64,000 bases of DNA from Candidatus Iainarchaeum sp. (GTDB lineage: Archaea; Iainarchaeota; Iainarchaeia; Iainarchaeales; DTGL01), in the NCBI GenBank assembly GCA_026396995.1, contig JAPLVS010000054.1, positions 24,052 to 88,051 on the forward strand, in the 5' to 3' direction. The position numbers and the translations under genes are program-made. The notes below the pieces were generated by a model that did not search any database, had not been told where the DNA came from, and saw only the letters and a list, made by a program, of their open reading frames with translations. Of this stretch, positions 1 to 64,000 are shown in pieces (position 1 is the stretch's first letter; each line of letters opens with the position of its first letter).

Positions 1-353
1 ATACCTGGATTGTGAGCACAAGGGATGCGGAATCGATACTCTTGTTCCTTGAAAGCCAGGGAATATGGCTTGAACCTGAAAAAATAATCGACAAGACAGT
101 ATCGCATGAAAAGGACCGGCAGTTCGAATTGCTAGCGCAAAAAACAAGGGTGCCTTTCGCAAAAATGATTTTCTTCGAGGACACATTATACAACGCAATC
201 GACGTGAAAAGGCTTGGAGTGAAAGTTTACCTGAGCACCTGGGGCTTTTCCAAGGAAATGCAGTGGAAAATCGCCGAAACCAAAAGAATCCAGCTCATAA
301 AACAGGAAGACATACTGCCTGTAATCGCAGGCCATGCCGGAGTGCAATTTTAA
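1..353 (+). CDS. C-terminal fragment of a HAD-superfamily-like hydrolase; 5' end lies outside the window
   Basis: The ORF is open to the window edge, so the track start at 12 is a GTG artefact. The C-terminal FFEDTLYNAIDVKRLGV resembles HAD motif IV. Confidence 0.3.
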   Translation, partial: TWIVSTRDAESILLFLESQGIWLEPEKIIDKTVSHEKDRQFELLAQKTRVPFAKMIFFEDTLYNAIDVKRLGVKVYLSTWGFSKEMQWKIAETKRIQLIKQEDILPVIAGHAGVQF

Positions 354-378
354 GGGTTTTGGAACAAGAGGGAATACT

Positions 379-1374
379 ATGGCAACAGAGAAAAGAAAGG
401 AAGAGCACCTGGATATTGCGCTGAAAGAAAGCGTTTCGTTCAGGCATGTGGCAACAGGCCTTGAAAAAGTGCAATTGCAGTACAACTGCCTTCCAGACAT
501 TTCCCTTGAGGACGTTGACACCTCGGCTGAATTCCTTGGAAAAAAATTCAATGCCCCGCTGATGGTGAGCGCAATCACCGGCGGCACAGAAAGGGCAAAA
601 AAAATAAACAGGGATATCGCAAAAGCATGCCAGAAATTAGGCATCGGAATGGGATTGGGCTCGCAGAGGGCAATGCTCGAAAAGCCGGAATTGAAGGATA
701 CCTACTATGTGCGAGATGTTGCGCCTGACATCTTCCTGGCAGGAAATATGGGAGCGACGCAGTTGAGGGATTTTTCTGTTGAAAAAATAGAAAAAGCGCT
801 TTCCGAAGTGGGTGCGGATGCGCTTGCAATCCATTTGAATGCAGCACAGGAAGCGGTGCAGCCTGACGGAACACCGGATTTCAGGGGTGCTTTTGAAAAA
901 ATAGCAGAGCTGTCGAAGAAGCTGAAAAAGCCTGTTTATGTGAAAGAAGTCGGGCACGGAATCGGATGGATTACCGCGAGAAAACTCGCAAAAACAAACA
1001 TCAGGGCAATAGACGTGCAGGGCGCAGGCGGCACATCCTGGATTGGAATTGACTCTTTAAGGGGAAACCGTGAATTGGGCGAAACCTTCTGGGATTTCGG
1101 CATTCCGACCGCGGTGAGCATTTTCGAATGCAGGCAGGAATTCAAGGGCAAAATCATAGCAAGCGGCGGCATCCGCTCAGGATTAGACATAATCAAGGGC
1201 ATAATCCTGGGCGCGGATTTGGGCGGAATAGCCCTGCCTGTGCTCAAGGCGCAGGCAGAAGGCGGCGAAAAAGGTGTGGAAGAATATTTGGAAAAAATAA
1301 TCAGGGAAATAAAAGTCGGGATGTTCCTGCTGAACGCGCGCACAATAGAAGACCTGAAAAGAAAGAAAAAATAG
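379..1374 (+). CDS. fni: Isopentenyl-diphosphate delta-isomerase type 2 (FMN-dependent IDI-2)
   Basis: KRKEEHLDIAL N-terminus, ITGGTE, GSQR and EVGHGIG motifs, and a glycine-rich FMN region (ASGGIRSGLD) are typical of IDI-2. Start is set at MATEKRK because the upstream ATG at 334 gives an atypical leader. Confidence 0.85.
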   Translation: MATEKRKEEHLDIALKESVSFRHVATGLEKVQLQYNCLPDISLEDVDTSAEFLGKKFNAPLMVSAITGGTERAKKINRDIAKACQKLGIGMGLGSQRAMLEKPELKDTYYVRDVAPDIFLAGNMGATQLRDFSVEKIEKALSEVGADALAIHLNAAQEAVQPDGTPDFRGAFEKIAELSKKLKKPVYVKEVGHGIGWITARKLAKTNIRAIDVQGAGGTSWIGIDSLRGNRELGETFWDFGIPTAVSIFECRQEFKGKIIASGGIRSGLDIIKGIILGADLGGIALPVLKAQAEGGEKGVEEYLEKIIREIKVGMFLLNARTIEDLKRKKK

Positions 1375-1393
1375 GAAGTATACATAACCAGCC

Positions 1394-2233
1394 TTATTCT
1401 TTGCTGTTCTTTATCTCGTTCGTTCTCTTCACCGGAATAGGCGATTTTTCAAGCAGGGAGAGGATGCGCTGCTTTTCCACCCCAAGGCCCTTGTATTCAA
1501 TCACAACCGCCCCTGGTTTTTCCACCGAAGCGGAAATGGCTTTTTCTAGCATTTCAAGGTTGAAGTGAGGCAGGGCATATTTCGGGCACATGTGGGAAAA
1601 AGCGTATTCGGTTGAGAGGGCTATTTCTGTAAAATGCGGATTGTAATGGAGGCCGCCGATGCCCACCGCAGGCTTGCAGGCAGGGAAAGAAGTGCGCTCC
1701 ATTATGGTTTCAGCGACCGCAAGACCTGCCTTTTCGTCGCGCCACTGCGTTTCGGTGCTCCCGATCTCGATAAAACAGCATGGCGTTTGAAGGAAAGGGC
1801 CGTGGTGTGTGGCTTCATAGGAAACCTCGAACTGCAGGCCCAGAGCTTCCTTTTTTTCTTTGAGGCCGAGGAGATAATTTTTCATGAGGGCAGCAGAGGA
1901 TTTGCCGAGCATTCGGTCCTGCCCGCCCAATTCCGCTTTTCCCCAATTTCCAACCGGGTGAACGCTTAAAGTGGGGGTGCCGGATTTCGAAGAATGGCGC
2001 GAGGCGAAAATAATGAATTCCGCCCCGAGCGCATCAAGGTCTTCTGAAAAAATGTGCATGGAATCGATAAGGACAAGGCGCAAGCCAGCTTTTTTGGATT
2101 CGAAAAAAGCGTTGCCCTTATAGGATTGCCCTGTTTCAGTGAAATCGAAATTTTCAGAAAGGCGCGAGTAAATGTTCATTCCGCCGATATCTTCCTTGGA
2201 AACAACAATGGTTTTCATTTCAAAAGCCTTCAC
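1394..2233 (-). CDS. dtdA: Archaeal-type D-aminoacyl-tRNA deacylase (DtdA-like)
   Basis: About 279 aa with an SRHSSKSG...THHGP...GGLHYNP motif pattern that resembles the archaeal DTD family (DUF516). Confidence 0.55.
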   Translation of the reverse strand: MKAFEMKTIVVSKEDIGGMNIYSRLSENFDFTETGQSYKGNAFFESKKAGLRLVLIDSMHIFSEDLDALGAEFIIFASRHSSKSGTPTLSVHPVGNWGKAELGGQDRMLGKSSAALMKNYLLGLKEKKEALGLQFEVSYEATHHGPFLQTPCCFIEIGSTETQWRDEKAGLAVAETIMERTSFPACKPAVGIGGLHYNPHFTEIALSTEYAFSHMCPKYALPHFNLEMLEKAISASVEKPGAVVIEYKGLGVEKQRILSLLEKSPIPVKRTNEIKNSKE

Positions 2234-2327
2234 GCCGCCGATGTTTCCTCTAGCACAGCAACGACTTTCATCAGTTCAGATAAATAAAGCAAAAGAAATA
2301 ATAATGGGGAACAGCGTATTCTAATTC

Positions 2328-4019
2328 ATGGAGCAGAGCACTTTCAAACTCGCAGTATATGTCATTGTGGCTTTGGTGCTGGCATACCTCTTTTTCTTCC
2401 AGTTTGCACCGCTATACCTTTGGAAGGAAGCGCCGCAGGAAGTAGTCAAAAAAAACCTGGACAAGGCAGAAACCCAGCTCGGGGTTTTTGCTTCACAAGA
2501 GGGAACATTCACGGCAGGCTACACCGTGAAAGCCGAGGGCTTCGAATCGCCTGACAGGGCCGTGGTGTTCAACTGCAACAAAGACCTGTTCTGCTGCGAG
2601 AAAGGGGAAGACTGCGAAAAAGCGGTACAATGGGACAACACCGGCATAAAGAGGTATTTCTCCTTCAGCCAGGAAAAAATTGTCCCAATCTCCACAAGGT
2701 GCAGGTACGAAAAAATATACATTTGCAAGGTTTATCTCGGCGAAGAGCCGGCGCAGGCAAAAATCGATAAACTCGAATTAGACACGCAGGAATTGGACCT
2801 GGCCGAATCAAACACCCTGAAGGCGGCCTTTGAAGTTGAAAACACAGGCAAACAGGACATGATTGCACTGGAAGTAAAAGCGAGGGTTTTCAAAAAACTG
2901 GAAAGCAGCGACGGCGCAGTGGAAAAAATCTTCAAAAAAGAATTCTCAAAAGAATTCCCGCTCGAAAGCGGGGCAAAACAGGAAGGCGAACTTGAAATAG
3001 AAATAACTGAAAACGGGGATTACGAAGTGGAAATAACCGCGGTCGAAAAAACAGACGAAACAAACTATGAAACAAAAACACTTGAAGCAAAAGCATTCGG
3101 GGAAGTTACAATAGAAGAATGCGTCGAACAGGAAATGCCAGCACAGGAAAAACAAAAATGCGATTATTTGCTGCCCTGCAAATGCAAAACACAGATTGAA
3201 TGCGAAGCATACTGGAGGGAAAAATTAGACATTCCCATAGGGGAAAATCTCGGAGTGCAGAGCCAGGACGAAAAAACACAGGAAATAGTATTGGAATACC
3301 TGACAGGGGCAATCCCGGCCTGGTGCGATGAAAAAACAATGGATTGCACAGGCGAATGCATTGCACCGGCAACCTGCACTGCATTGGCCTGCAGCGAAGA
3401 CAAGCAGAACTGCGTGATATGGCTGCCATGCGACTGCGGGGGAGAAACAGACATCTCGCAGTGCATGGCCTTATGGAGCCCGAAAATCGGGGCAAACGCA
3501 TTAAAACAAGACCCGACAAGCGGAAAGCTCTATGTTGAAGGGCAAAAGCAGACAGTGCTGCTGGATGAATTCTGTTACGTGTGCAATAGATTGGTGCAAA
3601 AAACAGCAACAAAATGCATCCTTCCGACAATCGGCTCATGCGGCAGCCAGCCGGCAACACCGCCTGAAATACCGCAGCCACAGCAGCCTGAGCCGGAAAA
3701 ACCAGCAGAATGCGTGGACGGGCAGCCACAGACAGCCGGATGCGTTATTTTAACCAAAAACAAGGAATGCGTTGCTGTCCTGCCCTGTGTTTGTATGAGC
3801 CTAGGGGACTGCACACAGGCATGGACCAAAAAGATAATCGCGGAATGGAGCCTGTCAAAAGCCCCAACCATCTCATCTTACACATACAATGGGAAAGAAC
3901 AACCGGCAATCATAGGAAAATATGAGGGGGAGTGCCCCAACTGCCTAACGTATGTTGGCGGGTGCAGTTTCTCAGAAGCAGGAATCATAGGCACAACTTT
4001 AGCCCAGCATTGCCAATAG
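2328..4019 (+). CDS. Hypothetical membrane-anchored, acidic, cysteine-rich surface protein
   Basis: N-terminal TM helix (VYVIVALVLAYLFFF), a D/E-rich body, and three LPC[KDV]C..C repeats (LPCKCKTQIEC, LPCDCGGETDISQC, LPCVCMSLGDC). No recognisable enzyme motif. Confidence 0.5.
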   Translation: MEQSTFKLAVYVIVALVLAYLFFFQFAPLYLWKEAPQEVVKKNLDKAETQLGVFASQEGTFTAGYTVKAEGFESPDRAVVFNCNKDLFCCEKGEDCEKAVQWDNTGIKRYFSFSQEKIVPISTRCRYEKIYICKVYLGEEPAQAKIDKLELDTQELDLAESNTLKAAFEVENTGKQDMIALEVKARVFKKLESSDGAVEKIFKKEFSKEFPLESGAKQEGELEIEITENGDYEVEITAVEKTDETNYETKTLEAKAFGEVTIEECVEQEMPAQEKQKCDYLLPCKCKTQIECEAYWREKLDIPIGENLGVQSQDEKTQEIVLEYLTGAIPAWCDEKTMDCTGECIAPATCTALACSEDKQNCVIWLPCDCGGETDISQCMALWSPKIGANALKQDPTSGKLYVEGQKQTVLLDEFCYVCNRLVQKTATKCILPTIGSCGSQPATPPEIPQPQQPEPEKPAECVDGQPQTAGCVILTKNKECVAVLPCVCMSLGDCTQAWTKKIIAEWSLSKAPTISSYTYNGKEQPAIIGKYEGECPNCLTYVGGCSFSEAGIIGTTLAQHCQ

Positions 4020-4048
4020 GCAATTCCGCCTGCTGAATTCTTTAATTC

Positions 4049-4543
4049 TTATTTTTCGTAAGCTGCCTGCACTTTGCCCAGCGCCTTTTCAATCATTGAA
4101 ACGGATTCTTCGAGCTCCCTGCGATACCAGTGCCTGAAGGCGGCCGCAAGGTCATCGCGCTCCGCATCAGGCGCAGGATTCAGCGAATAAAAGCCCTTTT
4201 CGTGCACGACAAAGCCAAGCGCGCAGAGGCGGTTTAGGTGGTAGCGGACAAGCTTTTCTGAAATGGAAATGCCTTTGTTCTTTTCAAGAAAAGCCTTGAT
4301 TTGCTGCGAGGAAGGATTCTCCTTTTTGGAAAAAACAAAGAAAAAAAACGAATCAAGGATTTCAATAACAGTGGAGCGCGACTCGTTCTCGCTTATGAGG
4401 CCAATAGAAAGCGCAATCCAGCGGAGAAGGGATTTTTTAGTAAGGAGCACCTGCGGAGGAAGGTCCATTCTCCTGAAGGTAAACGTTTTCCTTACAAGGT
4501 CAGATTCAGGGTGCCTCACATGCCCACCAAAGAGTTTTTCCAC
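4049..4543 (-). CDS. Winged-helix (ArsR/MarR-like) transcriptional regulator
   Basis: C-terminal LVRYHLNRLCALGFVVHEKGFYSL is a typical wHTH recognition helix plus wing. 164 aa. Confidence 0.4.
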   Translation of the reverse strand: MEKLFGGHVRHPESDLVRKTFTFRRMDLPPQVLLTKKSLLRWIALSIGLISENESRSTVIEILDSFFFFVFSKKENPSSQQIKAFLEKNKGISISEKLVRYHLNRLCALGFVVHEKGFYSLNPAPDAERDDLAAAFRHWYRRELEESVSMIEKALGKVQAAYEK

Positions 4544-4621
4544 CGGAAATATAATATTCCATATATTTTTTAACCATTATTTTTAATCTGTTTGCTGTTA
4601 TACGGTTAAATTAAGCATAAA

Positions 4622-5014
4622 ATGAACATACATGCCCTGCAAGGAGGGGAGAGGATGGCAGTCTTTGTAAACAGCCGCTTTACGCCATTGAGGATGGTCT
4701 TATCAAGAAGGGAGCCGGTACAGCTGACCCTTTACCTGCGAAATGAAAACGACAAGGAAACAAAACTGACAGTGAGAATAACGCTTTCAACGCGCCTTTC
4801 ATTCACAAAAGGCGGGTTCAAGAACAGCGAGCTTGTGAGAATCGATTCAATAAAACCCAACGAGGAAAAAACACTGTACTTCCAGATATTCCCGAAAGCC
4901 AGCACAGACCCAGGTGACGAGCCAGTGGAAGTAAGAGTGCAGGAACACTATGGGAATTTCCAGTTCGCAGACAAGCAATACGAAAACACAATCACGCTGA
5001 AAGTGGACGAATAA
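4622..5014 (+). CDS. Hypothetical small beta-rich protein
   Basis: 130-aa ORF with good coding appearance, followed by hairpin GGCCGGCTG-caaaaa-CAGCCGG. No motif recognised. Confidence 0.4.
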   Translation: MNIHALQGGERMAVFVNSRFTPLRMVLSRREPVQLTLYLRNENDKETKLTVRITLSTRLSFTKGGFKNSELVRIDSIKPNEEKTLYFQIFPKASTDPGDEPVEVRVQEHYGNFQFADKQYENTITLKVDE

Positions 5015-5984
5015 ACCTTTTTCAGGCCGGCTGCAAAAACAGCCGGTTATGTATCTTCTTTATACATAATATACGTTTCACGCCAGACGCCAGTGGCACA
5101 AAGAGAACAAGGCATAATGCCCTTCACAGGCTTCCGGGCCTAAGAATTTTACACATAATCTTGGACAAAGCTTTCCGCGAACCAATTTTTTAGGGATTCA
5201 GATTCTTCCTCAGAATGCCCTAAAAAGCCCAATTTGCAGTTTTGCCTAGGCATTTTGGCTTGCTTTTTCTGCAATCCCGCCCCTCCGCGGATTTTTGCAA
5301 TCCAGGCAATAGCCCAGGCAGCACCTGAGCAAAATTCCAGTAATTTCCATGCACCACCGGCAGAATTTCCAGCGCCTGGCACGCCCGGAATTTTAAGCCA
5401 CTCCGGGAATTCAAGCCATTCCGGAAAAGGCGTTTCAAAGCCACCCCGGACAGGGTTTGATACATAACAATAATACCCATTTTTGCGGTTTTATACATAA
5501 TGAGGCCTTTTCAGCCATTTCCAAAAACCACCCAAAACAGGCCCAAAAAACAGCGTTTTCTGCACTTTCAGGCATGTGGGAGTGCAGAATTATGCGGTTT
5601 CATGCTTTGCAGCATAATAGAAGTTAGACCGCAATTCAAAGGGTTTCTATCTGCAAAAGCCGATTAAGGCCATTCAAAGCAATTCAGATGGTTCCGCATG
5701 TTTGTTATGTATAAAGTTGCCTGGCGTTAGGTGGGCTGCAATGTGCTCCGGTGGATTTTCCAGAATGCTTTTGATTTTAGAATGCTTTTGATTTTTCTTG
5801 TGCTTCGCTTGCGGACCTTCCCTTTCATCCGATTCATCTTGTCGCGAAGCCGGCAAATTTCCAGAAAACCTTCTTTCGTATTATGCCTGTTTTCTTTGAT
5901 TATCGCAAGGATTTGCACCAGAGCCGGAAATATCTTTTTCCGCAATGCATCGCTGGCGCCAATTTGCGTGTCCAAGATTGTGTG

Positions 5985-6497
5985 TTATTTTACTTTCTTT
6001 CGCCCGGCGCGCCTGTATATTGGCCGCGTGTCATCCAGTGCCGGGTCCAGTTTTTCCTGGATTCGGGTCAGCCTGCGGAACATTTTGCTGTACTGCGAGC
6101 GGAAAGCACCTGTGTCCTCGCCAAGAATTTGCTTCAGCGCATCAAGCGCTTCGGCCCTTCCAACTTTCGACTTGGATTTTCCAGGCTTAAAATTGAATCC
6201 GATGGCCCGTGAATAAAGCCAGTGGACCGCAGCCCTTTTGCCAGGGTCAAACAGCCCTATCTTGGTCAATACAAGGCCGACCGCCTGTTCCCTTGTTTTT
6301 CTAAGCCTGGCCTGCCTGAGCCTTTCTTCGTTCGCCCCTGGCTTATCGGCTTCAAGGGCGTTTTGCCAGGCAAGGCGTTTTGCTTTCTGCCTGACCGACC
6401 TTGAGCCCCATTTCGGGATAGGTTTGCGGAGCAGCGAGCCCCTTGTTTCACTGCACCGCGCCGGAACTTTTTTTGGCTTAATTTCCCTTATCGGCAT
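5985..6497 (-). CDS. Hypothetical highly basic protein, possibly continued by the out-of-frame ORF 5727-5975
   Basis: 170 aa, K/R-rich. The adjacent 82-aa basic ORF on the same strand in another frame suggests a frameshift. No motif recognised. Confidence 0.3.
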   Translation of the reverse strand: MPIREIKPKKVPARCSETRGSLLRKPIPKWGSRSVRQKAKRLAWQNALEADKPGANEERLRQARLRKTREQAVGLVLTKIGLFDPGKRAAVHWLYSRAIGFNFKPGKSKSKVGRAEALDALKQILGEDTGAFRSQYSKMFRRLTRIQEKLDPALDDTRPIYRRAGRKKVK

Positions 6498-6580
6498 ATA
6501 TTGATTATTGAAAAATCCTTTTTTAATCCTGCCAGAAAAAGCAGGCGAACGACAACCGGCGCGCAGGAATGCCGGGGTTG

Positions 6581-7849
6581 TTATTTTTCCAGCGGCAGCA
6601 GCTTTGCAAACGCATATTCTTCTGTCTGCAGGTATTGCCTTGAAATGCGCTTGATGTCTGCCGCGCTGACGGCCCTGATTTTTTCAAGGAATTGTTCCGG
6701 GGAATGCCAGCCGTACTGGAGGCTCTCGGTTGCCATTCTTGCCCTGTTGAAGGAATTTTCCATTTCAATTGCCTTGGAGCCAGTCACCTGGCTTTTGATT
6801 CTTGCCAAAGTGCGGCTGTCAACCTCTTTTTTTTGCAGTTTTTAAAATTCCTTCAGCACAAGCCCTTTGGCTTCCTTTATTTTTTCAGGCTTTGTTGAAA
6901 AGTAAACCGCAAATGCCCCGTGGGTTTTTTCAACGTCAAGATAGGCGCTCACCTGGTAGCTCAGGCCTCTTTTTTCCCTTATTTCCTGCAGGAGCCTGGA
7001 GCTTATGCCGCCGCCAAGATAGCATTCAATCAATTCCATTGCAAAGTAATCCTCGTGCCCTGCAGCCATTACCGGAAAGCCGAGGCAGCAGTGCGCCTGC
7101 TCTGCTTTGGTCCTTGACTCCCTTTCCACGGCTTTTGGTTTCATGGGCTTTTGCTTTGCGGTTTTCTTCCTGCCGGGCCTGAAAGAAAATGCGCTTTCTA
7201 TTTCTGCAGTGATTTGCGGTTCAGGCAGGGAAGTTGAAATCCCGAAAACGCAGTTCTTCGAAAGATAGTTTTTCCTGAGGCATTTTCCGAGTTTTTTTGG
7301 GGTTATCCCGCCCACTGTTTTTTCGGTGCCAAGAATGCTTCTGTTGAACGGCGGCTCCAATGCTATTTCCGTAAATTCCTCGAAAAGCCTTTTTACAGGG
7401 TGGTCTTTTACCTCGCGGATTTCATTCAGTATTATTTTTTTTTCGGTTTCAACATGCTTTTCCCCGAAGAAAAAATCGTTGAAGCATTCCCCGAACACCC
7501 TTATCGGCAGGGCAAAATCTGCGTTCTGAATCCTGTTATAATAATGGGTTTCCTCAACCGACGTGAAAGCGTTCAGCTCTCCGCCTTTTCCCTCGATAAG
7601 GTCGAAGGGCTTTTTCCTTCCTAATTTTTTTGAACCGGAAAGGAAAACATGCTCCAGGAAATGCCCGATCCCTGCCTCGCTTTTTTTCTCAAAAACCGGG
7701 CCATAATTGACACAAAAATCAAGGCCGGCGGTTTTGCCTGGAAACGGCTCTATTGCAAGGACAAGCCTGTTCTCAAGCAAAACTTTCTGCATTGAAAGAA
7801 GTTGTTTGGAAAGAAATAAAAAAGCAGGTGGCTTTGCCCCCGCGGTCAC
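6581..7849 (-). pseudogene. M16-family (pitrilysin/insulinase-like) zinc peptidase split into a 335-aa N-part (6842-7849) and a 75-aa C-part (6581-6808) by a frameshift at an A8 run
   Basis: The inverted zincin motif GHFLEH...E lies in the N-part. The C-part carries the typical M16 C-terminal VSAADIKRISRQYL. The two frames overlap at the coding-strand poly-A stretch 6822-6836. Could be a sequencing error rather than a true pseudogene. Confidence 0.6.
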
Positions 7850-7902
7850 TTTAAACGAACAAGATTAAAAGATTAAAAATAAAGAGAAAAGCGGGGCAGG
7901 CT

Positions 7903-8067
7903 TATTTTGCTTCGCCTGCTTTCGCCTTGGCTTTAGCCCTGCCAAAGTTTGCATATTTCCTGTATTTTGTTTTTGTCCAGGGTTCAGGCTGTTTTGCCCT
8001 CATTTTGCGCTCTTCCTCGAGCAGTTTGAGCCTAAACTCCTCAGTTGCTTTAAACGGAAACTCCATG
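7903..8067 (-). CDS. Possible small basic protein (54 aa; MEFPFKATEEFRLKLLEEERKMRAKQPEPWTKTKYRKYANFGRAKAKAKAGEAK)
   Basis: Not in the ORF track because it is under 60 aa. Found by manual translation, immediately upstream of the M16 gene on the same strand. Coordinates are approximate to within 1-2 nt. Confidence 0.2.
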
Positions 8068-8155
8068 CTAAAACCCCCTTAACACAAATCCAAAAATCGA
8101 ATCAAAAAATAGACTCTATAATATATACTGCGCCTGTTATATAAAAGCTTATTGC

Positions 8156-9073
8156 TTGCCTTTTTTCAACCAAAAAAACACCGAAAACATTAAATTTTCG
8201 GACTTCGTTATTAGATGCATGCCCCAAGACCAGCCTGAATTCGGCAAAACCGCCGCTTTGGCCAGATTAAGGGACGAGCTGGCGGTAGCAGGTTATTCAG
8301 CAAGGACCGCGGAGATGTACCTTGGGTATGTAGAAGACATGCTGGATTTCTCCAAAAAAGCCCCGGAAACCATTACACGGGATGATGTAATGGCCTTCCT
8401 TTCAAAAAAGAGTGCAGAAAACGTGAAGGGCGCAACAATGGCTCTTGTCTATGCCGCCCTGAAATTCTATTTCCATGCGCACCTCAAGCGCAAGATAATG
8501 GAGGACATCAAGCGCCCAAAAAAGGCAAAAAAGCTGCCGGCAGTCATGACCAAGGATGAAGTCAGAGCCATCATAAATGTTGCCTCGGGCACGCAGAACC
8601 GCCTAATCCTCGGGCTGCTTTATTCGAGCGGCCTGAGAGTCAGCGAAATAGTGAACCTCAAGATTGGGAGCCTGGACCTGAAGGAAAAAACAGCCGCAGT
8701 GCGGGGCGGAAAAGGCAACAAGGACCGCATGGTGATCCTTTCAGAATCCTGGGCAAAAGAATTCGGCGAGTTTGTTTCAAAAAGGAAGGCCCAAAGCGAG
8801 TTTGCCTTCTGCAAGAAAAACTGCAAACCGATAAGCGTTGACACGGTGCAGAGGCTTGTGAGGAAATGCAGGAAGCTGGCTGGAATTGAAAAAAACATAA
8901 CGCCCCACTCCTTCAGGCACAGCTTTGCAACACATCTCCTCGAGGCAGGCGAGAACATCAGGAAAATACAGGAACTGCTTGGCCATTCAAGCCTTTCCAC
9001 AACACAAATTTACACAATGATCTCAACAGAGGAATTGAAAAAAGTGAAAAGCCCGCTGGATTCGCTTAAATAG
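8156..9073 (+). CDS. xerA: Tyrosine recombinase (XerA/XerC-like integrase family)
   Basis: C-terminal catalytic signature ...R...HSFRHSFATHLLEAG...LGHSSLSTTQIYT (R, H-x-x-R, H, Y). The N-terminal SAM-like core-binding region is AGYSARTAEMYLGYVEDMLDF. The real start may be the internal MPQDQ. Confidence 0.7.
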   Translation: MPFFNQKNTENIKFSDFVIRCMPQDQPEFGKTAALARLRDELAVAGYSARTAEMYLGYVEDMLDFSKKAPETITRDDVMAFLSKKSAENVKGATMALVYAALKFYFHAHLKRKIMEDIKRPKKAKKLPAVMTKDEVRAIINVASGTQNRLILGLLYSSGLRVSEIVNLKIGSLDLKEKTAAVRGGKGNKDRMVILSESWAKEFGEFVSKRKAQSEFAFCKKNCKPISVDTVQRLVRKCRKLAGIEKNITPHSFRHSFATHLLEAGENIRKIQELLGHSSLSTTQIYTMISTEELKKVKSPLDSLK

Positions 9074-9304
9074 CCTTTTAGCCTGCGCCGGTGCTTTTTA
9101 AACCGCAAAGAGGGCCCCCCTGCTTCCGGTATTACGGCTTGCCTGGCACGGCAACCCCCAATAGCGGTTATGTTTAAGTTTCATTTTGCCTGAAAAAACC
9201 TGCAAAAAAACCCAAAAAAGGAAAAGCCGCCTTTGTTCACTTTATCCAATAAATTTAAATAGTAGAACATCGTTAATAATAGTTAAATTTGCAAGGCATT
9301 AAAC

Positions 9305-9574
9305 GTGCAGGAGGTAGGTCCCATGACATTGAGGCTTTCAGAGCTGTTTGGAATGGACATTTACACGACTGACGCCGAGAGGAGAGGGAAGGTTTTCGAC
9401 CTTGTAATAAACCTTGAAAAAGGAAGGATTGAAACCATTACCACGGAGCCTTTAAAGGCAACCTCGAAAGCGGAAGCGAAGAAAATAATAAGCGAAAAAA
9501 GCATTCCGTACAGCAAGGTAATATCCGCCAAAAACATTATTTTAATCTCCACAAAAGGCGAAGTGCAGAGATAA
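9305..9574 (+). CDS. PRC-barrel domain protein
   Basis: LSELFGMDIYTTDAERRGKVFDLVINLEKGRI is a typical PRC-barrel core. 89 aa, followed by hairpin GCCAAG..CTTGGC plus a T-run. Confidence 0.5.
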   Translation: MQEVGPMTLRLSELFGMDIYTTDAERRGKVFDLVINLEKGRIETITTEPLKATSKAEAKKIISEKSIPYSKVISAKNIILISTKGEVQR

Positions 9575-9712
9575 AAAGAACAAAAAGCGGAAATAATGAG
9601 CAATTAAAATCAAATTACCGGCCAAGCAGCAAGTGTCTTGGCTGTTTTTTATTTCAATTTATGTTTTAAATTTATGTATTTTATATATACATAAGAAAAG
9701 TTTTGTTGTTAG

Positions 9713-10309
9713 TTGTTGTTAATACCGGAAGTGAGGGGGGTCTGTTTGCCAGTTGACGGCTATTTTATCCAATACAAGTTCATTCTGCCTGAATCCACGA
9801 GCCATTCCTCGTATTCCTACCAGAAGCTTTTCAGGGCGCTTTACGGTTATACGCAGGCGGTCAACAAATCCAGCGGGAAAAACTACAAATACCACCGCAA
9901 GGGGGTTCTGTCGGATTACCCGTATTTGCGGGCCGGAAAGAATTGCGTTATAATTGCGCCTGATGCTTTCCAGGGCCTTATTGCTTTCTTCAAGACTGGG
10001 AAAAACCCCACCCATAATTGGGAGACCAAGGGCAACTGGAAAGCTGTTTATTACATGGACGAAAAAGCGATTCCGGAACAGAAAATTGTGAAAGCGGTCG
10101 AAAACCTCATTGACAGGTCAAGTGTCGAAAAAGGCGCAAATATTCTCGCGGAATTAAGGCGCATCGGCTCAGGCACCCTTAATGCGGAGTATGAGCAGGC
10201 CGTAATCTCCCTGGCAAGGGGCATAACGAAGCACCCCTGGTTTTTGAAGGCCTGCGAGGATTCCCCAAAATTGAAGGAATTCAAAAAACTGGCTGATGCA
10301 AGGAAATAA
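9713..10309 (+). CDS. Hypothetical protein
   Basis: 198-aa ORF with a probable TTG/GTG start. No confident motif. There is a faint ferredoxin-like (Cas2/VapD-like) flavour in YKFILPES...LFRALYGYTQ. Confidence 0.35.
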   Translation: MLLIPEVRGVCLPVDGYFIQYKFILPESTSHSSYSYQKLFRALYGYTQAVNKSSGKNYKYHRKGVLSDYPYLRAGKNCVIIAPDAFQGLIAFFKTGKNPTHNWETKGNWKAVYYMDEKAIPEQKIVKAVENLIDRSSVEKGANILAELRRIGSGTLNAEYEQAVISLARGITKHPWFLKACEDSPKLKEFKKLADARK

Positions 10310-10317
10310 CCGCGATT

Positions 10318-10776
10318 CTAAGCCCGGCTTTCCCTTGCCTGTATCCTTATTTTTATTTCTTCTTTTTTCCCGCTTTTTTGCCCCTCTTTTTCCTGTTCCA
10401 ATTCAAACAAGAGCTCCTTTTTCCTCCACTTCCGCCTGCCGCCGATGTTTGTGGATTCAAAAAGGCTTATGTCAGCGAGGGTTTTGAGGTATGGGTAAAG
10501 GCTTTTCTCATTCTTATATTCAACTGCAAATATCTCCTTTATCCTGCGCCTTATCTCTTCCATGTCAACCCATTCTTCGAACCCAATGACGTTTACAAGG
10601 TGAAATGCCTGGGTGTTTTCAGTAAATGCCAAAAAGTCCCAAAGTGAACCGATTGCCTTCTCCTTTTCATCGGTTCCAGCCTGGCTGGTTGCATAAATCT
10701 TCTTTTCTGATTCGGCCCAATCCCTGGCTTTTTCGAAGGCCCTGAAGAAGGCGGCAATTAATCCTTTGACGCTCAT
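10318..10776 (-). CDS. Hypothetical protein
   Basis: 152-aa ORF with a K/E-rich tail. Its promoter region carries the GTAATTAC palindromes. Confidence 0.4.
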   Translation of the reverse strand: MSVKGLIAAFFRAFEKARDWAESEKKIYATSQAGTDEKEKAIGSLWDFLAFTENTQAFHLVNVIGFEEWVDMEEIRRRIKEIFAVEYKNEKSLYPYLKTLADISLFESTNIGGRRKWRKKELLFELEQEKEGQKSGKKEEIKIRIQARESRA

Positions 10777-10790
10777 ACTTATACTAATGA

Positions 10791-10850
10791 CCGTAATTAC
10801 TTAAAATAATTACGGTAAGCTCGATTAATTATAGTAATTACTGGTAATTA
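10791..10850. promoter_or_regulatory. Palindromic operator-like sites upstream of gene 10318-10776: CCGTAATT-N9-AATTACGG and the 10-bp palindrome AGTAATTACT
   Basis: Perfect inverted repeats within 15-75 bp of the ATG at 10776 on the minus strand, embedded in an AT-rich TATA-like sequence. Confidence 0.35.
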
Positions 10851-11266
10851 TTTTTTCTAATTTTTAATGCAAAAGTAATTGCCTTTTCAAAGGTTTTTTC
10901 AAGACCAAATAGGCTTTCATTGCTTCGGGCGGTTTTAGGTGCGCTGCCGGGCGAAAAGTAATTGAGGCACAGCTGCCTTTTTTGCCTGCTTTTCTAAAGG
11001 TCAGCCTGAATTTGGGCTTGGCCTGCGTTTCAGGCTGAAAGTAAGCCAGTCGGCTTTTGGGCATTTTCCGCCTTTTTCCGGGGCACGGCAAAGTGCATTA
11101 GTTTGGCAATAAAGTAATCCTGGCCCTACTGGCGCCAAACAGGTGTTTTTTGCTATTGAATGGAAAATGAGTGCCCCCTTCCGGGAAACCAGGCTGGTTT
11201 GCCCGAAAGTAAGCCAGAGTTTTTCTGGCCAAAAACCGGGCTTTTGGCCAGATTAGAAAAATAGAG

Positions 11267-11341
11267 TAGCGGGGAAAGGATTTGAACCTTTGACCTTCGG
11301 GTTATGAGCCCGACGGGCACTCCAGGCTGCCCTACCCCGCT
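11267..11341 (-). tRNA. Initiator tRNA-Met (anticodon CAT)
   Basis: Manual fold gives acceptor AGCGGGG/CCCCGCU with an A1:U72 pair, an anticodon stem with three G-C pairs (GGG/CCC), loop CUCAUAA, and a TTCAAAT T-loop. No CCA is encoded. Confidence 0.85.
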
Positions 11342-11547
11342 TAAAATGCCTGTTAATTGGACTAATACTATTCTTTTTAAAGGTTTTTAAACTTTTTCTT
11401 TGGCTTTAAACAAAATTAAAACCAAAATAATGCCTTGATTTTAAAATAAACCTTGAAATGGCCTTTTTTCCCCAAAATAAACTTTTTTTTATGGGTTTGT
11501 CATTTGTCCAACAATTTGTGTTTTTTTGTCCTGCCGACAGGCCTTTT

Positions 11548-12105
11548 CTAGATTAGTTTGCTGAATGCTTCTATTTCTTTTCTCATTTGCCCTACCTTGT
11601 CCGTAAGCCCGCGGCTCCTTTTCCTGCCGTCTATGCTGTTCAGTTCGCTGCCGCAATCAGGGCACCTGAACTGGTATTCTGCCGCGATTTCGAACGGAAA
11701 CTCGTGGCAATTCTTTTTGCAGGCAAAAAAGGAGTATGTTTCCTCGTGCTCCTTTTTTTGCTCCATTTTTTCGATTTCTTCTTTCTGTTTTTCTATTATA
11801 AGTTCAAGAATCCTTTTCCTGTCGATTGTCCAGGTGTATGAGTACCAGCCTGTCTTTTTGTTCCTTTTTTTCTGGTAGTTTGCCACGCCCCGGTAATGCA
11901 GCCTGTTGAGGATGGTCCGTATGTCGGTTACTTTTACTTTCATCTTGCCGGCGATTTCCTCGTCCCTTATCGGGTCAAAGCCTTTTTCATACAATGACAC
12001 GAGCTGGGTGGCGCCATCGCCGCCCATCTGGGACAGAAACTCGTTTACTGTCTGGAAGGTTGTGATTTTTTTTGCCAGCTTTTTTTTTGTCATTTTTTTA
12101 CCCAT
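11548..12105 (-). CDS. tfe: Transcription factor E (TFIIE-alpha homolog)
   Basis: N-terminal winged helix followed by the zinc ribbon FRCPDCGSEL. 185 aa, K-rich N-terminus. Confidence 0.75.
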   Translation of the reverse strand: MGKKMTKKKLAKKITTFQTVNEFLSQMGGDGATQLVSLYEKGFDPIRDEEIAGKMKVKVTDIRTILNRLHYRGVANYQKKRNKKTGWYSYTWTIDRKRILELIIEKQKEEIEKMEQKKEHEETYSFFACKKNCHEFPFEIAAEYQFRCPDCGSELNSIDGRKRSRGLTDKVGQMRKEIEAFSKLI

Positions 12106-12192
12106 ATCATTTGTTCTTGCAAACTAATTTAAACAATATTATTGGGATGATTGCCTGGCTCGCCGGGTTCAGGGCGCACGAAGCCAGAATTT

Positions 12193-12708
12193 TTACTTTT
12201 TTTCGTTTTTTGCAGTCAACACCATTTTTGCCCCGGGAAATTTTTTTTCGAGCTCTTTCCCTGAAAAGAGCCTGTCGAGGAGTATTGCAAGCGCGGCGAT
12301 TTCGCTGTGCGGCTGTTTTCCGATGGAAATATTGAAGTCGCTTTCCCTGTAAACACCTATTTCCACCTTTCTTGAGCCTATTATTGCCAGCACCTTGTTT
12401 TTCCTTCGCATTTTGCCTATTTCCTTGTTGATGGGCTTGCCGTACATTGTAAGGTGCACTATGCTGTATCCATGTTCCCTGAATTTTTTAACCTGTTCAA
12501 GCCACCCTGGTGAAAACTCCAATTCGAAGCCGCCGCCCCAGTTTTTTGTGATGCCTTCGACTGATTTTCTCAGGGCAAAATCCTCTTCGCCCTGTATGAT
12601 TATTTTTTTTGCGCCGAGTGCCCTTGCCACAAGGCAGCAATGTGTGGTTACGCGCAAATCCCTGTAAGGCCTGTGGCCGTATCTCAGCACTACTATGTTT
12701 TTTTCCAT
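12193..12708 (-). CDS. trm56: tRNA (cytidine56-2'-O)-methyltransferase aTrm56 (SPOUT)
   Basis: VLRYGHRPYRDLRVTTH...VHLTMYG...QPHSEIAALAILLDRLF matches the aTrm56 family closely. 171 aa. Confidence 0.8.
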   Translation of the reverse strand: MEKNIVVLRYGHRPYRDLRVTTHCCLVARALGAKKIIIQGEEDFALRKSVEGITKNWGGGFELEFSPGWLEQVKKFREHGYSIVHLTMYGKPINKEIGKMRRKNKVLAIIGSRKVEIGVYRESDFNISIGKQPHSEIAALAILLDRLFSGKELEKKFPGAKMVLTAKNEKK

Positions 12709-12792
12709 TTTTGCACCCGGCCTGATAACCCGATATATTTGTCCTGAGATAGTTATTTAACGCCTTTTTGGTTTATTTTTGTGAGTGGTTTT

Positions 12793-14061
12793 ATGCTTGA
12801 GCTTTCGTTTGTCAGGGAGCACGCCCCCGAAGCCAGAAAAAACCTGGCGAGGCGCGGCAATCCCCAATATCTCGAGATGTTTGACGAGCTTGTTGAAAAG
12901 GACAGGCGCTGGCGCGAGCTGAAGGCCGAAGAGGAAAGGCTCAGGGGCGAGCGCAACAAGCTGTCGGCTGAAGTGAACGCGCTTAAAAGAGAGGGAAAGC
13001 CGGTTGAAAAAGTTCTTGAAAAAGCCAAGTTTATTCCTAGGAAAGTCAAGGAAATGGAAGCTGAAGCCGATGCCTGCCGTGAAAAGGTTGAGTTCCTGCT
13101 TGCAAGGATTCCTAATATTTTGCACGAGTCTGTGCCTGAAGGCAAGGATGAGAGCGAGAATGCAGAGGTAAGGCGCTGGGGCGAGCCTAAAAAGCCTGCC
13201 TTTGCCTTGAAGCACCACGGCGAGCTTGCCCAGTCGAAAGGGCTTGCAGATTTCTCGAAGGCAGTTGATGTTTCCGGGGCCGGCTTTTACTATCTCAAAG
13301 GCAATCTTGCGCTTTTGGACCTTGCGCTCCAGCGGTTTGCTGTCGAAGCACTTGCAAAGAAAGGCTACATTACAATAATCCCGCCTCTTATGCTCCGCAG
13401 AAAACCCTATGAGGGCGTGACAGACCTTGCCGACTTCGAGAATGTTATGTATAAGATTGAGGGCGATGACCTTTTCCTTATTGCCACTTCCGAGCATCCG
13501 ATTGCTGCGATGCACATGGATGAAATCCTGGAAGAAAAAAATCTTCCGTTGAAGTACTGCGGCATTTCGCCTTGCTTCAGGCGGGAGATAGGCAAGCACT
13601 CGATTGACGAGCGTGGCCTGTTCCGCGTGCACCAGTTCTCCAAGGTGGAGCAGTTTATTTTCTGTAAGCCTGAAGATTCCTGGAAGTTCCACGAGGAGCT
13701 CCTAAAGAATGCCGAAGAGCTCATACAGGCGCTCGGCATCCCTTACCGCGTTCTTAATGTCTGCACTGGCGACATAGGCACTGTGGCTGCGAAAAAATAC
13801 GATATTGAGGCTTGGTCGCCGCGCGAAGGCAAGTATTTTGAGATTGTTTCCTGCTCGAACTGCGCTTCTTACCAGGCCGCAAGGCTCAAAATCCGCTGCA
13901 GGAAGGGCCAGGACAAGGAACTGGTGCACACGCTCAACAGCACAGCGCTGGCAACATCGCGCATTATCCGCGCAATCCTCGAGAATTTCCAGAACGAGGA
14001 CGGCTCAATTGAAGTGCCAAAAGTATTGCAGCCTTACATGGGCGGATTGAAAAAACTCTGA
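12793..14061 (+). CDS. serS: Seryl-tRNA synthetase
   Basis: N-terminal coiled-coil arm (MLELSFVREHAPEARKNL...) and a class II core with motif 2 (FRRE) and motif 3 (GSIEVP) regions. 422 aa. Confidence 0.9.
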   Translation: MLELSFVREHAPEARKNLARRGNPQYLEMFDELVEKDRRWRELKAEEERLRGERNKLSAEVNALKREGKPVEKVLEKAKFIPRKVKEMEAEADACREKVEFLLARIPNILHESVPEGKDESENAEVRRWGEPKKPAFALKHHGELAQSKGLADFSKAVDVSGAGFYYLKGNLALLDLALQRFAVEALAKKGYITIIPPLMLRRKPYEGVTDLADFENVMYKIEGDDLFLIATSEHPIAAMHMDEILEEKNLPLKYCGISPCFRREIGKHSIDERGLFRVHQFSKVEQFIFCKPEDSWKFHEELLKNAEELIQALGIPYRVLNVCTGDIGTVAAKKYDIEAWSPREGKYFEIVSCSNCASYQAARLKIRCRKGQDKELVHTLNSTALATSRIIRAILENFQNEDGSIEVPKVLQPYMGGLKKL

Positions 14062-14116
14062 CTGATGTCTGCTTTAAATTCCTTTCTGCTCACTTTTTTT
14101 GTGTGCCAGCTTTTAT

Positions 14117-14191
14117 GGGCCCGTAGCTCAGCTCGGTTAGAGCACTGGACTTTTAATCCAGGTGTCGTGGGTTCAAATCCCACCGGGCTCG
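14117..14191 (+). tRNA. tRNA-Lys (anticodon TTT)
   Basis: Manual fold gives acceptor GGGCCCG/CGGGCUC, anticodon arm CTGGA-CTTTTAA-TCCAG, and T-arm GTGGG-TTCAAAT-CCCAC. Confidence 0.9.
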
Positions 14192-14247
14192 CTGGTTGCC
14201 AGCGTTTCAATACCATTAAATTCAGTGATTGTGCAATTCTTTAAGAC

Positions 14248-14321
14248 GGGGCGGTAGCTCAGCCCGGTAGAGCAGTAGGCTGAAGACCTACGTGTCGCGA
14301 GTCCAAATCTCGCCCGCCCCA
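14248..14321 (+). tRNA. tRNA-Phe (anticodon GAA)
   Basis: Manual fold gives acceptor GGGGCGG/CCGCCCC with discriminator A, and anticodon arm GTAGG-CTGAAGA-CCTAC. Confidence 0.9.
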
Positions 14322-14333
14322 TTGTGGTTTTTA

Positions 14334-14980
14334 TGGCGCAGGAAAAAAAGGAAGGGAAAAGGCTGAAAATCGGGATTTGCGTGCCGCTTTACAACCTTGT
14401 TCCGAGCGTTTTCCACACGCATTTCGTGAATTTTTTTGTGAATGCCTCAAGGGATTACAGCCTGAGGCTTTTCCAGATTGATTCTGTTGCAGTGGATGTT
14501 GCGCGCAATGTTTTGGCCGAGGAGTTCCTTAAAAGCGACTGCGATTACCTGCTTTTCCTGGATTCCGACATTGTTTTTCCGCCGAACATAATCGACCTCC
14601 TGATAAGGCATGAAAAGGATTTTGTGAGCGCGATTTATTTCACCAGGAAGAAAATCAAGCCGATGCACCGCTTTTTGAAGGACGGCGAGTATGTTTCCCC
14701 TAACGAGGTCAAGCCAGGCCAGCTGGTTGAAGCGGATGCTGTCGGCCTGGGCTGTTCGCTTATCAGGCGCGAAGTGGTTGAGAAGGTCAGCGCGCAGAAC
14801 AAGGGCCTGCCTTTGTTCAAGATGGAGTTCAGGAATCGCACTGAAATCCTCGGCGAGGACGTGTTTTTCTGCAGGCTTGTCCAAAAGGCAGGTTTCAAGA
14901 TTTTTGTTGACACAGGCACGCTGGTGGGCCATTACGGCGTGATTGCGCCTGAAAGCGCTTTCAGGGATTATGTTTATTGA
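14334..14980 (+). CDS. Glycosyltransferase family 2-like protein
   Basis: GT-A fold signature with the DxD motif (LFLDSDIVF), preceded by ICVPLYN. Starts 13 nt after tRNA-Phe. Confidence 0.5.
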
Positions 14981-14982
14981 AT

Positions 14983-15723
14983 TCAGCTTTCCCCATATTC
15001 TTCTTCTATCCTGTGCACTACTATCCCGCGCGGGCCTATTTCGAGCGGGTGCAGGTCCTCTGAGTGCTTTGTTCCGCGCATTTTCCTTATGTGCAGGGTC
15101 CTGTTGCTTGTCATTCCAACACCCATGTAGTGCAATACTATTACGCCGTCGACAAGGTATTCTTCCACTCCGTATTTGCTGAAGCGGTTTTTTCCGTCAC
15201 CCAATTCCGAAATCAGTATTGATGTCACGCCGGCTTTTTCGAGGAGGTAGCCGAGCTTGAGCAGGGCTTTCCTTACCTCGTGCTCTGTTTTGAGGTTGTA
15301 GCCCAGGGATGGTATCGAGTCTATTACGACGCGTTTTGCCCCGTAGCGTTTTATTGAGGTGAGTATTTCTATCAGAAGCTTGTCCACGTCAAAGCCTGTG
15401 CTTGGCAGGGAGAATTCCTCGTCGCTCGGTATGCCTATCCTTGCTATGGCCCCGTCGATTATCTGGAGCATGTTTTCTTCCTCTAATTTCCTCAAATCCC
15501 AGCCGAAGTTCAGGCAGTCTTCCCTTATGAGGCTGGGCCTTTCGTCGAGTGTGACATATATTCCGGGCTCGCCGTATTTTTCGGCGCCTGCATAAACATA
15601 CTGGACCCCGAAAGTCGTTTTTCCTGTCCCGCAGCCTCCGCTTACAAGCATTGCCCTTCCTGACGGGAAGCCGCCTTCCAGCAATTCGTCCAACCCGATT
15701 ATTCCAGTGCGAACCCTTTCCAT
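14983..15723 (-). CDS. KaiC-like / RadA-paralog RecA-superfamily ATPase
   Basis: Single KaiC domain with TGIIGLDELLEGGFP, Walker A GGCGTGKTT, and Walker B VIDSI. Confidence 0.8.
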   Translation of the reverse strand: MERVRTGIIGLDELLEGGFPSGRAMLVSGGCGTGKTTFGVQYVYAGAEKYGEPGIYVTLDERPSLIREDCLNFGWDLRKLEEENMLQIIDGAIARIGIPSDEEFSLPSTGFDVDKLLIEILTSIKRYGAKRVVIDSIPSLGYNLKTEHEVRKALLKLGYLLEKAGVTSILISELGDGKNRFSKYGVEEYLVDGVIVLHYMGVGMTSNRTLHIRKMRGTKHSEDLHPLEIGPRGIVVHRIEEEYGES

Positions 15724-15789
15724 AAAACCACCAGTATGTTATAGGATTTATTTGTTAATATACTTTTTGCTCGGCCACAGTCAGCGCGT

Positions 15790-17652
15790 TCACCTGCCGG
15801 CTTCGATTACTGCCGGCACTGAAAGGATTGCCTGCCTTACGCGCTGGAATTGCTCTGCGTCTTTCAGCCTTATGTCGAAGGCGAATTTTATTGTGCCGCC
15901 TTTCTCGCTTTTTGTTTCGGTGCCACCTATTGTTGCGCCCTGCCTTTCGAGTTCGCTCAGCAGGTCTATCAGGATGCCGGCCCTTTCCACTGTCCTGACT
16001 GTAAGCTTTATCGAATGCGCTTTTTTTTCTTCGGCGCCCCATTCTATTCCGATTTTTTTCTTTTCAGGCAGCAATGCGAGGAGCGGGCAGCCAGCGGCAT
16101 GGATTGTTATTTTCCTTTTCGTGGTCCTGTACCCTGTTATTTTGTCGCCGGGCAGGGGATTGCAGCATTTTGCCATGATTGTTTTTTTGAATGAGGCTGT
16201 TGTCGGTGCGCCCGCCGCTTTGTGCGGCTTGTACTTCAGGCTTTTTATGCCGAGCGTTTTCCTTATTTTTGTTTTTGCCTTTTCGGTTTTCACGATGTTG
16301 AGCCAGGCAGGCTTGCACTGGGTTTTTTTGGACGTGTTTACTTCGACCACATCCCCGCTTTCAAGAATCCCGTGCAGAGGCGAGATTTTTTCATTCACGG
16401 TCACGCTTGCGCACTTGTTGCCTATGTCTGAATGTATTGCGTAGGCGAAATCGAGCGCCGTGGAGCCTTCAGGCAGGGTTATTATTTCTTTTTTCGGTGA
16501 GAGCACGAATATTTCGGGCTCGCCGAATGCGAGTTTCAGGGAACGCATTGTTTCCCCGGTTTTCTTTATTTTCCTCTGCCATTCCACGAACTGCTTTACC
16601 CAGGTCAGCTTCTGGTCGAAATCCCTGTCCCTTTCGATGTGCTTGTATCTCCAGTGCGCGGCAAGGCCTTCCTCTGCGTTCCTGTGCATTTCCATTGTGC
16701 GGGCCTGCACCTCGGCTTTCCTGCCGTGCCAGTCTATCACCGTGTGGATTGACTGGTAGTTGTTTTTCTTCGGGTTTGCGATGTAGTCGTCGTATTCCCC
16801 TATGGGCCTGAAATTCAGGTGGATAAGCCCGATGGCGCGGTAGCAGTCCTCCACAGTATTGCAGATTATCCTTGCCCCGTACAGGTCGCCCATTTCCCCG
16901 AATTTTTTGTTCTGCCCGAACATTTTTTTGTAAATGCTGTTGAAGTTTTTTGCCCTTCCGGAAACGCTGGCGCTGATTTTTTCCCTGCCCAGTATTGCGC
17001 CAATTTCCCTTTCCAGCTTTTTGACATTGCGCTCGCGCTGCTCCCTTTTTTCCCCGACAAGGGCTTTTATTTTTTCGTATTCTTTGGGCTTGAAATATTT
17101 TAGTGCGAGGTCCTGTATTTCCCATTCCATTTCATAAAGGCCAAGCTTGTGGGCTATAGGCGCATAAACGTCCTGCACCAGTTCTGCAAGCGATTCCCTT
17201 TTGTTCTCCGGCCTCTGCTGTATTTTCCTCATTTTGTCGAGTTGCGAGGCAATTTCCACGAAAAGGCTCCTGAAGTCCTTCGCTATGCCCATTATGACCT
17301 TTGCAAGCCGCTGGTTTTCGAGTTCCCCGTAATTCCTGTTTTTCACGCTTTTCAGCCTTGCAATGTCTTCCACGATGCCTGCTGTTTCCGTGTCAAGTGC
17401 TTTTTCCAGTTCGGTTTTCTTTTCGGGGCTGTCGAAAAGTATTTCGTGTGTAAGGGCGGCGGCGATTGTGCCGGCGTCAAGGCCGAGGCTTGCGAGGATG
17501 AAGGCGGTGTTTGCCTGGTGCGCTTCCTGTTCCTTGTTTTTGCTGTGCTGGGCTGAAAACCTGAAGGCTTTTTCCACCAATTCAAAATCGCTTTTGTTTA
17601 TGTGCGCGCAAGCTTCCTTCAATTCCGCGAAAGAGCGGTTCCGGTATTGCAT
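15790..17652 (-). CDS. Long RelA/SpoT homolog (RSH) with an intact (p)ppGpp synthetase domain, degenerate HD hydrolase motifs, and TGS, zinc-finger and ACT domains
   Basis: Synthetase motifs GRAKNFNSIYKKM, DLYGARII, DYIANPKKNNYQSIHT and EVQARTMEMH...AAHWRYK are present. The hydrolase region reads LTHEILFDS in place of LHDVVEDT and EIASQLDKMRK in place of KLADRLHNMRT. A TGS domain follows (LPEGSTALDFAYAIHSDIG), then CCNPLPGDK...HAAGCP and a C-terminal ACT. Confidence 0.8.
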   Translation of the reverse strand: MQYRNRSFAELKEACAHINKSDFELVEKAFRFSAQHSKNKEQEAHQANTAFILASLGLDAGTIAAALTHEILFDSPEKKTELEKALDTETAGIVEDIARLKSVKNRNYGELENQRLAKVIMGIAKDFRSLFVEIASQLDKMRKIQQRPENKRESLAELVQDVYAPIAHKLGLYEMEWEIQDLALKYFKPKEYEKIKALVGEKREQRERNVKKLEREIGAILGREKISASVSGRAKNFNSIYKKMFGQNKKFGEMGDLYGARIICNTVEDCYRAIGLIHLNFRPIGEYDDYIANPKKNNYQSIHTVIDWHGRKAEVQARTMEMHRNAEEGLAAHWRYKHIERDRDFDQKLTWVKQFVEWQRKIKKTGETMRSLKLAFGEPEIFVLSPKKEIITLPEGSTALDFAYAIHSDIGNKCASVTVNEKISPLHGILESGDVVEVNTSKKTQCKPAWLNIVKTEKAKTKIRKTLGIKSLKYKPHKAAGAPTTASFKKTIMAKCCNPLPGDKITGYRTTKRKITIHAAGCPLLALLPEKKKIGIEWGAEEKKAHSIKLTVRTVERAGILIDLLSELERQGATIGGTETKSEKGGTIKFAFDIRLKDAEQFQRVRQAILSVPAVIEAGR

Positions 17653-17762
17653 AATTGTATTTCTGCTGGAAGTTGAATAAATATATGCTTTGCATTCCAA
17701 GGCGATGGCTTTAAATTGTTTTTCGGTATTTATTTTTGAAGTCTGTTTTTGGAGGCGCTCGC

Positions 17763-18437
17763 ATGAAAACCCCTGTTCTTTTCATCAATTTCAAATGCTA
17801 TATGGAGGCAACAGGCAAAAATGCGGTTGCGCTTGCAAAAAAGGCAGAGGCGGTTGCCGGAAAATCCAAGGCGCAGATTGCCCTGGCGGTGCAGGCAGTT
17901 GATATAAGGCTTGTTTCCGAATCTGTTTCCCTCCCTGTTTTTGCCCAGCACGTTGACCCGGTGGAATACGGCTCGCGCACAGGGCATGTCCTGCCTGAGG
18001 CGGTAAAGGCTGCTGGTGCCAAAGGCACTGTTTTGAACCATGCGGAGAACAAGAGGGACAATGCTTTTCTGGAAAAAGCCATTGCACGCGCGCATGAAGC
18101 TGGCCTCACAGTGATGGTTTGTGCTGAGAGCATTGCAAGGGCCGAACAGGTTGCGGCTTTTTCGGAAAAGCCGGAGTTCATTGCAATAGAGCCTCCTGAG
18201 CTTATCGGCGGTGACATTTCTGTTTCGACTGCAAAGCCTGAACTTATAACCGATACAGTAAAAGCGGTTGAAGCGGTTGCGGGCATTCCGGTCATAACAG
18301 GGGCTGGGATAAAGAATGCCGATGATGTCAGGATTGCCCTCAAGTTGGGCACAAAAGGGGTCTTTGTCGCCTCAGGCATAATCAAGGCGCAGGACCAGGA
18401 GAAAGCGATTTTGGATTTGGTTAAGGGATTCAGTTAG
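17763..18437 (+). CDS. tpiA: Triosephosphate isomerase, archaeal short type
   Basis: INFKCY, AQHVD, VLNHAENKRD and C-terminal FVASGIIKAQD fit the roughly 225-aa archaeal TIM family. Confidence 0.75.
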   Translation: MKTPVLFINFKCYMEATGKNAVALAKKAEAVAGKSKAQIALAVQAVDIRLVSESVSLPVFAQHVDPVEYGSRTGHVLPEAVKAAGAKGTVLNHAENKRDNAFLEKAIARAHEAGLTVMVCAESIARAEQVAAFSEKPEFIAIEPPELIGGDISVSTAKPELITDTVKAVEAVAGIPVITGAGIKNADDVRIALKLGTKGVFVASGIIKAQDQEKAILDLVKGFS

Positions 18438-18472
18438 TTTTTTGTTGTTTAATTTTTGGGCAGGTGTTTTGG

Positions 18473-19627
18473 ATGGAACGTACCAGTGTTGAAGAAGTGA
18501 TGGAAAAGAATTTTTTGAAAATAGGCGCAGATGAGCGCGTTTCAAAGCTTTTGGGGCTGCTGAATTCCGCAAAAAAATACCATGCGGTGGTGTTCGATTC
18601 TTCGGATACCTATTTGGGCATAACTTCCACCAGCGGGCTTTTGCGCAGGCAGGCCGACCTTTCCCAGATGAAGGTCAGGAGCGTTACCGATGAAAACAGG
18701 CCGATGCTTTCAAGGGAAATGTCTTTGATGAAAGCTGCTGAGCTCATGTATGTTTCTGACAGCCGCGTGTTGCCTGTCGTGGAAAACGGCAATGTTTACG
18801 GCATTGTTTCAGCCGACGCCCTTATCAGGGAGGCAGCGGAGCGCTCCCCGATTGCTTCTTCCAGAGCCAGGGATATAGCGTCATCTGCGCTCGTGGTCCT
18901 TAAGCAGGACGAACCGCTCGGAAAGGCTGTTTCACTTATGAAGGAGCGCAACATCAAAAGGATTCTTGTTGTTGACAAAGCCGGAAAAATTTCAGGAACT
19001 CTTTCTTTGCGCAACCTTATGGAAAAATACCTAGCCCAGTCCACAGGCGGAAGGATTGCCTCTCTAGGGGATGCGCACGGCCATTCAACCGAAAGGGACA
19101 GCGCCCTGACAATCCCTGTTTCGAGCGAAATGTCCACTTTGTTCAAGACAATAGAGCCTGACAAAAAAATAGGGCCTTTGCTTTCCGACATTGAAAACGG
19201 CTATGCGATTGTCCTTGCCGAGAAAGGAAAGCCTGTTGGCATTATCACAAGAAGGGATTTGCTTGAAGCAATCGTGAAGACAGGGGCAGTCGAAAGAAAT
19301 ATTCAAACCGCCAACATGCCTGCACTGGATGAAATTGACATGGCAAGGGTCAACAGCACGATTGAGACCGCTTACGACCGCGTGAAAAAGTCCCTGAACA
19401 CCACCTATTTCCTTCTGGTGCATTTCAAGCAGTACAAGCAGGCTGGTGGGAAAACCAAGCATTCAATCCACGTCCACGCTTCAGGCCCGGGAATGAACTT
19501 TAAGGCTGAATCCTATTCCTGGAATGTGCTAACCGCCTTGCAGGATGCCCTGGGCGAACTGGAGCGCGAGATAAGGAAGGGAATAGGCAAAAAAACCAGG
19601 GGCAGCAAAAAAGCGAGGGCAAAATAA
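18473..19627 (+). CDS. Protein with four CBS domains (two Bateman modules) and a C-terminal HPF/RaiA-like domain
   Basis: Four CBS repeats with typical G-h-h-s/t..D motifs. The last ~90 aa (HSIHVHASGPGMNFKAESYSWNVLTALQDALGELEREIRK) resemble the ribosome hibernation factor / YfiA fold signature. Confidence 0.6.
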   Translation: MERTSVEEVMEKNFLKIGADERVSKLLGLLNSAKKYHAVVFDSSDTYLGITSTSGLLRRQADLSQMKVRSVTDENRPMLSREMSLMKAAELMYVSDSRVLPVVENGNVYGIVSADALIREAAERSPIASSRARDIASSALVVLKQDEPLGKAVSLMKERNIKRILVVDKAGKISGTLSLRNLMEKYLAQSTGGRIASLGDAHGHSTERDSALTIPVSSEMSTLFKTIEPDKKIGPLLSDIENGYAIVLAEKGKPVGIITRRDLLEAIVKTGAVERNIQTANMPALDEIDMARVNSTIETAYDRVKKSLNTTYFLLVHFKQYKQAGGKTKHSIHVHASGPGMNFKAESYSWNVLTALQDALGELEREIRKGIGKKTRGSKKARAK

Positions 19628-19639
19628 AAATTTCAAAAA

Positions 19640-19918
19640 AAAGCGTGGGCACGCCCTGAAATCGATTTGGCCTGAAAGGCTGGAGTGACCCACTGCATTC
19701 CTCGCTTCCGTTTACCTCAAAGCATTTCGCTTAAAGGCCACCGTTGCTTTCTTCCGAACCTGGCGGGTTCACCCTTAGGCAAAACCTAAGAGGACAGAAG
19801 TTCCTTGTAGTGCAATGGCTCCGGCTTTCCAGGAAAAACCTTTCCCAAGGCTTCGGTCCCGGCGTGAAGCGGATTTCCGGCTACAGGGAACCGCTGCCTC
19901 CCCAACCTAGCCCACAAA
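19640..19918 (-). ncRNA. ffs: Signal recognition particle RNA (7S/SRP RNA)
   Basis: On the minus strand, GGUGAACCCGCCAGGUUCGGAAGAAAGCAACGGUGGCC matches SRP RNA helix 8 (GGAA tetraloop, AGCA). CACUCCAGCCU pairs with the 5' CCUGGAAAGCCGGAG to form helix 5. The terminal helix is GUGGGC/GCCCAC. A hairpin plus T8 run lies at the 3' end. Confidence 0.65.
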
Positions 19919-20242
19919 TAAATTAGTGCCGGAGAAGCTTTTAATCATTGGCATTTCCCTGTTTTCAGGGGTTCCGCGCCTCTTCCTGCATTTCTTTTTT
20001 GATCTCTTCCTTGAGCTCTTCCCTGAACTGCTTCATGGACTCGTTTTGAATGGATGGTAAAAAGGATTACCAGAAAGAATCTGAGGGCCAGGATAAAAAT
20101 AACCAGGGGCAGCATTACAAGCGCCATCAGAATAATTATGGGCTTGAAATAAGCCAAGGCGTAATTTTTGCCCTTGTTCCCTTCGCCCCCATCCATGCTC
20201 TAACCCACTATATTGCGCTTCGCAGGTTTAAATATTGTTCTT

Positions 20243-21427
20243 TTATGCAAGAACCTTAAGTTCTTTCCCGATTTTTTCGAATTTTCCGAGCGCTTCGTCC
20301 AAATCCTCTTTCGAGTGCGCTGCCGAAACCATTGTGCGAATCCTTGCCTTGTCCCTTGCCACCATTGGGAAGAGTATCGGCAGGGCGAAAACGCCTTCCC
20401 TGAACAAATTCTGGCTGAACTGGACTGCGGTTGCGCTTTCCCCAAGCATTATCGGCGTGATCGGGGTTTCGCTTTGCCCTGTGTCAAAGCCAAGCGCCTT
20501 CAGTTTCTGCTTGAAGTATGCTGTGTTTTTCCATAATTTTTTCACAAAAGATTCGTTCTTTTCCAGGAGCTTCAATGATGCAATGCATGCTGCCACGGTC
20601 GCAGGGGGCGATGACCCGCTCAAAAGCCATGTCCTGCTCTTGTTGTAGGCGAAATCGCATATTTCCTTTTTTCCGCAGACATAGCCGCCCATTACGCCGA
20701 ATGCCTTGCTGAAAGTGCCCATTTCGAATTCTATTTTGTTCTGCAAATGGAAGTGGTGCACGATTCCTTTCCCTTTCGCGCCGAGGACACCGTCGCCGTG
20801 CGCATCGTCAACGTAAACCATCGCATTATGCTCGTGGGCGGTTCTCTCGATTTTGTCAAGAGGCGCAATATCGCCGTCCATGCTGAACACGCCGTCCGTT
20901 ACCACCAGTTTTTTCCCGTAATTTTTTTTGTCACTTTCCTCAAGTAATGCTTTCAGTTTTTCCATGTCCTTGTGCCCGAAGACCATTCTTTCGGCCTTGC
21001 TTAACCGCATTCCGTCTATTATGCTCCCGTGGTTCAATTCGTCGCTGATAATCAGGTCGCCTTCGAGCATCATTGCGGGAATCATTCCCGCATTCACGGC
21101 AAATCCAGTCTGGTAGTATGTTGCGGCTTCTGTTCCCTTGAATTTTGCTATTTCTTTTTCCAGTTTCAGGTGCAGGTCCATTGTCCCTGCAATTCCCCTT
21201 ACCGAGCCCGAGCCTGCGCCGTATTTTTTCACTGCTTCAATGGCTGCCTTTTTCAGGGCAGGATGGTTGCTTAGGCCGAGGTAATTGTTCGAGCAGAAAA
21301 TTATGACTTTTTTCCCTTCAACCGTGCCTCTTGCCCCCGAGGCAGTTTCAAGGCTTTTCAGCGTCCATTCAAGCTTTTTTTCCCTCAAGTCCTTCATTGT
21401 ATTTGAAAAGAATTCTTCACCGGCCAT
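20243..21427 (-). CDS. kbl: 2-amino-3-ketobutyrate CoA ligase (glycine C-acetyltransferase)
   Basis: PLP alpha-oxoamine synthase. It matches the Kbl fold signature end to end, including SDELNHGSIIDG, VDDAHG, the PLP-Lys motif TFSKAFG, and C-terminal ARIRTMVSAAH. Confidence 0.85.
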   Translation of the reverse strand: MAGEEFFSNTMKDLREKKLEWTLKSLETASGARGTVEGKKVIIFCSNNYLGLSNHPALKKAAIEAVKKYGAGSGSVRGIAGTMDLHLKLEKEIAKFKGTEAATYYQTGFAVNAGMIPAMMLEGDLIISDELNHGSIIDGMRLSKAERMVFGHKDMEKLKALLEESDKKNYGKKLVVTDGVFSMDGDIAPLDKIERTAHEHNAMVYVDDAHGDGVLGAKGKGIVHHFHLQNKIEFEMGTFSKAFGVMGGYVCGKKEICDFAYNKSRTWLLSGSSPPATVAACIASLKLLEKNESFVKKLWKNTAYFKQKLKALGFDTGQSETPITPIMLGESATAVQFSQNLFREGVFALPILFPMVARDKARIRTMVSAAHSKEDLDEALGKFEKIGKELKVLA

Positions 21428-21511
21428 TTTTTCCCACCCCGCGAAAAGATTTGGGTGTGCAAGCTTTTTATCCCTTTTCACACAACCATATTTCCCATTG
21501 GGGATGTTGCA

Positions 21512-22546
21512 ATGAAAGCGCTTTTCAAATCTAAATCACAGAGGGGCCTTGAGCTTCTTGATGTAGAAAAGCCTTCCCCAAAAAAGGGCGAGGTTCTGGT
21601 CAAAGTTAAGGCCGCAAGCATTTGCGGCACAGATTTGCACATTTATGAGTGGAACGAGTGGGCCCAAAACCGCATCAAGCCGCCTCTCATCGCCGGTCAC
21701 GAGGTCGCGGGTGAGATAGTCGAATTGGGCGAGGGCGTGAAAGGCTTTGGGAAAGGCGATTTGGTTTCTGCGGAAACCCATGTTTATTGCGGCAAGTGCT
21801 TCCAGTGCCTTTCAGGCAACAGGCATGTCTGCGAGACAATGAAGATTTTCGGCGTTGACATTGACGGCGTGTTTGCGGAATATGCGGTCATTCCGGCGCA
21901 AAACGCCTGGAAGAATCCCAAGGGAATGAAGCCCGAGATTGCAGCAATCCAGGAGCCTTTCGGGAATGCTGTCCATTCTGTTTTTGCAGGCGGCGACAGG
22001 ATCGATGGCAGCACTGTGCTTATAACCGGCGCAGGCCCGATCGGCTGTTTTGCGGCTGGCATTGCAAAGGCTGCCGGCGCAAAAAAAGTGATTGTTTCCG
22101 ATTTGAATGATTTCCGTTTGAGCCTTGCAGGTAAAATGAAGGCGGATATTTTGGTTAATGCCCAGAATGAAAACCTTGCCGAGTGTGTGAAAAAGGAAAC
22201 CAATGGCAGGGGCGCTGATATTTTCATTGAAATGTCAGGCAGCGGTGCAGCATTGAACGACGGCCTTAAATCCTTGCGGGTCGGCGGCCGCGTGTCAATT
22301 CTTGGGGTTTTCAACAAGCCTGTGGCGCTTGATGTCACGAACGACATTGTTTTCAAGTATGCAAGAATTTTCGGCATAAATGGCAGGCTTATCTTTGACA
22401 CCTGGAAGAAAACCAGCGAGCTCATCAATAAAAAGCTTGTCGACCCTTCGCCGGTCATAACGCACCGCTTTCCTTTGAAGGATTTTGAGGAAGGCTTTTC
22501 CTTGCTCGAGCACGGCAAGGCAGGCAAAGTGGTTTTGGTCCCCTGA
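21512..22546 (+). CDS. tdh: L-threonine 3-dehydrogenase (zinc-dependent MDR family)
   Basis: ASICGTDLHIYEWNEW, GHEVAGEIVELG, Rossmann GAGPIG, and C-terminal VVLVP. Divergent partner of kbl. Confidence 0.8.
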   Translation: MKALFKSKSQRGLELLDVEKPSPKKGEVLVKVKAASICGTDLHIYEWNEWAQNRIKPPLIAGHEVAGEIVELGEGVKGFGKGDLVSAETHVYCGKCFQCLSGNRHVCETMKIFGVDIDGVFAEYAVIPAQNAWKNPKGMKPEIAAIQEPFGNAVHSVFAGGDRIDGSTVLITGAGPIGCFAAGIAKAAGAKKVIVSDLNDFRLSLAGKMKADILVNAQNENLAECVKKETNGRGADIFIEMSGSGAALNDGLKSLRVGGRVSILGVFNKPVALDVTNDIVFKYARIFGINGRLIFDTWKKTSELINKKLVDPSPVITHRFPLKDFEEGFSLLEHGKAGKVVLVP

Positions 22547-22589
22547 TTCTACGCTTTAAAAAAAGTTCGCCTGTAATTTTTTCGGTGTT

Positions 22590-23033
22590 ATGGTGCAAGC
22601 CTGGCTTCTTTTCGGCATCCTGGCAGCTGTTTTTTTCGGCTGCCATGCAATCGCCACAAAGGTGGCGGTGTCAGAAAAATTTTTCGGCTTGAGCCCTGCA
22701 CTTGTGTCTCTTTTGGCGCTTGCCGGAATGGGAATTGTGTTTATTGCAGGGATGCTGTTTGAAGGCGTTCCGGAACTTCCGAAAAACAGTGCAGGAATCG
22801 CCTTTGCGGTATTTGCCGGTGTTTTGTGGGGCATTGGTTTCCTGCTTACCCTGAAAGCATTTTCAATAGGTGCGGAAGCTGCAAAGCTTGCCCCGATTTA
22901 TAACACCAATACGCTTGTTGCGGTTTTCCTTGGAATTGTCCTGCTGAAAGAGCTTCCGACCGCGGGAAGCGCTTTCACTGTGGTGCTTGGCGCCCTCCTT
23001 ATTGTTGCCGGCGCTTTCCTTGTGAGCTTGTAG
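22590..23033 (+). CDS. Small EamA/DMT-like membrane protein (4 TM)
   Basis: 147 aa, four hydrophobic helices, the pattern of a single EamA half-domain. Confidence 0.4.
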   Translation: MVQAWLLFGILAAVFFGCHAIATKVAVSEKFFGLSPALVSLLALAGMGIVFIAGMLFEGVPELPKNSAGIAFAVFAGVLWGIGFLLTLKAFSIGAEAAKLAPIYNTNTLVAVFLGIVLLKELPTAGSAFTVVLGALLIVAGAFLVSL

Positions 23034-23081
23034 CTGAGCGTTCTTCCCTTCAAGCATTGCTTTTGTTTTGCGTTTTCCGGT

Positions 23082-24047
23082 TTATTCCTTGTCCTTGTCT
23101 TTCACGTCTTCGATGCCCCTTTCCGTTACCTGGTAGAGTGCTTCGCCGTCAGGGAGGCTTGGCGAATCGACGAGCTTTGCGACTCTTTTTTCGCCTTTGC
23201 TTTTCCTCAAGTAAAGCCTTGTTTTTGAAGCGTGCCCTACAATGTTTCCGCCTACCGGCGCTGTCGGGTCCCCGAAGAGGATATCAGGTCTTTCCATCAC
23301 CTGGTTTGTGACAAGCACGACTATGTTATGCATTTCAGCAAGTTTCATTAGTTGCCTCATGTGCTTGTTTAATTTTTGCTGCCTTTCCGCAAGCATTCCC
23401 CTGCCTATATATTCAGACCTGAATTGCGAGGTTAAAGAATCAACGATGAGCAGCTTGATGTTTTTTTCTTTTATGATGTCTTCGGCCTTGTCTGCCAGGA
23501 GCATCTGGTGGTCTGCATTGTATGCCCTTGCCACATAAATGTTTTTGAGCGTTTTTTCAGGGTCTAAGCCCTTGCCTTTCGCTATTGCCATCACCCTTTC
23601 AGGCCTGAAGCTCGATTCAGAGTCGATGTACAAAATGTTTCCGTTCAGTCCGCCCTTGTCCTGCGGCAATTGCGTCATCACACACAGCTGGAAGCACCAC
23701 TGTGTTTTCCCTGAAGACATTTTCCCGTACACTTCGGTGATGCTCTGGGTTTCAAGGCCTCCGCCCAATAATTCATCCAGTTCATTGCTGCCAGTGTGAA
23801 TGCGGCCGATTTTTTCCCTTCTCTTGTGGATTACGTCGGCTGTCTCAAAGCCCATTTCGAGCGCGTCCCTTGCGGCCTTTATTGCTTTTTCCGCTGTCTT
23901 GTCCCCGAGCCCGGCTGCTTCGGTCAGTTCCATCGGCGAAGCAACCGCTATGCTTTCCAGTGTCCTGTAATTCGCCTTGTATAGTTTTTCCGCTCCCTGC
24001 GGGCCTATTCCAGGCAAATCGCTTACTTCTTTTATTTCATCAGCCAT
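23082..24047 (-). CDS. radA: DNA repair and recombination protein RadA
   Basis: N-terminal HhH ([13 protein letters not shown]), Walker [22 protein letters not shown], and Walker [13 protein letters not shown]. 321 aa. Confidence 0.9.
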
Positions 24048-24104
24048 ACTATCACCATCACCGTTTATTTTTTCATTGGACCATTTAAATATGCTTTTGG
24101 AGGT

Positions 24105-25484
24105 TCACTTCCCCTGAATCCCTTCGGCTGCATTCAATGCGTTTTCCATTTCTTTTTCAGCGTCGATGCTTTTCACAGTGCTTGCAGTGAGTTCCAGTTC
24201 TTCCTCATTCATCGCATTTGCCTTCACTGTTCCGCTGAAAAGGAATGTTTTTCCGACAACGCTGCCTGAAATTTCGCCGATTATTTCCGCCGGGGTTTTT
24301 TCCCCTATTTTTGAGGCTATCTCTTCAGTGTGCCTGTCAAGGATTTTTTCAGCATTCCTCCCGAACACGCTTGCCCTGATTGCGCCTGTGCCGTCGTCTA
24401 TGGTGGCAGTTACCACCAGCCTGTTTTTGGGTTTTGTTTCGCCGCATTTAGCGCAAAGCCATGAATCGGCCTCGCCCTGCGCTTTCGAGCCGCATTTCCC
24501 GCACACTTTGAAAATCAGGTTGCCCCTGTTCAGTGCCGTGATTGTGCCGAGCACTTCAGCCTGCTCGCCTTTTTCCAGTTCCTTGACCATTTTCCTTTTG
24601 AATTCGGTGCCCGCAAGTTCCTCGAGTTTCGGCATTTCAAAGCCGATCGTTGGGTTTGAAATTATCCTTGAATTCCAGCCCAAGTGCAGCTCCAGTCCTT
24701 TCTGGCCTTTTTTCGTGTAAGCGCCCTCGATTTTTATAAGTTCTCCGGCTTCGAGCTTGTTTGCCATTACTGCCAAATCGTTCCATGCTGTCGCCCTTAC
24801 CTGCCCGCTTCCGTCGCCGACCAGAAAATTCACTACCTTCCTTTTCTCCCCATCCCTCATAAATTCGTTCATTTCAAAAACTCTGATTACGCGCGCGAAC
24901 ACATCCGTGTTTTCCATTGCCTCCCCGAGGTCAGAAATTTTCAATGCAACCTTTTCGGCTTTCGGGAGCGTGCTCGAATCCAGTTTGGGGTTTATTTCTA
25001 TGTTTCCATCGAATGGAATGCCCAACTGCAATTGACCTTTATAGCTTGAAACAGCCGCATTCTTCAGCAGCAATACAGTGCCCCTTTCCACTTTCTTTTT
25101 TTCGATTTCTTTCGCCTGTTCGCTCCAGAGCGTGAGTGAAATTTCTCCTGTTTCGTCGCCGACCAAAAGCCTGCAGTATTTTCCTTTCCTGCCCTCTTTC
25201 TCGAATTCCTTTGCTGCATAAACGTGCAGCACCCTCACAGGCAATTCCAATCCTTTCATCCCTTCTTCCAGGGTGCTTATTTTCGTCTTTTTCTCGGCAG
25301 GCTTTTCGAACTCCACCTGAACCTTCAATTCCTTTGCAACCATAAAGGCCGCGCCTGAATCAGTGAGCAGGCCGGTGAACTTGGTTTTTTTCTCTTCTAT
25401 GAGCTTCCGTATTTCCTGTTCGCTTTTCCCGCTCTCACTGCAAACCTTTGCAAGCAGTTCAGTAAAATCAGCCGTTTCAGCCAT
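24105..25484 (-). CDS. rpa: Replication protein A-like ssDNA-binding protein with OB folds and a C-terminal zinc ribbon
   Basis: Repeated OB-fold modules and CGKCGSKAQGEADSWLCAKCGETKP near the C-terminus. Confidence 0.6.
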   Translation of the reverse strand: MAETADFTELLAKVCSESGKSEQEIRKLIEEKKTKFTGLLTDSGAAFMVAKELKVQVEFEKPAEKKTKISTLEEGMKGLELPVRVLHVYAAKEFEKEGRKGKYCRLLVGDETGEISLTLWSEQAKEIEKKKVERGTVLLLKNAAVSSYKGQLQLGIPFDGNIEINPKLDSSTLPKAEKVALKISDLGEAMENTDVFARVIRVFEMNEFMRDGEKRKVVNFLVGDGSGQVRATAWNDLAVMANKLEAGELIKIEGAYTKKGQKGLELHLGWNSRIISNPTIGFEMPKLEELAGTEFKRKMVKELEKGEQAEVLGTITALNRGNLIFKVCGKCGSKAQGEADSWLCAKCGETKPKNRLVVTATIDDGTGAIRASVFGRNAEKILDRHTEEIASKIGEKTPAEIIGEISGSVVGKTFLFSGTVKANAMNEEELELTASTVKSIDAEKEMENALNAAEGIQGK

Positions 25485-25547
25485 TTAAGCCCCCAATTAA
25501 GATTGCCTGCGTTCTTTTTTTAACGGATTGCCCTTATTCTCCCTATT

Positions 25548-26207
25548 ATGTTCGAAAGCGTCATTCCGAACGTGCACGTGTTTTATTCCTCGAATTACGG
25601 CTCCAACATTTATTTTCTCATCGGAAGAAAGATAGCGGTTATCGATGCCAGCACAGGCAACAATGCAGGCGAAATCACTTCCGGCTTAAAAAGCCTTAAA
25701 ATAAAGCCTGAGGAAGTGGATTTCCTGCTTTTCACGCACGGCCACGCAGACCATTTCGGCTGCGCTTCCTTGTTTTCAAAAGCCGAAAAGAGAATGCACG
25801 AATTAGACGCTGAAAAAATGGCACTCAAGGATTTGGAATTTGCCGGAGCAGGGATTTTCGGCGCAAAGGATTTCCCGAAAATAAATTCCAATTTCATTGA
25901 AGGCGAGGAGATTGATTTGAAGCCTTTCACGCTCAAAGTTTTTTTCACTCCAGGCCATACTTCCGGCTCTGTCTGCTTTTTCGAGGAAAAGCAATCCCTG
26001 CTGTTTTCAGGCGACACCCTGTTCGCCGGCGGCTGCGGGCGCACTGACCTTGTTTCAGGCAACGAAGCCAGCCTCACAGAATCGATTGAAATGCTCTCCA
26101 AGCTCGATTTTAAGGTGCTTTTGCCAGGCCATGGCCTGATTTTAAAGCAGGGCCAGGAAGCCAACACTGCCGAAGTATTAAAAACTCTAAAGCACAAATA
26201 TCTTTGA
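25548..26207 (+). CDS. MBL-fold metallo-hydrolase (glyoxalase II-like)
   Basis: LLFTHGHADHFG (HxHxDH), plus downstream His and Asp ligands (TPGHTSGS, GDTLF). Confidence 0.7.
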   Translation: MFESVIPNVHVFYSSNYGSNIYFLIGRKIAVIDASTGNNAGEITSGLKSLKIKPEEVDFLLFTHGHADHFGCASLFSKAEKRMHELDAEKMALKDLEFAGAGIFGAKDFPKINSNFIEGEEIDLKPFTLKVFFTPGHTSGSVCFFEEKQSLLFSGDTLFAGGCGRTDLVSGNEASLTESIEMLSKLDFKVLLPGHGLILKQGQEANTAEVLKTLKHKYL

Positions 26208-26229
26208 GGCATTGAAAGGGATGGTTTGA

Positions 26230-27021
26230 ATGGACCGTGTAAGGAAATTCGGAAAGGTTTATTCGCGCATTCTTGACACAATTGAAAAGGACGGCGGCCT
26301 CACCTTTCTTGTCGTTGACCCGCCGAACCAGGAGCCTGAAGTTGCAGGCGTCCTCGGCAAAATCGCCTCGGAATCAGGCGTTGACGCGATTGCTGTCGGT
26401 GGCTCGGTGGGCGCGCAGGGGAAGCTATTGGATGACACGATTGCAAGGATTAAAGAAAACAGCCCACTTCCCGTGATATTGTTCCCTGGCAACATTGCCT
26501 CGATTTCGCCAAGGGCAGATGCAGTCTATTTCATGAGCATGCTGAATTCCACAGACCCGTATTACATCACCGGAGCACAGATTGCAAGCGCCCTTCCAAT
26601 CAAAAAAATGGGCCTGGAAGCCATCGGCACTTCATATATTGTAATCGAGCCAGGCCGCGCTGTCGGTTGGGTGGGAAGGGCACACCTGATTCCCCGCGAA
26701 CTTCCATACCTTGCAGGCATCACTGCGCTCGCAGGCCAAATGATGGGCTCGCAGATTGTAATCCTTGAATCAGGCGGCGGAGCAGAAAAGCACGCCCCCC
26801 TGGAAATGATTGCTGCCACGCGCAAGCTAATCGACATTCCGCTTGTGGTTGCAGGCGGAGTGAAAACCAAGGAAAACGCCTATGACTGCATCAAGTCAGG
26901 CGCGGACATAGTGCATATCGGCACTGCCATAGAGCATGTTTCGGACGACCGCAAGCAGGCGAAAGAAAAACTCGAAGGGATTTCTAAAGCGGTCAAGAAA
27001 GCCGGAAAGGAAAAAAAGTAA
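26230..27021 (+). CDS. Geranylgeranylglyceryl phosphate synthase (PcrB/GGGPS family)
   Basis: TIM-barrel PcrB signature with an LVVDPP N-terminal region and C-terminal VVAGGVKTKENAYDCIKSGADIVHIGTAIE. Confidence 0.7.
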   Translation: MDRVRKFGKVYSRILDTIEKDGGLTFLVVDPPNQEPEVAGVLGKIASESGVDAIAVGGSVGAQGKLLDDTIARIKENSPLPVILFPGNIASISPRADAVYFMSMLNSTDPYYITGAQIASALPIKKMGLEAIGTSYIVIEPGRAVGWVGRAHLIPRELPYLAGITALAGQMMGSQIVILESGGGAEKHAPLEMIAATRKLIDIPLVVAGGVKTKENAYDCIKSGADIVHIGTAIEHVSDDRKQAKEKLEGISKAVKKAGKEKK

Positions 27022-27035
27022 GTTGAGCAATTTTT

Positions 27036-27728
27036 ATGGCTGGAAACAATGCCTTCCAAATAAAGAAGAGAAGGCAAATTGAACTTGTTGCAATGATGCA
27101 TTCTGTTGCGGTGTCCTTGAGCCCGGAGCAAAAAAGATTTGTGCGCCCTTATGCAAATCTGACTGCGCTGAGGAAGTACTTTAACGGTAGATTGAAGCCA
27201 GGGCAGACAGTGGCATTGGAAATTTCACAGGGCCTTTTGGAAGCAGTGAGAGAACGCGGCTTTCGGAGGCGTTTGAAAGTGATGGCAGCCCTTCCAGACC
27301 CCCCCTATGATGTGCTGGGACCAGCGTCATTTGCAGTTGGCTTGGTAAAATATCTTGACTCGGCTGGTGCAAAGATAATTCCCCTCGCCACAATGGCGGA
27401 AAACAGGGCGGAATTGCAATCGCTCAGAGATGAGCGATATGCCAAAAGGATTGCAAGGCTTGCGGAAACAGGAAAAAAGCCGGATTTTGTTTTAATCGGG
27501 GCCAGCCATGGGAGGTCAGTGCAAAGCCTTTTGAGGAAAAAAGGCTATTTTGCCAACATTGCTTTTAAAACAGGTTTGCCGGAGGAGGCGATGGAATCGC
27601 TCTTAGCGAAATCAGCACGTGAAAGAGAAATGGAACGTCTGGCCCGCCTAAAGAGTAGGCTCCAGAAAAAACAAAGAAACCTCAAAGAAGGACGACTCAC
27701 GCCAAAGCGCCCCCGCCTCCCAAAATAG
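27036..27728 (+). CDS. Hypothetical protein
   Basis: 230-aa ORF with a basic C-terminus. No motif recognised. Confidence 0.35.
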   Translation: MAGNNAFQIKKRRQIELVAMMHSVAVSLSPEQKRFVRPYANLTALRKYFNGRLKPGQTVALEISQGLLEAVRERGFRRRLKVMAALPDPPYDVLGPASFAVGLVKYLDSAGAKIIPLATMAENRAELQSLRDERYAKRIARLAETGKKPDFVLIGASHGRSVQSLLRKKGYFANIAFKTGLPEEAMESLLAKSAREREMERLARLKSRLQKKQRNLKEGRLTPKRPRLPK

Positions 27729-27742
27729 GGAGAAACAGCCAA

Positions 27743-27783
27743 AATCAACCAATGTTATACTTTTTTATAATTTTGGTTGATTC
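27743..27783. promoter_or_regulatory. Perfect 10-bp inverted repeat AATCAACCAA-N21-TTGGTTGATT bracketing a TATA-like TTTTTTATAA, immediately upstream of the AbiEii-like gene
   Basis: Seen directly. It overlaps the predicted promoter and start region of 27792-28436. Confidence 0.35.
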
Positions 27784-27791
27784 TATTTAAT

Positions 27792-28436
27792 ATGAAGTTG
27801 CCGTTGTTCAACAGGCTGAAAAGCCAGTTGCACCGCGATATGGCCCTGTTGCAGGACGAGGTTGCGGATATCGTGTATTCGATTGAGCCAAAGGCGGTAT
27901 TGCATGGCGGCACCGCGGTCTGGCGCTGTTATTCGAGCAACCGCTTTTCAGAAGACCTCGATTTTTACATCGGTTCCGGCAAGGGCTTCAGGGAAAAATT
28001 TTTTTCCGCGGTTGAATCGCGCGGCCTCAGGGTTGAAAAATTCAAGCAGACTTCAAGCACGGTTTTTTCCAAAATTTCCAGCGGCCGGAATGAAGTTCGT
28101 TTTGAGGCCGCATTGAGGCTGCCGAAAAAGACAGCCGCTGCCGGATATGAAAAGGCCGATGGGACATTCATGAGCATTTTCACCCTGTCGCCCGAGGGCC
28201 TCCTGCTGGAAAAAATGTCAGCGTACCAAAACAGGCGCCTTGCCCGCGACCTTTATGACATTGTTTCACTGCTTTCTTTTGTGAAAGACGAAAAAGTAAT
28301 TGAAAGCGAAGCGCTGGCGTTCATCGAATCCGCCAAAGCGCCTGTTGATGAAAAAGCCCTGAAAGCCCTGGTGTTCTCAGGCGCAGTGCCTTCATTTGAA
28401 CAGGCAATGGATGCAATAAGGAGGCGGTTCAAATGA
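27792..28436 (+). CDS. AbiEii/AbiGii-family nucleotidyltransferase (type IV TA toxin-like)
   Basis: LHGGTAVWRCYSSNRFSEDLDFYIG matches the AbiEii NTase motif (GGTAL...R.SEDIDF). Confidence 0.55.
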   Translation: MKLPLFNRLKSQLHRDMALLQDEVADIVYSIEPKAVLHGGTAVWRCYSSNRFSEDLDFYIGSGKGFREKFFSAVESRGLRVEKFKQTSSTVFSKISSGRNEVRFEAALRLPKKTAAAGYEKADGTFMSIFTLSPEGLLLEKMSAYQNRRLARDLYDIVSLLSFVKDEKVIESEALAFIESAKAPVDEKALKALVFSGAVPSFEQAMDAIRRRFK

Positions 28437-29044
28437 AATATGCGTCGATTGTGAGGGAGCATTTTTCAAAGCAGGCTGTTTTCAGCATACGCGACCTTTC
28501 AATTTTTCTTTCAACCAAGGGCATTTCCAAAGGCTATGTGCGCCTGTTTCTCCACAACCTTTTGAAAAAAGGCGAAATCGTGCGCATTTCCAAAGGCATT
28601 TATTCTTTTGAAAAAGACCCGGTGCTTTGGGGCTTTGCTTTTTCGCCTTTTTATTATGGCCTGCAGCAGGCACTTTCCCTGCATGGCCTATGGGAGCAGG
28701 AAAGCATTCCAGTAATAATAACGCCCAGAAAAGTGAGAACCGGCCTGAGGGAAATCTGCGGCTCGAACATCTTGGTCAGGCGCATCGGCAGGAAAATGTT
28801 TTTCGGCTTTGAAATGCTGCCCTATTACGGCCAGTTCATCCCGGTTTCCTGCCCTGAAAAAACCCTTTTGGATTTTTTTTATTTCAGGGAACCTTTGCCT
28901 GAAAGCGCGCTGAAAGAGCTCTTGAAAAAGGCCGACGGCAAAAAATTGAACGCTTTCCTTAAAAAATACCCGAAGCGCTTCAGGCATTCGTTCAGGAAAA
29001 AATTCCCTGTCTTCTTTGAAAAAGCCGGAAAGGAAAAGAAATAG
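28433..29044 (+). CDS. AbiEi-like antitoxin / wHTH transcriptional regulator
   Basis: N-terminal wHTH (FSIRDLSIFLSTKGISKGYVRLFLHNLLKKGEIVRISKGIYSF) is typical of AbiEi. Overlaps the upstream gene by 4 nt (ATGA). Confidence 0.5.
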   Translation: MKYASIVREHFSKQAVFSIRDLSIFLSTKGISKGYVRLFLHNLLKKGEIVRISKGIYSFEKDPVLWGFAFSPFYYGLQQALSLHGLWEQESIPVIITPRKVRTGLREICGSNILVRRIGRKMFFGFEMLPYYGQFIPVSCPEKTLLDFFYFREPLPESALKELLKKADGKKLNAFLKKYPKRFRHSFRKKFPVFFEKAGKEKK

Positions 29045-29046
29045 GC

Positions 29047-29771
29047 TTAAGACCGCCCGGATGTTTTTTTGGAATTTGTGTAGTCAACTATTGCAAAGAG
29101 TGCCTTTCCTGTTTTTTTGTCAATGTCGAGCACTAAAATGTTCGCTGTATGAGCTTCAATGTCAACGGCCGAAAGCGTGAATAACTCCAGGTATGCCCTT
29201 TCAACAATTTCTTTTGCTTCCTGAGGATTTATTCCCTTTCTTTCCATTTTTTTGTAAAAATAGTCCGAATAACGCGAAAGGCCGAAATGATATGCGGGGG
29301 TTAGCGAGGTAAGATAGCCGCCAAACGAGTGGAGAATATCCAAAGCAGCAGGGCAGGATAAACCCGTTCCACGTACCTAAGCCCTTTCCTGTCAATGCCA
29401 AGGATTTCTACTGGCTGAAGCTCAAAATATTTTGGCTTTTTGCCCATAATGTATCTTGGAATGCTTTCTGCCAGTTTAAGGGCGTTCTCGAAATCTTGCT
29501 GGGACTGAAATTCCCTCGCGGTTCCAGCCATCGACTTCGAAAAAGGCAAAAGAGTTCTTTTCCAACGTATCGGCTTGCGCAGGTTTTTTCTCACGCGCCG
29601 GCCGGCATCATAATCAGCCCAAAATCTCCTGACTTGCTTTCTTGAAACTTTTTTCGGTTTTTGAATGCAGAAAACAGAGCCAGGCATTGGCTGCAGCACT
29701 CTCGCTTTGGGCAATTTCATGCCTCCTTGAGCGCCTTCACAATTTCCTTCAATCCTTCTTTTGTGTTCCAC
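29047..29771 (-). pseudogene. Hypothetical gene apparently split into two overlapping frames (29301-29771 and 29047-29343)
   Basis: Two same-strand ORFs overlap by 43 nt in different frames. No motif recognised. The 5' end also overlaps the upstream epimerase gene. Confidence 0.3.
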
Positions 29772-30613
29772 TTGGGCTTCCAGCCGAACTTCCTGATTTT
29801 CGCGATTGAATATTCCCTGTTCCTTGCAAGCCTGTCCAGGTGCTGCGGCGTGATTAAGGATTTCGGGGAAAGCACGAGGAAAATGTAAGCAAGGGGTTTC
29901 CCGAGCCAGAAAGGCAGTTTCATCAATTTAGGCTTCAATCCCAATGCCTTTTTTATTTCAATGCACAATTCTTCCAGTGTAATGCCTTTCTCTTCCGCGA
30001 GGATAAATGTTTCATCCATTGTTTCCTTGTGTTCAGCGCAGAAAACCAGCGCATCTACAAGGTCGTCGATGTAAATCGTCTGCCATTTGTTTTTTCCGTT
30101 GCCTGGCAACGGGAATTTTCGGATAAGTTTTATGATTTTTTTCCAGTATTCATTGGGGCCGAGGACAAGCGCAGGCCTGAGGATTGTGATGTGCATGAGT
30201 TCCTGATATTCCTGGACTTTCTGCTCGGCCTCCATTTTGCTTTTCTCGTAATCCGTTTCCGGATTGAAAGAACTGCCTTCGTCCACGGCTCCCTTTTGCT
30301 CTCCGTGCACGCCCACGCTGCTCAAGTGAATGAACCTTTCCACTTTTCCTTCGGATGCCGCCTTCAAAATGTTTTCGGTGCCATGCACGTTCACCTTCCA
30401 GAGCGCGGGTGAGTGTTCGTCCAATATCGCTGCAAGATGTATGACAGTGCCGATGTCCTGCACCGCCTTTCTGCAGTCCTCTTCTTTCAAAATGTCCAGG
30501 CCTTTATCCAGGTCGAATTCTTTCACCCAGTGACCTTTTTTCCTCAATTTTGCGACCAATCGTTTCCCTATAAAGCCGCTTGACCCAGTGACAAGAAAGC
30601 GCATTTTTTCCAT
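29717..30613 (-). CDS. NAD-dependent epimerase/dehydratase (extended SDR)
   Basis: Rossmann motif VTGSSGFIGKRLV at the N-terminus. A YxxxK region is present. About 298 aa. Confidence 0.75.
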   Translation of the reverse strand: MEKMRFLVTGSSGFIGKRLVAKLRKKGHWVKEFDLDKGLDILKEEDCRKAVQDIGTVIHLAAILDEHSPALWKVNVHGTENILKAASEGKVERFIHLSSVGVHGEQKGAVDEGSSFNPETDYEKSKMEAEQKVQEYQELMHITILRPALVLGPNEYWKKIIKLIRKFPLPGNGKNKWQTIYIDDLVDALVFCAEHKETMDETFILAEEKGITLEELCIEIKKALGLKPKLMKLPFWLGKPLAYIFLVLSPKSLITPQHLDRLARNREYSIAKIRKFGWKPKWNTKEGLKEIVKALKEA

Positions 30614-30647
30614 TTTCTCAACATAAAAAAGTACGCAGGCATTCCTC

Positions 30648-31691
30648 TTAAAGGTATCCTTCCACGAGCACGTCTCCACCCAGCTGCCGTATCGAGCCCT
30701 TTTTGATTTTCATATCCCTGCTCAAAGAATCGTTGCAGAATTCCAATCCCTTGCCAACTTCTTTCCTTGAAAAAATCAAAACAATCCTATCTACAAGCCC
30801 TTCGCGCAGGAAAGAAGTGTTCACTTTCTGCCCGCCTTCCACCAGGACGCTCATGTAATTCTTTTTCCCGAGCACTGCAAGGGCTTTTTTCAAATCCAAT
30901 TCCCCTTTCTTTTCCTTCACCGCAATGCATTCCACCCCTTTTCTTTCAAGCGCCTTCCTTTTCTTGGAATTGGCGCCTCTGGAATGGAAAATTATAGTTT
31001 TCCCCTTTTCATTCAGCATTCTTGCCTCCAAAGGCATCTCCAGTTCCGGGTCTAAAATCACTCTTACCGGATTCCTGCAATCTTTTTTCCTGCAGGTCAG
31101 CCGCGGGTTATCCTTCAGCACAGTGCCTATGCCGACAAGAATGCAGTCGCATTCCGCCCTGTAATCCTGTACAAATTTGTCCGTTTCCTTTCCAGAGATT
31201 TTTTTTCTTTTGCCGTCACCCCATGAAATGAAGCCATCTCTTGTCAGCGCGGATTTCAGCACAACAAAAGGCTTTTTTGTTTGAATCCATTTGTTGAAGT
31301 AATCGTTGAGGCGCAGGGCTTCGCTTTCAAGAATGCCTGCCTGCGTTTCGATGCCTGCCTTATGCAGCTTTTCAATTCCGTTTCCGCGCACTTTGGGGTT
31401 CATATCGAGTGCCCCGATGAAAACCTTTTTCACTCCGGCGCGGATGATTTTTTCAGCGCAAGGCCCTGTAAAGCCCCTGTGTGAGCACGGCTCCAAAGTG
31501 CAATACAATTCGGCTCCTTTCGCCTGCTTCCCTGTTTTTTCCAATGTGATTGCTTCCGCATGCTTTCTTCCTTTTTCCCCGTGGAAGCCTGTGGCAATAA
31601 CCTTGCCTTCTTTCACTATCAGGCATCCGACCAAAGGCCTTGCTTTCACTTTTCCCTTGCCTTTTTGCGCAAGGATTATTGCCTGTTCCAT
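30648..31691 (-). CDS. ribD: Bifunctional riboflavin biosynthesis protein RibD (pyrimidine deaminase + reductase)
   Basis: N-terminal CMP/dCMP-deaminase zinc motif HAEAITL...CTLEPCSHRGFTGPCAEKI. The C-terminal RibD reductase domain has an NADPH-binding region. Confidence 0.75.
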   Translation of the reverse strand: MEQAIILAQKGKGKVKARPLVGCLIVKEGKVIATGFHGEKGRKHAEAITLEKTGKQAKGAELYCTLEPCSHRGFTGPCAEKIIRAGVKKVFIGALDMNPKVRGNGIEKLHKAGIETQAGILESEALRLNDYFNKWIQTKKPFVVLKSALTRDGFISWGDGKRKKISGKETDKFVQDYRAECDCILVGIGTVLKDNPRLTCRKKDCRNPVRVILDPELEMPLEARMLNEKGKTIIFHSRGANSKKRKALERKGVECIAVKEKKGELDLKKALAVLGKKNYMSVLVEGGQKVNTSFLREGLVDRIVLIFSRKEVGKGLEFCNDSLSRDMKIKKGSIRQLGGDVLVEGYL

Positions 31692-31749
31692 GAAAGCGGT
31701 TTCCATACAAAAGAGAAACCTTTAATAGTATTTTAACCCCAATGTAATA

Positions 31750-32667
31750 ATGCCTGAACCAAAGCCGAAGCCGCAGGGATTGTTTGTTTTTGTGCCTGCG
31801 TATGATGAGGGGCAAACGTTTGGCAAGGTTTTGTCTGATTTGGTGGAATTGAAAAATGAAGGCCTCGTTAACGGCATCCTGGCAGTAGATGACGGCAGCA
31901 AGGATAGAACCGGTGAAATTGCTGATAGTTTTAAAGCACGGGGTGTTGAGGTTATCCATTTCAAGAAGAATGCCGGCAAGGCGATGGCTTTTTATCGTGC
32001 CGTGCGATGGGCGCATGAAAGGAATGCCGAGTTTTTCGGGATGTTTGACGCAGACCTCAAAGGCATTTCAAGGGAGCAAATCGAGGAAATGATGCGCGGT
32101 TTCGGGCGGTCAAGTTTTGCAATGAAGGAATGGAATCGCAAAAACCCTGAAAGGCGGATCAGAACCGAAATGGTCCTAGGCCAGGCGCATTCCGAGGGTT
32201 TGCTTGATATCAGCGGTGCGCCTTTGCTTTCAGGCCAGCGCATTATCCGCATGAGTGCCTTGAAGCCGTTGCTTATCGGGAACAAGAACTGGCTGAACCA
32301 GATTGCCGGGATAAATAAGACAAAGAATCTAGGCAAGGTTCACTTTGAATACAAGCGCCGTGGCTATGGCCTTGAAGAAGCCTTAAACAGCCTTGTGGGG
32401 CAAGTGCTGAGCCATGGCCGCCTGAACCAGGACCCGAACACCAAACTATGGCTCCCCTTGAGTGTGCAAATAACCAATGCCTATTTTTTAGCAGGCAAGG
32501 GGATAACTGCCAGAGGCGCTGATCGTTTGCGCCAAAACCGGATAACCCCAGAAATCATGGCAGTCGGAGATTTGCAGGATAAGCGCGATACTGAAGCCGG
32601 ATATAGAAAAAGCTTGAGAATCGAGGCGAGAGCAATGCGCAAGCCGAGCCCGGTGAAGCCGAAGTAG
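31750..32667 (+). CDS. Glycosyltransferase family 2 (dolichyl-phosphate sugar synthase-like)
   Basis: FVFVPAYDEG, AVDDGSKDRT, and FDADL (DxD) are the GT-A signature. The C-terminal half is atypical. Confidence 0.55.
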   Translation: MPEPKPKPQGLFVFVPAYDEGQTFGKVLSDLVELKNEGLVNGILAVDDGSKDRTGEIADSFKARGVEVIHFKKNAGKAMAFYRAVRWAHERNAEFFGMFDADLKGISREQIEEMMRGFGRSSFAMKEWNRKNPERRIRTEMVLGQAHSEGLLDISGAPLLSGQRIIRMSALKPLLIGNKNWLNQIAGINKTKNLGKVHFEYKRRGYGLEEALNSLVGQVLSHGRLNQDPNTKLWLPLSVQITNAYFLAGKGITARGADRLRQNRITPEIMAVGDLQDKRDTEAGYRKSLRIEARAMRKPSPVKPK

Positions 32668-32795
32668 GTTGCCGCACAGGCTGGCATTTCAGCCTTCAAT
32701 GAAACCGTTTGTTTCCCTTCTTAGAAATGTTTTTTAAGGCTTTTATGCTTGATTTGTCCTAGTTTAGGGAAACAATTGGCTGGAATCTTGAGAGC

Positions 32796-34718
32796 ATGGC
32801 TTTGTCTGAGTGGAGCGAAGAAAAAGGCTTTTTTGCAAAGAACAAGCCTAAGCGGGAAGAAGGCTCAAACCCTGACAGCGAATGGGAAAAACTCGAGCAG
32901 ACTTTGCTCAGGCGGAAAGACCAGGCCAATTCAATGGATGAGCCTGACGGTGCCCTGATTGCATTGATAAACCAGCTTGATTCCGAACTAAAGGAAAAAA
33001 AGCAGGGCAAGGCAGATGAAAAGGCGCTTGAGCGCTCAAAGGACACGCTGGCAATGATCGATGAAAGGCTGCACGGCACAGACTGGCCTGTGAGGGAACT
33101 GCAGAACAAAGTCAGGAAGGCGGCTGCAGGCGAAAGCAGGGAAGCGATGCCTGCCGCCAGAAAAGCACCGGAGGAAACCAAAATGGCTGCAAATTTTGAT
33201 GTTAAAAAAGAAGAGGAAAAAATAAGGAAAGCCATGGAGGCAAAACTGAGGGAAGCCGGGCAGGCCCAGAAAGAAGACATGTTCGAGGAAGCTGAGCCTG
33301 AAGACCTTGAAGCAGGCGGAAGCGCCGAACCGGCACAGGGCAAGGCTGCAGTCGTGGAAGACGACCTTTTCGAGCCAGAAGAATCCAGGTCGGGTGCGCC
33401 TGAACCGTTGGATGAAGCCGCGGAGGAATCCTTCGAGGAAGAATTCGAGGAAACAGAAAAGCCGGCAAAGGCTGAAAAAAAGGCAGCCGAGCAGCCATCA
33501 AAAAAAGAAAAAAAGGAAGTGTCGCGCGATTCATTCAAGGGAACCGTTGACCTTGAAAAAGCGGAATTTTTGTACAAGGCTTCGGTCAACCAGCTTCTCA
33601 AGGCGCAGCTTGAAAACGGAGCAATCATTCCGACAAGCAGCGAAAAGAGTTATCTGCACATTTACCCGAGGGACCTTGCCTTTTGCACGCTTGCATTGGT
33701 GAAAGCCGAAAGATTCGATGAAGCGCAAAAAGCGCTTGATTTTGCCTTAAGGCACCAGGACAGGAAAACAGGCTGTTTCCCGCAAAGGTGGGACGAGGCA
33801 GGGAACAACAACGGCTACAAGCCGGTGCAGCCAGACGCCACAGCGCTCGTGCTTTACGCTTTCGCAGAATATGTGCTTGAAAAAAACAATGTCGATTTTG
33901 CTGAAGTGAACTGGGACCGCATAGAGAAAGCCATTGATTTTTTGAATTCGAAAATCGTATCAGACAAAAACCTGGTGTTTGCGCCGTCCTCTGTGCACGA
34001 ATTCCCGCCGATGGAAGAAGGCTATGAAATCTGGGCAAATGCGGTTTGCTGCGCGGCATTCAGGGAGCTTTCCAAGGTCGCAGAAAAAATAAAGGCAGAA
34101 TATCTCCCATTGAGCAAGGAAAACGCCCTCAAGGATTCGATGCTGCAGTACCTGTGGAATTCGAGAAAGCAGTGCTTTGTAAAAACCATAAGGCTGAGCG
34201 AATCCAGTTCAGTGATGCTCTGGCCTGATGCCTCTGTCCTCGCTCTTTCCTTCTTTGATGTTTTCGCCCCGAACGACAAAAAAATCGTTTCGACAATAAA
34301 ACTGCTGGATGAAAAATTATGGCACAAGTCTTTCGGCGGAATCTCAAAATTCGGCCCGGTTGAAGGCGTTGAAAAAGGCGGTTTCGGGGCAAGCCCGTTC
34401 TTCTCGCTCCTGCTCGCCGACTATTATATCAAGGCAGGCGACAGGGAGAAAGCCGAAAAGTTCCTGAACTGGGTTATTAGCGTGGGACAGGCAGGCTCGC
34501 TGCCTGAACATGTTTCAACCAAAGAGGATTTCGAGGCGTTCGTGCTGGATTTCGGGGACGCCGGCCTCCTTAACAGGAACACAATGAAGCAGATCAACAG
34601 CGTCAGGGAAAGCGGCGATTTCAAGAACGGCATTGCAAGAATCACTGATCCGTTCTCGATGGCGCACGCCGCATTCATCCTTGTCTGGAAAAACTACAAG
34701 GAAAAATTCATGAAGTGA
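32796..34718 (+). CDS. Protein with a ~250-aa acidic/Lys-rich disordered N-terminus and a GH15-like (glucoamylase/trehalase-type alpha/alpha-6 barrel) C-terminal domain
   Basis: SYLHIYPRDLAFCTLAL matches the GH15 Y-x-x-x-W-x-RD-x-AF motif with W replaced by Y. Repeated helical hairpin pattern downstream. The N-terminal 250 aa are E/K/A low complexity. Confidence 0.45.
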   Translation: MALSEWSEEKGFFAKNKPKREEGSNPDSEWEKLEQTLLRRKDQANSMDEPDGALIALINQLDSELKEKKQGKADEKALERSKDTLAMIDERLHGTDWPVRELQNKVRKAAAGESREAMPAARKAPEETKMAANFDVKKEEEKIRKAMEAKLREAGQAQKEDMFEEAEPEDLEAGGSAEPAQGKAAVVEDDLFEPEESRSGAPEPLDEAAEESFEEEFEETEKPAKAEKKAAEQPSKKEKKEVSRDSFKGTVDLEKAEFLYKASVNQLLKAQLENGAIIPTSSEKSYLHIYPRDLAFCTLALVKAERFDEAQKALDFALRHQDRKTGCFPQRWDEAGNNNGYKPVQPDATALVLYAFAEYVLEKNNVDFAEVNWDRIEKAIDFLNSKIVSDKNLVFAPSSVHEFPPMEEGYEIWANAVCCAAFRELSKVAEKIKAEYLPLSKENALKDSMLQYLWNSRKQCFVKTIRLSESSSVMLWPDASVLALSFFDVFAPNDKKIVSTIKLLDEKLWHKSFGGISKFGPVEGVEKGGFGASPFFSLLLADYYIKAGDREKAEKFLNWVISVGQAGSLPEHVSTKEDFEAFVLDFGDAGLLNRNTMKQINSVRESGDFKNGIARITDPFSMAHAAFILVWKNYKEKFMK

Positions 34719-34808
34719 TATCAAAAGACAGCACTATCAGTATTTCCTAAATGTCTTTTGATAGTTATCAAAGGACAAATTTATACGATTATTTTTGTCC
34801 TTTGATAT
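34717..34808 (+). repeat. Double-hairpin intergenic repeat element, copy A
   Basis: ATATCAAAAGACA-N21-TGTCTTTTGATAGTTATCAAAGGACAAA-N14-TTTGTCCTTTGATA fills the whole spacer between convergent genes. Confidence 0.75.
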
Positions 34809-34811
34809 GAA

Positions 34812-35660
34812 TCAACGCGGCTTTCTGCCCTGAAGTTGCCATTTTTTCAGGGTACGCCTTTGCTGCGACCTGCGCATGGCACTCCTTGAAGGCTGCATCG
34901 GCTTCGGCCCGGCTGCAGGCTTTTTAGGCCGCGGATGCTCGAACTCCTCAAGGGAGCGCCACAATAAATCCAAATCCTTGTTTGAAAGATAGCCCTGTTC
35001 GTTTTTCATTTCTGCCAAAAGCCTTGGCCTCAAGTCGGCGCCAGGGCGCTTTCTTTCCAGGCTGGGTTTTATTTCCGTAACAATTTTTGCCGAGAGTGCT
35101 TTTTGTTTTTTGATGTTTTCTTGTATTTGTTTTGCCAGTGTTTCTTTTTTTGACCCTTCAGGCTGCATTTTTCTTAATTCTCTCAATTCAAAAAGTTGCC
35201 AGTAAAGTTTCTCCAGCTCAACAAAATTTGCGCCGAAAATGTCCCGCATCGCTTTAACTTTTCTGTCCCAAGGAAGGTCTTCGTAACCGATGTTTGTTTC
35301 TTTTTTCCAAAGGTGGCCATAAACGGATTTCAGCATTTCAAGCGACCTTTCCATTTTGAAGGCCGGAATTGCATTGGTAACGAAGTTACGGTGGCTTGGC
35401 TTTGAGACAAGGCCGAGATTCGAGAAGTCAAGGAGCAGGTTTGCTGGAACGGTCGAACCGAAATGATATGAATTCGGAAAAAGGGAAGTGGCTGCTTTTA
35501 CCATGTCCGATTTTACACCAAATCGGGTGGCAAGTGTCCTGATTATAATTCCAGAAATTTCGTGTGCTTTGCTTGGATTGAAGTGCCCCCCCCTCTTTGC
35601 TTGGGCGATGCATTCTTCGATTATTGCATCAATCATTGCCTGTGTGACATTTTTTGCCAT
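34812..35660 (-). CDS. Hypothetical protein
   Basis: 282-aa ORF with a basic C-terminal tail. No motif recognised. Confidence 0.4.
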   Translation of the reverse strand: MAKNVTQAMIDAIIEECIAQAKRGGHFNPSKAHEISGIIIRTLATRFGVKSDMVKAATSLFPNSYHFGSTVPANLLLDFSNLGLVSKPSHRNFVTNAIPAFKMERSLEMLKSVYGHLWKKETNIGYEDLPWDRKVKAMRDIFGANFVELEKLYWQLFELRELRKMQPEGSKKETLAKQIQENIKKQKALSAKIVTEIKPSLERKRPGADLRPRLLAEMKNEQGYLSNKDLDLLWRSLEEFEHPRPKKPAAGPKPMQPSRSAMRRSQQRRTLKKWQLQGRKPR

Positions 35661-35764
35661 AATGAATCCCTGTTTTGTTGTTTTTAAAAGAGGATTGTGG
35701 GCGCCTTTGCCCGCCCAGGGAAAAGTGAAAGTTTTTTAAAAAGCACCCGGTATTACTTGGTAGT

Positions 35765-36064
35765 ATGGAGAATGTGAGCCTTAAATTGGACAAGCCGATG
35801 GCAAGGCAGATTGAGAAGGGGATGCGCGAGTTCAATTATTCGACGAAAACGGAATTCATCCGCGATTCCATCAGGGGCAAGCTGAAAGAATTGGAAAAGG
35901 AAAGAGCGGAAAAGAAGGCCTGGGATGCATTGTTTGCATTAAGGGGCTCGCTGAAGGGCAAGGGCCGGTTCAAGACTGACGAGGAGTTTTATGCGTGGAG
36001 GGCAGGCGAGGGAAGCAGGCTTTTGGAAGAAAAATTGTCCAAAGAATTGGGCCTGAAACCTTAA
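35765..36064 (+). CDS. Ribbon-helix-helix (CopG/VapB-like) DNA-binding protein
   Basis: N-terminal VSLKLDKPMARQIEKGMRE...STKTEFIRDSIRGKL is a classic RHH beta-strand plus two helices. Confidence 0.55.
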   Translation: MENVSLKLDKPMARQIEKGMREFNYSTKTEFIRDSIRGKLKELEKERAEKKAWDALFALRGSLKGKGRFKTDEEFYAWRAGEGSRLLEEKLSKELGLKP

Positions 36065-36564
36065 AGCAGATTTTCCGGCAAATGCGCCTCAACAATGCCG
36101 ATTTCATCAAAGTGCCGGTCCCTTGTCACCAGTATCGCTTTTTCGTCTCTTGCAATAATCGAATGTAAAATGTCATAAAGCGGGACTTTTTTTCCAAATT
36201 TTTTCAGCAATCCAAGCGCTTCCCGAGATTGTGTTGTTGTATGCGCTACTTTTACAATTATCCCAGTAAAACCAGAAAAAATGGTCGTAATCTGTTCCTG
36301 TGATAAATGGGCTTCCAGCTCTTCAATAACAATATCTGAAACAATTATCTGTGCTTTTTCTTTCACGCATTTTTTCAGGAACAGGAAAGCGAACTCTCCA
36401 AGCGGCCGCATGCCGTCTTTCCTGTCCTCGAAATAATCCCTCCAGACTGAAGTATCTAAGTAAAATCCCCTGGCCACAAGGAAATCCTGCGGAGTGAAAG
36501 GATTAAGGCTTTCGAGGGATGGTTTCCCCTGAACCTGGAAAAGCAAACAATTAAATTCCGCCAC
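36061..36564 (-). CDS. vapC: PIN-domain ribonuclease (VapC-like toxin)
   Basis: Four acidic PIN residues in context: FYLDTSVW, IVIEELE, LYDILHSIIA, LVTRDRHF. Confidence 0.7.
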   Translation of the reverse strand: MAEFNCLLFQVQGKPSLESLNPFTPQDFLVARGFYLDTSVWRDYFEDRKDGMRPLGEFAFLFLKKCVKEKAQIIVSDIVIEELEAHLSQEQITTIFSGFTGIIVKVAHTTTQSREALGLLKKFGKKVPLYDILHSIIARDEKAILVTRDRHFDEIGIVEAHLPENLL

Positions 36565-36579
36565 TGCCTTTTATTTGAG

Positions 36580-36900
36580 GTGGTCTGTGTGAAGAAAATT
36601 TTCAAAATGGCGGTTGCCTCGATAGTGATAATAATTGCGATTGTTTTGGCCGTTAATTTCGCATATATGCCGAAAATAGACTTTTCCTGCAGTGGGGATT
36701 CGGATTGTATTGTTATAGACGGGCACAACTGCTGCGGCTACTATCCGGTTTGTGCCAATAAAAATTCCATTCCAAACCCCGAATATGTGACATTCAAATG
36801 TTCGATAACCGGCGAATCCAGCGTTTGCGGCTGGACCCATATCGATGGCTGCAAATGCGTGAACCGCAAATGCGAAGGCTACCAGCGGCAGCCTGCCTGA
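36580..36900 (+). CDS. Small secreted/membrane-anchored cysteine-rich protein (12 Cys in 106 aa)
   Basis: N-terminal hydrophobic anchor (MAVASIVIIIAIVLAV) followed by CSGDSDC..HNCCGYYPVC..C..C..CKC..C. Confidence 0.4.
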   Translation: MVCVKKIFKMAVASIVIIIAIVLAVNFAYMPKIDFSCSGDSDCIVIDGHNCCGYYPVCANKNSIPNPEYVTFKCSITGESSVCGWTHIDGCKCVNRKCEGYQRQPA

Positions 36901-37080
36901 AAACCGCTTGGCTTGGCTTTTTAGCCCCCCCGCATCCTTTTTAATCCTTTAGGGTGGGAGTATTATTATTGGAAGGGAATTCTGTTTCTTTGCTTTCTTT
37001 CGAGAGCAAAGGCTTCGCAAGAAGCGTCCTTTCAGTAAAGCAAATGCAATGTTTGCGATTGGAGTTTTGAGGGTGTTGTA

Positions 37081-37668
37081 ATGGGAGTGTTTGATGTTCC
37101 TGCAAGCGATTTGATTGAAGAGATAGCCGTGGATTTGAGGGAAAAATTCAAGATTGAAAAGCCAGCTTTCGCTGATTACGTGAAAACAGGGGTCTGCAAA
37201 GAAAGGGCTCCGCAAAGGCAGGACTGGTATTACGTAAGGATTGCCTCGATTTTGTACAGGATTTTTAAGGAAGGCCCGCTCGGGGTCGGATCATTGCGCA
37301 CTTATTACGGCGGCAGGCAGGCCCGCGGGGTCAGGCCGCACAAATTCGAAAAAGCATCAGGAAAGATTATAAGGAAAGGCATCCAGGACTTGGAGAAAGC
37401 AGGCTTGTTGAAAAAAGCCCCGAAGGGGAGAACGATCAGCCCAAAAGGCCAGTCTTACCTTATCAAAAAATCTAAGGAAGTAAAGGAACTTCTGCCACAG
37501 AAGAAGGCAGAGCAGGAAAGATTGAAGGCAGAGAAGGCCGAAAGGCTTGAGAGAATGCGCTCCGAGCAGTTGAAGAGGGGCGACGTGGAGTCAGGCCCGA
37601 GGGAAAAGTTCAAGAAGAAGGGAAAGGAGGAGAAGGGCAAGGACAAGCCTGAAGAGGAGAAGAAATAG
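37081..37668 (+). CDS. rps19e: 30S ribosomal protein S19e, with K/E-rich C-terminal extension
   Basis: DWYYVRIASILYRIFKEGPLGVGSLRTYYGG...KIIRKGIQDLEKAGL is the S19e signature. Confidence 0.85.
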   Translation: MGVFDVPASDLIEEIAVDLREKFKIEKPAFADYVKTGVCKERAPQRQDWYYVRIASILYRIFKEGPLGVGSLRTYYGGRQARGVRPHKFEKASGKIIRKGIQDLEKAGLLKKAPKGRTISPKGQSYLIKKSKEVKELLPQKKAEQERLKAEKAERLERMRSEQLKRGDVESGPREKFKKKGKEEKGKDKPEEEKK

Positions 37669-37682
37669 GGGCTGGTGTTTTT

Positions 37683-38009
37683 TTGGTGGATTCAGAGGCA
37701 GAGCAGTTAAAGTCGCTGAAAATGGAGGAACTGCAGCAGCAGTTCGCCCAGCAGCAGGCCGAAGCCGAAAAGAAGGCGCTTGCAGAGCAAAAGATTGAAT
37801 TGCTTTTGAGGAAGCTGCTTTCCCCTGAAGCGAAGTCGAGATTGAAAAACGTGAGGCTTGTCAACCAGGAATTGTATTGGAATGCGGTGCAGCAGGTTTT
37901 GATTTTGTTCCGTTCTGGCAAAATCAAGGGCCAGGTTTCAGAATCGCAGGTTAAAACGCTTTTGGAAGTTCTTTCAAGGAAAAGGGAAATAAAAATAAAG
38001 AGGAAATGA
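37683..38009 (+). CDS. PDCD5/TFAR19-like dsDNA-binding protein
   Basis: LLLRKLLSPEAKSRL...QQVL matches the DNA-binding protein conserved between S19e and L39e in archaea. Confidence 0.7.
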   Translation: MVDSEAEQLKSLKMEELQQQFAQQQAEAEKKALAEQKIELLLRKLLSPEAKSRLKNVRLVNQELYWNAVQQVLILFRSGKIKGQVSESQVKTLLEVLSRKREIKIKRK

Positions 38010-38281
38010 AAATGAGCTCTACCAAAGACAAGGAATTCAAGGATTTTATTATCAGCGAAAAGAAAAAAATCGGCACAGGCCTTTCTTCAACCCCGGTCTG
38101 GGTGATGCAGAAGGCAGGAAAGCGCGTTTCAGGGAGAAGGCAGGCAAGGGGCTGGAAGGAAAACGATTTCGGGGAGCGCTACAGGAAAAGGAAATTGGAT
38201 GCGAAAAGGCAGAAGAGAGGCAAAGCGGTTAATTCCAGGCACGGAAAGATAAGGCCGGCCGGCAAAAGGAGGAATGACTGA
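38006..38281 (+). CDS. rpl39e: 50S ribosomal protein L39e with unusual ~35-aa C-terminal extension
   Basis: TPVWVMQKAGKRV...GRRQARGWKEN aligns to the L39e core (VPxWVMxKT...RRHWRR). The ORF runs on to overlap the rpl31e start. Confidence 0.5.
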   Translation: MKMSSTKDKEFKDFIISEKKKIGTGLSSTPVWVMQKAGKRVSGRRQARGWKENDFGERYRKRKLDAKRQKRGKAVNSRHGKIRPAGKRRND

Positions 38282-38706
38282 TGGCCGAAAAAATGATTAT
38301 TTCGCTTGTTCCGGTTTTCACTGCACCGAAAGGCAAGAGAGCCAGAAGGGCAATGAGGAAAATAAGGGTCGACCTTGAAAAGCGCTTCCATGCCGACAAA
38401 GAGGCAATATTCATTTCAGCCGGAATAAACCATGCTGTTTTCGAAAAAGGCTTCATAAAAATCCCAAGGCGCATTGCGATAATGGTCGAATCCGAAAAAG
38501 GCAAGGTGCGCGCTTTCCTCGAAGGCGAAAAGCTGCCTGTGAAAAAAGAAGAGAAAAAGGAAAAGAAAGAGGAAAAGAAATCCAAGGAAGAGAAAAAGGA
38601 AGACACCGAAGAGCAGGCAGAGCTTGAGAGGAAGAAAAAGGAAAAGCACGAAAAAGAACTTGCCGCGGAAAAGACGGCAATCAAGCTGAAAACTGGCAGG
38701 GTGTAA
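38281..38706 (+). CDS. rpl31e: 50S ribosomal protein L31e with K/E-rich C-terminal tail
   Basis: RRAMRKIRVDLEKRFH...NHAVFEKGFIKIPRRIAIMVE fits L31e. Confidence 0.8.
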   Translation: MAEKMIISLVPVFTAPKGKRARRAMRKIRVDLEKRFHADKEAIFISAGINHAVFEKGFIKIPRRIAIMVESEKGKVRAFLEGEKLPVKKEEKKEKKEEKKSKEEKKEDTEEQAELERKKKEKHEKELAAEKTAIKLKTGRV

Positions 38707-38713
38707 GCCTCAG

Positions 38714-39373
38714 ATGAGGATCGACAAGCGGACCCTTGAAGCAAGCCCGTTTCTCGGGGTTTTCGGCATCCTCACAGACAAAATATTCCTTGTCCCCTCG
38801 GGCATCCTTGAAAAGGAACTGCAGGGATTGCAGGATTTTGCAGGCGTTGAAGTATTGAAGGCAAGCATTGCCGCTTCCCCGCTTTTAGGCGTCCTTGGAA
38901 TCGGCGTTAAAGAAAAGATAGCGGTTTCGGACCTCGCAAGGGACAGGGAAATAGTTGCACTGGAAAAGGCAGGCCTGAAGGTCACAAGGATTGAAGGTGC
39001 CACGGCGCTCGGCAACCTTGCGCGCATCACCGAAAAAGGCGGTGTTTTGTCACCCATACTTTCAAGAGAGCAATGCGAAAAGCTCGAATCCTTTTTCGGC
39101 GTGAAAATGGTCGAGAGCACTGTCGCAGGCCTTGACCTTGCCGGTTCAAGCATTGTGGCGAATTCGAAAGGCTTCATAGTGCACCCCGGGGTTTCAAAGG
39201 AAGAGTTCGCCCGCATAAAGAACGCATTGCAGGTAGAGGGCATTCCTACAACCGCGAACTACGGGGACAGGTTTGTCGGGAACAGCGTTCTCGTGAACAG
39301 CAATGCGATGCTTTTGGGCGTTAACACTACAGGCCACGAACTGATGAGGATTGAGGAGGCGTTTTTGGGCTAG
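38714..39373 (+). CDS. eif6: Translation initiation factor 6 (aIF6)
   Basis: Five-fold pseudo-repeat with SPFLGVFGILTDKIFLVP / SPLLGVLGIGVKEKIAV. 219 aa. Confidence 0.85.
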   Translation: MRIDKRTLEASPFLGVFGILTDKIFLVPSGILEKELQGLQDFAGVEVLKASIAASPLLGVLGIGVKEKIAVSDLARDREIVALEKAGLKVTRIEGATALGNLARITEKGGVLSPILSREQCEKLESFFGVKMVESTVAGLDLAGSSIVANSKGFIVHPGVSKEEFARIKNALQVEGIPTTANYGDRFVGNSVLVNSNAMLLGVNTTGHELMRIEEAFLG

Positions 39374-39383
39374 CATTCTTAAC

Positions 39384-39470
39384 ATCAAAAGGCATTGATT
39401 CAGGAATTTTTCTGGCCTTTTGATAACTATCAAAGGGCAATATTGTTCATTTATTTTTGTCCTTTGATAT
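39384..39470 (+). repeat. Double-hairpin intergenic repeat element, copy B (diverged)
   Basis: ATCAAAAGGCA...GGCCTTTTGATAACTATCAAAGGGCAA-N16-TTGTCCTTTGATAT lies between eif6 and rplX. Confidence 0.6.
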
Positions 39471-39542
39471 AACGCATAAAAAACCATTCATCCATTAATT
39501 TTTGGAAATATTAATTTTTTGGAAATTCCAGTTGGTGAGAGC

Positions 39543-39722
39543 ATGAGGTTTGAATTGAAAGGTGTTTTCCAGCAGAAAGGCAATGAAAAGCCGTTCTGCA
39601 AGAGCATAGAGGCCGAAAACGAGGGCCGCGCAAAGGAAAAGCTCCTGAGTCTTTTCGGTTCGGAGCACAGGCTCAAGAGGCGCTCTGTGAAGATAACCGA
39701 AATCAATAAATTAAAGGAATGA
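39543..39722 (+). CDS. rplX: 50S ribosomal protein LX (L18Ae/L20A)
   Basis: MRFELKGVF...FCKSIEAENEGRAKEKLLSLFGSEHRLKRRSVKITEI matches the LX pattern (F.V.G.F...A.nee.A.e...S.H). Confidence 0.6.
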   Translation: MRFELKGVFQQKGNEKPFCKSIEAENEGRAKEKLLSLFGSEHRLKRRSVKITEINKLKE

Positions 39723-39726
39723 CTAA

Positions 39727-39816
39727 TATCAAAAGACATTAATAATGATATTTTCTAAATGTCTTTTGATAGCTATCAAAGGACAAATTTATGCGATTAT
39801 TTTTGTCCTTTGATAC
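39727..39816 (+). repeat. Double-hairpin intergenic repeat element, copy C
   Basis: ATATCAAAAGACA-N21-TGTCTTTTGATAGCTATCAAAGGACAAA-N14-TTTGTCCTTTGATA lies between rplX and pfdA. Confidence 0.75.
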
Positions 39817-39845
39817 AATAAGTACATTGTTTGAGAGGTGAAGCG

Positions 39846-40313
39846 ATGGCCAAGGAAAAAACACAGAACAAAGAGGTGAGGCTCAGCCCCCAGCAGCTTG
39901 TTTCATTGTACCAGAACCAGCGCGCTTTAATGGACAACCTGCTGCAGCAGGAAGCGATGATGCAGGAAGCCGCAAGGGAAATAATCGGCGCAGAGGACGC
40001 CCTCAAGGAAATAGACAAGGCCGAAGAGGACGCTAACGTCCTGGTGTTGCTTGGCGCAGGCGTTTTCGTTGAAGCGAAAGTGAAAGGCAAGCAGGTAAAG
40101 AGCGACATAGGCAGCGGAGTGGTTGAAAACGCCACTGTAAAAAAAGCGCTTGAGCACCTTGAAATAAAGAAGAAAAACATTTCCGCAAATATTGCAAAGC
40201 TCCAGAAGAAAAAACAGGAAACCGCAGCGGGCCTTGCAAGGCTTGAAGGAATACTCCAGCAGGTGCAGAAAGCGCTGGCCAAAAAGGACACTTCGCCCTC
40301 AAGCGTTTCCTGA
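39846..40313 (+). CDS. pfdA: Prefoldin subunit alpha
   Basis: Coiled coil - beta hairpin (VLVLLGAGVFVEAKV) - coiled coil, about 155 aa, in the conserved position before ftsY. Confidence 0.7.
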   Translation: MAKEKTQNKEVRLSPQQLVSLYQNQRALMDNLLQQEAMMQEAAREIIGAEDALKEIDKAEEDANVLVLLGAGVFVEAKVKGKQVKSDIGSGVVENATVKKALEHLEIKKKNISANIAKLQKKKQETAAGLARLEGILQQVQKALAKKDTSPSSVS

Positions 40314-40325
40314 ACGTGAAGAAAA

Positions 40326-41942
40326 ATGTTTGACCTGTTAAAGGAAAAAATTGCAGCTTTTGCAAGTAAGCTCGGCAAAAAAGCAGAGGAAAAACCGGCA
40401 AAGCCTGCCCAGGAAACCCGGGAGGGCGGCAGGCGCGAGATAACTGATTATTACGAAAGGTCTCCGGCGCGCGCAGTCGAGGAAATGGTGCTTCCCGGCG
40501 CCAAGGAAAAAAAGGCCGGGGCAATAGCCGAACCGAAAAAAGCCCAGCCGGTTGGGATAGTTCCTGCCGGAGAAAAGCCCCGGGCTTTGGAAAAGCCTGA
40601 AAAAATGGGGGCGCTTTCAGAAAGCATTTCAAAGGTAAAAGAAAAGCTGGCCAGGGCAGAAGCCGTGGAAAAAGCCGCGCCAGAAAAACCGGCTGAAAAA
40701 AAGCCGGAAGAAGCCAAGGCCAAAAAGCCTGCGGAAAAGCCAAAGGAAGTTCTCCCGGAAAAACCCAAGCCGCCTGAAAAGCCGCCGGAAGAAGAATTCA
40801 GGCTTTCGAAAATCAGCGGCTTGTGGAAGGATGTTTTCAAGGCGCCTCCGAAAACCGTGCCGCCTGAAGAAAAATCCGGAATTCCAGCAGGGAAACCGGT
40901 TCAGCAGGAACTTCCGGAAATGCAGCCTGTTGCCAGGGAGCAAAGGGAATTTGAAAAGCCGCCAATTGTTTTTGAAAAGGAACCTGAAATAAAACCGCCT
41001 TTCAGGGGGCCTGCAAGCGCGCCAAAATTGCCTGAAACCGACAAAAGGGAACTGAAGGCGAAAGTCGGGGCAATCAAGACATTGAAGGGCGTTTTGCAGG
41101 GCTATGTGCAGTTGGGCGAAAAAGAAATCAACAGCATGCTTTTCGAGCTCGAAATGTCATTGCTTGAAGCGGATGTGAACCAGGAAACAGCGAGCGCCCT
41201 TGTCCAAAAAATAAAGGAACTGCTTGTGAATGAAAGGATTCCGCGCGGGAACGAGGTCAGCGGCTTCCTCAAGGGCAAAATCAAGGAAGCACTCACTGAG
41301 CTCACGGCCACAGAAAGAGTCAATCTGTTCGAATTGATTGAAAGGTCGAGAAAGCCTTTCAAAATCCTTTTCCTCGGCCCTAACGGCGCAGGCAAAACCA
41401 CAACCATCGCAAAGCTTTCCTTTGCACTGCAATTGACAGGCAAGACAGTCATTTGGGCTGCAGCCGACACCTTCCGCGCTGCTTCAATCGAACAGCTTGA
41501 AGAGCACGCGAAAAAACTGAAGATAAGGGTTGTAAAGCACAAATATGGTGCTGACCCTGCTGCAGTTGCATTTGATGCAGTGAAAGCGGCTGAAGCGAAC
41601 CACGTTGATGTTGTAATGGTTGATTCTGCAGGCAGGCAGGAAACAAACAAGAATTTGATAGAGGAACTGAAGAAAATCGAGCGCGTCCTGAAGCCTGATT
41701 TCAAGATTTTTATCGGTGAAGCGTTCGCAGGCAAGGGCTTATTGGAGCAGGCGAAGGCTTTCGATGAAGCGCTCGGAATCGACGGCTTCATCCTCACAAA
41801 AATCGACACAGACGCAAAAGGCGGCACAGTCCTTTCCCTATTATGCGAATTGAAAAAGCCGGTTCTCTTCATCGGCACAGGCCAGTCCTACGAAGACTTG
41901 GTTCCGTTCACGCCGCAGTACATTATCGACAGGATTGTTTGA
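40326..41942 (+). CDS. ftsY: SRP receptor FtsY with ~280-aa K/E/P-rich N-terminal extension
   Basis: NG domain with ILFLGPNGAGKTTTIAKL, DTFRAA, DSAGR and TKIDTDAKGG. PEKP-type repeats in the N-terminus. Confidence 0.9.
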   Translation: MFDLLKEKIAAFASKLGKKAEEKPAKPAQETREGGRREITDYYERSPARAVEEMVLPGAKEKKAGAIAEPKKAQPVGIVPAGEKPRALEKPEKMGALSESISKVKEKLARAEAVEKAAPEKPAEKKPEEAKAKKPAEKPKEVLPEKPKPPEKPPEEEFRLSKISGLWKDVFKAPPKTVPPEEKSGIPAGKPVQQELPEMQPVAREQREFEKPPIVFEKEPEIKPPFRGPASAPKLPETDKRELKAKVGAIKTLKGVLQGYVQLGEKEINSMLFELEMSLLEADVNQETASALVQKIKELLVNERIPRGNEVSGFLKGKIKEALTELTATERVNLFELIERSRKPFKILFLGPNGAGKTTTIAKLSFALQLTGKTVIWAAADTFRAASIEQLEEHAKKLKIRVVKHKYGADPAAVAFDAVKAAEANHVDVVMVDSAGRQETNKNLIEELKKIERVLKPDFKIFIGEAFAGKGLLEQAKAFDEALGIDGFILTKIDTDAKGGTVLSLLCELKKPVLFIGTGQSYEDLVPFTPQYIIDRIV

Positions 41943-41987
41943 GTATGGGCGCTAGCTTCGCCCAGCAATATTGGCAGGATTGTGTAA

Positions 41988-42719
41988 TCAATCGCTTCTT
42001 TTTCGCCTGAACAAGCGCTTACGTTTTTTTCCGACAAGTTCTTCTACTACAAGCTTTTGCACTTGCCTTGAAACCTCTTCTCTCGGAAGCGTCGTGTCGA
42101 TTTCAAAAACACGCACGCCTTTTGCCCTGAGTTCGGCAAGCCTTTTTTCGTTTGCCTTCTCCATTCTTTCCAGGTTTTCAAGTTTTTCGTGCTTGAAAAC
42201 AACTCCGCCCCACTCGTCCACGACATTCCTTTCCGCAATCCTTTTCACTGAGACCTCTGGCGGTACCCTAAGGTGTATTACGGCGTCAGGCAAAGGGCCG
42301 GCTACAGCCCTGGCAGTGCTTTTTGTAACAAACCTCGGGATTTTTCCAGCGTATACTGCGGTAATTGCCGTCGCGTCGGTCACCGGATCCCTTTGGAAAA
42401 GGCGCACATCGCTTTTCCTTGTGGCAACCCTTGCAGCGCGGAATGCGGACCCTGCAATCGCACTGCCGGCCAGGATTTTTCTGTCGGAGCCTTTTTCGGC
42501 GCCTCTTTTTATGAGGCGCTTGCCATAGCCTCCAACCCTTCCGGCAACCCCCTTGAACCCGACAAAGTGCGGGGCGTCAATTATTGCAACATTAAGGCCC
42601 TTTTCCCTGAGTGCCTGCTGCAGCTTCCCGGCAACTGTTGTCTTGCCGCAGCCGTCGATTCCGACAATGGCGATATCTGTCGGGCGCTTTCTTTTAAAAG
42701 GGCGTTTCAAAGGCGGCAT
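41988..42719 (-). CDS. Thymidylate-kinase-like P-loop NMP kinase paralog (short form)
   Basis: N-terminus MPPLKRPFKRKRPTDIAIVGIDGCGKTT has a Tmk-type P-loop. A DRY-like QRDPVTDATAI...AVYAG follows. It is the last gene of a four-gene minus-strand operon. Confidence 0.45.
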   Translation of the reverse strand: MPPLKRPFKRKRPTDIAIVGIDGCGKTTVAGKLQQALREKGLNVAIIDAPHFVGFKGVAGRVGGYGKRLIKRGAEKGSDRKILAGSAIAGSAFRAARVATRKSDVRLFQRDPVTDATAITAVYAGKIPRFVTKSTARAVAGPLPDAVIHLRVPPEVSVKRIAERNVVDEWGGVVFKHEKLENLERMEKANEKRLAELRAKGVRVFEIDTTLPREEVSRQVQKLVVEELVGKKRKRLFRRKRSD

Positions 42720-44032
42720 TATTTTTTCCTTCTTCCCAATTTTGCCTTCACTTTTTTCTCAATTGAAATTTTCCATTCAAGGTAGCGCTTGGCCCCCCTG
42801 GTTATTGTTTCGACCTTCGAGGACACATTGTATTTGCCGTAAAGCCTTCCGAGTTTCTTGTATGCGAAATGGTCTGCCAGAATGCCCATCATTTCCGGTT
42901 CCCTTACAATCGAGGAAACAATATAAGCGGTTCTCCCAGCAAAGGGAATTGCTCCGATGAGCATCGCTTCCCCGCTGTGCAATCTCTTGATTTTTTCATA
43001 TTCTTCCGCAGAAATATTTCCGGCCAAGCGCCTTGCCATCCCAATTCCCCTCATAGCGGCCGTATAGGCCGGCCTTCCCACGGTTCCGACGCCGGCCATT
43101 ATTACCGGCACCCCGCTTATTGCCAGATGCACTCCGAAGTGCGTCAAAAAATCCGAAAAATAGCCTTTCCCTATTTTTTCCCTCAATTCCGCAGCTTTCT
43201 CCTGACCAATTCTTCCTTCTTTTTCCCAGCGCCAGATTCCATCAACCATAAATTGCATGGCCTGCTCTTTCTTTCGCTCCAGATATTTTTTCCTGCCTTT
43301 TTCCATTAGCCTTTTTTCTTTCAATATCCTTTGCACCTGCCCTAAAACTGCCTCCTTTGGAAGAGATGCATCTATTTCCAGAATCCACACGCCTTTTGAC
43401 GCAAGCTCCGCCTTGCGTTTCTGATAAGCAGAATTCAATCCCTCAAGATTTTCAGGCTTTTCATGCTGGAATTCAATTGCGTGCAAGCCACTGCCACCAG
43501 CTCTTTTTTTTGCAAGCCGTTCGGCAGCAGTTGCAGGCTCTACCGAAAGAAATACTGCAACATCCGGCAAAGGCCCCCCTGCAATCCGCCCGGCTGCCTT
43601 GGAAAACGCCAGGATTATCCTTCCGCCGTACTGCCTTGCCAAGACAGGCGCTTCAATTGCCGGATGCCTTTCAATAATCCTGACAGTGCTTTTTCTCGAT
43701 TTGGCCCTTGCCATCCTTGTCGGAAGCGAGGCAATCGCTCCGCCAGCTGCAGCAAGCCTCTTTGATTGTTTTTCCGCTCCTTTTGCACTAATACTCCTTC
43801 CAAACCCACTCACTCTTCCAATCATTCCGCCATAATCCTGGAAATGCGGAACATCCAGGACCGCGGTTTTGGTGCCCTGCGCATTCAACCGGCTTTGCAA
43901 TCCCCTTGCAAGTGTTGTTTTCCCCGCGCCATCAATCCCCACAATCGCAATATCAGTGGGCCTTTTCCGCCTGAACAATCTTTTTGGGGGCATAAATATG
44001 ATGCTGTTTGTTGAGTTTAAATTACTTTTCAA
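42719..44032 (-). CDS. Thymidylate-kinase-like P-loop kinase paralog fused to a ~200-aa C-terminal domain of unknown function
   Basis: The N-terminal 230 aa are paralogous to 41988-42719 (PPKRLFRRKRPTDIAIVGIDGAGKTT, ERHPAIEAPVLARQYGG). The C-terminal domain is uncharacterised and moderately hydrophobic. TAATG overlap with the downstream gene. Confidence 0.45.
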   Translation of the reverse strand: MKSNLNSTNSIIFMPPKRLFRRKRPTDIAIVGIDGAGKTTLARGLQSRLNAQGTKTAVLDVPHFQDYGGMIGRVSGFGRSISAKGAEKQSKRLAAAGGAIASLPTRMARAKSRKSTVRIIERHPAIEAPVLARQYGGRIILAFSKAAGRIAGGPLPDVAVFLSVEPATAAERLAKKRAGGSGLHAIEFQHEKPENLEGLNSAYQKRKAELASKGVWILEIDASLPKEAVLGQVQRILKEKRLMEKGRKKYLERKKEQAMQFMVDGIWRWEKEGRIGQEKAAELREKIGKGYFSDFLTHFGVHLAISGVPVIMAGVGTVGRPAYTAAMRGIGMARRLAGNISAEEYEKIKRLHSGEAMLIGAIPFAGRTAYIVSSIVREPEMMGILADHFAYKKLGRLYGKYNVSSKVETITRGAKRYLEWKISIEKKVKAKLGRRKK

Positions 44033-44071
44033 ATCGCAATGGCCAAGCCGGCCAAAAGGCTTTCCGGTTGC

Positions 44072-44860
44072 TTATTGCTTTACCACCGGCACAAGCCTTC
44101 CAGACCTTTTCACAAGCTTGCCGTCAGGCGTGAACACAAACATTTTCGCCTTTCCAGTGCGAGGGTCGATGGCTTCGATTTTGCAGTATTTTTCCAGGTC
44201 ATCTGTCGGAACGAACCTGCCCTGCTTTGTAACATTTTCAGATTGCCCCTGCCTTTCATACCCGATGCTTTTGAAAATGCCCTCAAATTTGCCTGGTTTA
44301 AACGAATGTTCACTATAAAACTCTATTTTTCTTCCGGGATTGCCGAAGGAAGGGCGGTTTCCTGCTCTCTTTGCAGGATTTTGGGAACGCACATGCCTTT
44401 CAGCGCGGGAAGCAAATTTTTTGCCGAGCCCAAGCCCCCGCATGCGTTCCGGGATGCGCATGTGCGCCAGGTCTTCTCTGGCAAAGAAAAAAGGGGCGCC
44501 TTTGTCAGGTATGACATCAGTTCCGATTCCCTTTTTCAGCTGGCACTCCAATAACGAGATAATGGACCCGCCCCTGGCAATGATAATTTTCCCGTCCGAA
44601 AGCAGATGTGCACCTCGGAGATTGCCAAAAATAGTTTTCAATGGCACCATGATTTCCTGCTCTGGCCCAATCCAGAATGCGGCATATCTGTTATTGCTTT
44701 TTTGCAGGTCTATCTCCAGCGGCCACACAAGCGGCTTCTTTCCTGCCGCCCCTCTTGCAGTGTCCCTTCTCTGCCTTTTGGCTTCGAGTTTTTCCCTTTG
44801 ATTTGGATATTTATATTTTCTTTCCGCTTTCGGGATTCTGCGCCTTGATTTTTGTGGCAT
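44072..44860 (-). CDS. Hypothetical protein with GNAT-like motif-A segment; paralog of 44870-45693
   Basis: Basic N-terminus. GKKPLVWPL, IIIARGG, and AHMRIPERMRGLGLGKKFASRAERHV, which resembles acyl-CoA-binding motif A. C-terminal IEAIDPRTGKAKMFVF. Confidence 0.4.
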   Translation of the reverse strand: MPQKSRRRIPKAERKYKYPNQREKLEAKRQRRDTARGAAGKKPLVWPLEIDLQKSNNRYAAFWIGPEQEIMVPLKTIFGNLRGAHLLSDGKIIIARGGSIISLLECQLKKGIGTDVIPDKGAPFFFAREDLAHMRIPERMRGLGLGKKFASRAERHVRSQNPAKRAGNRPSFGNPGRKIEFYSEHSFKPGKFEGIFKSIGYERQGQSENVTKQGRFVPTDDLEKYCKIEAIDPRTGKAKMFVFTPDGKLVKRSGRLVPVVKQ

Positions 44861-44869
44861 TTTTTCATC

Positions 44870-45693
44870 TCACTTGACCGGAAAAACGTATTCCTTCACT
44901 TTGCCTGTCCGCGGGTCGATTGCTTCAATTATATGGAAGCGGGACATATTTGATGTCGCTTTTACCCTACCTTCTTTGTGGTATTTCCTCAACACAAACT
45001 CATCTTCTTCTGGGCTTTCTTGCCAGTACCTAATTTTTGTAAAAAGCCGGTCAAAAAGGTCCCGGCGGTTTTCGCCCATCCAAATCGTATTTTTTCCGTC
45101 CTTTTCTCCCTTACATCCCTGTCGGCCCTTGAAGCAAACCTTTCGGCCAGTCCAGTGCCTCTCAGTTTTTTTGGCAAATACATGTGCGCGATATCTGCAG
45201 TGGGCTCTATTGCAAAAAAAGCCATTGCCCAGTGCTTGTCAGTAATCGGTTGCTCACCACCGTTTTTCCATTCATACAGTTTTATCGCTACAAATGGCGA
45301 ATAGTTTGGCACGGTCCTCGCAACAATGATTCTGCCTCCAGGTCCGCGGTAAACCCCCTGCAATAATCTGCCATGTTCCGCCAGCGGAACCGGCACCTCG
45401 TTTTTTCCGTCGAGCAGAACCACTTCCTTCCTTTTGGTTTTTTCCCCAGTTGGCCCCGCGATTTCCCGTTCCACCACGCCTTGTTCCAACATGGTCAAAG
45501 GCTGGACTAATGGTTTTTTGCCGGCTTTTCCCAGTGCTTCCCTGGCAGGAATACCCTCAGCAATCAGTTTTCTTGCCCTTCTTTTTCTTTCTTCCCGCCT
45601 GGCCAAATTCCTTGCGAACCTTTTCCTGGCAAACTTGTCAGGCTCAGGCTTGCCGGCAGTCAGGTATTTTTGAGGAATTTTCCGTGAAGACAT
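44870..45693 (-). pseudogene. Paralog of 44072-44860, interrupted by a frameshift (234-aa N-part 44989-45693 plus 69-aa C-part 44870-45079)
   Basis: Shares GKKPLVQPL, RIIVART, AHMYLPKKLRGTGLAERFASRADRDV with its neighbour. The paralog's C-terminal motif IEAIDPRTGKVKEYVF lies in the separate overlapping 69-aa ORF. Confidence 0.4.
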
Positions 45694-45733
45694 AAATCAA
45701 TTAGTGCCGGACCAGAATAAATTCCTATCCTGT

Positions 45734-47335
45734 TCAGGCTGCAATTACACCCGCAAACATCAGCAGCGCTATTGCCACGCCTATAAGGCCTTCTCCTGCA
45801 ATCACTCCGGCTGCAAGCAGCCTGCCGTTTTCCGTCAATTTCTTTTTGTCAGCGTACAGCCTTATCATGCCGCCCACAAACAATGGGAAGGCAAGGGTGA
45901 TTGGCGCATAAAGGCCTATGCCGAATGCAACCATCACAATGCCGATTTTGAAAAAATAAGTGAGCAAAACAGTTGCAATGAATCCGATTGCAATTCCTGC
46001 AACCATCGGCATTTCAATGGATTGTGCGGAAATTATTCCCTTGAAAGCGAATGCCTGCGGCGCAGGGAACATTGCTGTGCCGATTCTTGGCTGCAATGCA
46101 ATCAGCACAAAGCCCAATACCATTGCCCCGGCTACAACGCCCAGCAATTGGCTTGCGGTCTGGCTTCCAGGATCAGCCTTAAGGATGTGCCCTGCTTTTA
46201 AGTCCTGCATAAAATCCCCGCCCATTCCTGCGGCAATGCAGACGATTGCTGACAAAATCACAAGCGGGAGCGCCTGGAACCCCAGGAACAATTTTGCTAT
46301 TAGGAGCACGATTATCGCGAACACTTCCATCGGGTCCACATTCATTTCGCCTGTAGCCCTTGCCCCCACATAAGCCATAAAGAAAGCGCCCACGATTGCC
46401 ACAACCGAAAGCACAGGGTCAAGGTTTGCTGCGATGGTTACAAGTGCCACAACCAGCACAATGCCGAAAACCCAGATTTTACTCAACTGCGTCTTTTCCT
46501 CTTTCAATCCTTCAAGCATTTTTTTCAGCGAAGGCAATCCTTTAAGCAGGAAATACGCCACCGCAGCGCCGATTATAACGCCGATGCCAAGCGGGCTTGT
46601 GATTGCAGCCATTGCTGTTCCCTTGTCTGCGAATGCTCCGCTCGAAACCAACCAGGGCACAATTGCAAAGTTGCTTATCAGTGCGCCGAAAAACCACACC
46701 CCGGTGAAAAGCGGCCCTATCAGGAAGCCGCCTGCAAACGTTACAAGCGTTACCCCGAATCCCAGCGAAAAATATTTCGAAATGTCAAGCTTTAAAGTGT
46801 CAAGGCTTATAAGGCCCGGAATCGCCTTGAAATAATCCCTTGCTATTGCCAGGGCAGCGCCGATTCCGAAAGCAATCCCCAATTTTTTCGCTTTTTCGCC
46901 GCCTTCATCGCCTGCTTCCACAAGCGCTGCGGCCGCAGCGCCGTCCGCAAAAGGCAATTGTTCCCTTTCAATCATTTCCTTGCGCAAAGGGATAGTGAAT
47001 AGCACCCCGAGCAGTCCGCCTGCAAGCGCTATCAGGATGATTTCAGTTGCGCTTATCTGCATTCCGAGAAGGTAAAGTGCAGGAATCGTGAAAATTATTC
47101 CTGCCGCAAGGAGGCCGCCTGTGCTTGCGGCAGTCTGCGCTACGATTATTTCCTGCTTGGATGTTTTGCCGAACAGTTTCAGGAGCGCCATTGACATCAG
47201 CGATGTTGTCACTATCGGCCAGTACACTCCGCCTATCATCAGGCCAAGGTATGCGGAGTACATTGCCACCGCAACCGAGAGCACAAATCCGACAAGCATT
47301 GCCTTTGGCGTCAGTTCTTTCACATTCATCATAGC
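45734..47335 (-). CDS. OPT-family oligopeptide transporter (multi-TM)
   Basis: About 535 aa with 14-16 predicted TM helices. GG-rich helices and overall topology typical of the OPT superfamily. Confidence 0.55.
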   Translation of the reverse strand, partial: AMMNVKELTPKAMLVGFVLSVAVAMYSAYLGLMIGGVYWPIVTTSLMSMALLKLFGKTSKQEIIVAQTAASTGGLLAAGIIFTIPALYLLGMQISATEIILIALAGGLLGVLFTIPLRKEMIEREQLPFADGAAAAALVEAGDEGGEKAKKLGIAFGIGAALAIARDYFKAIPGLISLDTLKLDISKYFSLGFGVTLVTFAGGFLIGPLFTGVWFFGALISNFAIVPWLVSSGAFADKGTAMAAITSPLGIGVIIGAAVAYFLLKGLPSLKKMLEGLKEEKTQLSKIWVFGIVLVVALVTIAANLDPVLSVVAIVGAFFMAYVGARATGEMNVDPMEVFAIIVLLIAKLFLGFQALPLVILSAIVCIAAGMGGDFMQDLKAGHILKADPGSQTASQLLGVVAGAMVLGFVLIALQPRIGTAMFPAPQAFAFKGIISAQSIEMPMVAGIAIGFIATVLLTYFFKIGIVMVAFGIGLYAPITLAFPLFVGGMIRLYADKKKLTENGRLLAAGVIAGEGLIGVAIALLMFAGVIAA

Positions 47336-47427
47336 CCCCCTGAAAAGAAACACTAATTGAAGAATAAAAGTTTAAATATTGATTTGCAAGGCAAAGGGTT
47401 TTATTCTTTGCAATCGTATAATTAGTT

Positions 47428-47691
47428 ATGGCTGGAAGGATTTTACGAATAGCCAAGAAGGCCGGGCAGGCAGTGAAGCACAGAGTCACCAGGTTGAAGG
47501 CCGCAGGCAGTGCAGCGAAAAGGGCGGTCAGGAAAGAAGACCTGGCTTATCTCAAAAGGCGGATTTCGGCCATTGAGCAGGCCAGGGAAAAACACCCCGG
47601 GGCAGCGCACGAGTTAGGCAAGCTGAATGCAAGGCGCAAAAAGCTCGAAGGCAAGATTGCCCGCCTTGGCGGGAAAAACCCCGAGCAATAG
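47428..47691 (+). CDS. Hypothetical small basic coiled-coil protein
   Basis: 87-aa ORF, K/R/A-rich. Confidence 0.3.
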   Translation: MAGRILRIAKKAGQAVKHRVTRLKAAGSAAKRAVRKEDLAYLKRRISAIEQAREKHPGAAHELGKLNARRKKLEGKIARLGGKNPEQ

Positions 47692-47738
47692 ATTGAACCC
47701 TAATCAATCGAAAGGCAATATGCAATGCGGATGTTTTT

Positions 47739-48038
47739 ATGGTTTCACTGCCAGAAATAACAAAAACGCAGTTTGGCAAATTTTTGGCAAATGCTTCCAA
47801 GCTTGGCCTTGAAAGGGTTAATGGCAATAAATCCGATTTTCCCCAAACTGTCCTGATGGTTTACAAATCAAAACATGTGCTTAATTTTGAATGTTTGATG
47901 GGCGGAGGGCTTGAGTTTTACATTGCGGGCATTGTTGAAAAAGGCAGCCTGAGATTGTTCAAAAAACCGGAAGAAATCAAAACATCCGGCCGCCTGCTTC
48001 TTCGCATGAAGAAAAAAATTGAGCAACTGATTCAATGA
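47739..48038 (+). CDS. Hypothetical protein
   Basis: 99-aa ORF. No motif recognised. Confidence 0.3.
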   Translation: MVSLPEITKTQFGKFLANASKLGLERVNGNKSDFPQTVLMVYKSKHVLNFECLMGGGLEFYIAGIVEKGSLRLFKKPEEIKTSGRLLLRMKKKIEQLIQ

Positions 48039-48538
48039 ACTTTGCCCAAGCGTCAATTTCCGTAAATTTAATTTGCCGGCAAAGCTTCCCAAGGGCAAAG
48101 TATTTTTTATTGTTTGCAAGCATATAATCGGTTATGCCTCGGTTTGCCCGCGGGATTGTACGATCTGTTGCTGGTAGAATTTCCCAACGCAGGGAAACCA
48201 GGCGAGCGGCCAGGAGGAAAACCCTTGGCAGGGAACTTGGCATTGTCGGCCTGGACATCGGGCACCTTAATAGGACGGCTTCATTGCACGGCAGCATTGC
48301 CAGAATGCGGCGCCGGAAAGGCGAACCTAACCTCCAGTCCCTGGGAATGGAAGCCAGGGCGCGCAGAGCGGCAGTGCCTCTGGAAAAAAGATCCAGAAGG
48401 CTTAGGGCCCAGCTCGCCGGCCTTGGGGCAAAACCTTAGCAATCCTTCAACTTCCAAGCCCCACAACTGCCCGCAACCTGCTTGAAGCCCAATCTCCTTA
48501 TCGCAAGGTAATAAAACCTTTCAATGCTTATTTTTTGC

Positions 48539-49897
48539 ATGGCCTTGGGTGAAAAGTTAAGGGCGGCAATGGAGCGCCTGAAGAATGCCGCTTTTCTCGA
48601 TAAGGATGCGATAGCGGAAGCCGTCAAGGAAATCCAGCGCGCGCTCATTTCTTCGGATGTTGAAGTAAACCTTGTGTTCAATCTGAGCAGGGAGATAGAG
48701 AAAAAGGCATCCGAGGTTCCGCCAAAAGGCATTGACCGCAGGGAATTCATCATCAAGACCACTTACGATTTGCTCGCAGACTTAATCGGCGGCCAGCATG
48801 AAGCGCCGAAAGAACCGAAAAAAATCCTTTTGCTCGGCCTATTTGGGCAGGGCAAAACCACGACTGCCGGAAAACTGGCGGCATGGCATAAAAAGCGCGG
48901 AAGGCATGTTTCCCTAGTGTGCGCGGACGTGCACAGGCCTGCTTCTTTCGAGCAATTGCAGCAGGTTGCAGGGCAGGCTGGCGTTGAGTTTTACGGCATC
49001 AAGGCCGAAAAGAGCGCTGTTAAAATCGTGCAGAGCGCATTGCAGGAACTGAAGAAGCAGGATTTGGTTATTGTCGATTCTGCAGGCCGCTCAGGCCTGG
49101 ACGAAGCGCTCATAAAAGAAATAATAGATGTCAAGGCAGCATTCAACCCTGACCAAATCTGGCTTGTTTTGAGTGCGGACATAGGCCAATTGGCGAAGAG
49201 GCAGGCACAGGCTTTCCATGAAGCCGTCGGCGTTAATGGAATCATTCTTTCGAAAGCCGACAGCTCTTCCAAGGGCGGAGGCGCTCTCGCTGCCTGCGCT
49301 GAAACAAGGGCGCCTGTGTATTTTATCGGGACAGGTGAAAAGCTTTCAGACCTTGAAATATTCGATGCAAAGCGCTATCTTGGAAGGATAATGGGCTACG
49401 GCGACCTTGAAGCGCTTCTGGAAAAAGCGAAAGAGGCGGCAGAGGAAAAGGATTTCAAGCCAGAAGACATCCTGTCCGGAGATTTTAACCTCGATGTTTT
49501 CTACAAGCAATTAGAAGCCACAAAGAAAATGGGCCCGATTTCAAAGGTTGCCGAAATGATGGGCCTGAAAATGCAGTTGCCCAAAGAACAGCTTGAATTG
49601 GGCCAGGAAAAACTCGATTCTTACAAAATAATAATGGATTCCATGACCAAACAGGAAAAAAAGCACCCGGACATAATTAGCAGGGAGCGCATTGAAAGGA
49701 TTGCAAAGGGCAGCGGCCGCAGGCCAGAGGATGTCAGGGACTTGCTGAAGCAGTACAGGCAGCTTGAGAAAATGCTCGGCAAATTCAAGAAAATTGCAGG
49801 AAAAAAAGACCCAGAGAAAATGGACGAAAAGGACATCCAGAAAATGATGCAGAAATTCGGCGGCATGAGGAAAAAAAAGCGCCTGAAATTCAGGTAA
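48539..49897 (+). CDS. srp54: Signal recognition particle protein SRP54
   Basis: N domain, G domain (LLGLFGQGKTTTAGKLA, DVHRPAS, DSAGR, SKADSSSKGG), and a Met-rich M domain (MMGLKMQL...MMQKFGGM). Confidence 0.9.
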   Translation: MALGEKLRAAMERLKNAAFLDKDAIAEAVKEIQRALISSDVEVNLVFNLSREIEKKASEVPPKGIDRREFIIKTTYDLLADLIGGQHEAPKEPKKILLLGLFGQGKTTTAGKLAAWHKKRGRHVSLVCADVHRPASFEQLQQVAGQAGVEFYGIKAEKSAVKIVQSALQELKKQDLVIVDSAGRSGLDEALIKEIIDVKAAFNPDQIWLVLSADIGQLAKRQAQAFHEAVGVNGIILSKADSSSKGGGALAACAETRAPVYFIGTGEKLSDLEIFDAKRYLGRIMGYGDLEALLEKAKEAAEEKDFKPEDILSGDFNLDVFYKQLEATKKMGPISKVAEMMGLKMQLPKEQLELGQEKLDSYKIIMDSMTKQEKKHPDIISRERIERIAKGSGRRPEDVRDLLKQYRQLEKMLGKFKKIAGKKDPEKMDEKDIQKMMQKFGGMRKKKRLKFR

Positions 49898-49911
49898 GGG
49901 AAAGGCTTGAA

Positions 49912-50736
49912 ATGTTCGAATTGATCCGATACTTGATTGTTCTCACTGGCACAATTGTTTCTGCCTACACCGACATAAGAACAGGCCTTATCCTCGACAA
50001 AATCACTTACCCTATGATTGCCCTCGGATTGATTTTTTCAGCCGCAGATGTTTTTTTCGAGCATTCTTTCATGCAATTGGTTGTGCCTGTTTCGGTTTTT
50101 GCCTTCGGCTTCCTGCTTTACTATCTCGGAAAGTTGGGCGGCGGCGATGTTAAAATCTTCACAGGAATGGCTTTGCTCCTGCCTTTCTACCAGAACAGCC
50201 CCTTCATTCTGAACGTGCTGTTGATTGCAGCGCTTTCAAGCGTTTCCCTGATTTCCGTTTATTACCTTTTCAGGTATTTTTCGCTCAAAAAAAGGGAAAA
50301 AATCGACAGGAAGGAAATGCTGAAATCCCTTTTACTGGGAATTGCAATTCTTCTTTATCTGGTGGTGCTTTGCCAGCTCGGCTTCATGAAATTCTGGCAG
50401 GCGCTGGTCTTGTTCGTTCCATTGCTTTTGGGCTTGTGCGCGATGGCATTCCAGTCCGGAATCTACAAGGCGTTTTTCCTGAAATACGTTTCCCGAAAAG
50501 AACTGGAAGAGGACGAAATAATCGCAAGGGAATTCATTGAACCGGCAGCCCTCTCCGAAGCAGGCCTTTCCCTGAAAGGCATAGTCGATGAAAAGGCGGC
50601 TGAAAAGCTCGCAAAGGCAGGCGTTCATAAAATCCCTGTTTACAGGTCGCTGCCGCCCTTCGCCCCATTCCTGCTGCTTGGGGTAATAATTTCCTATTTC
50701 GTGCCGGATTTATTCCTGCTGATTTTTTTCCCCTGA
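49912..50736 (+). CDS. A24-family aspartic peptidase (prepilin/preflagellin peptidase, FlaK/PibD-like)
   Basis: The two catalytic Asp motifs sit in context: SAYTDIRTGLI and LGGGDVKIFTG. Multi-TM. Confidence 0.55.
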   Translation: MFELIRYLIVLTGTIVSAYTDIRTGLILDKITYPMIALGLIFSAADVFFEHSFMQLVVPVSVFAFGFLLYYLGKLGGGDVKIFTGMALLLPFYQNSPFILNVLLIAALSSVSLISVYYLFRYFSLKKREKIDRKEMLKSLLLGIAILLYLVVLCQLGFMKFWQALVLFVPLLLGLCAMAFQSGIYKAFFLKYVSRKELEEDEIIAREFIEPAALSEAGLSLKGIVDEKAAEKLAKAGVHKIPVYRSLPPFAPFLLLGVIISYFVPDLFLLIFFP

Positions 50737-51027
50737 AACGCTTGTTTTCCGCGTAAAACCGCACTTGTTGCAGGTTATTTTGAGAATGCTTCCTTCAATC
50801 CTTATTTTTGAATTCCTGCCTTCCTTCAAATAGGATTTGCATTTCTTGCAGTAGTTTTTTTTCAATTCCCATGGAATGCTTTCATTGCACCGTTTCCCTA
50901 TCTTGAGGGCCAGTTGCACATAGCAGTCGCTCCTTTCCGGGTGTTCCTTGAATTCTTTTCCGGCCAGTTCGAATAGCCTGCAAATCCTTTCCCTTGCGAT
51001 CTGCCCGATCACGTCTTTTTTTCCCAT
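50710..51027 (-). CDS. rnp4: RNase P protein component 4 (Rpp21/Rpr2)
   Basis: ERICRLFELAG...YVQLALKIGKRCNESIP then zinc ribbon CKKCKSYL...CNKCG. Confidence 0.7.
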   Translation of the reverse strand: MGKKDVIGQIARERICRLFELAGKEFKEHPERSDCYVQLALKIGKRCNESIPWELKKNYCKKCKSYLKEGRNSKIRIEGSILKITCNKCGFTRKTSVSGEKNQQE

Positions 51028-51530
51028 AATCCTTCCTTCATATAACGATAAAACATTTCTTTAAACCAGGGCGTGAACGCCTCGCGCTCCTTGAGCATGC
51101 CCCGTATTTCCTTTATTGAAAAAAACCTTCCGCCAAAGCTCTCTTCTATGTTCTCTGAAATCTTCCCGTCATAAGTGCATTTCCATAATTCCGAGAATTC
51201 GCAGTTTTTTTCAGGAAAACAGTTCTTTGCCTCGGCCACTTTCTCCACTTTTGCCCCAGTAATCCCCAACTCTTCTCTCAATCCCCTTAGTGCAGCCTGC
51301 TCGAAGCTCTCTCCAGGCTTCAGGTGCTCGCCCATATCCTCCCAGTGTTCCGGATAAAATTCCTTTTCCTGCGCCCTCTTCTTCAGGAAAATTCCCCCAC
51401 TGGAATTGAAAACCCAAACGTGCGCGCCCTTGTGCCACTCGCCATTATTATGTAGAACACTCCTCGGCGCCCTTCCTTTGAAAGCGCCGTAGCCTGAAAA
51501 AAATTCCAGCTGCTCTTCCCCTTGTTCCAT
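51009..51530 (-). CDS. NUDIX hydrolase
   Basis: Nudix box GEHLKPGESFEQAALRGLREELGI (GX5EX7REUXEEXGU). Confidence 0.75.
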   Translation of the reverse strand: MEQGEEQLEFFSGYGAFKGRAPRSVLHNNGEWHKGAHVWVFNSSGGIFLKKRAQEKEFYPEHWEDMGEHLKPGESFEQAALRGLREELGITGAKVEKVAEAKNCFPEKNCEFSELWKCTYDGKISENIEESFGGRFFSIKEIRGMLKEREAFTPWFKEMFYRYMKEGLWEKKT

Positions 51531-51539
51531 ATTTCTCAT

Positions 51540-52004
51540 TCACAGAATTTTCCTGAGGTATTCCATGCCAGATTTTTTGAACCCGATTTTTTGGTAAAAT
51601 TTGAATGCCTTTGATTTGCGGTGCGAGAGCAATGTCAGCGCCTTGAACCCCTTTTTCTTCAGATCCTTTTCCAGCAATGCTAGCGCCTTTCGGCCTATGC
51701 CTTTTCCCTGCAGGCCTTCGGCCACAGCGAATTCTTCCACGAAAAACCCGTTTCCTTCGGGCTCGGAGTAGAATTCCGAGCCAAAGATTATCCCTGTCCT
51801 TTTCCCGCCCATTTCTATTACATAAATCGCGCTTTTCGGGTGCCTTGCCCACAAGCGCACCGCCCGCATCGCTTTTGCAGGAGTCCATTTTTCATTATAG
51901 GGCGCCTTAGAGAACTCTTTCCTGAGCAGTTCAGCGCAAAAGCCCAAATCGCTTTCCTTTGCCGGCCGAAGGCCGACCTTGGATTGCTTAAAATCAGCTT
52001 TCAT
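51540..52004 (-). CDS. GNAT-family N-acetyltransferase
   Basis: Motif A LQGKGIGRKALALLE. 154 aa. Confidence 0.8.
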   Translation of the reverse strand: MKADFKQSKVGLRPAKESDLGFCAELLRKEFSKAPYNEKWTPAKAMRAVRLWARHPKSAIYVIEMGGKRTGIIFGSEFYSEPEGNGFFVEEFAVAEGLQGKGIGRKALALLEKDLKKKGFKALTLLSHRKSKAFKFYQKIGFKKSGMEYLRKIL

Positions 52005-52008
52005 TGAG

Positions 52009-52080
52009 TGCGGCTGCTGGGATTCGAACCCAGGACAAGAGCTTGGAGGGCTCCGATGATGACCACTTCACCACAGCCGC
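52009..52080 (-). tRNA. tRNA-Gly (anticodon TCC); unusual C at position 33
   Basis: Manual fold gives acceptor GCGGCUG/CAGCCGC with discriminator A, anticodon arm GGAGC-CCTCCAA-GCTCT, and T-arm CTGGG-TTCGAAT-CCCAG. Confidence 0.75.
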
Positions 52081-52118
52081 GTTTTCCGCTGTCCTAAAGA
52101 AAGGGTTTGGTTTTGTTT

Positions 52119-52916
52119 TTAATGGTTTTCTTTGCGCTGTTTTGCCCTGCCGGCCCTTATGTCTTTTGGCTGTATTTCACCGCCGGCAAGGGCTTCAGGG
52201 CTGTAGAATTTTTCAGGCAATGCCATTTTTGGGCCGTCCGGCATGAACCTGGCGGATTTCGGGCCTTCAGTTCGAATCCAGCAATGCTCTGCCTTGTCGA
52301 ACCTGTACCTTTCCCTGAAAATGTTTATCGGAATTCCCGAGCGCCAGTATTTCCTTGCTTTTTCAGCCACGTGCCCGGATGCCTTGATTTTTTCCGGGCT
52401 TTCGCTTGGCGGGAACCTGTACAATGAACCAACGTGGATGTGGTCGAAAACATACGTTTTTGTCGCATCAGCCCTTGCCCTGACAGTCAGCCCAAGCTGA
52501 TGCGGGCTCTTCGGGAGGACAAGGCTTTTTTCAAGCCTGAAAGAAGCCCAGTCAGGGTGAAAGTAAGGCGATGCCTGCCTTGAAATTCCAGTGGCTAGAA
52601 TATGCTCCGGCCTGTTGTTGTCAAAGGCGATGTCAATCGCTTCGGCATGAGGGTGTTCCTGGTATTGTTTGCGCCGCATTTCCGCAGCCGAAAAGCCGTT
52701 TCTTGCAATCGCGATTCCGCTTTCGGGTTTTGGGTCGCTTGTTCCGTGAATCAAAAAAGCAGTGTCCCTTCTCCTTACAATCTCTTCGGCTTCAGCAACT
52801 GAAAGCCCGGTTTCCTGTGCAATCCGCTGGATTTCTTCAGGCGAATGCGGTTCCTTTTTCTTCCGCATTTTCACAGCTTTCCTTATCTGCCCAAAGCGGT
52901 TTTTCGGCACAGGCAT
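52119..52916 (-). CDS. Hypothetical protein, paralog family member 1 (tandem with 52973-53683)
   Basis: Shares RIRQIRKAV, SPEEI..IA..TGLS.AEA.EI, HI.A.GISR, ATRAR, YWR with its neighbour. Function not recognised. Confidence 0.45.
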   Translation of the reverse strand: MPVPKNRFGQIRKAVKMRKKKEPHSPEEIQRIAQETGLSVAEAEEIVRRRDTAFLIHGTSDPKPESGIAIARNGFSAAEMRRKQYQEHPHAEAIDIAFDNNRPEHILATGISRQASPYFHPDWASFRLEKSLVLPKSPHQLGLTVRARADATKTYVFDHIHVGSLYRFPPSESPEKIKASGHVAEKARKYWRSGIPINIFRERYRFDKAEHCWIRTEGPKSARFMPDGPKMALPEKFYSPEALAGGEIQPKDIRAGRAKQRKENH

Positions 52917-52972
52917 ATGTTATTCTTTCCCCCAAGTGATTATATTCTTTCCAGGCTTGTTTTATGTTTTTC

Positions 52973-53683
52973 CTAATCGTCCCTGGCCAGCCTGTAAGTT
53001 GTTTTTGAAGCCCTTGTTTTCCCTGGCTCTTCGCTTGTAAGGATTTCAGGCATCAGGAATATTAAGGGCAGGCCTTTTTTCATATCGGCCTTGTCTTTCA
53101 GCCACCATGCCCCTTCCTTCGGGTAATATTTTTTCAGGAATTCATCCAGCCTTATTGCCTTTCTCCAATAGTCTACTGCAACCTTTTCGATTTCCGCACC
53201 GCACTTTTGCAGCCTCAAAGCCAGCTCGACATCATGCATATCCGCCACAATTGCTTTCTTCGTGTTTATTCTTGCCCTTGTCGCCCTAAGGTCGCCCTTC
53301 GGGTGCGATTCATACCGGTTGATTGCCCACAGGTTGCCGGGCCAGAAAAAATACGCGTTTTTCCTTGAAATGCCCAATGCCCTTATATGATCCGGAATCA
53401 CTTCATCAAAGGCTTTGTTTACTGGCCCAAGGCGCCTTTCCTCATAACGGTTGCCGCGCTTAAAGCCTTCCTCCTCGATTTGCCCAGCACGTTCTTTAAA
53501 TCCAAAGCGGAGCGCAAAAACCTTGTCTTTCCTTTCGATTATTTCCCTTGCTTCAGCTTCGCTCAACCCTGTTTTCCCGGCGATCCTGCCAGCCATCTCT
53601 TCCGGTGCGCCCTGTGTGTTTTCACGGATTTCCACAGCTCTCCTTATTTGGCGGATTCGGGTCGCCGGAATCCTTGCAGGCAT
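52973..53683 (-). CDS. Hypothetical protein, paralog family member 2
   Basis: See 52119-52916. N-terminus MPARIPATRIRQIRRAVEIRE. Confidence 0.45.
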   Translation of the reverse strand: MPARIPATRIRQIRRAVEIRENTQGAPEEMAGRIAGKTGLSEAEAREIIERKDKVFALRFGFKERAGQIEEEGFKRGNRYEERRLGPVNKAFDEVIPDHIRALGISRKNAYFFWPGNLWAINRYESHPKGDLRATRARINTKKAIVADMHDVELALRLQKCGAEIEKVAVDYWRKAIRLDEFLKKYYPKEGAWWLKDKADMKKGLPLIFLMPEILTSEEPGKTRASKTTYRLARDD

Positions 53684-53779
53684 ACACTACTTTTTTTCCC
53701 GAAGTGGTTATTATTCTTTCCAGAAAGCGCACGTTTTCTTTTTATTCTTTTTCGTCCTGCTCCTTACCGAGGGGATTTT

Positions 53780-54397
53780 ATGGTTGGGAAATTTATTGTT
53801 TTCGAAGGCACCGATGGCAGCGGGAAAGGCACAATGCTTGCCAAGACCGCGGAATGGCTTTTCAATTCAAGCATCGGCCACGACAAGATTGTTTTGACCA
53901 GGGAACCGACTTTTTCAGGGCCTGGCTCCCAGATAAGGAAGGCATTGAAATCCGACAAGGAACCGATGACCAAGGCAAAGCAATTGCTCTCGCTTTATTT
54001 CGAGGACCGCAAGGAACACATAGACAAGCTCATAAAGCCTGCATTGCAACTGGGTTCGATTGTGCTCTGCGACCGCTACAAGTACAGCACCATCTGCTAC
54101 CAGCAGGCGCAGGGCATTCCTGTGGAAAGCATTGTCGCAATGCACAAGCGCTTGCTCGTGCCGGACCTTGTCCTTGTTCTCGATGTCGACCCGAAGGTTG
54201 CAATGAAGAGGATAAGGGCGAGCAGGTCGAGCATTGAAAAGTTCGAAAAGGATTTTTTCCTCGGGGAAATCAGGCAGAACTACCTGAACCTGAAAAAAGC
54301 GCTTCCTGACGAGCCGATAAAGTTCATCGATGCCAATGCCGAGCCGGATGAAGTTTTCCTCAAGGTGAAAAAGGAAATCGCAAAGGTCCTGAAATAA
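53780..54397 (+). CDS. tmk: Thymidylate kinase
   Basis: FIVFEGTDGSGKGT P-loop, DRYKYSTICYQQAQG (DRY...Y.Q), and a lid region. 205 aa. Confidence 0.8.
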   Translation: MVGKFIVFEGTDGSGKGTMLAKTAEWLFNSSIGHDKIVLTREPTFSGPGSQIRKALKSDKEPMTKAKQLLSLYFEDRKEHIDKLIKPALQLGSIVLCDRYKYSTICYQQAQGIPVESIVAMHKRLLVPDLVLVLDVDPKVAMKRIRASRSSIEKFEKDFFLGEIRQNYLNLKKALPDEPIKFIDANAEPDEVFLKVKKEIAKVLK

Positions 54398-54470
54398 GCG
54401 CTTTCCGCGGCCCCCTCAATTGCGATAACTATAATAATTCCTTTTTCCCTATTTATTCGGGTGTTGTGTC

Positions 54471-55496
54471 ATGGTTGATATCGGGAATGTGATTGGCTTT
54501 TCGTTTTCATGGTATAAAAGCAGGGAATTTTTGAAGTACGCCCTGTTTTATTGGGCCCTATTTTTGGTGCTTGGGGCGGCAGTGCTGGCCTTGTTCCTGG
54601 CATTTTTTGGCAGCTATGTGAGTGCCTTTATGGCTGACCCGGGTGCATTATTGCAATCCATTGCCGCAGACTTGGCGAGCGGGGCCTTTTTGGGCAAAAT
54701 CCTGGCTTTTTTCGCTGTTGCCTTTGTGCTTTTTATCTTGTTTTGGTTTGCGACCATTTACATTAATGCCCTCATGACGCTGTTTGCCCTGAGAACAAAA
54801 GGCTTTTCGCACGCCCAGTTCCATTTTTCAAAGGTTTTCGGCTTAATCGGCCTGAGCATTGTAGTGATGCTGGCGGCGCTGTTTTATTCTTTTGATGAAA
54901 AAATCCGCAAATGGCAGTGGCTCAGCCTTGCAGGCCTGGTTGTTTCGATTGTCCTGCTGGCACTGTCGGGGATTTCCCTTGCATTCCTGGGCTTAGGGCT
55001 GCTCCTGCTTGTGGTTTGCTTTTTAGCCTACATTTATTTTGCGATTGTGAACAGCCTCAGGATGGCTTCAGGCTCTGTGATTTTCTTGCAGGCAGAAAAA
55101 GGCATAATGGCGTCGCTCAAGGAATCCTTTGGCCTCACAAAAGGCCACCTTATTGAAATCTTCGTGTGCAATCTCGCGGTCGGGGTCATTGTGGCGGTAG
55201 TGACTTCCCTGATTGTGGCGGTATTGGGCATCATTATAGGCCTGATTTTGATGCCGTTCATGCCCCAAGTGGCATTGCCTGCTTCACTGCAATCAGCCCT
55301 TGCAACTGAAGGCATTTTAGCAAACAATCTGGCTTTAGTCCTGGGCCAGTATTTGGGCCAGCAAATAGCAAGCTTCCTCATAATGCCGTTCTCATTGCTG
55401 GCAACTGCTTTTGTGGCAGTAGGCATTTACTCCGAGCTCTTAAAGGACAAAAATGCCCAGGCAGCCAGCACTGCAGCGCCTTCTCCGCCGGTGTGA
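54471..55496 (+). CDS. Hypothetical polytopic membrane protein
   Basis: 341 aa with about 8 hydrophobic helices. No motif recognised. Confidence 0.45.
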   Translation: MVDIGNVIGFSFSWYKSREFLKYALFYWALFLVLGAAVLALFLAFFGSYVSAFMADPGALLQSIAADLASGAFLGKILAFFAVAFVLFILFWFATIYINALMTLFALRTKGFSHAQFHFSKVFGLIGLSIVVMLAALFYSFDEKIRKWQWLSLAGLVVSIVLLALSGISLAFLGLGLLLLVVCFLAYIYFAIVNSLRMASGSVIFLQAEKGIMASLKESFGLTKGHLIEIFVCNLAVGVIVAVVTSLIVAVLGIIIGLILMPFMPQVALPASLQSALATEGILANNLALVLGQYLGQQIASFLIMPFSLLATAFVAVGIYSELLKDKNAQAASTAAPSPPV

Positions 55497-55513
55497 ATTC
55501 CTGAAAAGCAGAG

Positions 55514-55585
55514 TGCGGCCGCCGGGGGTCGAACCCGGGTCACAACCTTGGCAAGGTTGAATCCTGACCACTAGACTACGGCCGC
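55514..55585 (-). tRNA. tRNA-Gly (anticodon GCC)
   Basis: Manual fold gives acceptor GCGGCCG/CGGCCGC, anticodon arm CAACC-TTGCCAA-GGTTG, and T-arm CCGGG-TTCGACC-CCCGG. Confidence 0.9.
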
Positions 55586-55627
55586 TTGCGATTAAGAATT
55601 CTGCACGGTTACCTTTAAATTGGTTAG

Positions 55628-55700
55628 TGGGCCTGGGCGGAATCGGACCGCCGGTTTCCACCTTGTAAAGGTGGCGTCATAACCACTAGACCACAAGCCC
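55628..55700 (-). tRNA. tRNA-Val (anticodon TAC)
   Basis: Manual fold gives acceptor GGGCUUG/CAGGCCC with a G-U pair, anticodon arm CCACC-TTTACAA-GGTGG, and T-arm GGCGG-TCCGATT-CCGCC. Confidence 0.9.
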
Positions 55701-55920
55701 GCTCAATAACTTTTCCAAAAAAATGTTTAAAAGGGCACTTATCGTTCGAAATGCCTCCTTTGCCTTGAACCGCATAATAGACTGCCAGGCTTGTTTTCCT
55801 TTTGCAGTGAAGGTTCGCCTTCGCTTTCCCTTTTTTTTTCTTCCTGAATGCCACAGAAACCTTTAAATACTGCGTTTGCATATTACTAGTGTTAACTGTT
55901 CGACGGTGATTTGGTTGAAA

Positions 55921-56364
55921 ATGGATGTGTTGTTCGTGATTGGCGGAAAGAATTTCCAGTTGCCAAGGCTTATCGGCGCGTTCCTTGTTTTCGGCGCGGT
56001 ATTGATGCTGTTTCAGGGAGTGGCGCATATGTTCGATGTATGGGATTCGCTGAAATCCTACCCGAACTGCGTTTCGACTTCAATCGATGTTTCAGGCTCG
56101 AACCTTGAGCAGGCGCAGTCCATGTACAAGGACTGCAGGGAAATACTTTACAGGAAAACAGGCATTCAATTGCTTTCAGGGCAAATCGACATCAATGCAA
56201 GGCAGTACTGGATTGCTTTGATTTCACCGGTGGCTGGAATATTCCTCTGGGCGATTGTCTTCTTTTTCGGAATAATGTTCTACAATACCGGCAAGATAAT
56301 CATCCCGATTGAACGCGCCGTTACTGTGCCTGCAATCCAGAAAAAGAAGAAAGGGGCAAAATAA
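55921..56364 (+). CDS. Hypothetical small membrane protein
   Basis: Two to three TM helices. Start chosen at MDVLFVIGG. Confidence 0.35.
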   Translation: MDVLFVIGGKNFQLPRLIGAFLVFGAVLMLFQGVAHMFDVWDSLKSYPNCVSTSIDVSGSNLEQAQSMYKDCREILYRKTGIQLLSGQIDINARQYWIALISPVAGIFLWAIVFFFGIMFYNTGKIIIPIERAVTVPAIQKKKKGAK

Positions 56365-56447
56365 GCCCCCCTTATTTTATTTTTTTAAACTGTTTTTTTA
56401 TTGCTGTTTTTGTTTCAGCAGCATTTCCTTTTTTTGTCAGCTGTTTT

Positions 56448-57863
56448 TCACTGTATTATTATTGTTTTTGTTTTCGCTGACCCTTCTATTTTTCCTTCTT
56501 TTGCTGCCACAAGGGTTGAAATATTGTTTTCTTCGGCTGCATCCAAGAGCCTTTTTGTGATGATGCCGTCAAGCACGACTGTTTTTGCTTCCTTGTGCTT
56601 TTTCATGGTTTTCAGCAAATCCCTGACGCTCACTTCCTCCAATTCCTTCATTTGGTCGTCGAAGATTTTCGCCTTCAGGGTTCCTTTCAGCGAATCCATT
56701 GCAGGCTTGAACTGCTCGATTTCCTGTGCGCTCGGCCCGAGTTTCACAGGCTTTGCAACGAATTTCGGCTGCACTTCCGCAAACGGCTCTACTGCCTCCA
56801 GCGGCGCTTCGGCTAACTTTGGCTGCACTGCAAACGGCCTTGGCGCAAACCTTGGGGCGTGCTGGAACGGCCTTGCCCCGAACCTTTGCTCGCGCTGCAA
56901 TGGTTCTGCCCTGCGCTCGCCGAACGGCTGTGGCGCAAAAGGCCTGGCCTGCCCTTCTTCTGCAGGCTGGATTGCCTGGACCGGTTGCGGAGTGAAAGGC
57001 CTCGGGAAGTGTGGGCTTCTGTCAAAGCTGCCCTCCCTTCTTTCCATTTCCTCTGACAGCGGCACTTTGTGCCTTAATGCCATTATGATTTCTTTTCTTG
57101 CAAGCTCCTCGACTTCTTTTCCGTCAGGCGCCTTTGCGACAAAGTCGACATCTGTGAGCGATGCAAGTTTCCTCAGGTTGAGTTCGCCGCCCCTGTCGCC
57201 GTCAATGAACATTGTGAGGGATTTCTTTTTGCCCAATTCGACGATTGTCGGGCTGATTTTCGAGCCGTCCATGCCGATAACGTTTTTGATGCTGTTTTTC
57301 AGCAGGTTCAATACGTCGGCCCTTCCCTCAACAACAATGATGGAATCCGAGCCTTCTATTGCAGGCCCTGCCGGCAGCTTGTCCGGGCCGTAAGGGCAGA
57401 TTTCGCTTACCCTCACGCGCTCCCTTACCATCTGGGCGATTTCCTCGCTTTCAGGCAATTGTTCCCTCATGAGCCTTTCAAGCAGGGATTGCGCCCTGTT
57501 GACTATTTCCTCCCTTTTCTGCGTCCTTGTGTCTGTTATTTCCTTTATCACAAGGGATGCCTTGCACGGCCCGACCTTGTCGACTGTTTCGATTGCAGCT
57601 GCAAGAATGCTTGTTTCAACCATGTCCATCGAGCTCGGCACCACGATTTTTCCAGTCGTTGTGCCGTTGATTGCAGTGTGGGATATGAGGATGCGGCCTA
57701 TTTTGCCGTTTTTCTGCAGTTCCCTCAAGTCGAGCTCTTCGCCGAGAAGCCCTTCGCTCTGGCCGAAGATTGCCCCTATTATGTCGTGCTTGTCCACGAT
57801 CCCGTCTATTTTGAATGTCGCAGTTATTTCGTATTTTACCGCGTTAATGTATGTTTTTGCCAT
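56448..57863 (-). CDS. dnaG: Archaeal DNA primase DnaG (Toprim), with a Pro/Gln/Phe-rich repetitive insertion
   Basis: N-terminus KYEITATFKIDGIVDKHDIIGAIFGQSEGLLGEELDLRELQKNGKIGRI is the archaeal DnaG signature. Toprim motifs IVVEGRADVLNL and FIDGDRGGE. The insertion is RPFTPQPV...RPFAPQPF...RPFQHAPRFAPRPFAVQP. Confidence 0.85.
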   Translation of the reverse strand: MAKTYINAVKYEITATFKIDGIVDKHDIIGAIFGQSEGLLGEELDLRELQKNGKIGRILISHTAINGTTTGKIVVPSSMDMVETSILAAAIETVDKVGPCKASLVIKEITDTRTQKREEIVNRAQSLLERLMREQLPESEEIAQMVRERVRVSEICPYGPDKLPAGPAIEGSDSIIVVEGRADVLNLLKNSIKNVIGMDGSKISPTIVELGKKKSLTMFIDGDRGGELNLRKLASLTDVDFVAKAPDGKEVEELARKEIIMALRHKVPLSEEMERREGSFDRSPHFPRPFTPQPVQAIQPAEEGQARPFAPQPFGERRAEPLQREQRFGARPFQHAPRFAPRPFAVQPKLAEAPLEAVEPFAEVQPKFVAKPVKLGPSAQEIEQFKPAMDSLKGTLKAKIFDDQMKELEEVSVRDLLKTMKKHKEAKTVVLDGIITKRLLDAAEENNISTLVAAKEGKIEGSAKTKTIIIQ

Positions 57864-57897
57864 TTAATCACTCCTTTTGTTTTTGGCATTTCAAGAA

Positions 57898-58188
57898 TCA
57901 GGCTAATCTTTCAAGAACCCGGAGCAATTCATTCCTGGAGGCCAGCACTTCGACTGTTTTAGTCCTTGAGTGCAGGCCTGAAACGATTTGTGTTTTTTTT
58001 CCGAAAACTTTTCCGAGTTCTTTTTCTATTTCCGCGTTCGCTTTTCCCTTGTCAGGGGGCTCGCTCACGGAAACCAACAAAGAGTCGGTCCATGAATCAA
58101 AGCCTTTTATTCCAAACCTTTTGGAGTTTGGGGAAACGTGGATTTTAAACATTACTCCGTTCCTGGTTTCCCTTAAAGTGATCATCAA
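57898..58188 (-). CDS. DUF167/YggU-family protein
   Basis: MFKIHVSPNSKR...DKGKANAEIEKELGKVFG...IVSGLHSRTKTVEV matches the YggU signature. Confidence 0.7.
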   Translation of the reverse strand: MMITLRETRNGVMFKIHVSPNSKRFGIKGFDSWTDSLLVSVSEPPDKGKANAEIEKELGKVFGKKTQIVSGLHSRTKTVEVLASRNELLRVLERLA

Positions 58189-58292
58189 CCTAACGATTGC
58201 CCAATTCTTTGCTTATATAAATAATTCTTTTTCCCTAAGGGTTTTTAATTGGGTGTTTTGTCAAATAAGATACAAATCTAGGCGGATTTATT

Positions 58293-58934
58293 GTGAATAA
58301 AAAAGCCCTTTTGGTTATTTTGTGCGTCATTTTGGCCTTTTTTGCCCTCCTCGCCCTGCTATTGCCGGGGTTTATTCAGCCACAGGGCTTTTCCTACCTG
58401 ACAGGGTGGCTGTTTGAAATTGGCAGCGGGGGCCAAAAACAGTATTATTTTGTAGTTACGGACTCTGACATATATGGCGCAGGCAGCGTTATTGCACAGC
58501 CTGAAATAGAAGAAAAGATCGGGCAAAGCATTCTCCCGATTTATGCGGAGACAGGGCTTTCCCAGGCGCAGATTGCTGGCCTGAAAGCAAAGGCAAAGGC
58601 CGACATCCTTGCCGCCTATGGAAGCAATAAAGACGAAATTCAAGAGGTCTTTGACCCAATACTTGAGTTTCGCAAAAAACTCGGCGGCGGAACAGACCCT
58701 TGGTATTATGTTGTTCAGTTGATTGGGGCAAAAAATTGTTATGTGGTTGGATTTGACCCAACAGACGGCAACGTTGGGGTAGACAGCATATATGAAAATG
58801 CCGAATGTAGGGGGGCCTTCATTGCCTTGGCAAACAATGAAGCCGAAAAAATTGTGGCAAACTACCTCGCAAGCAAAGGCGTCAGCGGCACAATTGGCAA
58901 AAAATATTTTGTGAGCTACCACTTCACGCCTTAG
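58293..58934 (+). CDS. Hypothetical secreted/membrane-anchored protein
   Basis: N-terminal signal-anchor (LLVILCVILAFFALLALLLP). No motif recognised. Confidence 0.4.
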   Translation: MNKKALLVILCVILAFFALLALLLPGFIQPQGFSYLTGWLFEIGSGGQKQYYFVVTDSDIYGAGSVIAQPEIEEKIGQSILPIYAETGLSQAQIAGLKAKAKADILAAYGSNKDEIQEVFDPILEFRKKLGGGTDPWYYVVQLIGAKNCYVVGFDPTDGNVGVDSIYENAECRGAFIALANNEAEKIVANYLASKGVSGTIGKKYFVSYHFTP

Positions 58935-59008
58935 AAAGGCATGTAATAGTAGAAGATAAAAATAGTTTTTACTGGCATTATCTCAGTTTATTCCAAAGGT
59001 TTTCAATT

Positions 59009-59425
59009 ATGGCTCATTACCGGAAAGGAGCGGATGCAGAGCGCGAACTCATCCATATGCTGTTCTGCAAGGGTTTCAGCGTTGTGCGAGTTGCAGGCTC
59101 AGGAGTAACCTCTTTGCCGTGCCCTGACTGCATTGCCCTCTCGAAAAAGAAGAAAATGGCGTTCGAGTGCAAGGCCTGGAGCGGCAACTATTTGAATCTG
59201 CCAAGGCAGCAGATGGAAGAGCAGGTTTCATGGGCTGATACTGCGGGAATCGAAATGTATGTGGCATGGAAGATTCCAAGGCAGAGCTGGCGCTTCATTG
59301 AACCAAAGCATTTCAGGAAAAACCCCAAAAACTACGCTATTTCCCTGAAAGAAGCGCTATCCAAAGGGGTTCTCTTTTCAGTCCTCATCGGGGAACAGGA
59401 ACAATTGAAGCAGAAAAAAGCCTGA
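59009..59425 (+). CDS. hjc: Holliday junction resolvase Hjc
   Basis: YRKGADAERELIHMLFCKGFSVVRVAGSG...DCIALSKKKKMAFECKA fits the Hjc nuclease motif pattern (E...D...E.K). Confidence 0.7.
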   Translation: MAHYRKGADAERELIHMLFCKGFSVVRVAGSGVTSLPCPDCIALSKKKKMAFECKAWSGNYLNLPRQQMEEQVSWADTAGIEMYVAWKIPRQSWRFIEPKHFRKNPKNYAISLKEALSKGVLFSVLIGEQEQLKQKKA

Positions 59426-59443
59426 TTTTTTGCGGTGGTGCGT

Positions 59444-60073
59444 TCAGATTATCGTCGACCCGAACAGCATTGTTATCCCTGTGAGCGCCATCACCATTAT
59501 CAGTATCAGTGAGTCAAGGGTGATGGATGCCGAGGTGAATTCCACATAGACCATGTATAATGCGAATACGTTGAATATCACGCCTCCGGCCATGAGCATG
59601 AAGGAAATCCATTCGTTTTTCGTTCCCAGTCTCCGCATCTGCATTTCCTTTACTTCGCCCCTCACGCCTTCCACTTTTTCGTCTATTTTCTCTATTTTGC
59701 CTTCAAAGCCGGAGCTGACCTCGTTCACAAGCTTAAGGTCCTCGTTGATTTGCCTTCTGAACAGTTCGAGCTCTTCGTCAAGTTCATCTTTAACTGTTTT
59801 TTTCAGTTCCCTTGCGGTGGTTTCAAGGCGGTTTTCCACGATTTTCTGCAGGGCAGGCATTTCGTTTTCTATCTGTGTTTTGGCAATCCTGCCAATGTCT
59901 TCCTGCAATATCGAGAGCGTGTCTGCCTGCCCGACCATGACAAGCCTTTTCGCCTGGTCTGGCTTTACGCCCATCTGGACAAGCGTGTCGATTATTTTTT
60001 CCTCAGGCTCGCCGCTTTCCATCATTTTGCGGATGGCGCTTACAATGCTTGCTTCTTTTTTTGTCGCCATCAA
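59444..60073 (-). CDS. Hypothetical coiled-coil protein with C-terminal TM anchor
   Basis: 209 aa with two C-terminal hydrophobic helices. Confidence 0.4.
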   Translation of the reverse strand: MMATKKEASIVSAIRKMMESGEPEEKIIDTLVQMGVKPDQAKRLVMVGQADTLSILQEDIGRIAKTQIENEMPALQKIVENRLETTARELKKTVKDELDEELELFRRQINEDLKLVNEVSSGFEGKIEKIDEKVEGVRGEVKEMQMRRLGTKNEWISFMLMAGGVIFNVFALYMVYVEFTSASITLDSLILIMVMALTGITMLFGSTII

Positions 60074-60699
60074 TTCACCTTTATCTCTTCAATTATTGTT
60101 TTGGAATAGTTTTCCGCTTCCAATGCAAAACTTACGCTTGCAGTGCCGGTTTCCTGCGGGGTCAGCTGGAATTCAGCAGCCCTGCATTTGCCCTTCCCGA
60201 CAACCATTAACCTTGTTTGGCTTTTCTCCTTAAAAAATCTTTGCTCGTGCGATTCTGTTATGGAAATGCTTATGTCGGCGTTTTCAGAGCACAACTCAAG
60301 TTTGATTGTGAATTCTTTGCCTTTGGCGACAGGCGTTGCATAGGTTATTTTGTGCGATAATTCAAGGCTTTCGGTTCCGAGCGGCAAAAGCGTTTTTTCG
60401 ACTGTCGCATGGAACGGCGCGAAAGCGATTATTTTCGCAGGCCTTTTCGTGTCAGGCACGTACAGTTCTTTTGAGGAGCCTGGGCCGAGCTGGGCAATGC
60501 AGTCTATGGGCGTATTGTCAGACAATTCCACTTTTATGTCTTTGACCACGTGCACTGAATTGTTTTTCACGAAAACCTTTCCCTGCTCTTCCCTTAACTC
60601 AAGGCCCGGGGTAAACAAAAGCAATGCCACAAGCATTCCCACAAACGTCAGGTAAATGAGGAAAAATCCCACTATTGCGCGCTGCCTGCGTTTGAGCAT
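60070..60699 (-). CDS. Hypothetical N-terminally anchored beta-rich protein
   Basis: N-terminal TM (IVGFFLIYLTFVGMLVALLLF). Overlaps the downstream gene by 4 nt. Confidence 0.4.
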   Translation of the reverse strand: MLKRRQRAIVGFFLIYLTFVGMLVALLLFTPGLELREEQGKVFVKNNSVHVVKDIKVELSDNTPIDCIAQLGPGSSKELYVPDTKRPAKIIAFAPFHATVEKTLLPLGTESLELSHKITYATPVAKGKEFTIKLELCSENADISISITESHEQRFFKEKSQTRLMVVGKGKCRAAEFQLTPQETGTASVSFALEAENYSKTIIEEIKVN

Positions 60700-60742
60700 A
60701 ACCTAATAATAGCGCTTCCCTGTTAATAATTTTTTTGGAAGG

Positions 60743-61093
60743 CTATGGCGGGCGTTGAGGTCGCTTCGGCGCTCTTTTCGGCTGCGGCTTTTTCTGTTTT
60801 TTTGCGTATTGTTTTTGCCGCATGCGCGGTATGCCGCCTGCCTGGAACCTTTTCAGTGTTTGCGCAAGGCTTTCGCCTGTCAGCCTTAACAGCCGTTCGT
60901 TCTGCTCGGCAAGCTCTCTTTTTAGCGCCTCGATTTTCTCTTTTTTCAATCCGCGCCATTCGCTTTCCCTTAACTTGATTTCAGCGTCAATTCCGGCAAT
61001 CACAATCTGGGCTTCCAGCGATTCCCTGCGGGATATGTGCGAGTCCCCAAGTTTTTGCGCATAAAAATTCCTTAATTCTCTAAGCGGCTCCAT
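60743..61093 (-). CDS. Hypothetical basic coiled-coil protein
   Basis: Start chosen at MEPLRELRNF so that it does not overlap pth2. K/R/P-rich C-terminus. Confidence 0.35.
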   Translation of the reverse strand: MEPLRELRNFYAQKLGDSHISRRESLEAQIVIAGIDAEIKLRESEWRGLKKEKIEALKRELAEQNERLLRLTGESLAQTLKRFQAGGIPRMRQKQYAKKQKKPQPKRAPKRPQRPP

Positions 61094-61097
61094 TTTT

Positions 61098-61445
61098 TCA
61101 CAGCAGCTTGAGTTTTCCTGTGAATTTGTTGATTTTGCTTTCTTCGGCTGGGCCGATGCCGATGCATGTGGCTGTGCCAGGCTCCACTTGTGTCCTGCCA
61201 GCATCCTTGATGAGCGCGCACGGCACTTCCTTTTTTGCCTGCATGAACAAGTCCAATAATTCTTTTTCCGAATTTACCTTGAGCACGATTTTTGGCATTC
61301 CGCTGTTTTTCCATTCCTCGACAAGGCCTTCGTCCTGCACTTTGTCGAGCGCTGCGAGAGAGGCGTGCGCTGCCTGCGCCGCAATCTTGCCTGGCTTCAT
61401 TTTGAGGTCTTTCCTCACAATTATCGCCTGTTTCAGTGAATTCAT
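61098..61445 (-). CDS. pth2: Peptidyl-tRNA hydrolase, archaeal type (Pth2)
   Basis: KQAIIVRKDLKMKPGKIAAQAAHASLAA...TQVEPGTATCIGIGP is the PTH2 signature. 115 aa. Confidence 0.85.
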   Translation of the reverse strand: MNSLKQAIIVRKDLKMKPGKIAAQAAHASLAALDKVQDEGLVEEWKNSGMPKIVLKVNSEKELLDLFMQAKKEVPCALIKDAGRTQVEPGTATCIGIGPAEESKINKFTGKLKLL

Positions 61446-61509
61446 GCAATTTCCCGTCCAAAACCCCTTCAGGTAATATTTTTATAGGACAAGCCCCTAT
61501 TTTATTCTT

Positions 61510-61598
61510 ATATCAAAGGACCAAAGTAATGTATAAATTGGTCCTTTGATAGCTATCAAAAGACAGTTAGAAAACCAGTAATGCTGTCTTTTGATATT
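61510..61598 (-). repeat. Double-hairpin intergenic repeat element, copy D (inverted orientation)
   Basis: Its reverse complement reads ATATCAAAAGACA-N19-CTGTCTTTTGATAGCTATCAAAGGACCAA-N13-TTGGTCCTTTGATA. It sits in the divergent promoter region between pth2 and 61683-63476. Confidence 0.75.
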
Positions 61599-61682
61599 AA
61601 TCGATTAATCGCCGAGGCTGGTTGGGAAGGGAGCGGAAAAGGCTGGAATTGCGGTTGGGTTTTGGTTCGGGCGGTTTTGGGA

Positions 61683-63476
61683 ATGGCTAAATTTTGGGTT
61701 TTGGTTTTGCTTTTCGTGCTTTTCTTGCCTCTTGTTTTAGCCCAGGTTTTGGATTCCGATAATGACAATGTTTCTGACACTCAGGAAGCGCTCGATGGAA
61801 CCGACCCCAATAATGCAGCTGACAATCTGCTTGAGATAAGGGTTGACGGCGCGCTTGTGGTCGGCAACACGATTGCTGTTTCCTTGATGCATCCATTGCT
61901 CGGCAATGTAAAGGATGTGGAGTTTGTTTTTTCTTTCGGGGAAAGCAGCATTCCAATGAATTCCGGGCCGAGCGGGATTGTTTCCTTCAAAATCACAAGC
62001 GCAGGCCGGCATCTTGTCGAGGCGCAGAAGGGGGCTTTCAGCCGCTCTTATGAATTTTACCCTGAATGTTCGGTGCAAACCCCTGTAATCACAAGCCTTT
62101 CTTCTGCAATCGGCCTGCTTGCGCTTTTCATAATGCTCGTGGTTGCGGTCCTTTCTTTTGCAGGCTTCAGGAGACTGCTGCTTGCGACCGAATCCGATTA
62201 CCCGCTGAAAAAGCATGCCACAATCATTCCGGCTTATGTCGGCGTTTCGGCTTTCCTTGTGGCTTTTTCGCTGTACAATTCTTTCGGCCAGCTTTTTGGA
62301 ATGGCAGTATTGTTTTGTTTCCTTTGCCTCCTGCTTTTTTCGATATGGCTTTTGAGGGAAACCGGCATAATGAAGCCTGTGCGCGAAAAAAGCCTGAAAA
62401 AGGCAAAGCGTGCAATGAAAAGCCTTGCATTTCCTGCGCTTCTGGCATCTGTCTTTTTTGAAAGGATTGGGCGGAAAAAGGAAAAGCCAGCTGCCGCCGA
62501 GGGCGGCTTTGCAGAAATCATGGAGTTAAAGGAAGGCATTTCAGAAAGCCTTGGGCGGTTCGAGGATGCCAAGAAGAAGACAGCCGAAGCGAAAGAGCCG
62601 ATGGCAAGGCAGGAGGCAATGGACGAGCTGACGAATGAAATTTCCTCGCTCAACCATTACCTTAAAAGGCTGCTCGGGTTTAAGGAGAAAAAGCCTGAGC
62701 CTGTGAAAACAGAGCGCCAGAAAACACTTGCCGACCTGAGGGAAGAGAAAAGGACGCAGATAATGGTCGAAGATCTTCTTGACCAGATGGCAAAAGAACT
62801 GGATTTGAAGGAGTTGCCGGATTTTGCGCCTGTTGCCGCCGGGGAAAAGAAAAAGGCCGCGAAAGGGATTACTGGACTGCTTGCTGCAATTTTTATCGGC
62901 GGAAAAAAAGAGCCTTCCGCAGAAAATGCGAACATCGAGCTTTCCCTGTCCGATGAATTCGGCAATCCTTTGCCTGCTTCGGGGGCTGAATTTTTTATCG
63001 GCGGCAAAAAAACAGAGCCTTTGCTTGCAAGGGAAAACACTGCTTTTTTCCGCCTGAAAGAGGGCGAGCACCAGCTGTTTGTGAGGGTGCTGGGCTTTGT
63101 TGACAACTTTTTGGAGATTGAAGCCTTGAAGGAAAAGCGCTCGTTCAAGGCAGGCCTTCTGGCCGACTTTAAGCTTTCAGTGACAGATGAGAAAGGGGAA
63201 AGCCTGAGGGAAGCGTTCGTCAACATTGTCGACGAAAACGGGAAAAGGGTTGAGGACGTGCTCCAGAACATTATCTGGAGGACGCCGACTCCGAACAATG
63301 CGCCTGACGGCGTTGCTGCCATTCCTTTGAACCCGAAAAAGCTCACTTTTGAGTCGCTTAGGGTGAAAATAGTAAGGGCAAATTATTCCCTCAAGGAAAT
63401 AATAATCCCGGCAAGCAGGATTTCCACCCAGAAAGCGCTGGAAAAAACAGTTTCTCTTGAAAAACTCCAAAAATAG
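61683..63476 (+). CDS. Hypothetical membrane protein with signal peptide, Asp-rich calcium-binding-like motif and several TM helices
   Basis: Signal peptide MAKFWVLVLLFVLFLPLVLAQ. DSDNDNVSDTQEALDGTDPNNAADN resembles thrombospondin type-3 / OmpA-like Ca-binding repeats. Then 4-5 TM helices and a large soluble C-terminal region. Confidence 0.45.
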   Translation: MAKFWVLVLLFVLFLPLVLAQVLDSDNDNVSDTQEALDGTDPNNAADNLLEIRVDGALVVGNTIAVSLMHPLLGNVKDVEFVFSFGESSIPMNSGPSGIVSFKITSAGRHLVEAQKGAFSRSYEFYPECSVQTPVITSLSSAIGLLALFIMLVVAVLSFAGFRRLLLATESDYPLKKHATIIPAYVGVSAFLVAFSLYNSFGQLFGMAVLFCFLCLLLFSIWLLRETGIMKPVREKSLKKAKRAMKSLAFPALLASVFFERIGRKKEKPAAAEGGFAEIMELKEGISESLGRFEDAKKKTAEAKEPMARQEAMDELTNEISSLNHYLKRLLGFKEKKPEPVKTERQKTLADLREEKRTQIMVEDLLDQMAKELDLKELPDFAPVAAGEKKKAAKGITGLLAAIFIGGKKEPSAENANIELSLSDEFGNPLPASGAEFFIGGKKTEPLLARENTAFFRLKEGEHQLFVRVLGFVDNFLEIEALKEKRSFKAGLLADFKLSVTDEKGESLREAFVNIVDENGKRVEDVLQNIIWRTPTPNNAPDGVAAIPLNPKKLTFESLRVKIVRANYSLKEIIIPASRISTQKALEKTVSLEKLQK

Positions 63477-63534
63477 GGTGAAGGGAAATGTTTTATATTC
63501 GGAACGCGTTATTTTATGGGGTTTGGTGAATTGA

Positions 63535-64000
63535 ATGGAGCCAACTGACTGGGCCGTAAGCTCTGCGATATTTGTGGTGGCGGTCGCAGCCACGATGGCG
63601 GTTGCGCCTTCCCTTCTGCCGCAAAAAGCGCAGGTCTTCTCGGAAAGCCAGATGCAAAGCATTCTTGAAAGCGTTTCTGATGAAATCCAGGTAAAATCCA
63701 TCCTGCTGAAAACCGACTGCAATTCCTCGCAATACGACTGCAACCGCGAATTTCCTGTCGAAATAGACCTGAATGAATCCAAGCACAACATGTTCAGCCA
63801 GGCTTACACGCAGGACGGCAACAAAATGTATTCGGTGATGTCTTTGGGCGCTGTCACCAAGCTGTATTCCTTCGCTGAGCAGAAAATAACGCCCTCTTAC
63901 AGCACTTCCGCGTTCACGCTTTCCTCTTCAGGCGACACAAATTATGCAGATTCCTATATCATTGTGAGCAACCAGTACCTTGACGCCAACATCACTGATT
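63535..64000 (+). CDS. Hypothetical secreted protein, 3'-truncated by window end
   Basis: N-terminal hydrophobic anchor (AVSSAIFVVAVAATMAVAP). The ORF is open to the window end. Confidence 0.3.
   Translation, partial: MEPTDWAVSSAIFVVAVAATMAVAPSLLPQKAQVFSESQMQSILESVSDEIQVKSILLKTDCNSSQYDCNREFPVEIDLNESKHNMFSQAYTQDGNKMYSVMSLGAVTKLYSFAEQKITPSYSTSAFTLSSSGDTNYADSYIIVSNQYLDANITD

Follow-up and report, generated by a model that had tools for sequence, protein, structure and literature searches.

Two divergent genes frame the locus described here. On the minus strand lies pth2 (61098-61445), a peptidyl-tRNA hydrolase gene whose homologues all carry PF01981, the best named of them coming from a Diapherotrites MAG; on the plus strand lies a membrane-protein gene (61683-63476), with a 597-aa product that has no Pfam match and orthologues of 593-598 aa. 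Coordinates are those of the window, meaning the whole 64-kb stretch of DNA that was analysed. The window is archaeal, with an Archaea_SRP RNA at 19643-19917 and six tRNAs, and its closest relatives are Iainarchaeota, among them a Candidatus Iainarchaeum MAG (L064) of about 82-90% nucleotide identity. An earlier note on this DNA had placed an inverted copy of a repeat family between the ATG of pth2 at 61445 and the membrane-protein start at 61683, and both PF01981 and the orthologue lengths agree with this picture of the neighbourhood. The repeat itself, copy D, occupies 61511-61596 on the minus strand: 86 bp of non-coding DNA with TATC...GATA ends, 65 nt upstream of the pth2 ATG and 86 nt from the membrane-protein start (83 nt when counted past the flanking duplication). 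On either side stands the same trinucleotide, TTA on the plus strand and TAA on the minus strand, forming a left (61508-61510) and a right (61597-61599) target-site duplication. The extent first proposed for the repeat, 61510-61598, was thus in the right place but slightly wider than the element proper, and the remark that no duplication was obvious at this copy does not stand.

Copy D is built of two hairpins. The G-type hairpin (61511-61551), with TATCAAAGGAC arms at 61511-61524 and 61538-61551 around a loop of 13 nt, was delimited by fold, alignment and pair counts, and the A-type hairpin (61554-61596), with TATCAAAAGAC arms at 61554-61567 and 61583-61596 around a loop of 15 nt, by fold and motif matches. 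Between them a GC spacer (61552-61553), present in 59 of 78 copies of the family, forms the centre of a 20-bp palindrome, CTTTTGATA-GC-TATCAAAGG. The predicted fold consists of two perfect hairpins of 13-14 bp, with z = -8.3 to -8.5 and 0 shuffles as stable. The canonical orientation is the one in which the A-type hairpin comes first, and for copy D this is on the minus strand. A profile HMM built from the family bears out the inverted orientation, scoring 58.7 bits on the minus strand vs 28.7 bits on the plus strand, and makes D the sole minus-strand member among the four copies of the window. Two inverted-repeat pairs, I1 and I2, likewise tie 61531-61574 to copies A and C, with 91-95% complementarity, loops included. 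The GGACCAA/TTGGTCC change, rightly noticed as compensatory in hairpin 2, is an A-T to C-G swap at the loop-closing pair, a position where A-T is found in 65/78 copies and C-G in 2/78.

Relatives of the window show the same intergenic region without the repeat. Orthologous pth2/membrane-protein intergenic regions from which D is missing were found in L092, L093 and L094, with Pth2 proteins 96%, 83% and 76% identical to that of the window, and are 90-96 nt long. The L092 empty site reads AATCGGT-TAA-GAATAAAATAGGGG, vs AATCGAT-TAA-[element]-TAA-GAATAAAATAGGGG in the window, with a single TAA at the exact insertion point. A second empty site concerns copy B, which is missing in the roughly 90%-identical L064 (GCATTCT-TAA-CGCATAAAAAACC), where the alignment gap is exactly 90 nt, that is, 87 + 3. 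Read as ancestral states, these empty sites confirm the insertion of copies D and B; the lack of D in relatives could formally also stem from precise excision, which is transposon behaviour as well. The insertion of D is recent.

The insertion point lies 24 nt upstream of a putative pth2 TATA box, TATAAAAA (61479-61486, minus strand), which is kept within a conserved block, CTATAAAAATAT, in the alignments of relatives and is intact in the window. On the other side, D now separates the membrane-protein gene from AATAAAATAG, a conserved AT-rich block of the ancestral 95-nt intergenic region. Copy D has remodelled the upstream region of the membrane-protein gene while leaving the putative core promoter of pth2 in place, and any effect of D on expression would be hypothetical. 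Compared with L092, window positions 61600-61682 contain two more insertions, of 31 nt and 18 nt, just before the membrane-protein start; they sit in a G/T-rich stretch of repeated GGTTTTGG-like motifs that runs into the first codons of the gene.

The three other copies of the window are all on the plus strand. With one mismatch allowed, the 11-mer TATCAAARGRC occurs 18 times in the window vs 5.99 expected, a count reached in 0/100 shuffles, and 16 of these matches build the four elements A, B, C and D; the profile HMM also recovers exactly four copies. Copy A (34719-34807) occupies the gap between convergent genes and is flanked by a TGA duplication (34716-34718 and 34808-34810), the left TGA doubling as the stop codon of the ORF at 32796-34718. 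Copy B (39383-39469), downstream of aIF6, lies within a TAA duplication (39380-39382 and 39470-39472). Copy C (39727-39815), between rpl18Ae/LX and prefoldin alpha, has the flanks TAA/CAA, a decayed duplication; it is common to the window and L064 and therefore older. At 39368-39382 the window aIF6 stops at a TAG nine bases (three codons) before the TAA targeted by copy B, and the aIF6 of L064 ends at that very TAA, so that the C-terminus differs beside the insertion. Elsewhere, downstream of ftsY, a 3.8-kb block with four minus-strand ORFs (41943-45729) is missing from the syntenic L064 contig (L064:2251-2261), and the borders of this indel carry no MITE motif.

Beyond the window, a scan of a genome collection with the 18 specified bases of the element centre returned 91 loci. 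The complete two-hairpin element was found at archaeal loci (Ca. Iainarchaeum, Ca. Forterrea, Diapherotrites and other archaeon MAGs) in 16 species-level genomes; MAG JBDRIL01 alone has at least 19 such loci. Bacterial matches to the 18-nt centre consist of the central palindrome alone, none having the outer arms, and viral contigs held no complete element, giving only 3 chance matches to this palindrome. Copies are flanked by unrelated genes: when 500 flanking ORFs were clustered all against all, the largest family had only 5 members, NAD-dependent sugar epimerases. From one genome to another, copies thus occupy non-orthologous positions. Loop identity is 0.83 within genomes vs 0.64 between genomes, as would be expected for lineage-specific amplification from local master copies.

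Across the family the layout is TATCAAAAGAC-loop-GTCTTTTGATA-GC-TATCAAAGGAC-loop-GTCCTTTGATA. It contains four terminal motifs of 11-13 bp, TATCAAA(A/G)GAC, in alternating orientation. The arms of the A-type and G-type hairpins are one base apart, and either strand can fold into an A-type and a G-type hairpin joined by GC, so that orientation is set solely by hairpin order. Typical elements measure about 86-91 bp and most copies 84-92 bp, all of it hairpin sequence with no coding capacity. The outer arms TATCAAAAGAC and GTCCTTTGATA are the terminal inverted repeats; they did not form part of the search pattern of the genome scan, and the left one is exact in 67/78 copies and the right one in 52/78, with 10 more carrying a GCC variant. 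Size variants also occur. Short ones of 57 bp have loops of 4-7 nt (L043 and L056), and longer ones (L104:2392-2530, L107:1010-1150, L138:10241-10385 and L116:4520-4660) bear two extra small hairpins, between the main hairpins or inside loop 2, in the same arrangement and with locus-specific sequence. At L020:5525-5694 (Ca. Iainarchaeum andersonii, AQRS01000042), two elements stand head to tail, 3 nt (TAA) apart, which suggests insertion beside an existing copy or a tandem duplication.

Identical 3-nt flanks were found first in 45/60 copies and later in 62/78 non-redundant copies, drawn from 16 Iainarchaeota genomes and from metagenomes. Among the 62 matching pairs, TAA accounts for 32, TTA for 25, TGA for 3 and TCA for 2; shuffling the flank pairing in 10,000 trials gave a mean of 29.6 matches and a maximum of 42. 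Flank matches of 2 nt or 4 nt are nearly absent and the repeat length is exactly 3 nt, a figure to be read with the proviso that a 3-bp duplication and a 1-bp duplication with T and A as element ends cannot be separated by sequence alone. The middle base of the flanks co-varies as a direct repeat, and we are therefore dealing with a target-site duplication, not with an extension of the palindrome.

This duplication bears on the REP half of the earlier suggestion of a MITE-like or REP-like mobile element. A REP/REPIN-like element would have its hairpins recognised, in single-stranded form, by a RAYT, an HUH tyrosine transposase of IS200/IS605 type, and would leave its target unduplicated. The Iainarchaeota repeats do resemble REPs in being high-copy, intergenic palindromic doublets with strongly conserved stems and variable loops, in which compensatory changes keep the arms paired. 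However, HUH single-strand transposition makes no target-derived direct repeat such as the 3-nt one, with its co-varying middle base, at 62/78 copies; the 500 flanking ORFs include no recurrent neighbour gene, RAYT-like or other; and convergent 3' ends are not enriched, with 10/74 copies. Such an origin is the least probable of the readings that we weighed. The MITE half, by contrast, is sustained by the duplication and by the empty sites. The element is small and non-coding, has terminal inverted repeats and a duplication of fixed length, is present or absent between relatives and is dispersed in many copies at unrelated loci, with amplification that is lineage-specific. Copy D is very probably an insertion of a MITE family specific to Iainarchaeota (Diapherotrites, DPANN archaea).

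The hairpins themselves raise the question of whether the element works as RNA. Could it be primarily a functional structured RNA (a terminator, processing site, stabiliser or sRNA) that does not move? Both strands fold very stably (z about -8.4), and some copies abut stop codons. Yet there is no Rfam match at the gathering threshold, only sub-threshold chance matches with E values of 0.085 and 0.15; close relatives differ in which copies they have, a duplication marking the boundary; and loop sequences are genome-specific. The stems do not help this reading either. Compensatory A-T to G-C changes in the arms arise independently in each hairpin (A-T 70 and G-C 6 in hairpin 1; A-T 57 and G-C 9 in hairpin 2), and the mispaired intermediates are symmetric, with A.C 7 vs G.T 5, from which neither strand of the element appears to behave like an RNA. 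As a test of the RNA strand, the asymmetry between G.U and A.C was set aside, the counts being symmetric and uninformative for RNA.

The loops argue in the same direction, being independently inverted in about one-fifth of copies. Scored against hairpin order, their orientations are FF 37, FR 4, RF 4 and RR 3-4, and all four combinations occur inside one MAG. Both orientations, each loop independent of the other, are seen at L003, L010, L029, L069, L074, L075, L079 and L085 of MAG JBDRIL01 and also at L002, L065 and L071; ATTAATTATGAAACTTTTTTAAT alongside ATTAAAAAAGTTTCATAATTAAT is an example of such a flip. Such flips imply that small inversions have happened repeatedly between the 13-17-bp arms. 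Flipped loops and homogenised arms would both result if the arms recombined or if templates were switched between them, so that apparent covariation need not mean selection for pairing. Comparable inversions are known from non-coding hairpin loops of chloroplasts, where a loop between short inverted arms is likewise found in both orientations among homologous copies. These chloroplast inversions are attributed to intramolecular recombination or to template switching at hairpins. The Iainarchaeota flips differ from them in taking place inside a transposon, in each hairpin independently, and among paralogous copies in one genome.

Gene context was examined with gene calls from a codon-usage model, which gave genes on both sides of 74 copies: 25 lie between divergent genes, 10 between convergent and 39 between co-directional ones. 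The family is thus not restricted to 3' ends, as had been supposed from copy D, and the orientation counts across genomes likewise vindicate the view that both orientations occur. The 25/74 divergent copies are at odds with a primarily structured-RNA function. The strands are nonetheless unequal, in a way that would suit a terminator: T-runs of at least 5 are found on the canonical strand of 60/78 copies vs 16/78 on the antisense strand, and co-directional contexts show a 27:12 bias (27/39 copies) in which the T-poor, antisense strand lies along transcription. Archaeal RNA polymerase terminates at oligo-T. It is plausible that the 27:12 bias reflects selection against terminators inside operons. 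Copy D itself has no T-run of at least 5 on either strand. Taking both sides together, a non-mobile structured RNA is highly improbable, and the MITE reading is the one followed here.

The element also touches gene ends and gene starts closely. When a gene end faces it, the stop codon is the duplicated TAA or TGA itself in 14/62 cases, and an insertion at a stop codon is neutral, the stop being restored by the duplication. Among predicted starts facing the A-side, about half are at a distance of 19-40 nt; a spacing of 22-29 nt is soft, since the start codons are predictions. In 44/71 copies the edge of loop 1 that reads outward, 11 bp inward of the terminus, has the sequence ATTAAT or ATTAAA, and this edge matches the local TATA consensus upstream of tRNAs; ATTAAT is absent from the loop edge of copy D. 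In the window, a TTTAAA/ATTAAA box precedes the mature 5' ends of the tRNAs at 11341, 14117, 14248, 52080, 55585 and 55700 and of the SRP RNA at 19917 by about 21-38 nt. This box recurs about 22-25 nt ahead of the start codon in many protein genes of the window, a spacing that suggests that mRNAs of this lineage are often leaderless or have short leaders. The element terminus GATATWA was also considered as a TATA box, and it does not match the TTTAAA/ATTAAA consensus upstream of the local tRNAs. The loop-edge ATTAAT might, as a hypothesis only, fit a TATA box better than this terminus. Two loci deserve mention beside these counts. At L053:2392-2577, 15 nt separate the A-side end of an element from the start of a tRNA-Gly(UCC) gene, so either the promoter of this gene lies inside the MITE or its transcript crosses the MITE. 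At L091:3424-4444 (Ca. Iainarchaeum andersonii), 1 kb beside an element has no convincing ORF and could be an unannotated RNA gene or a decayed gene.

The conservation of the motif calls for a reading of its own. From genus to genus the terminal motif hardly varies, and inner and outer arms are equally conserved, which is unexpected for a decaying MITE, so that an additional constraint may exist. One source could be a conserved host protein that binds double-stranded DNA, for which the 20-bp palindrome TTTGATA-GC-TATCAAA and the two outer half-sites would form an array within a regulatory or chromatin module. The almost invariant 11-mers in a background of drifting loops, the classic dimer-type palindrome at the centre and the orientation independence would all be explained by such an array; for the last of these, which had been taken to fit a DNA-level binding site, random insertion orientation suffices. 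What weighs against it is that the flanking genes are functionally unrelated, and that arm changes are coordinated within a hairpin and not between hairpins, a pattern expected from pairing or arm-to-arm conversion but not from four sites that change separately. Insertion polymorphism and duplication, moreover, show that copies arrive by transposition, and the best candidate for the binding protein behind the conservation is the transposase itself. As a primary function a binding-site array is highly improbable, while a secondary role of the element as a binding or promoter module could exist beside transposition.

A broader version of such a role can be sketched, though we consider it unlikely: the element would be more than a parasite, its four 11-mers, invariant throughout the phylum even in the inner arms, being bound by a conserved, possibly domesticated protein, and its copies would serve as portable gene-boundary modules. 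Each could bring an outward TATA box from the A-type loop edge ATTAAT, 11 bp inside the terminus, together with oligo-T terminators on one strand. The sketch would fit the 27:12 bias, the A-side starts 19-40 nt away in about half of the cases and the tRNA-Gly gene 15 nt from an element. If it were true, the independent loop flips could be a switch that moves the T-run between strands.

Returning to the MITE interpretation, the following course of events is proposed. Acting in trans, a transposase would recognise the element by its terminal repeats and make cuts staggered by 3 nt in a T-N-A target, usually TAA or TTA, where the element could insert in either orientation; repair of the stagger would then duplicate the trinucleotide. 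By analogy of the duplication, the enzyme would most likely be a DDE transposase of the IS5 / PIF-Harbinger type. In the window lineage the element landed in a TAA of the 95-nt divergent promoter region between pth2 and the membrane-protein gene. The transposase class, deduced from the duplication, and the cut-and-paste chemistry are inferences. The 3-bp duplication with its T-W-A / T-N-A preference (TAA, TTA, TGA and TCA, in the counts given above) is a trait of the IS5 / PIF-Harbinger (PHIS) group: PIF/Harbinger elements, which are related to IS5, make 5'-TWA-3' duplications (PMC4482050), and among archaea an IS5-related MITE bounded by a 3-bp direct repeat has been recorded (PMC3852290). 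Searches of the window, of about 60 eight-kb loci and of the ORF-poor gaps beside copies turned up neither an autonomous partner nor a transposase gene whose terminal repeats match, and nothing transposase-like emerged from these gaps or from lone terminal motifs. A metagenome scan for an A-type hairpin without a G-type hairpin after it, aimed at the ends of full-length IS, returned mostly ordinary copies on the other strand, since the hairpin is palindromic, along with unrelated GC-rich bacterial hairpins.

The element can be set beside several known systems. MITEs of the IS5 / PIF-Harbinger type (Tourist-like, and prokaryotic IS5-related) share with it a short, non-coding body, terminal inverted repeats of 11-16 bp, AT-rich targets and a 3-bp T-W-A or T-N-A duplication (PMC4482050); a 140-bp MITE of Methanosarcina acetivorans, related to ISMma12 of the IS5 family, has a 16-bp inverted repeat and a 3-bp direct repeat (PMC3852290). 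In contrast to these, the Iainarchaeota element has a DPANN host and no identified transposase or full-length IS, carries its motif four times as two complete hairpins instead of one repeat pair around unrelated DNA, and conserves this motif across a phylum-level group. Other archaeal MITEs, those of Sulfolobus (SM1-SM4) and of Haloquadratum/Methanosarcina, are also non-autonomous and intergenic and have been catalogued with the lengths of their inverted and direct repeats (PMC3852290). They share sequence with autonomous IS and are species- or genus-specific, whereas the Iainarchaeota element has no identified parent and occurs in at least 16 species-level genomes. MITEs are dense in some DPANN genomes according to a census (PMC11602168).

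Among bacteria, the Correia elements (CREE) of Neisseria are similar in being hairpin-forming MITEs, of about 100-150 bp, that insert at TA-containing targets beside genes in either orientation. The ends of Correia elements can give rise to promoters, and these elements can also change how transcripts are processed and terminated. They differ from the archaeal element in their bacterial host, their 2-bp TA duplication and their single pair of 26-bp inverted repeats, and their promoter and terminator effects have been shown experimentally, whereas those of the Iainarchaeota element are putative. REP/REPIN elements with their RAYT also form inverted doublets of a short conserved palindromic motif, intergenic and in many copies per genome, but REPINs do not duplicate their target site and are associated with a REP-flanked RAYT gene, while the present element has a 3-bp duplication and no such gene near its copies. 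A search of the literature on Diapherotrites/Iainarchaeum repeats, DPANN MITEs and the terminal motif returned no description of this family, which is a previously undescribed member of a well-known element type.

For the annotation of the window, the four repeats are transposon insertions, not conserved regulatory RNAs. In DPANN archaea the genomes are tiny and densely packed with genes, and experimental genetics hardly exists. A MITE family active enough to differ between relatives of about 90-96% identity points to ongoing transposition in Iainarchaeota, offers a marker for strain-level population genomics, and directs attention to a transposase that recognises TATCAAARGAC. Many copies lie within about 30 nt of predicted start codons or exactly on stop codons, and in this lineage the family may thus have a part in shaping promoters and operon boundaries.
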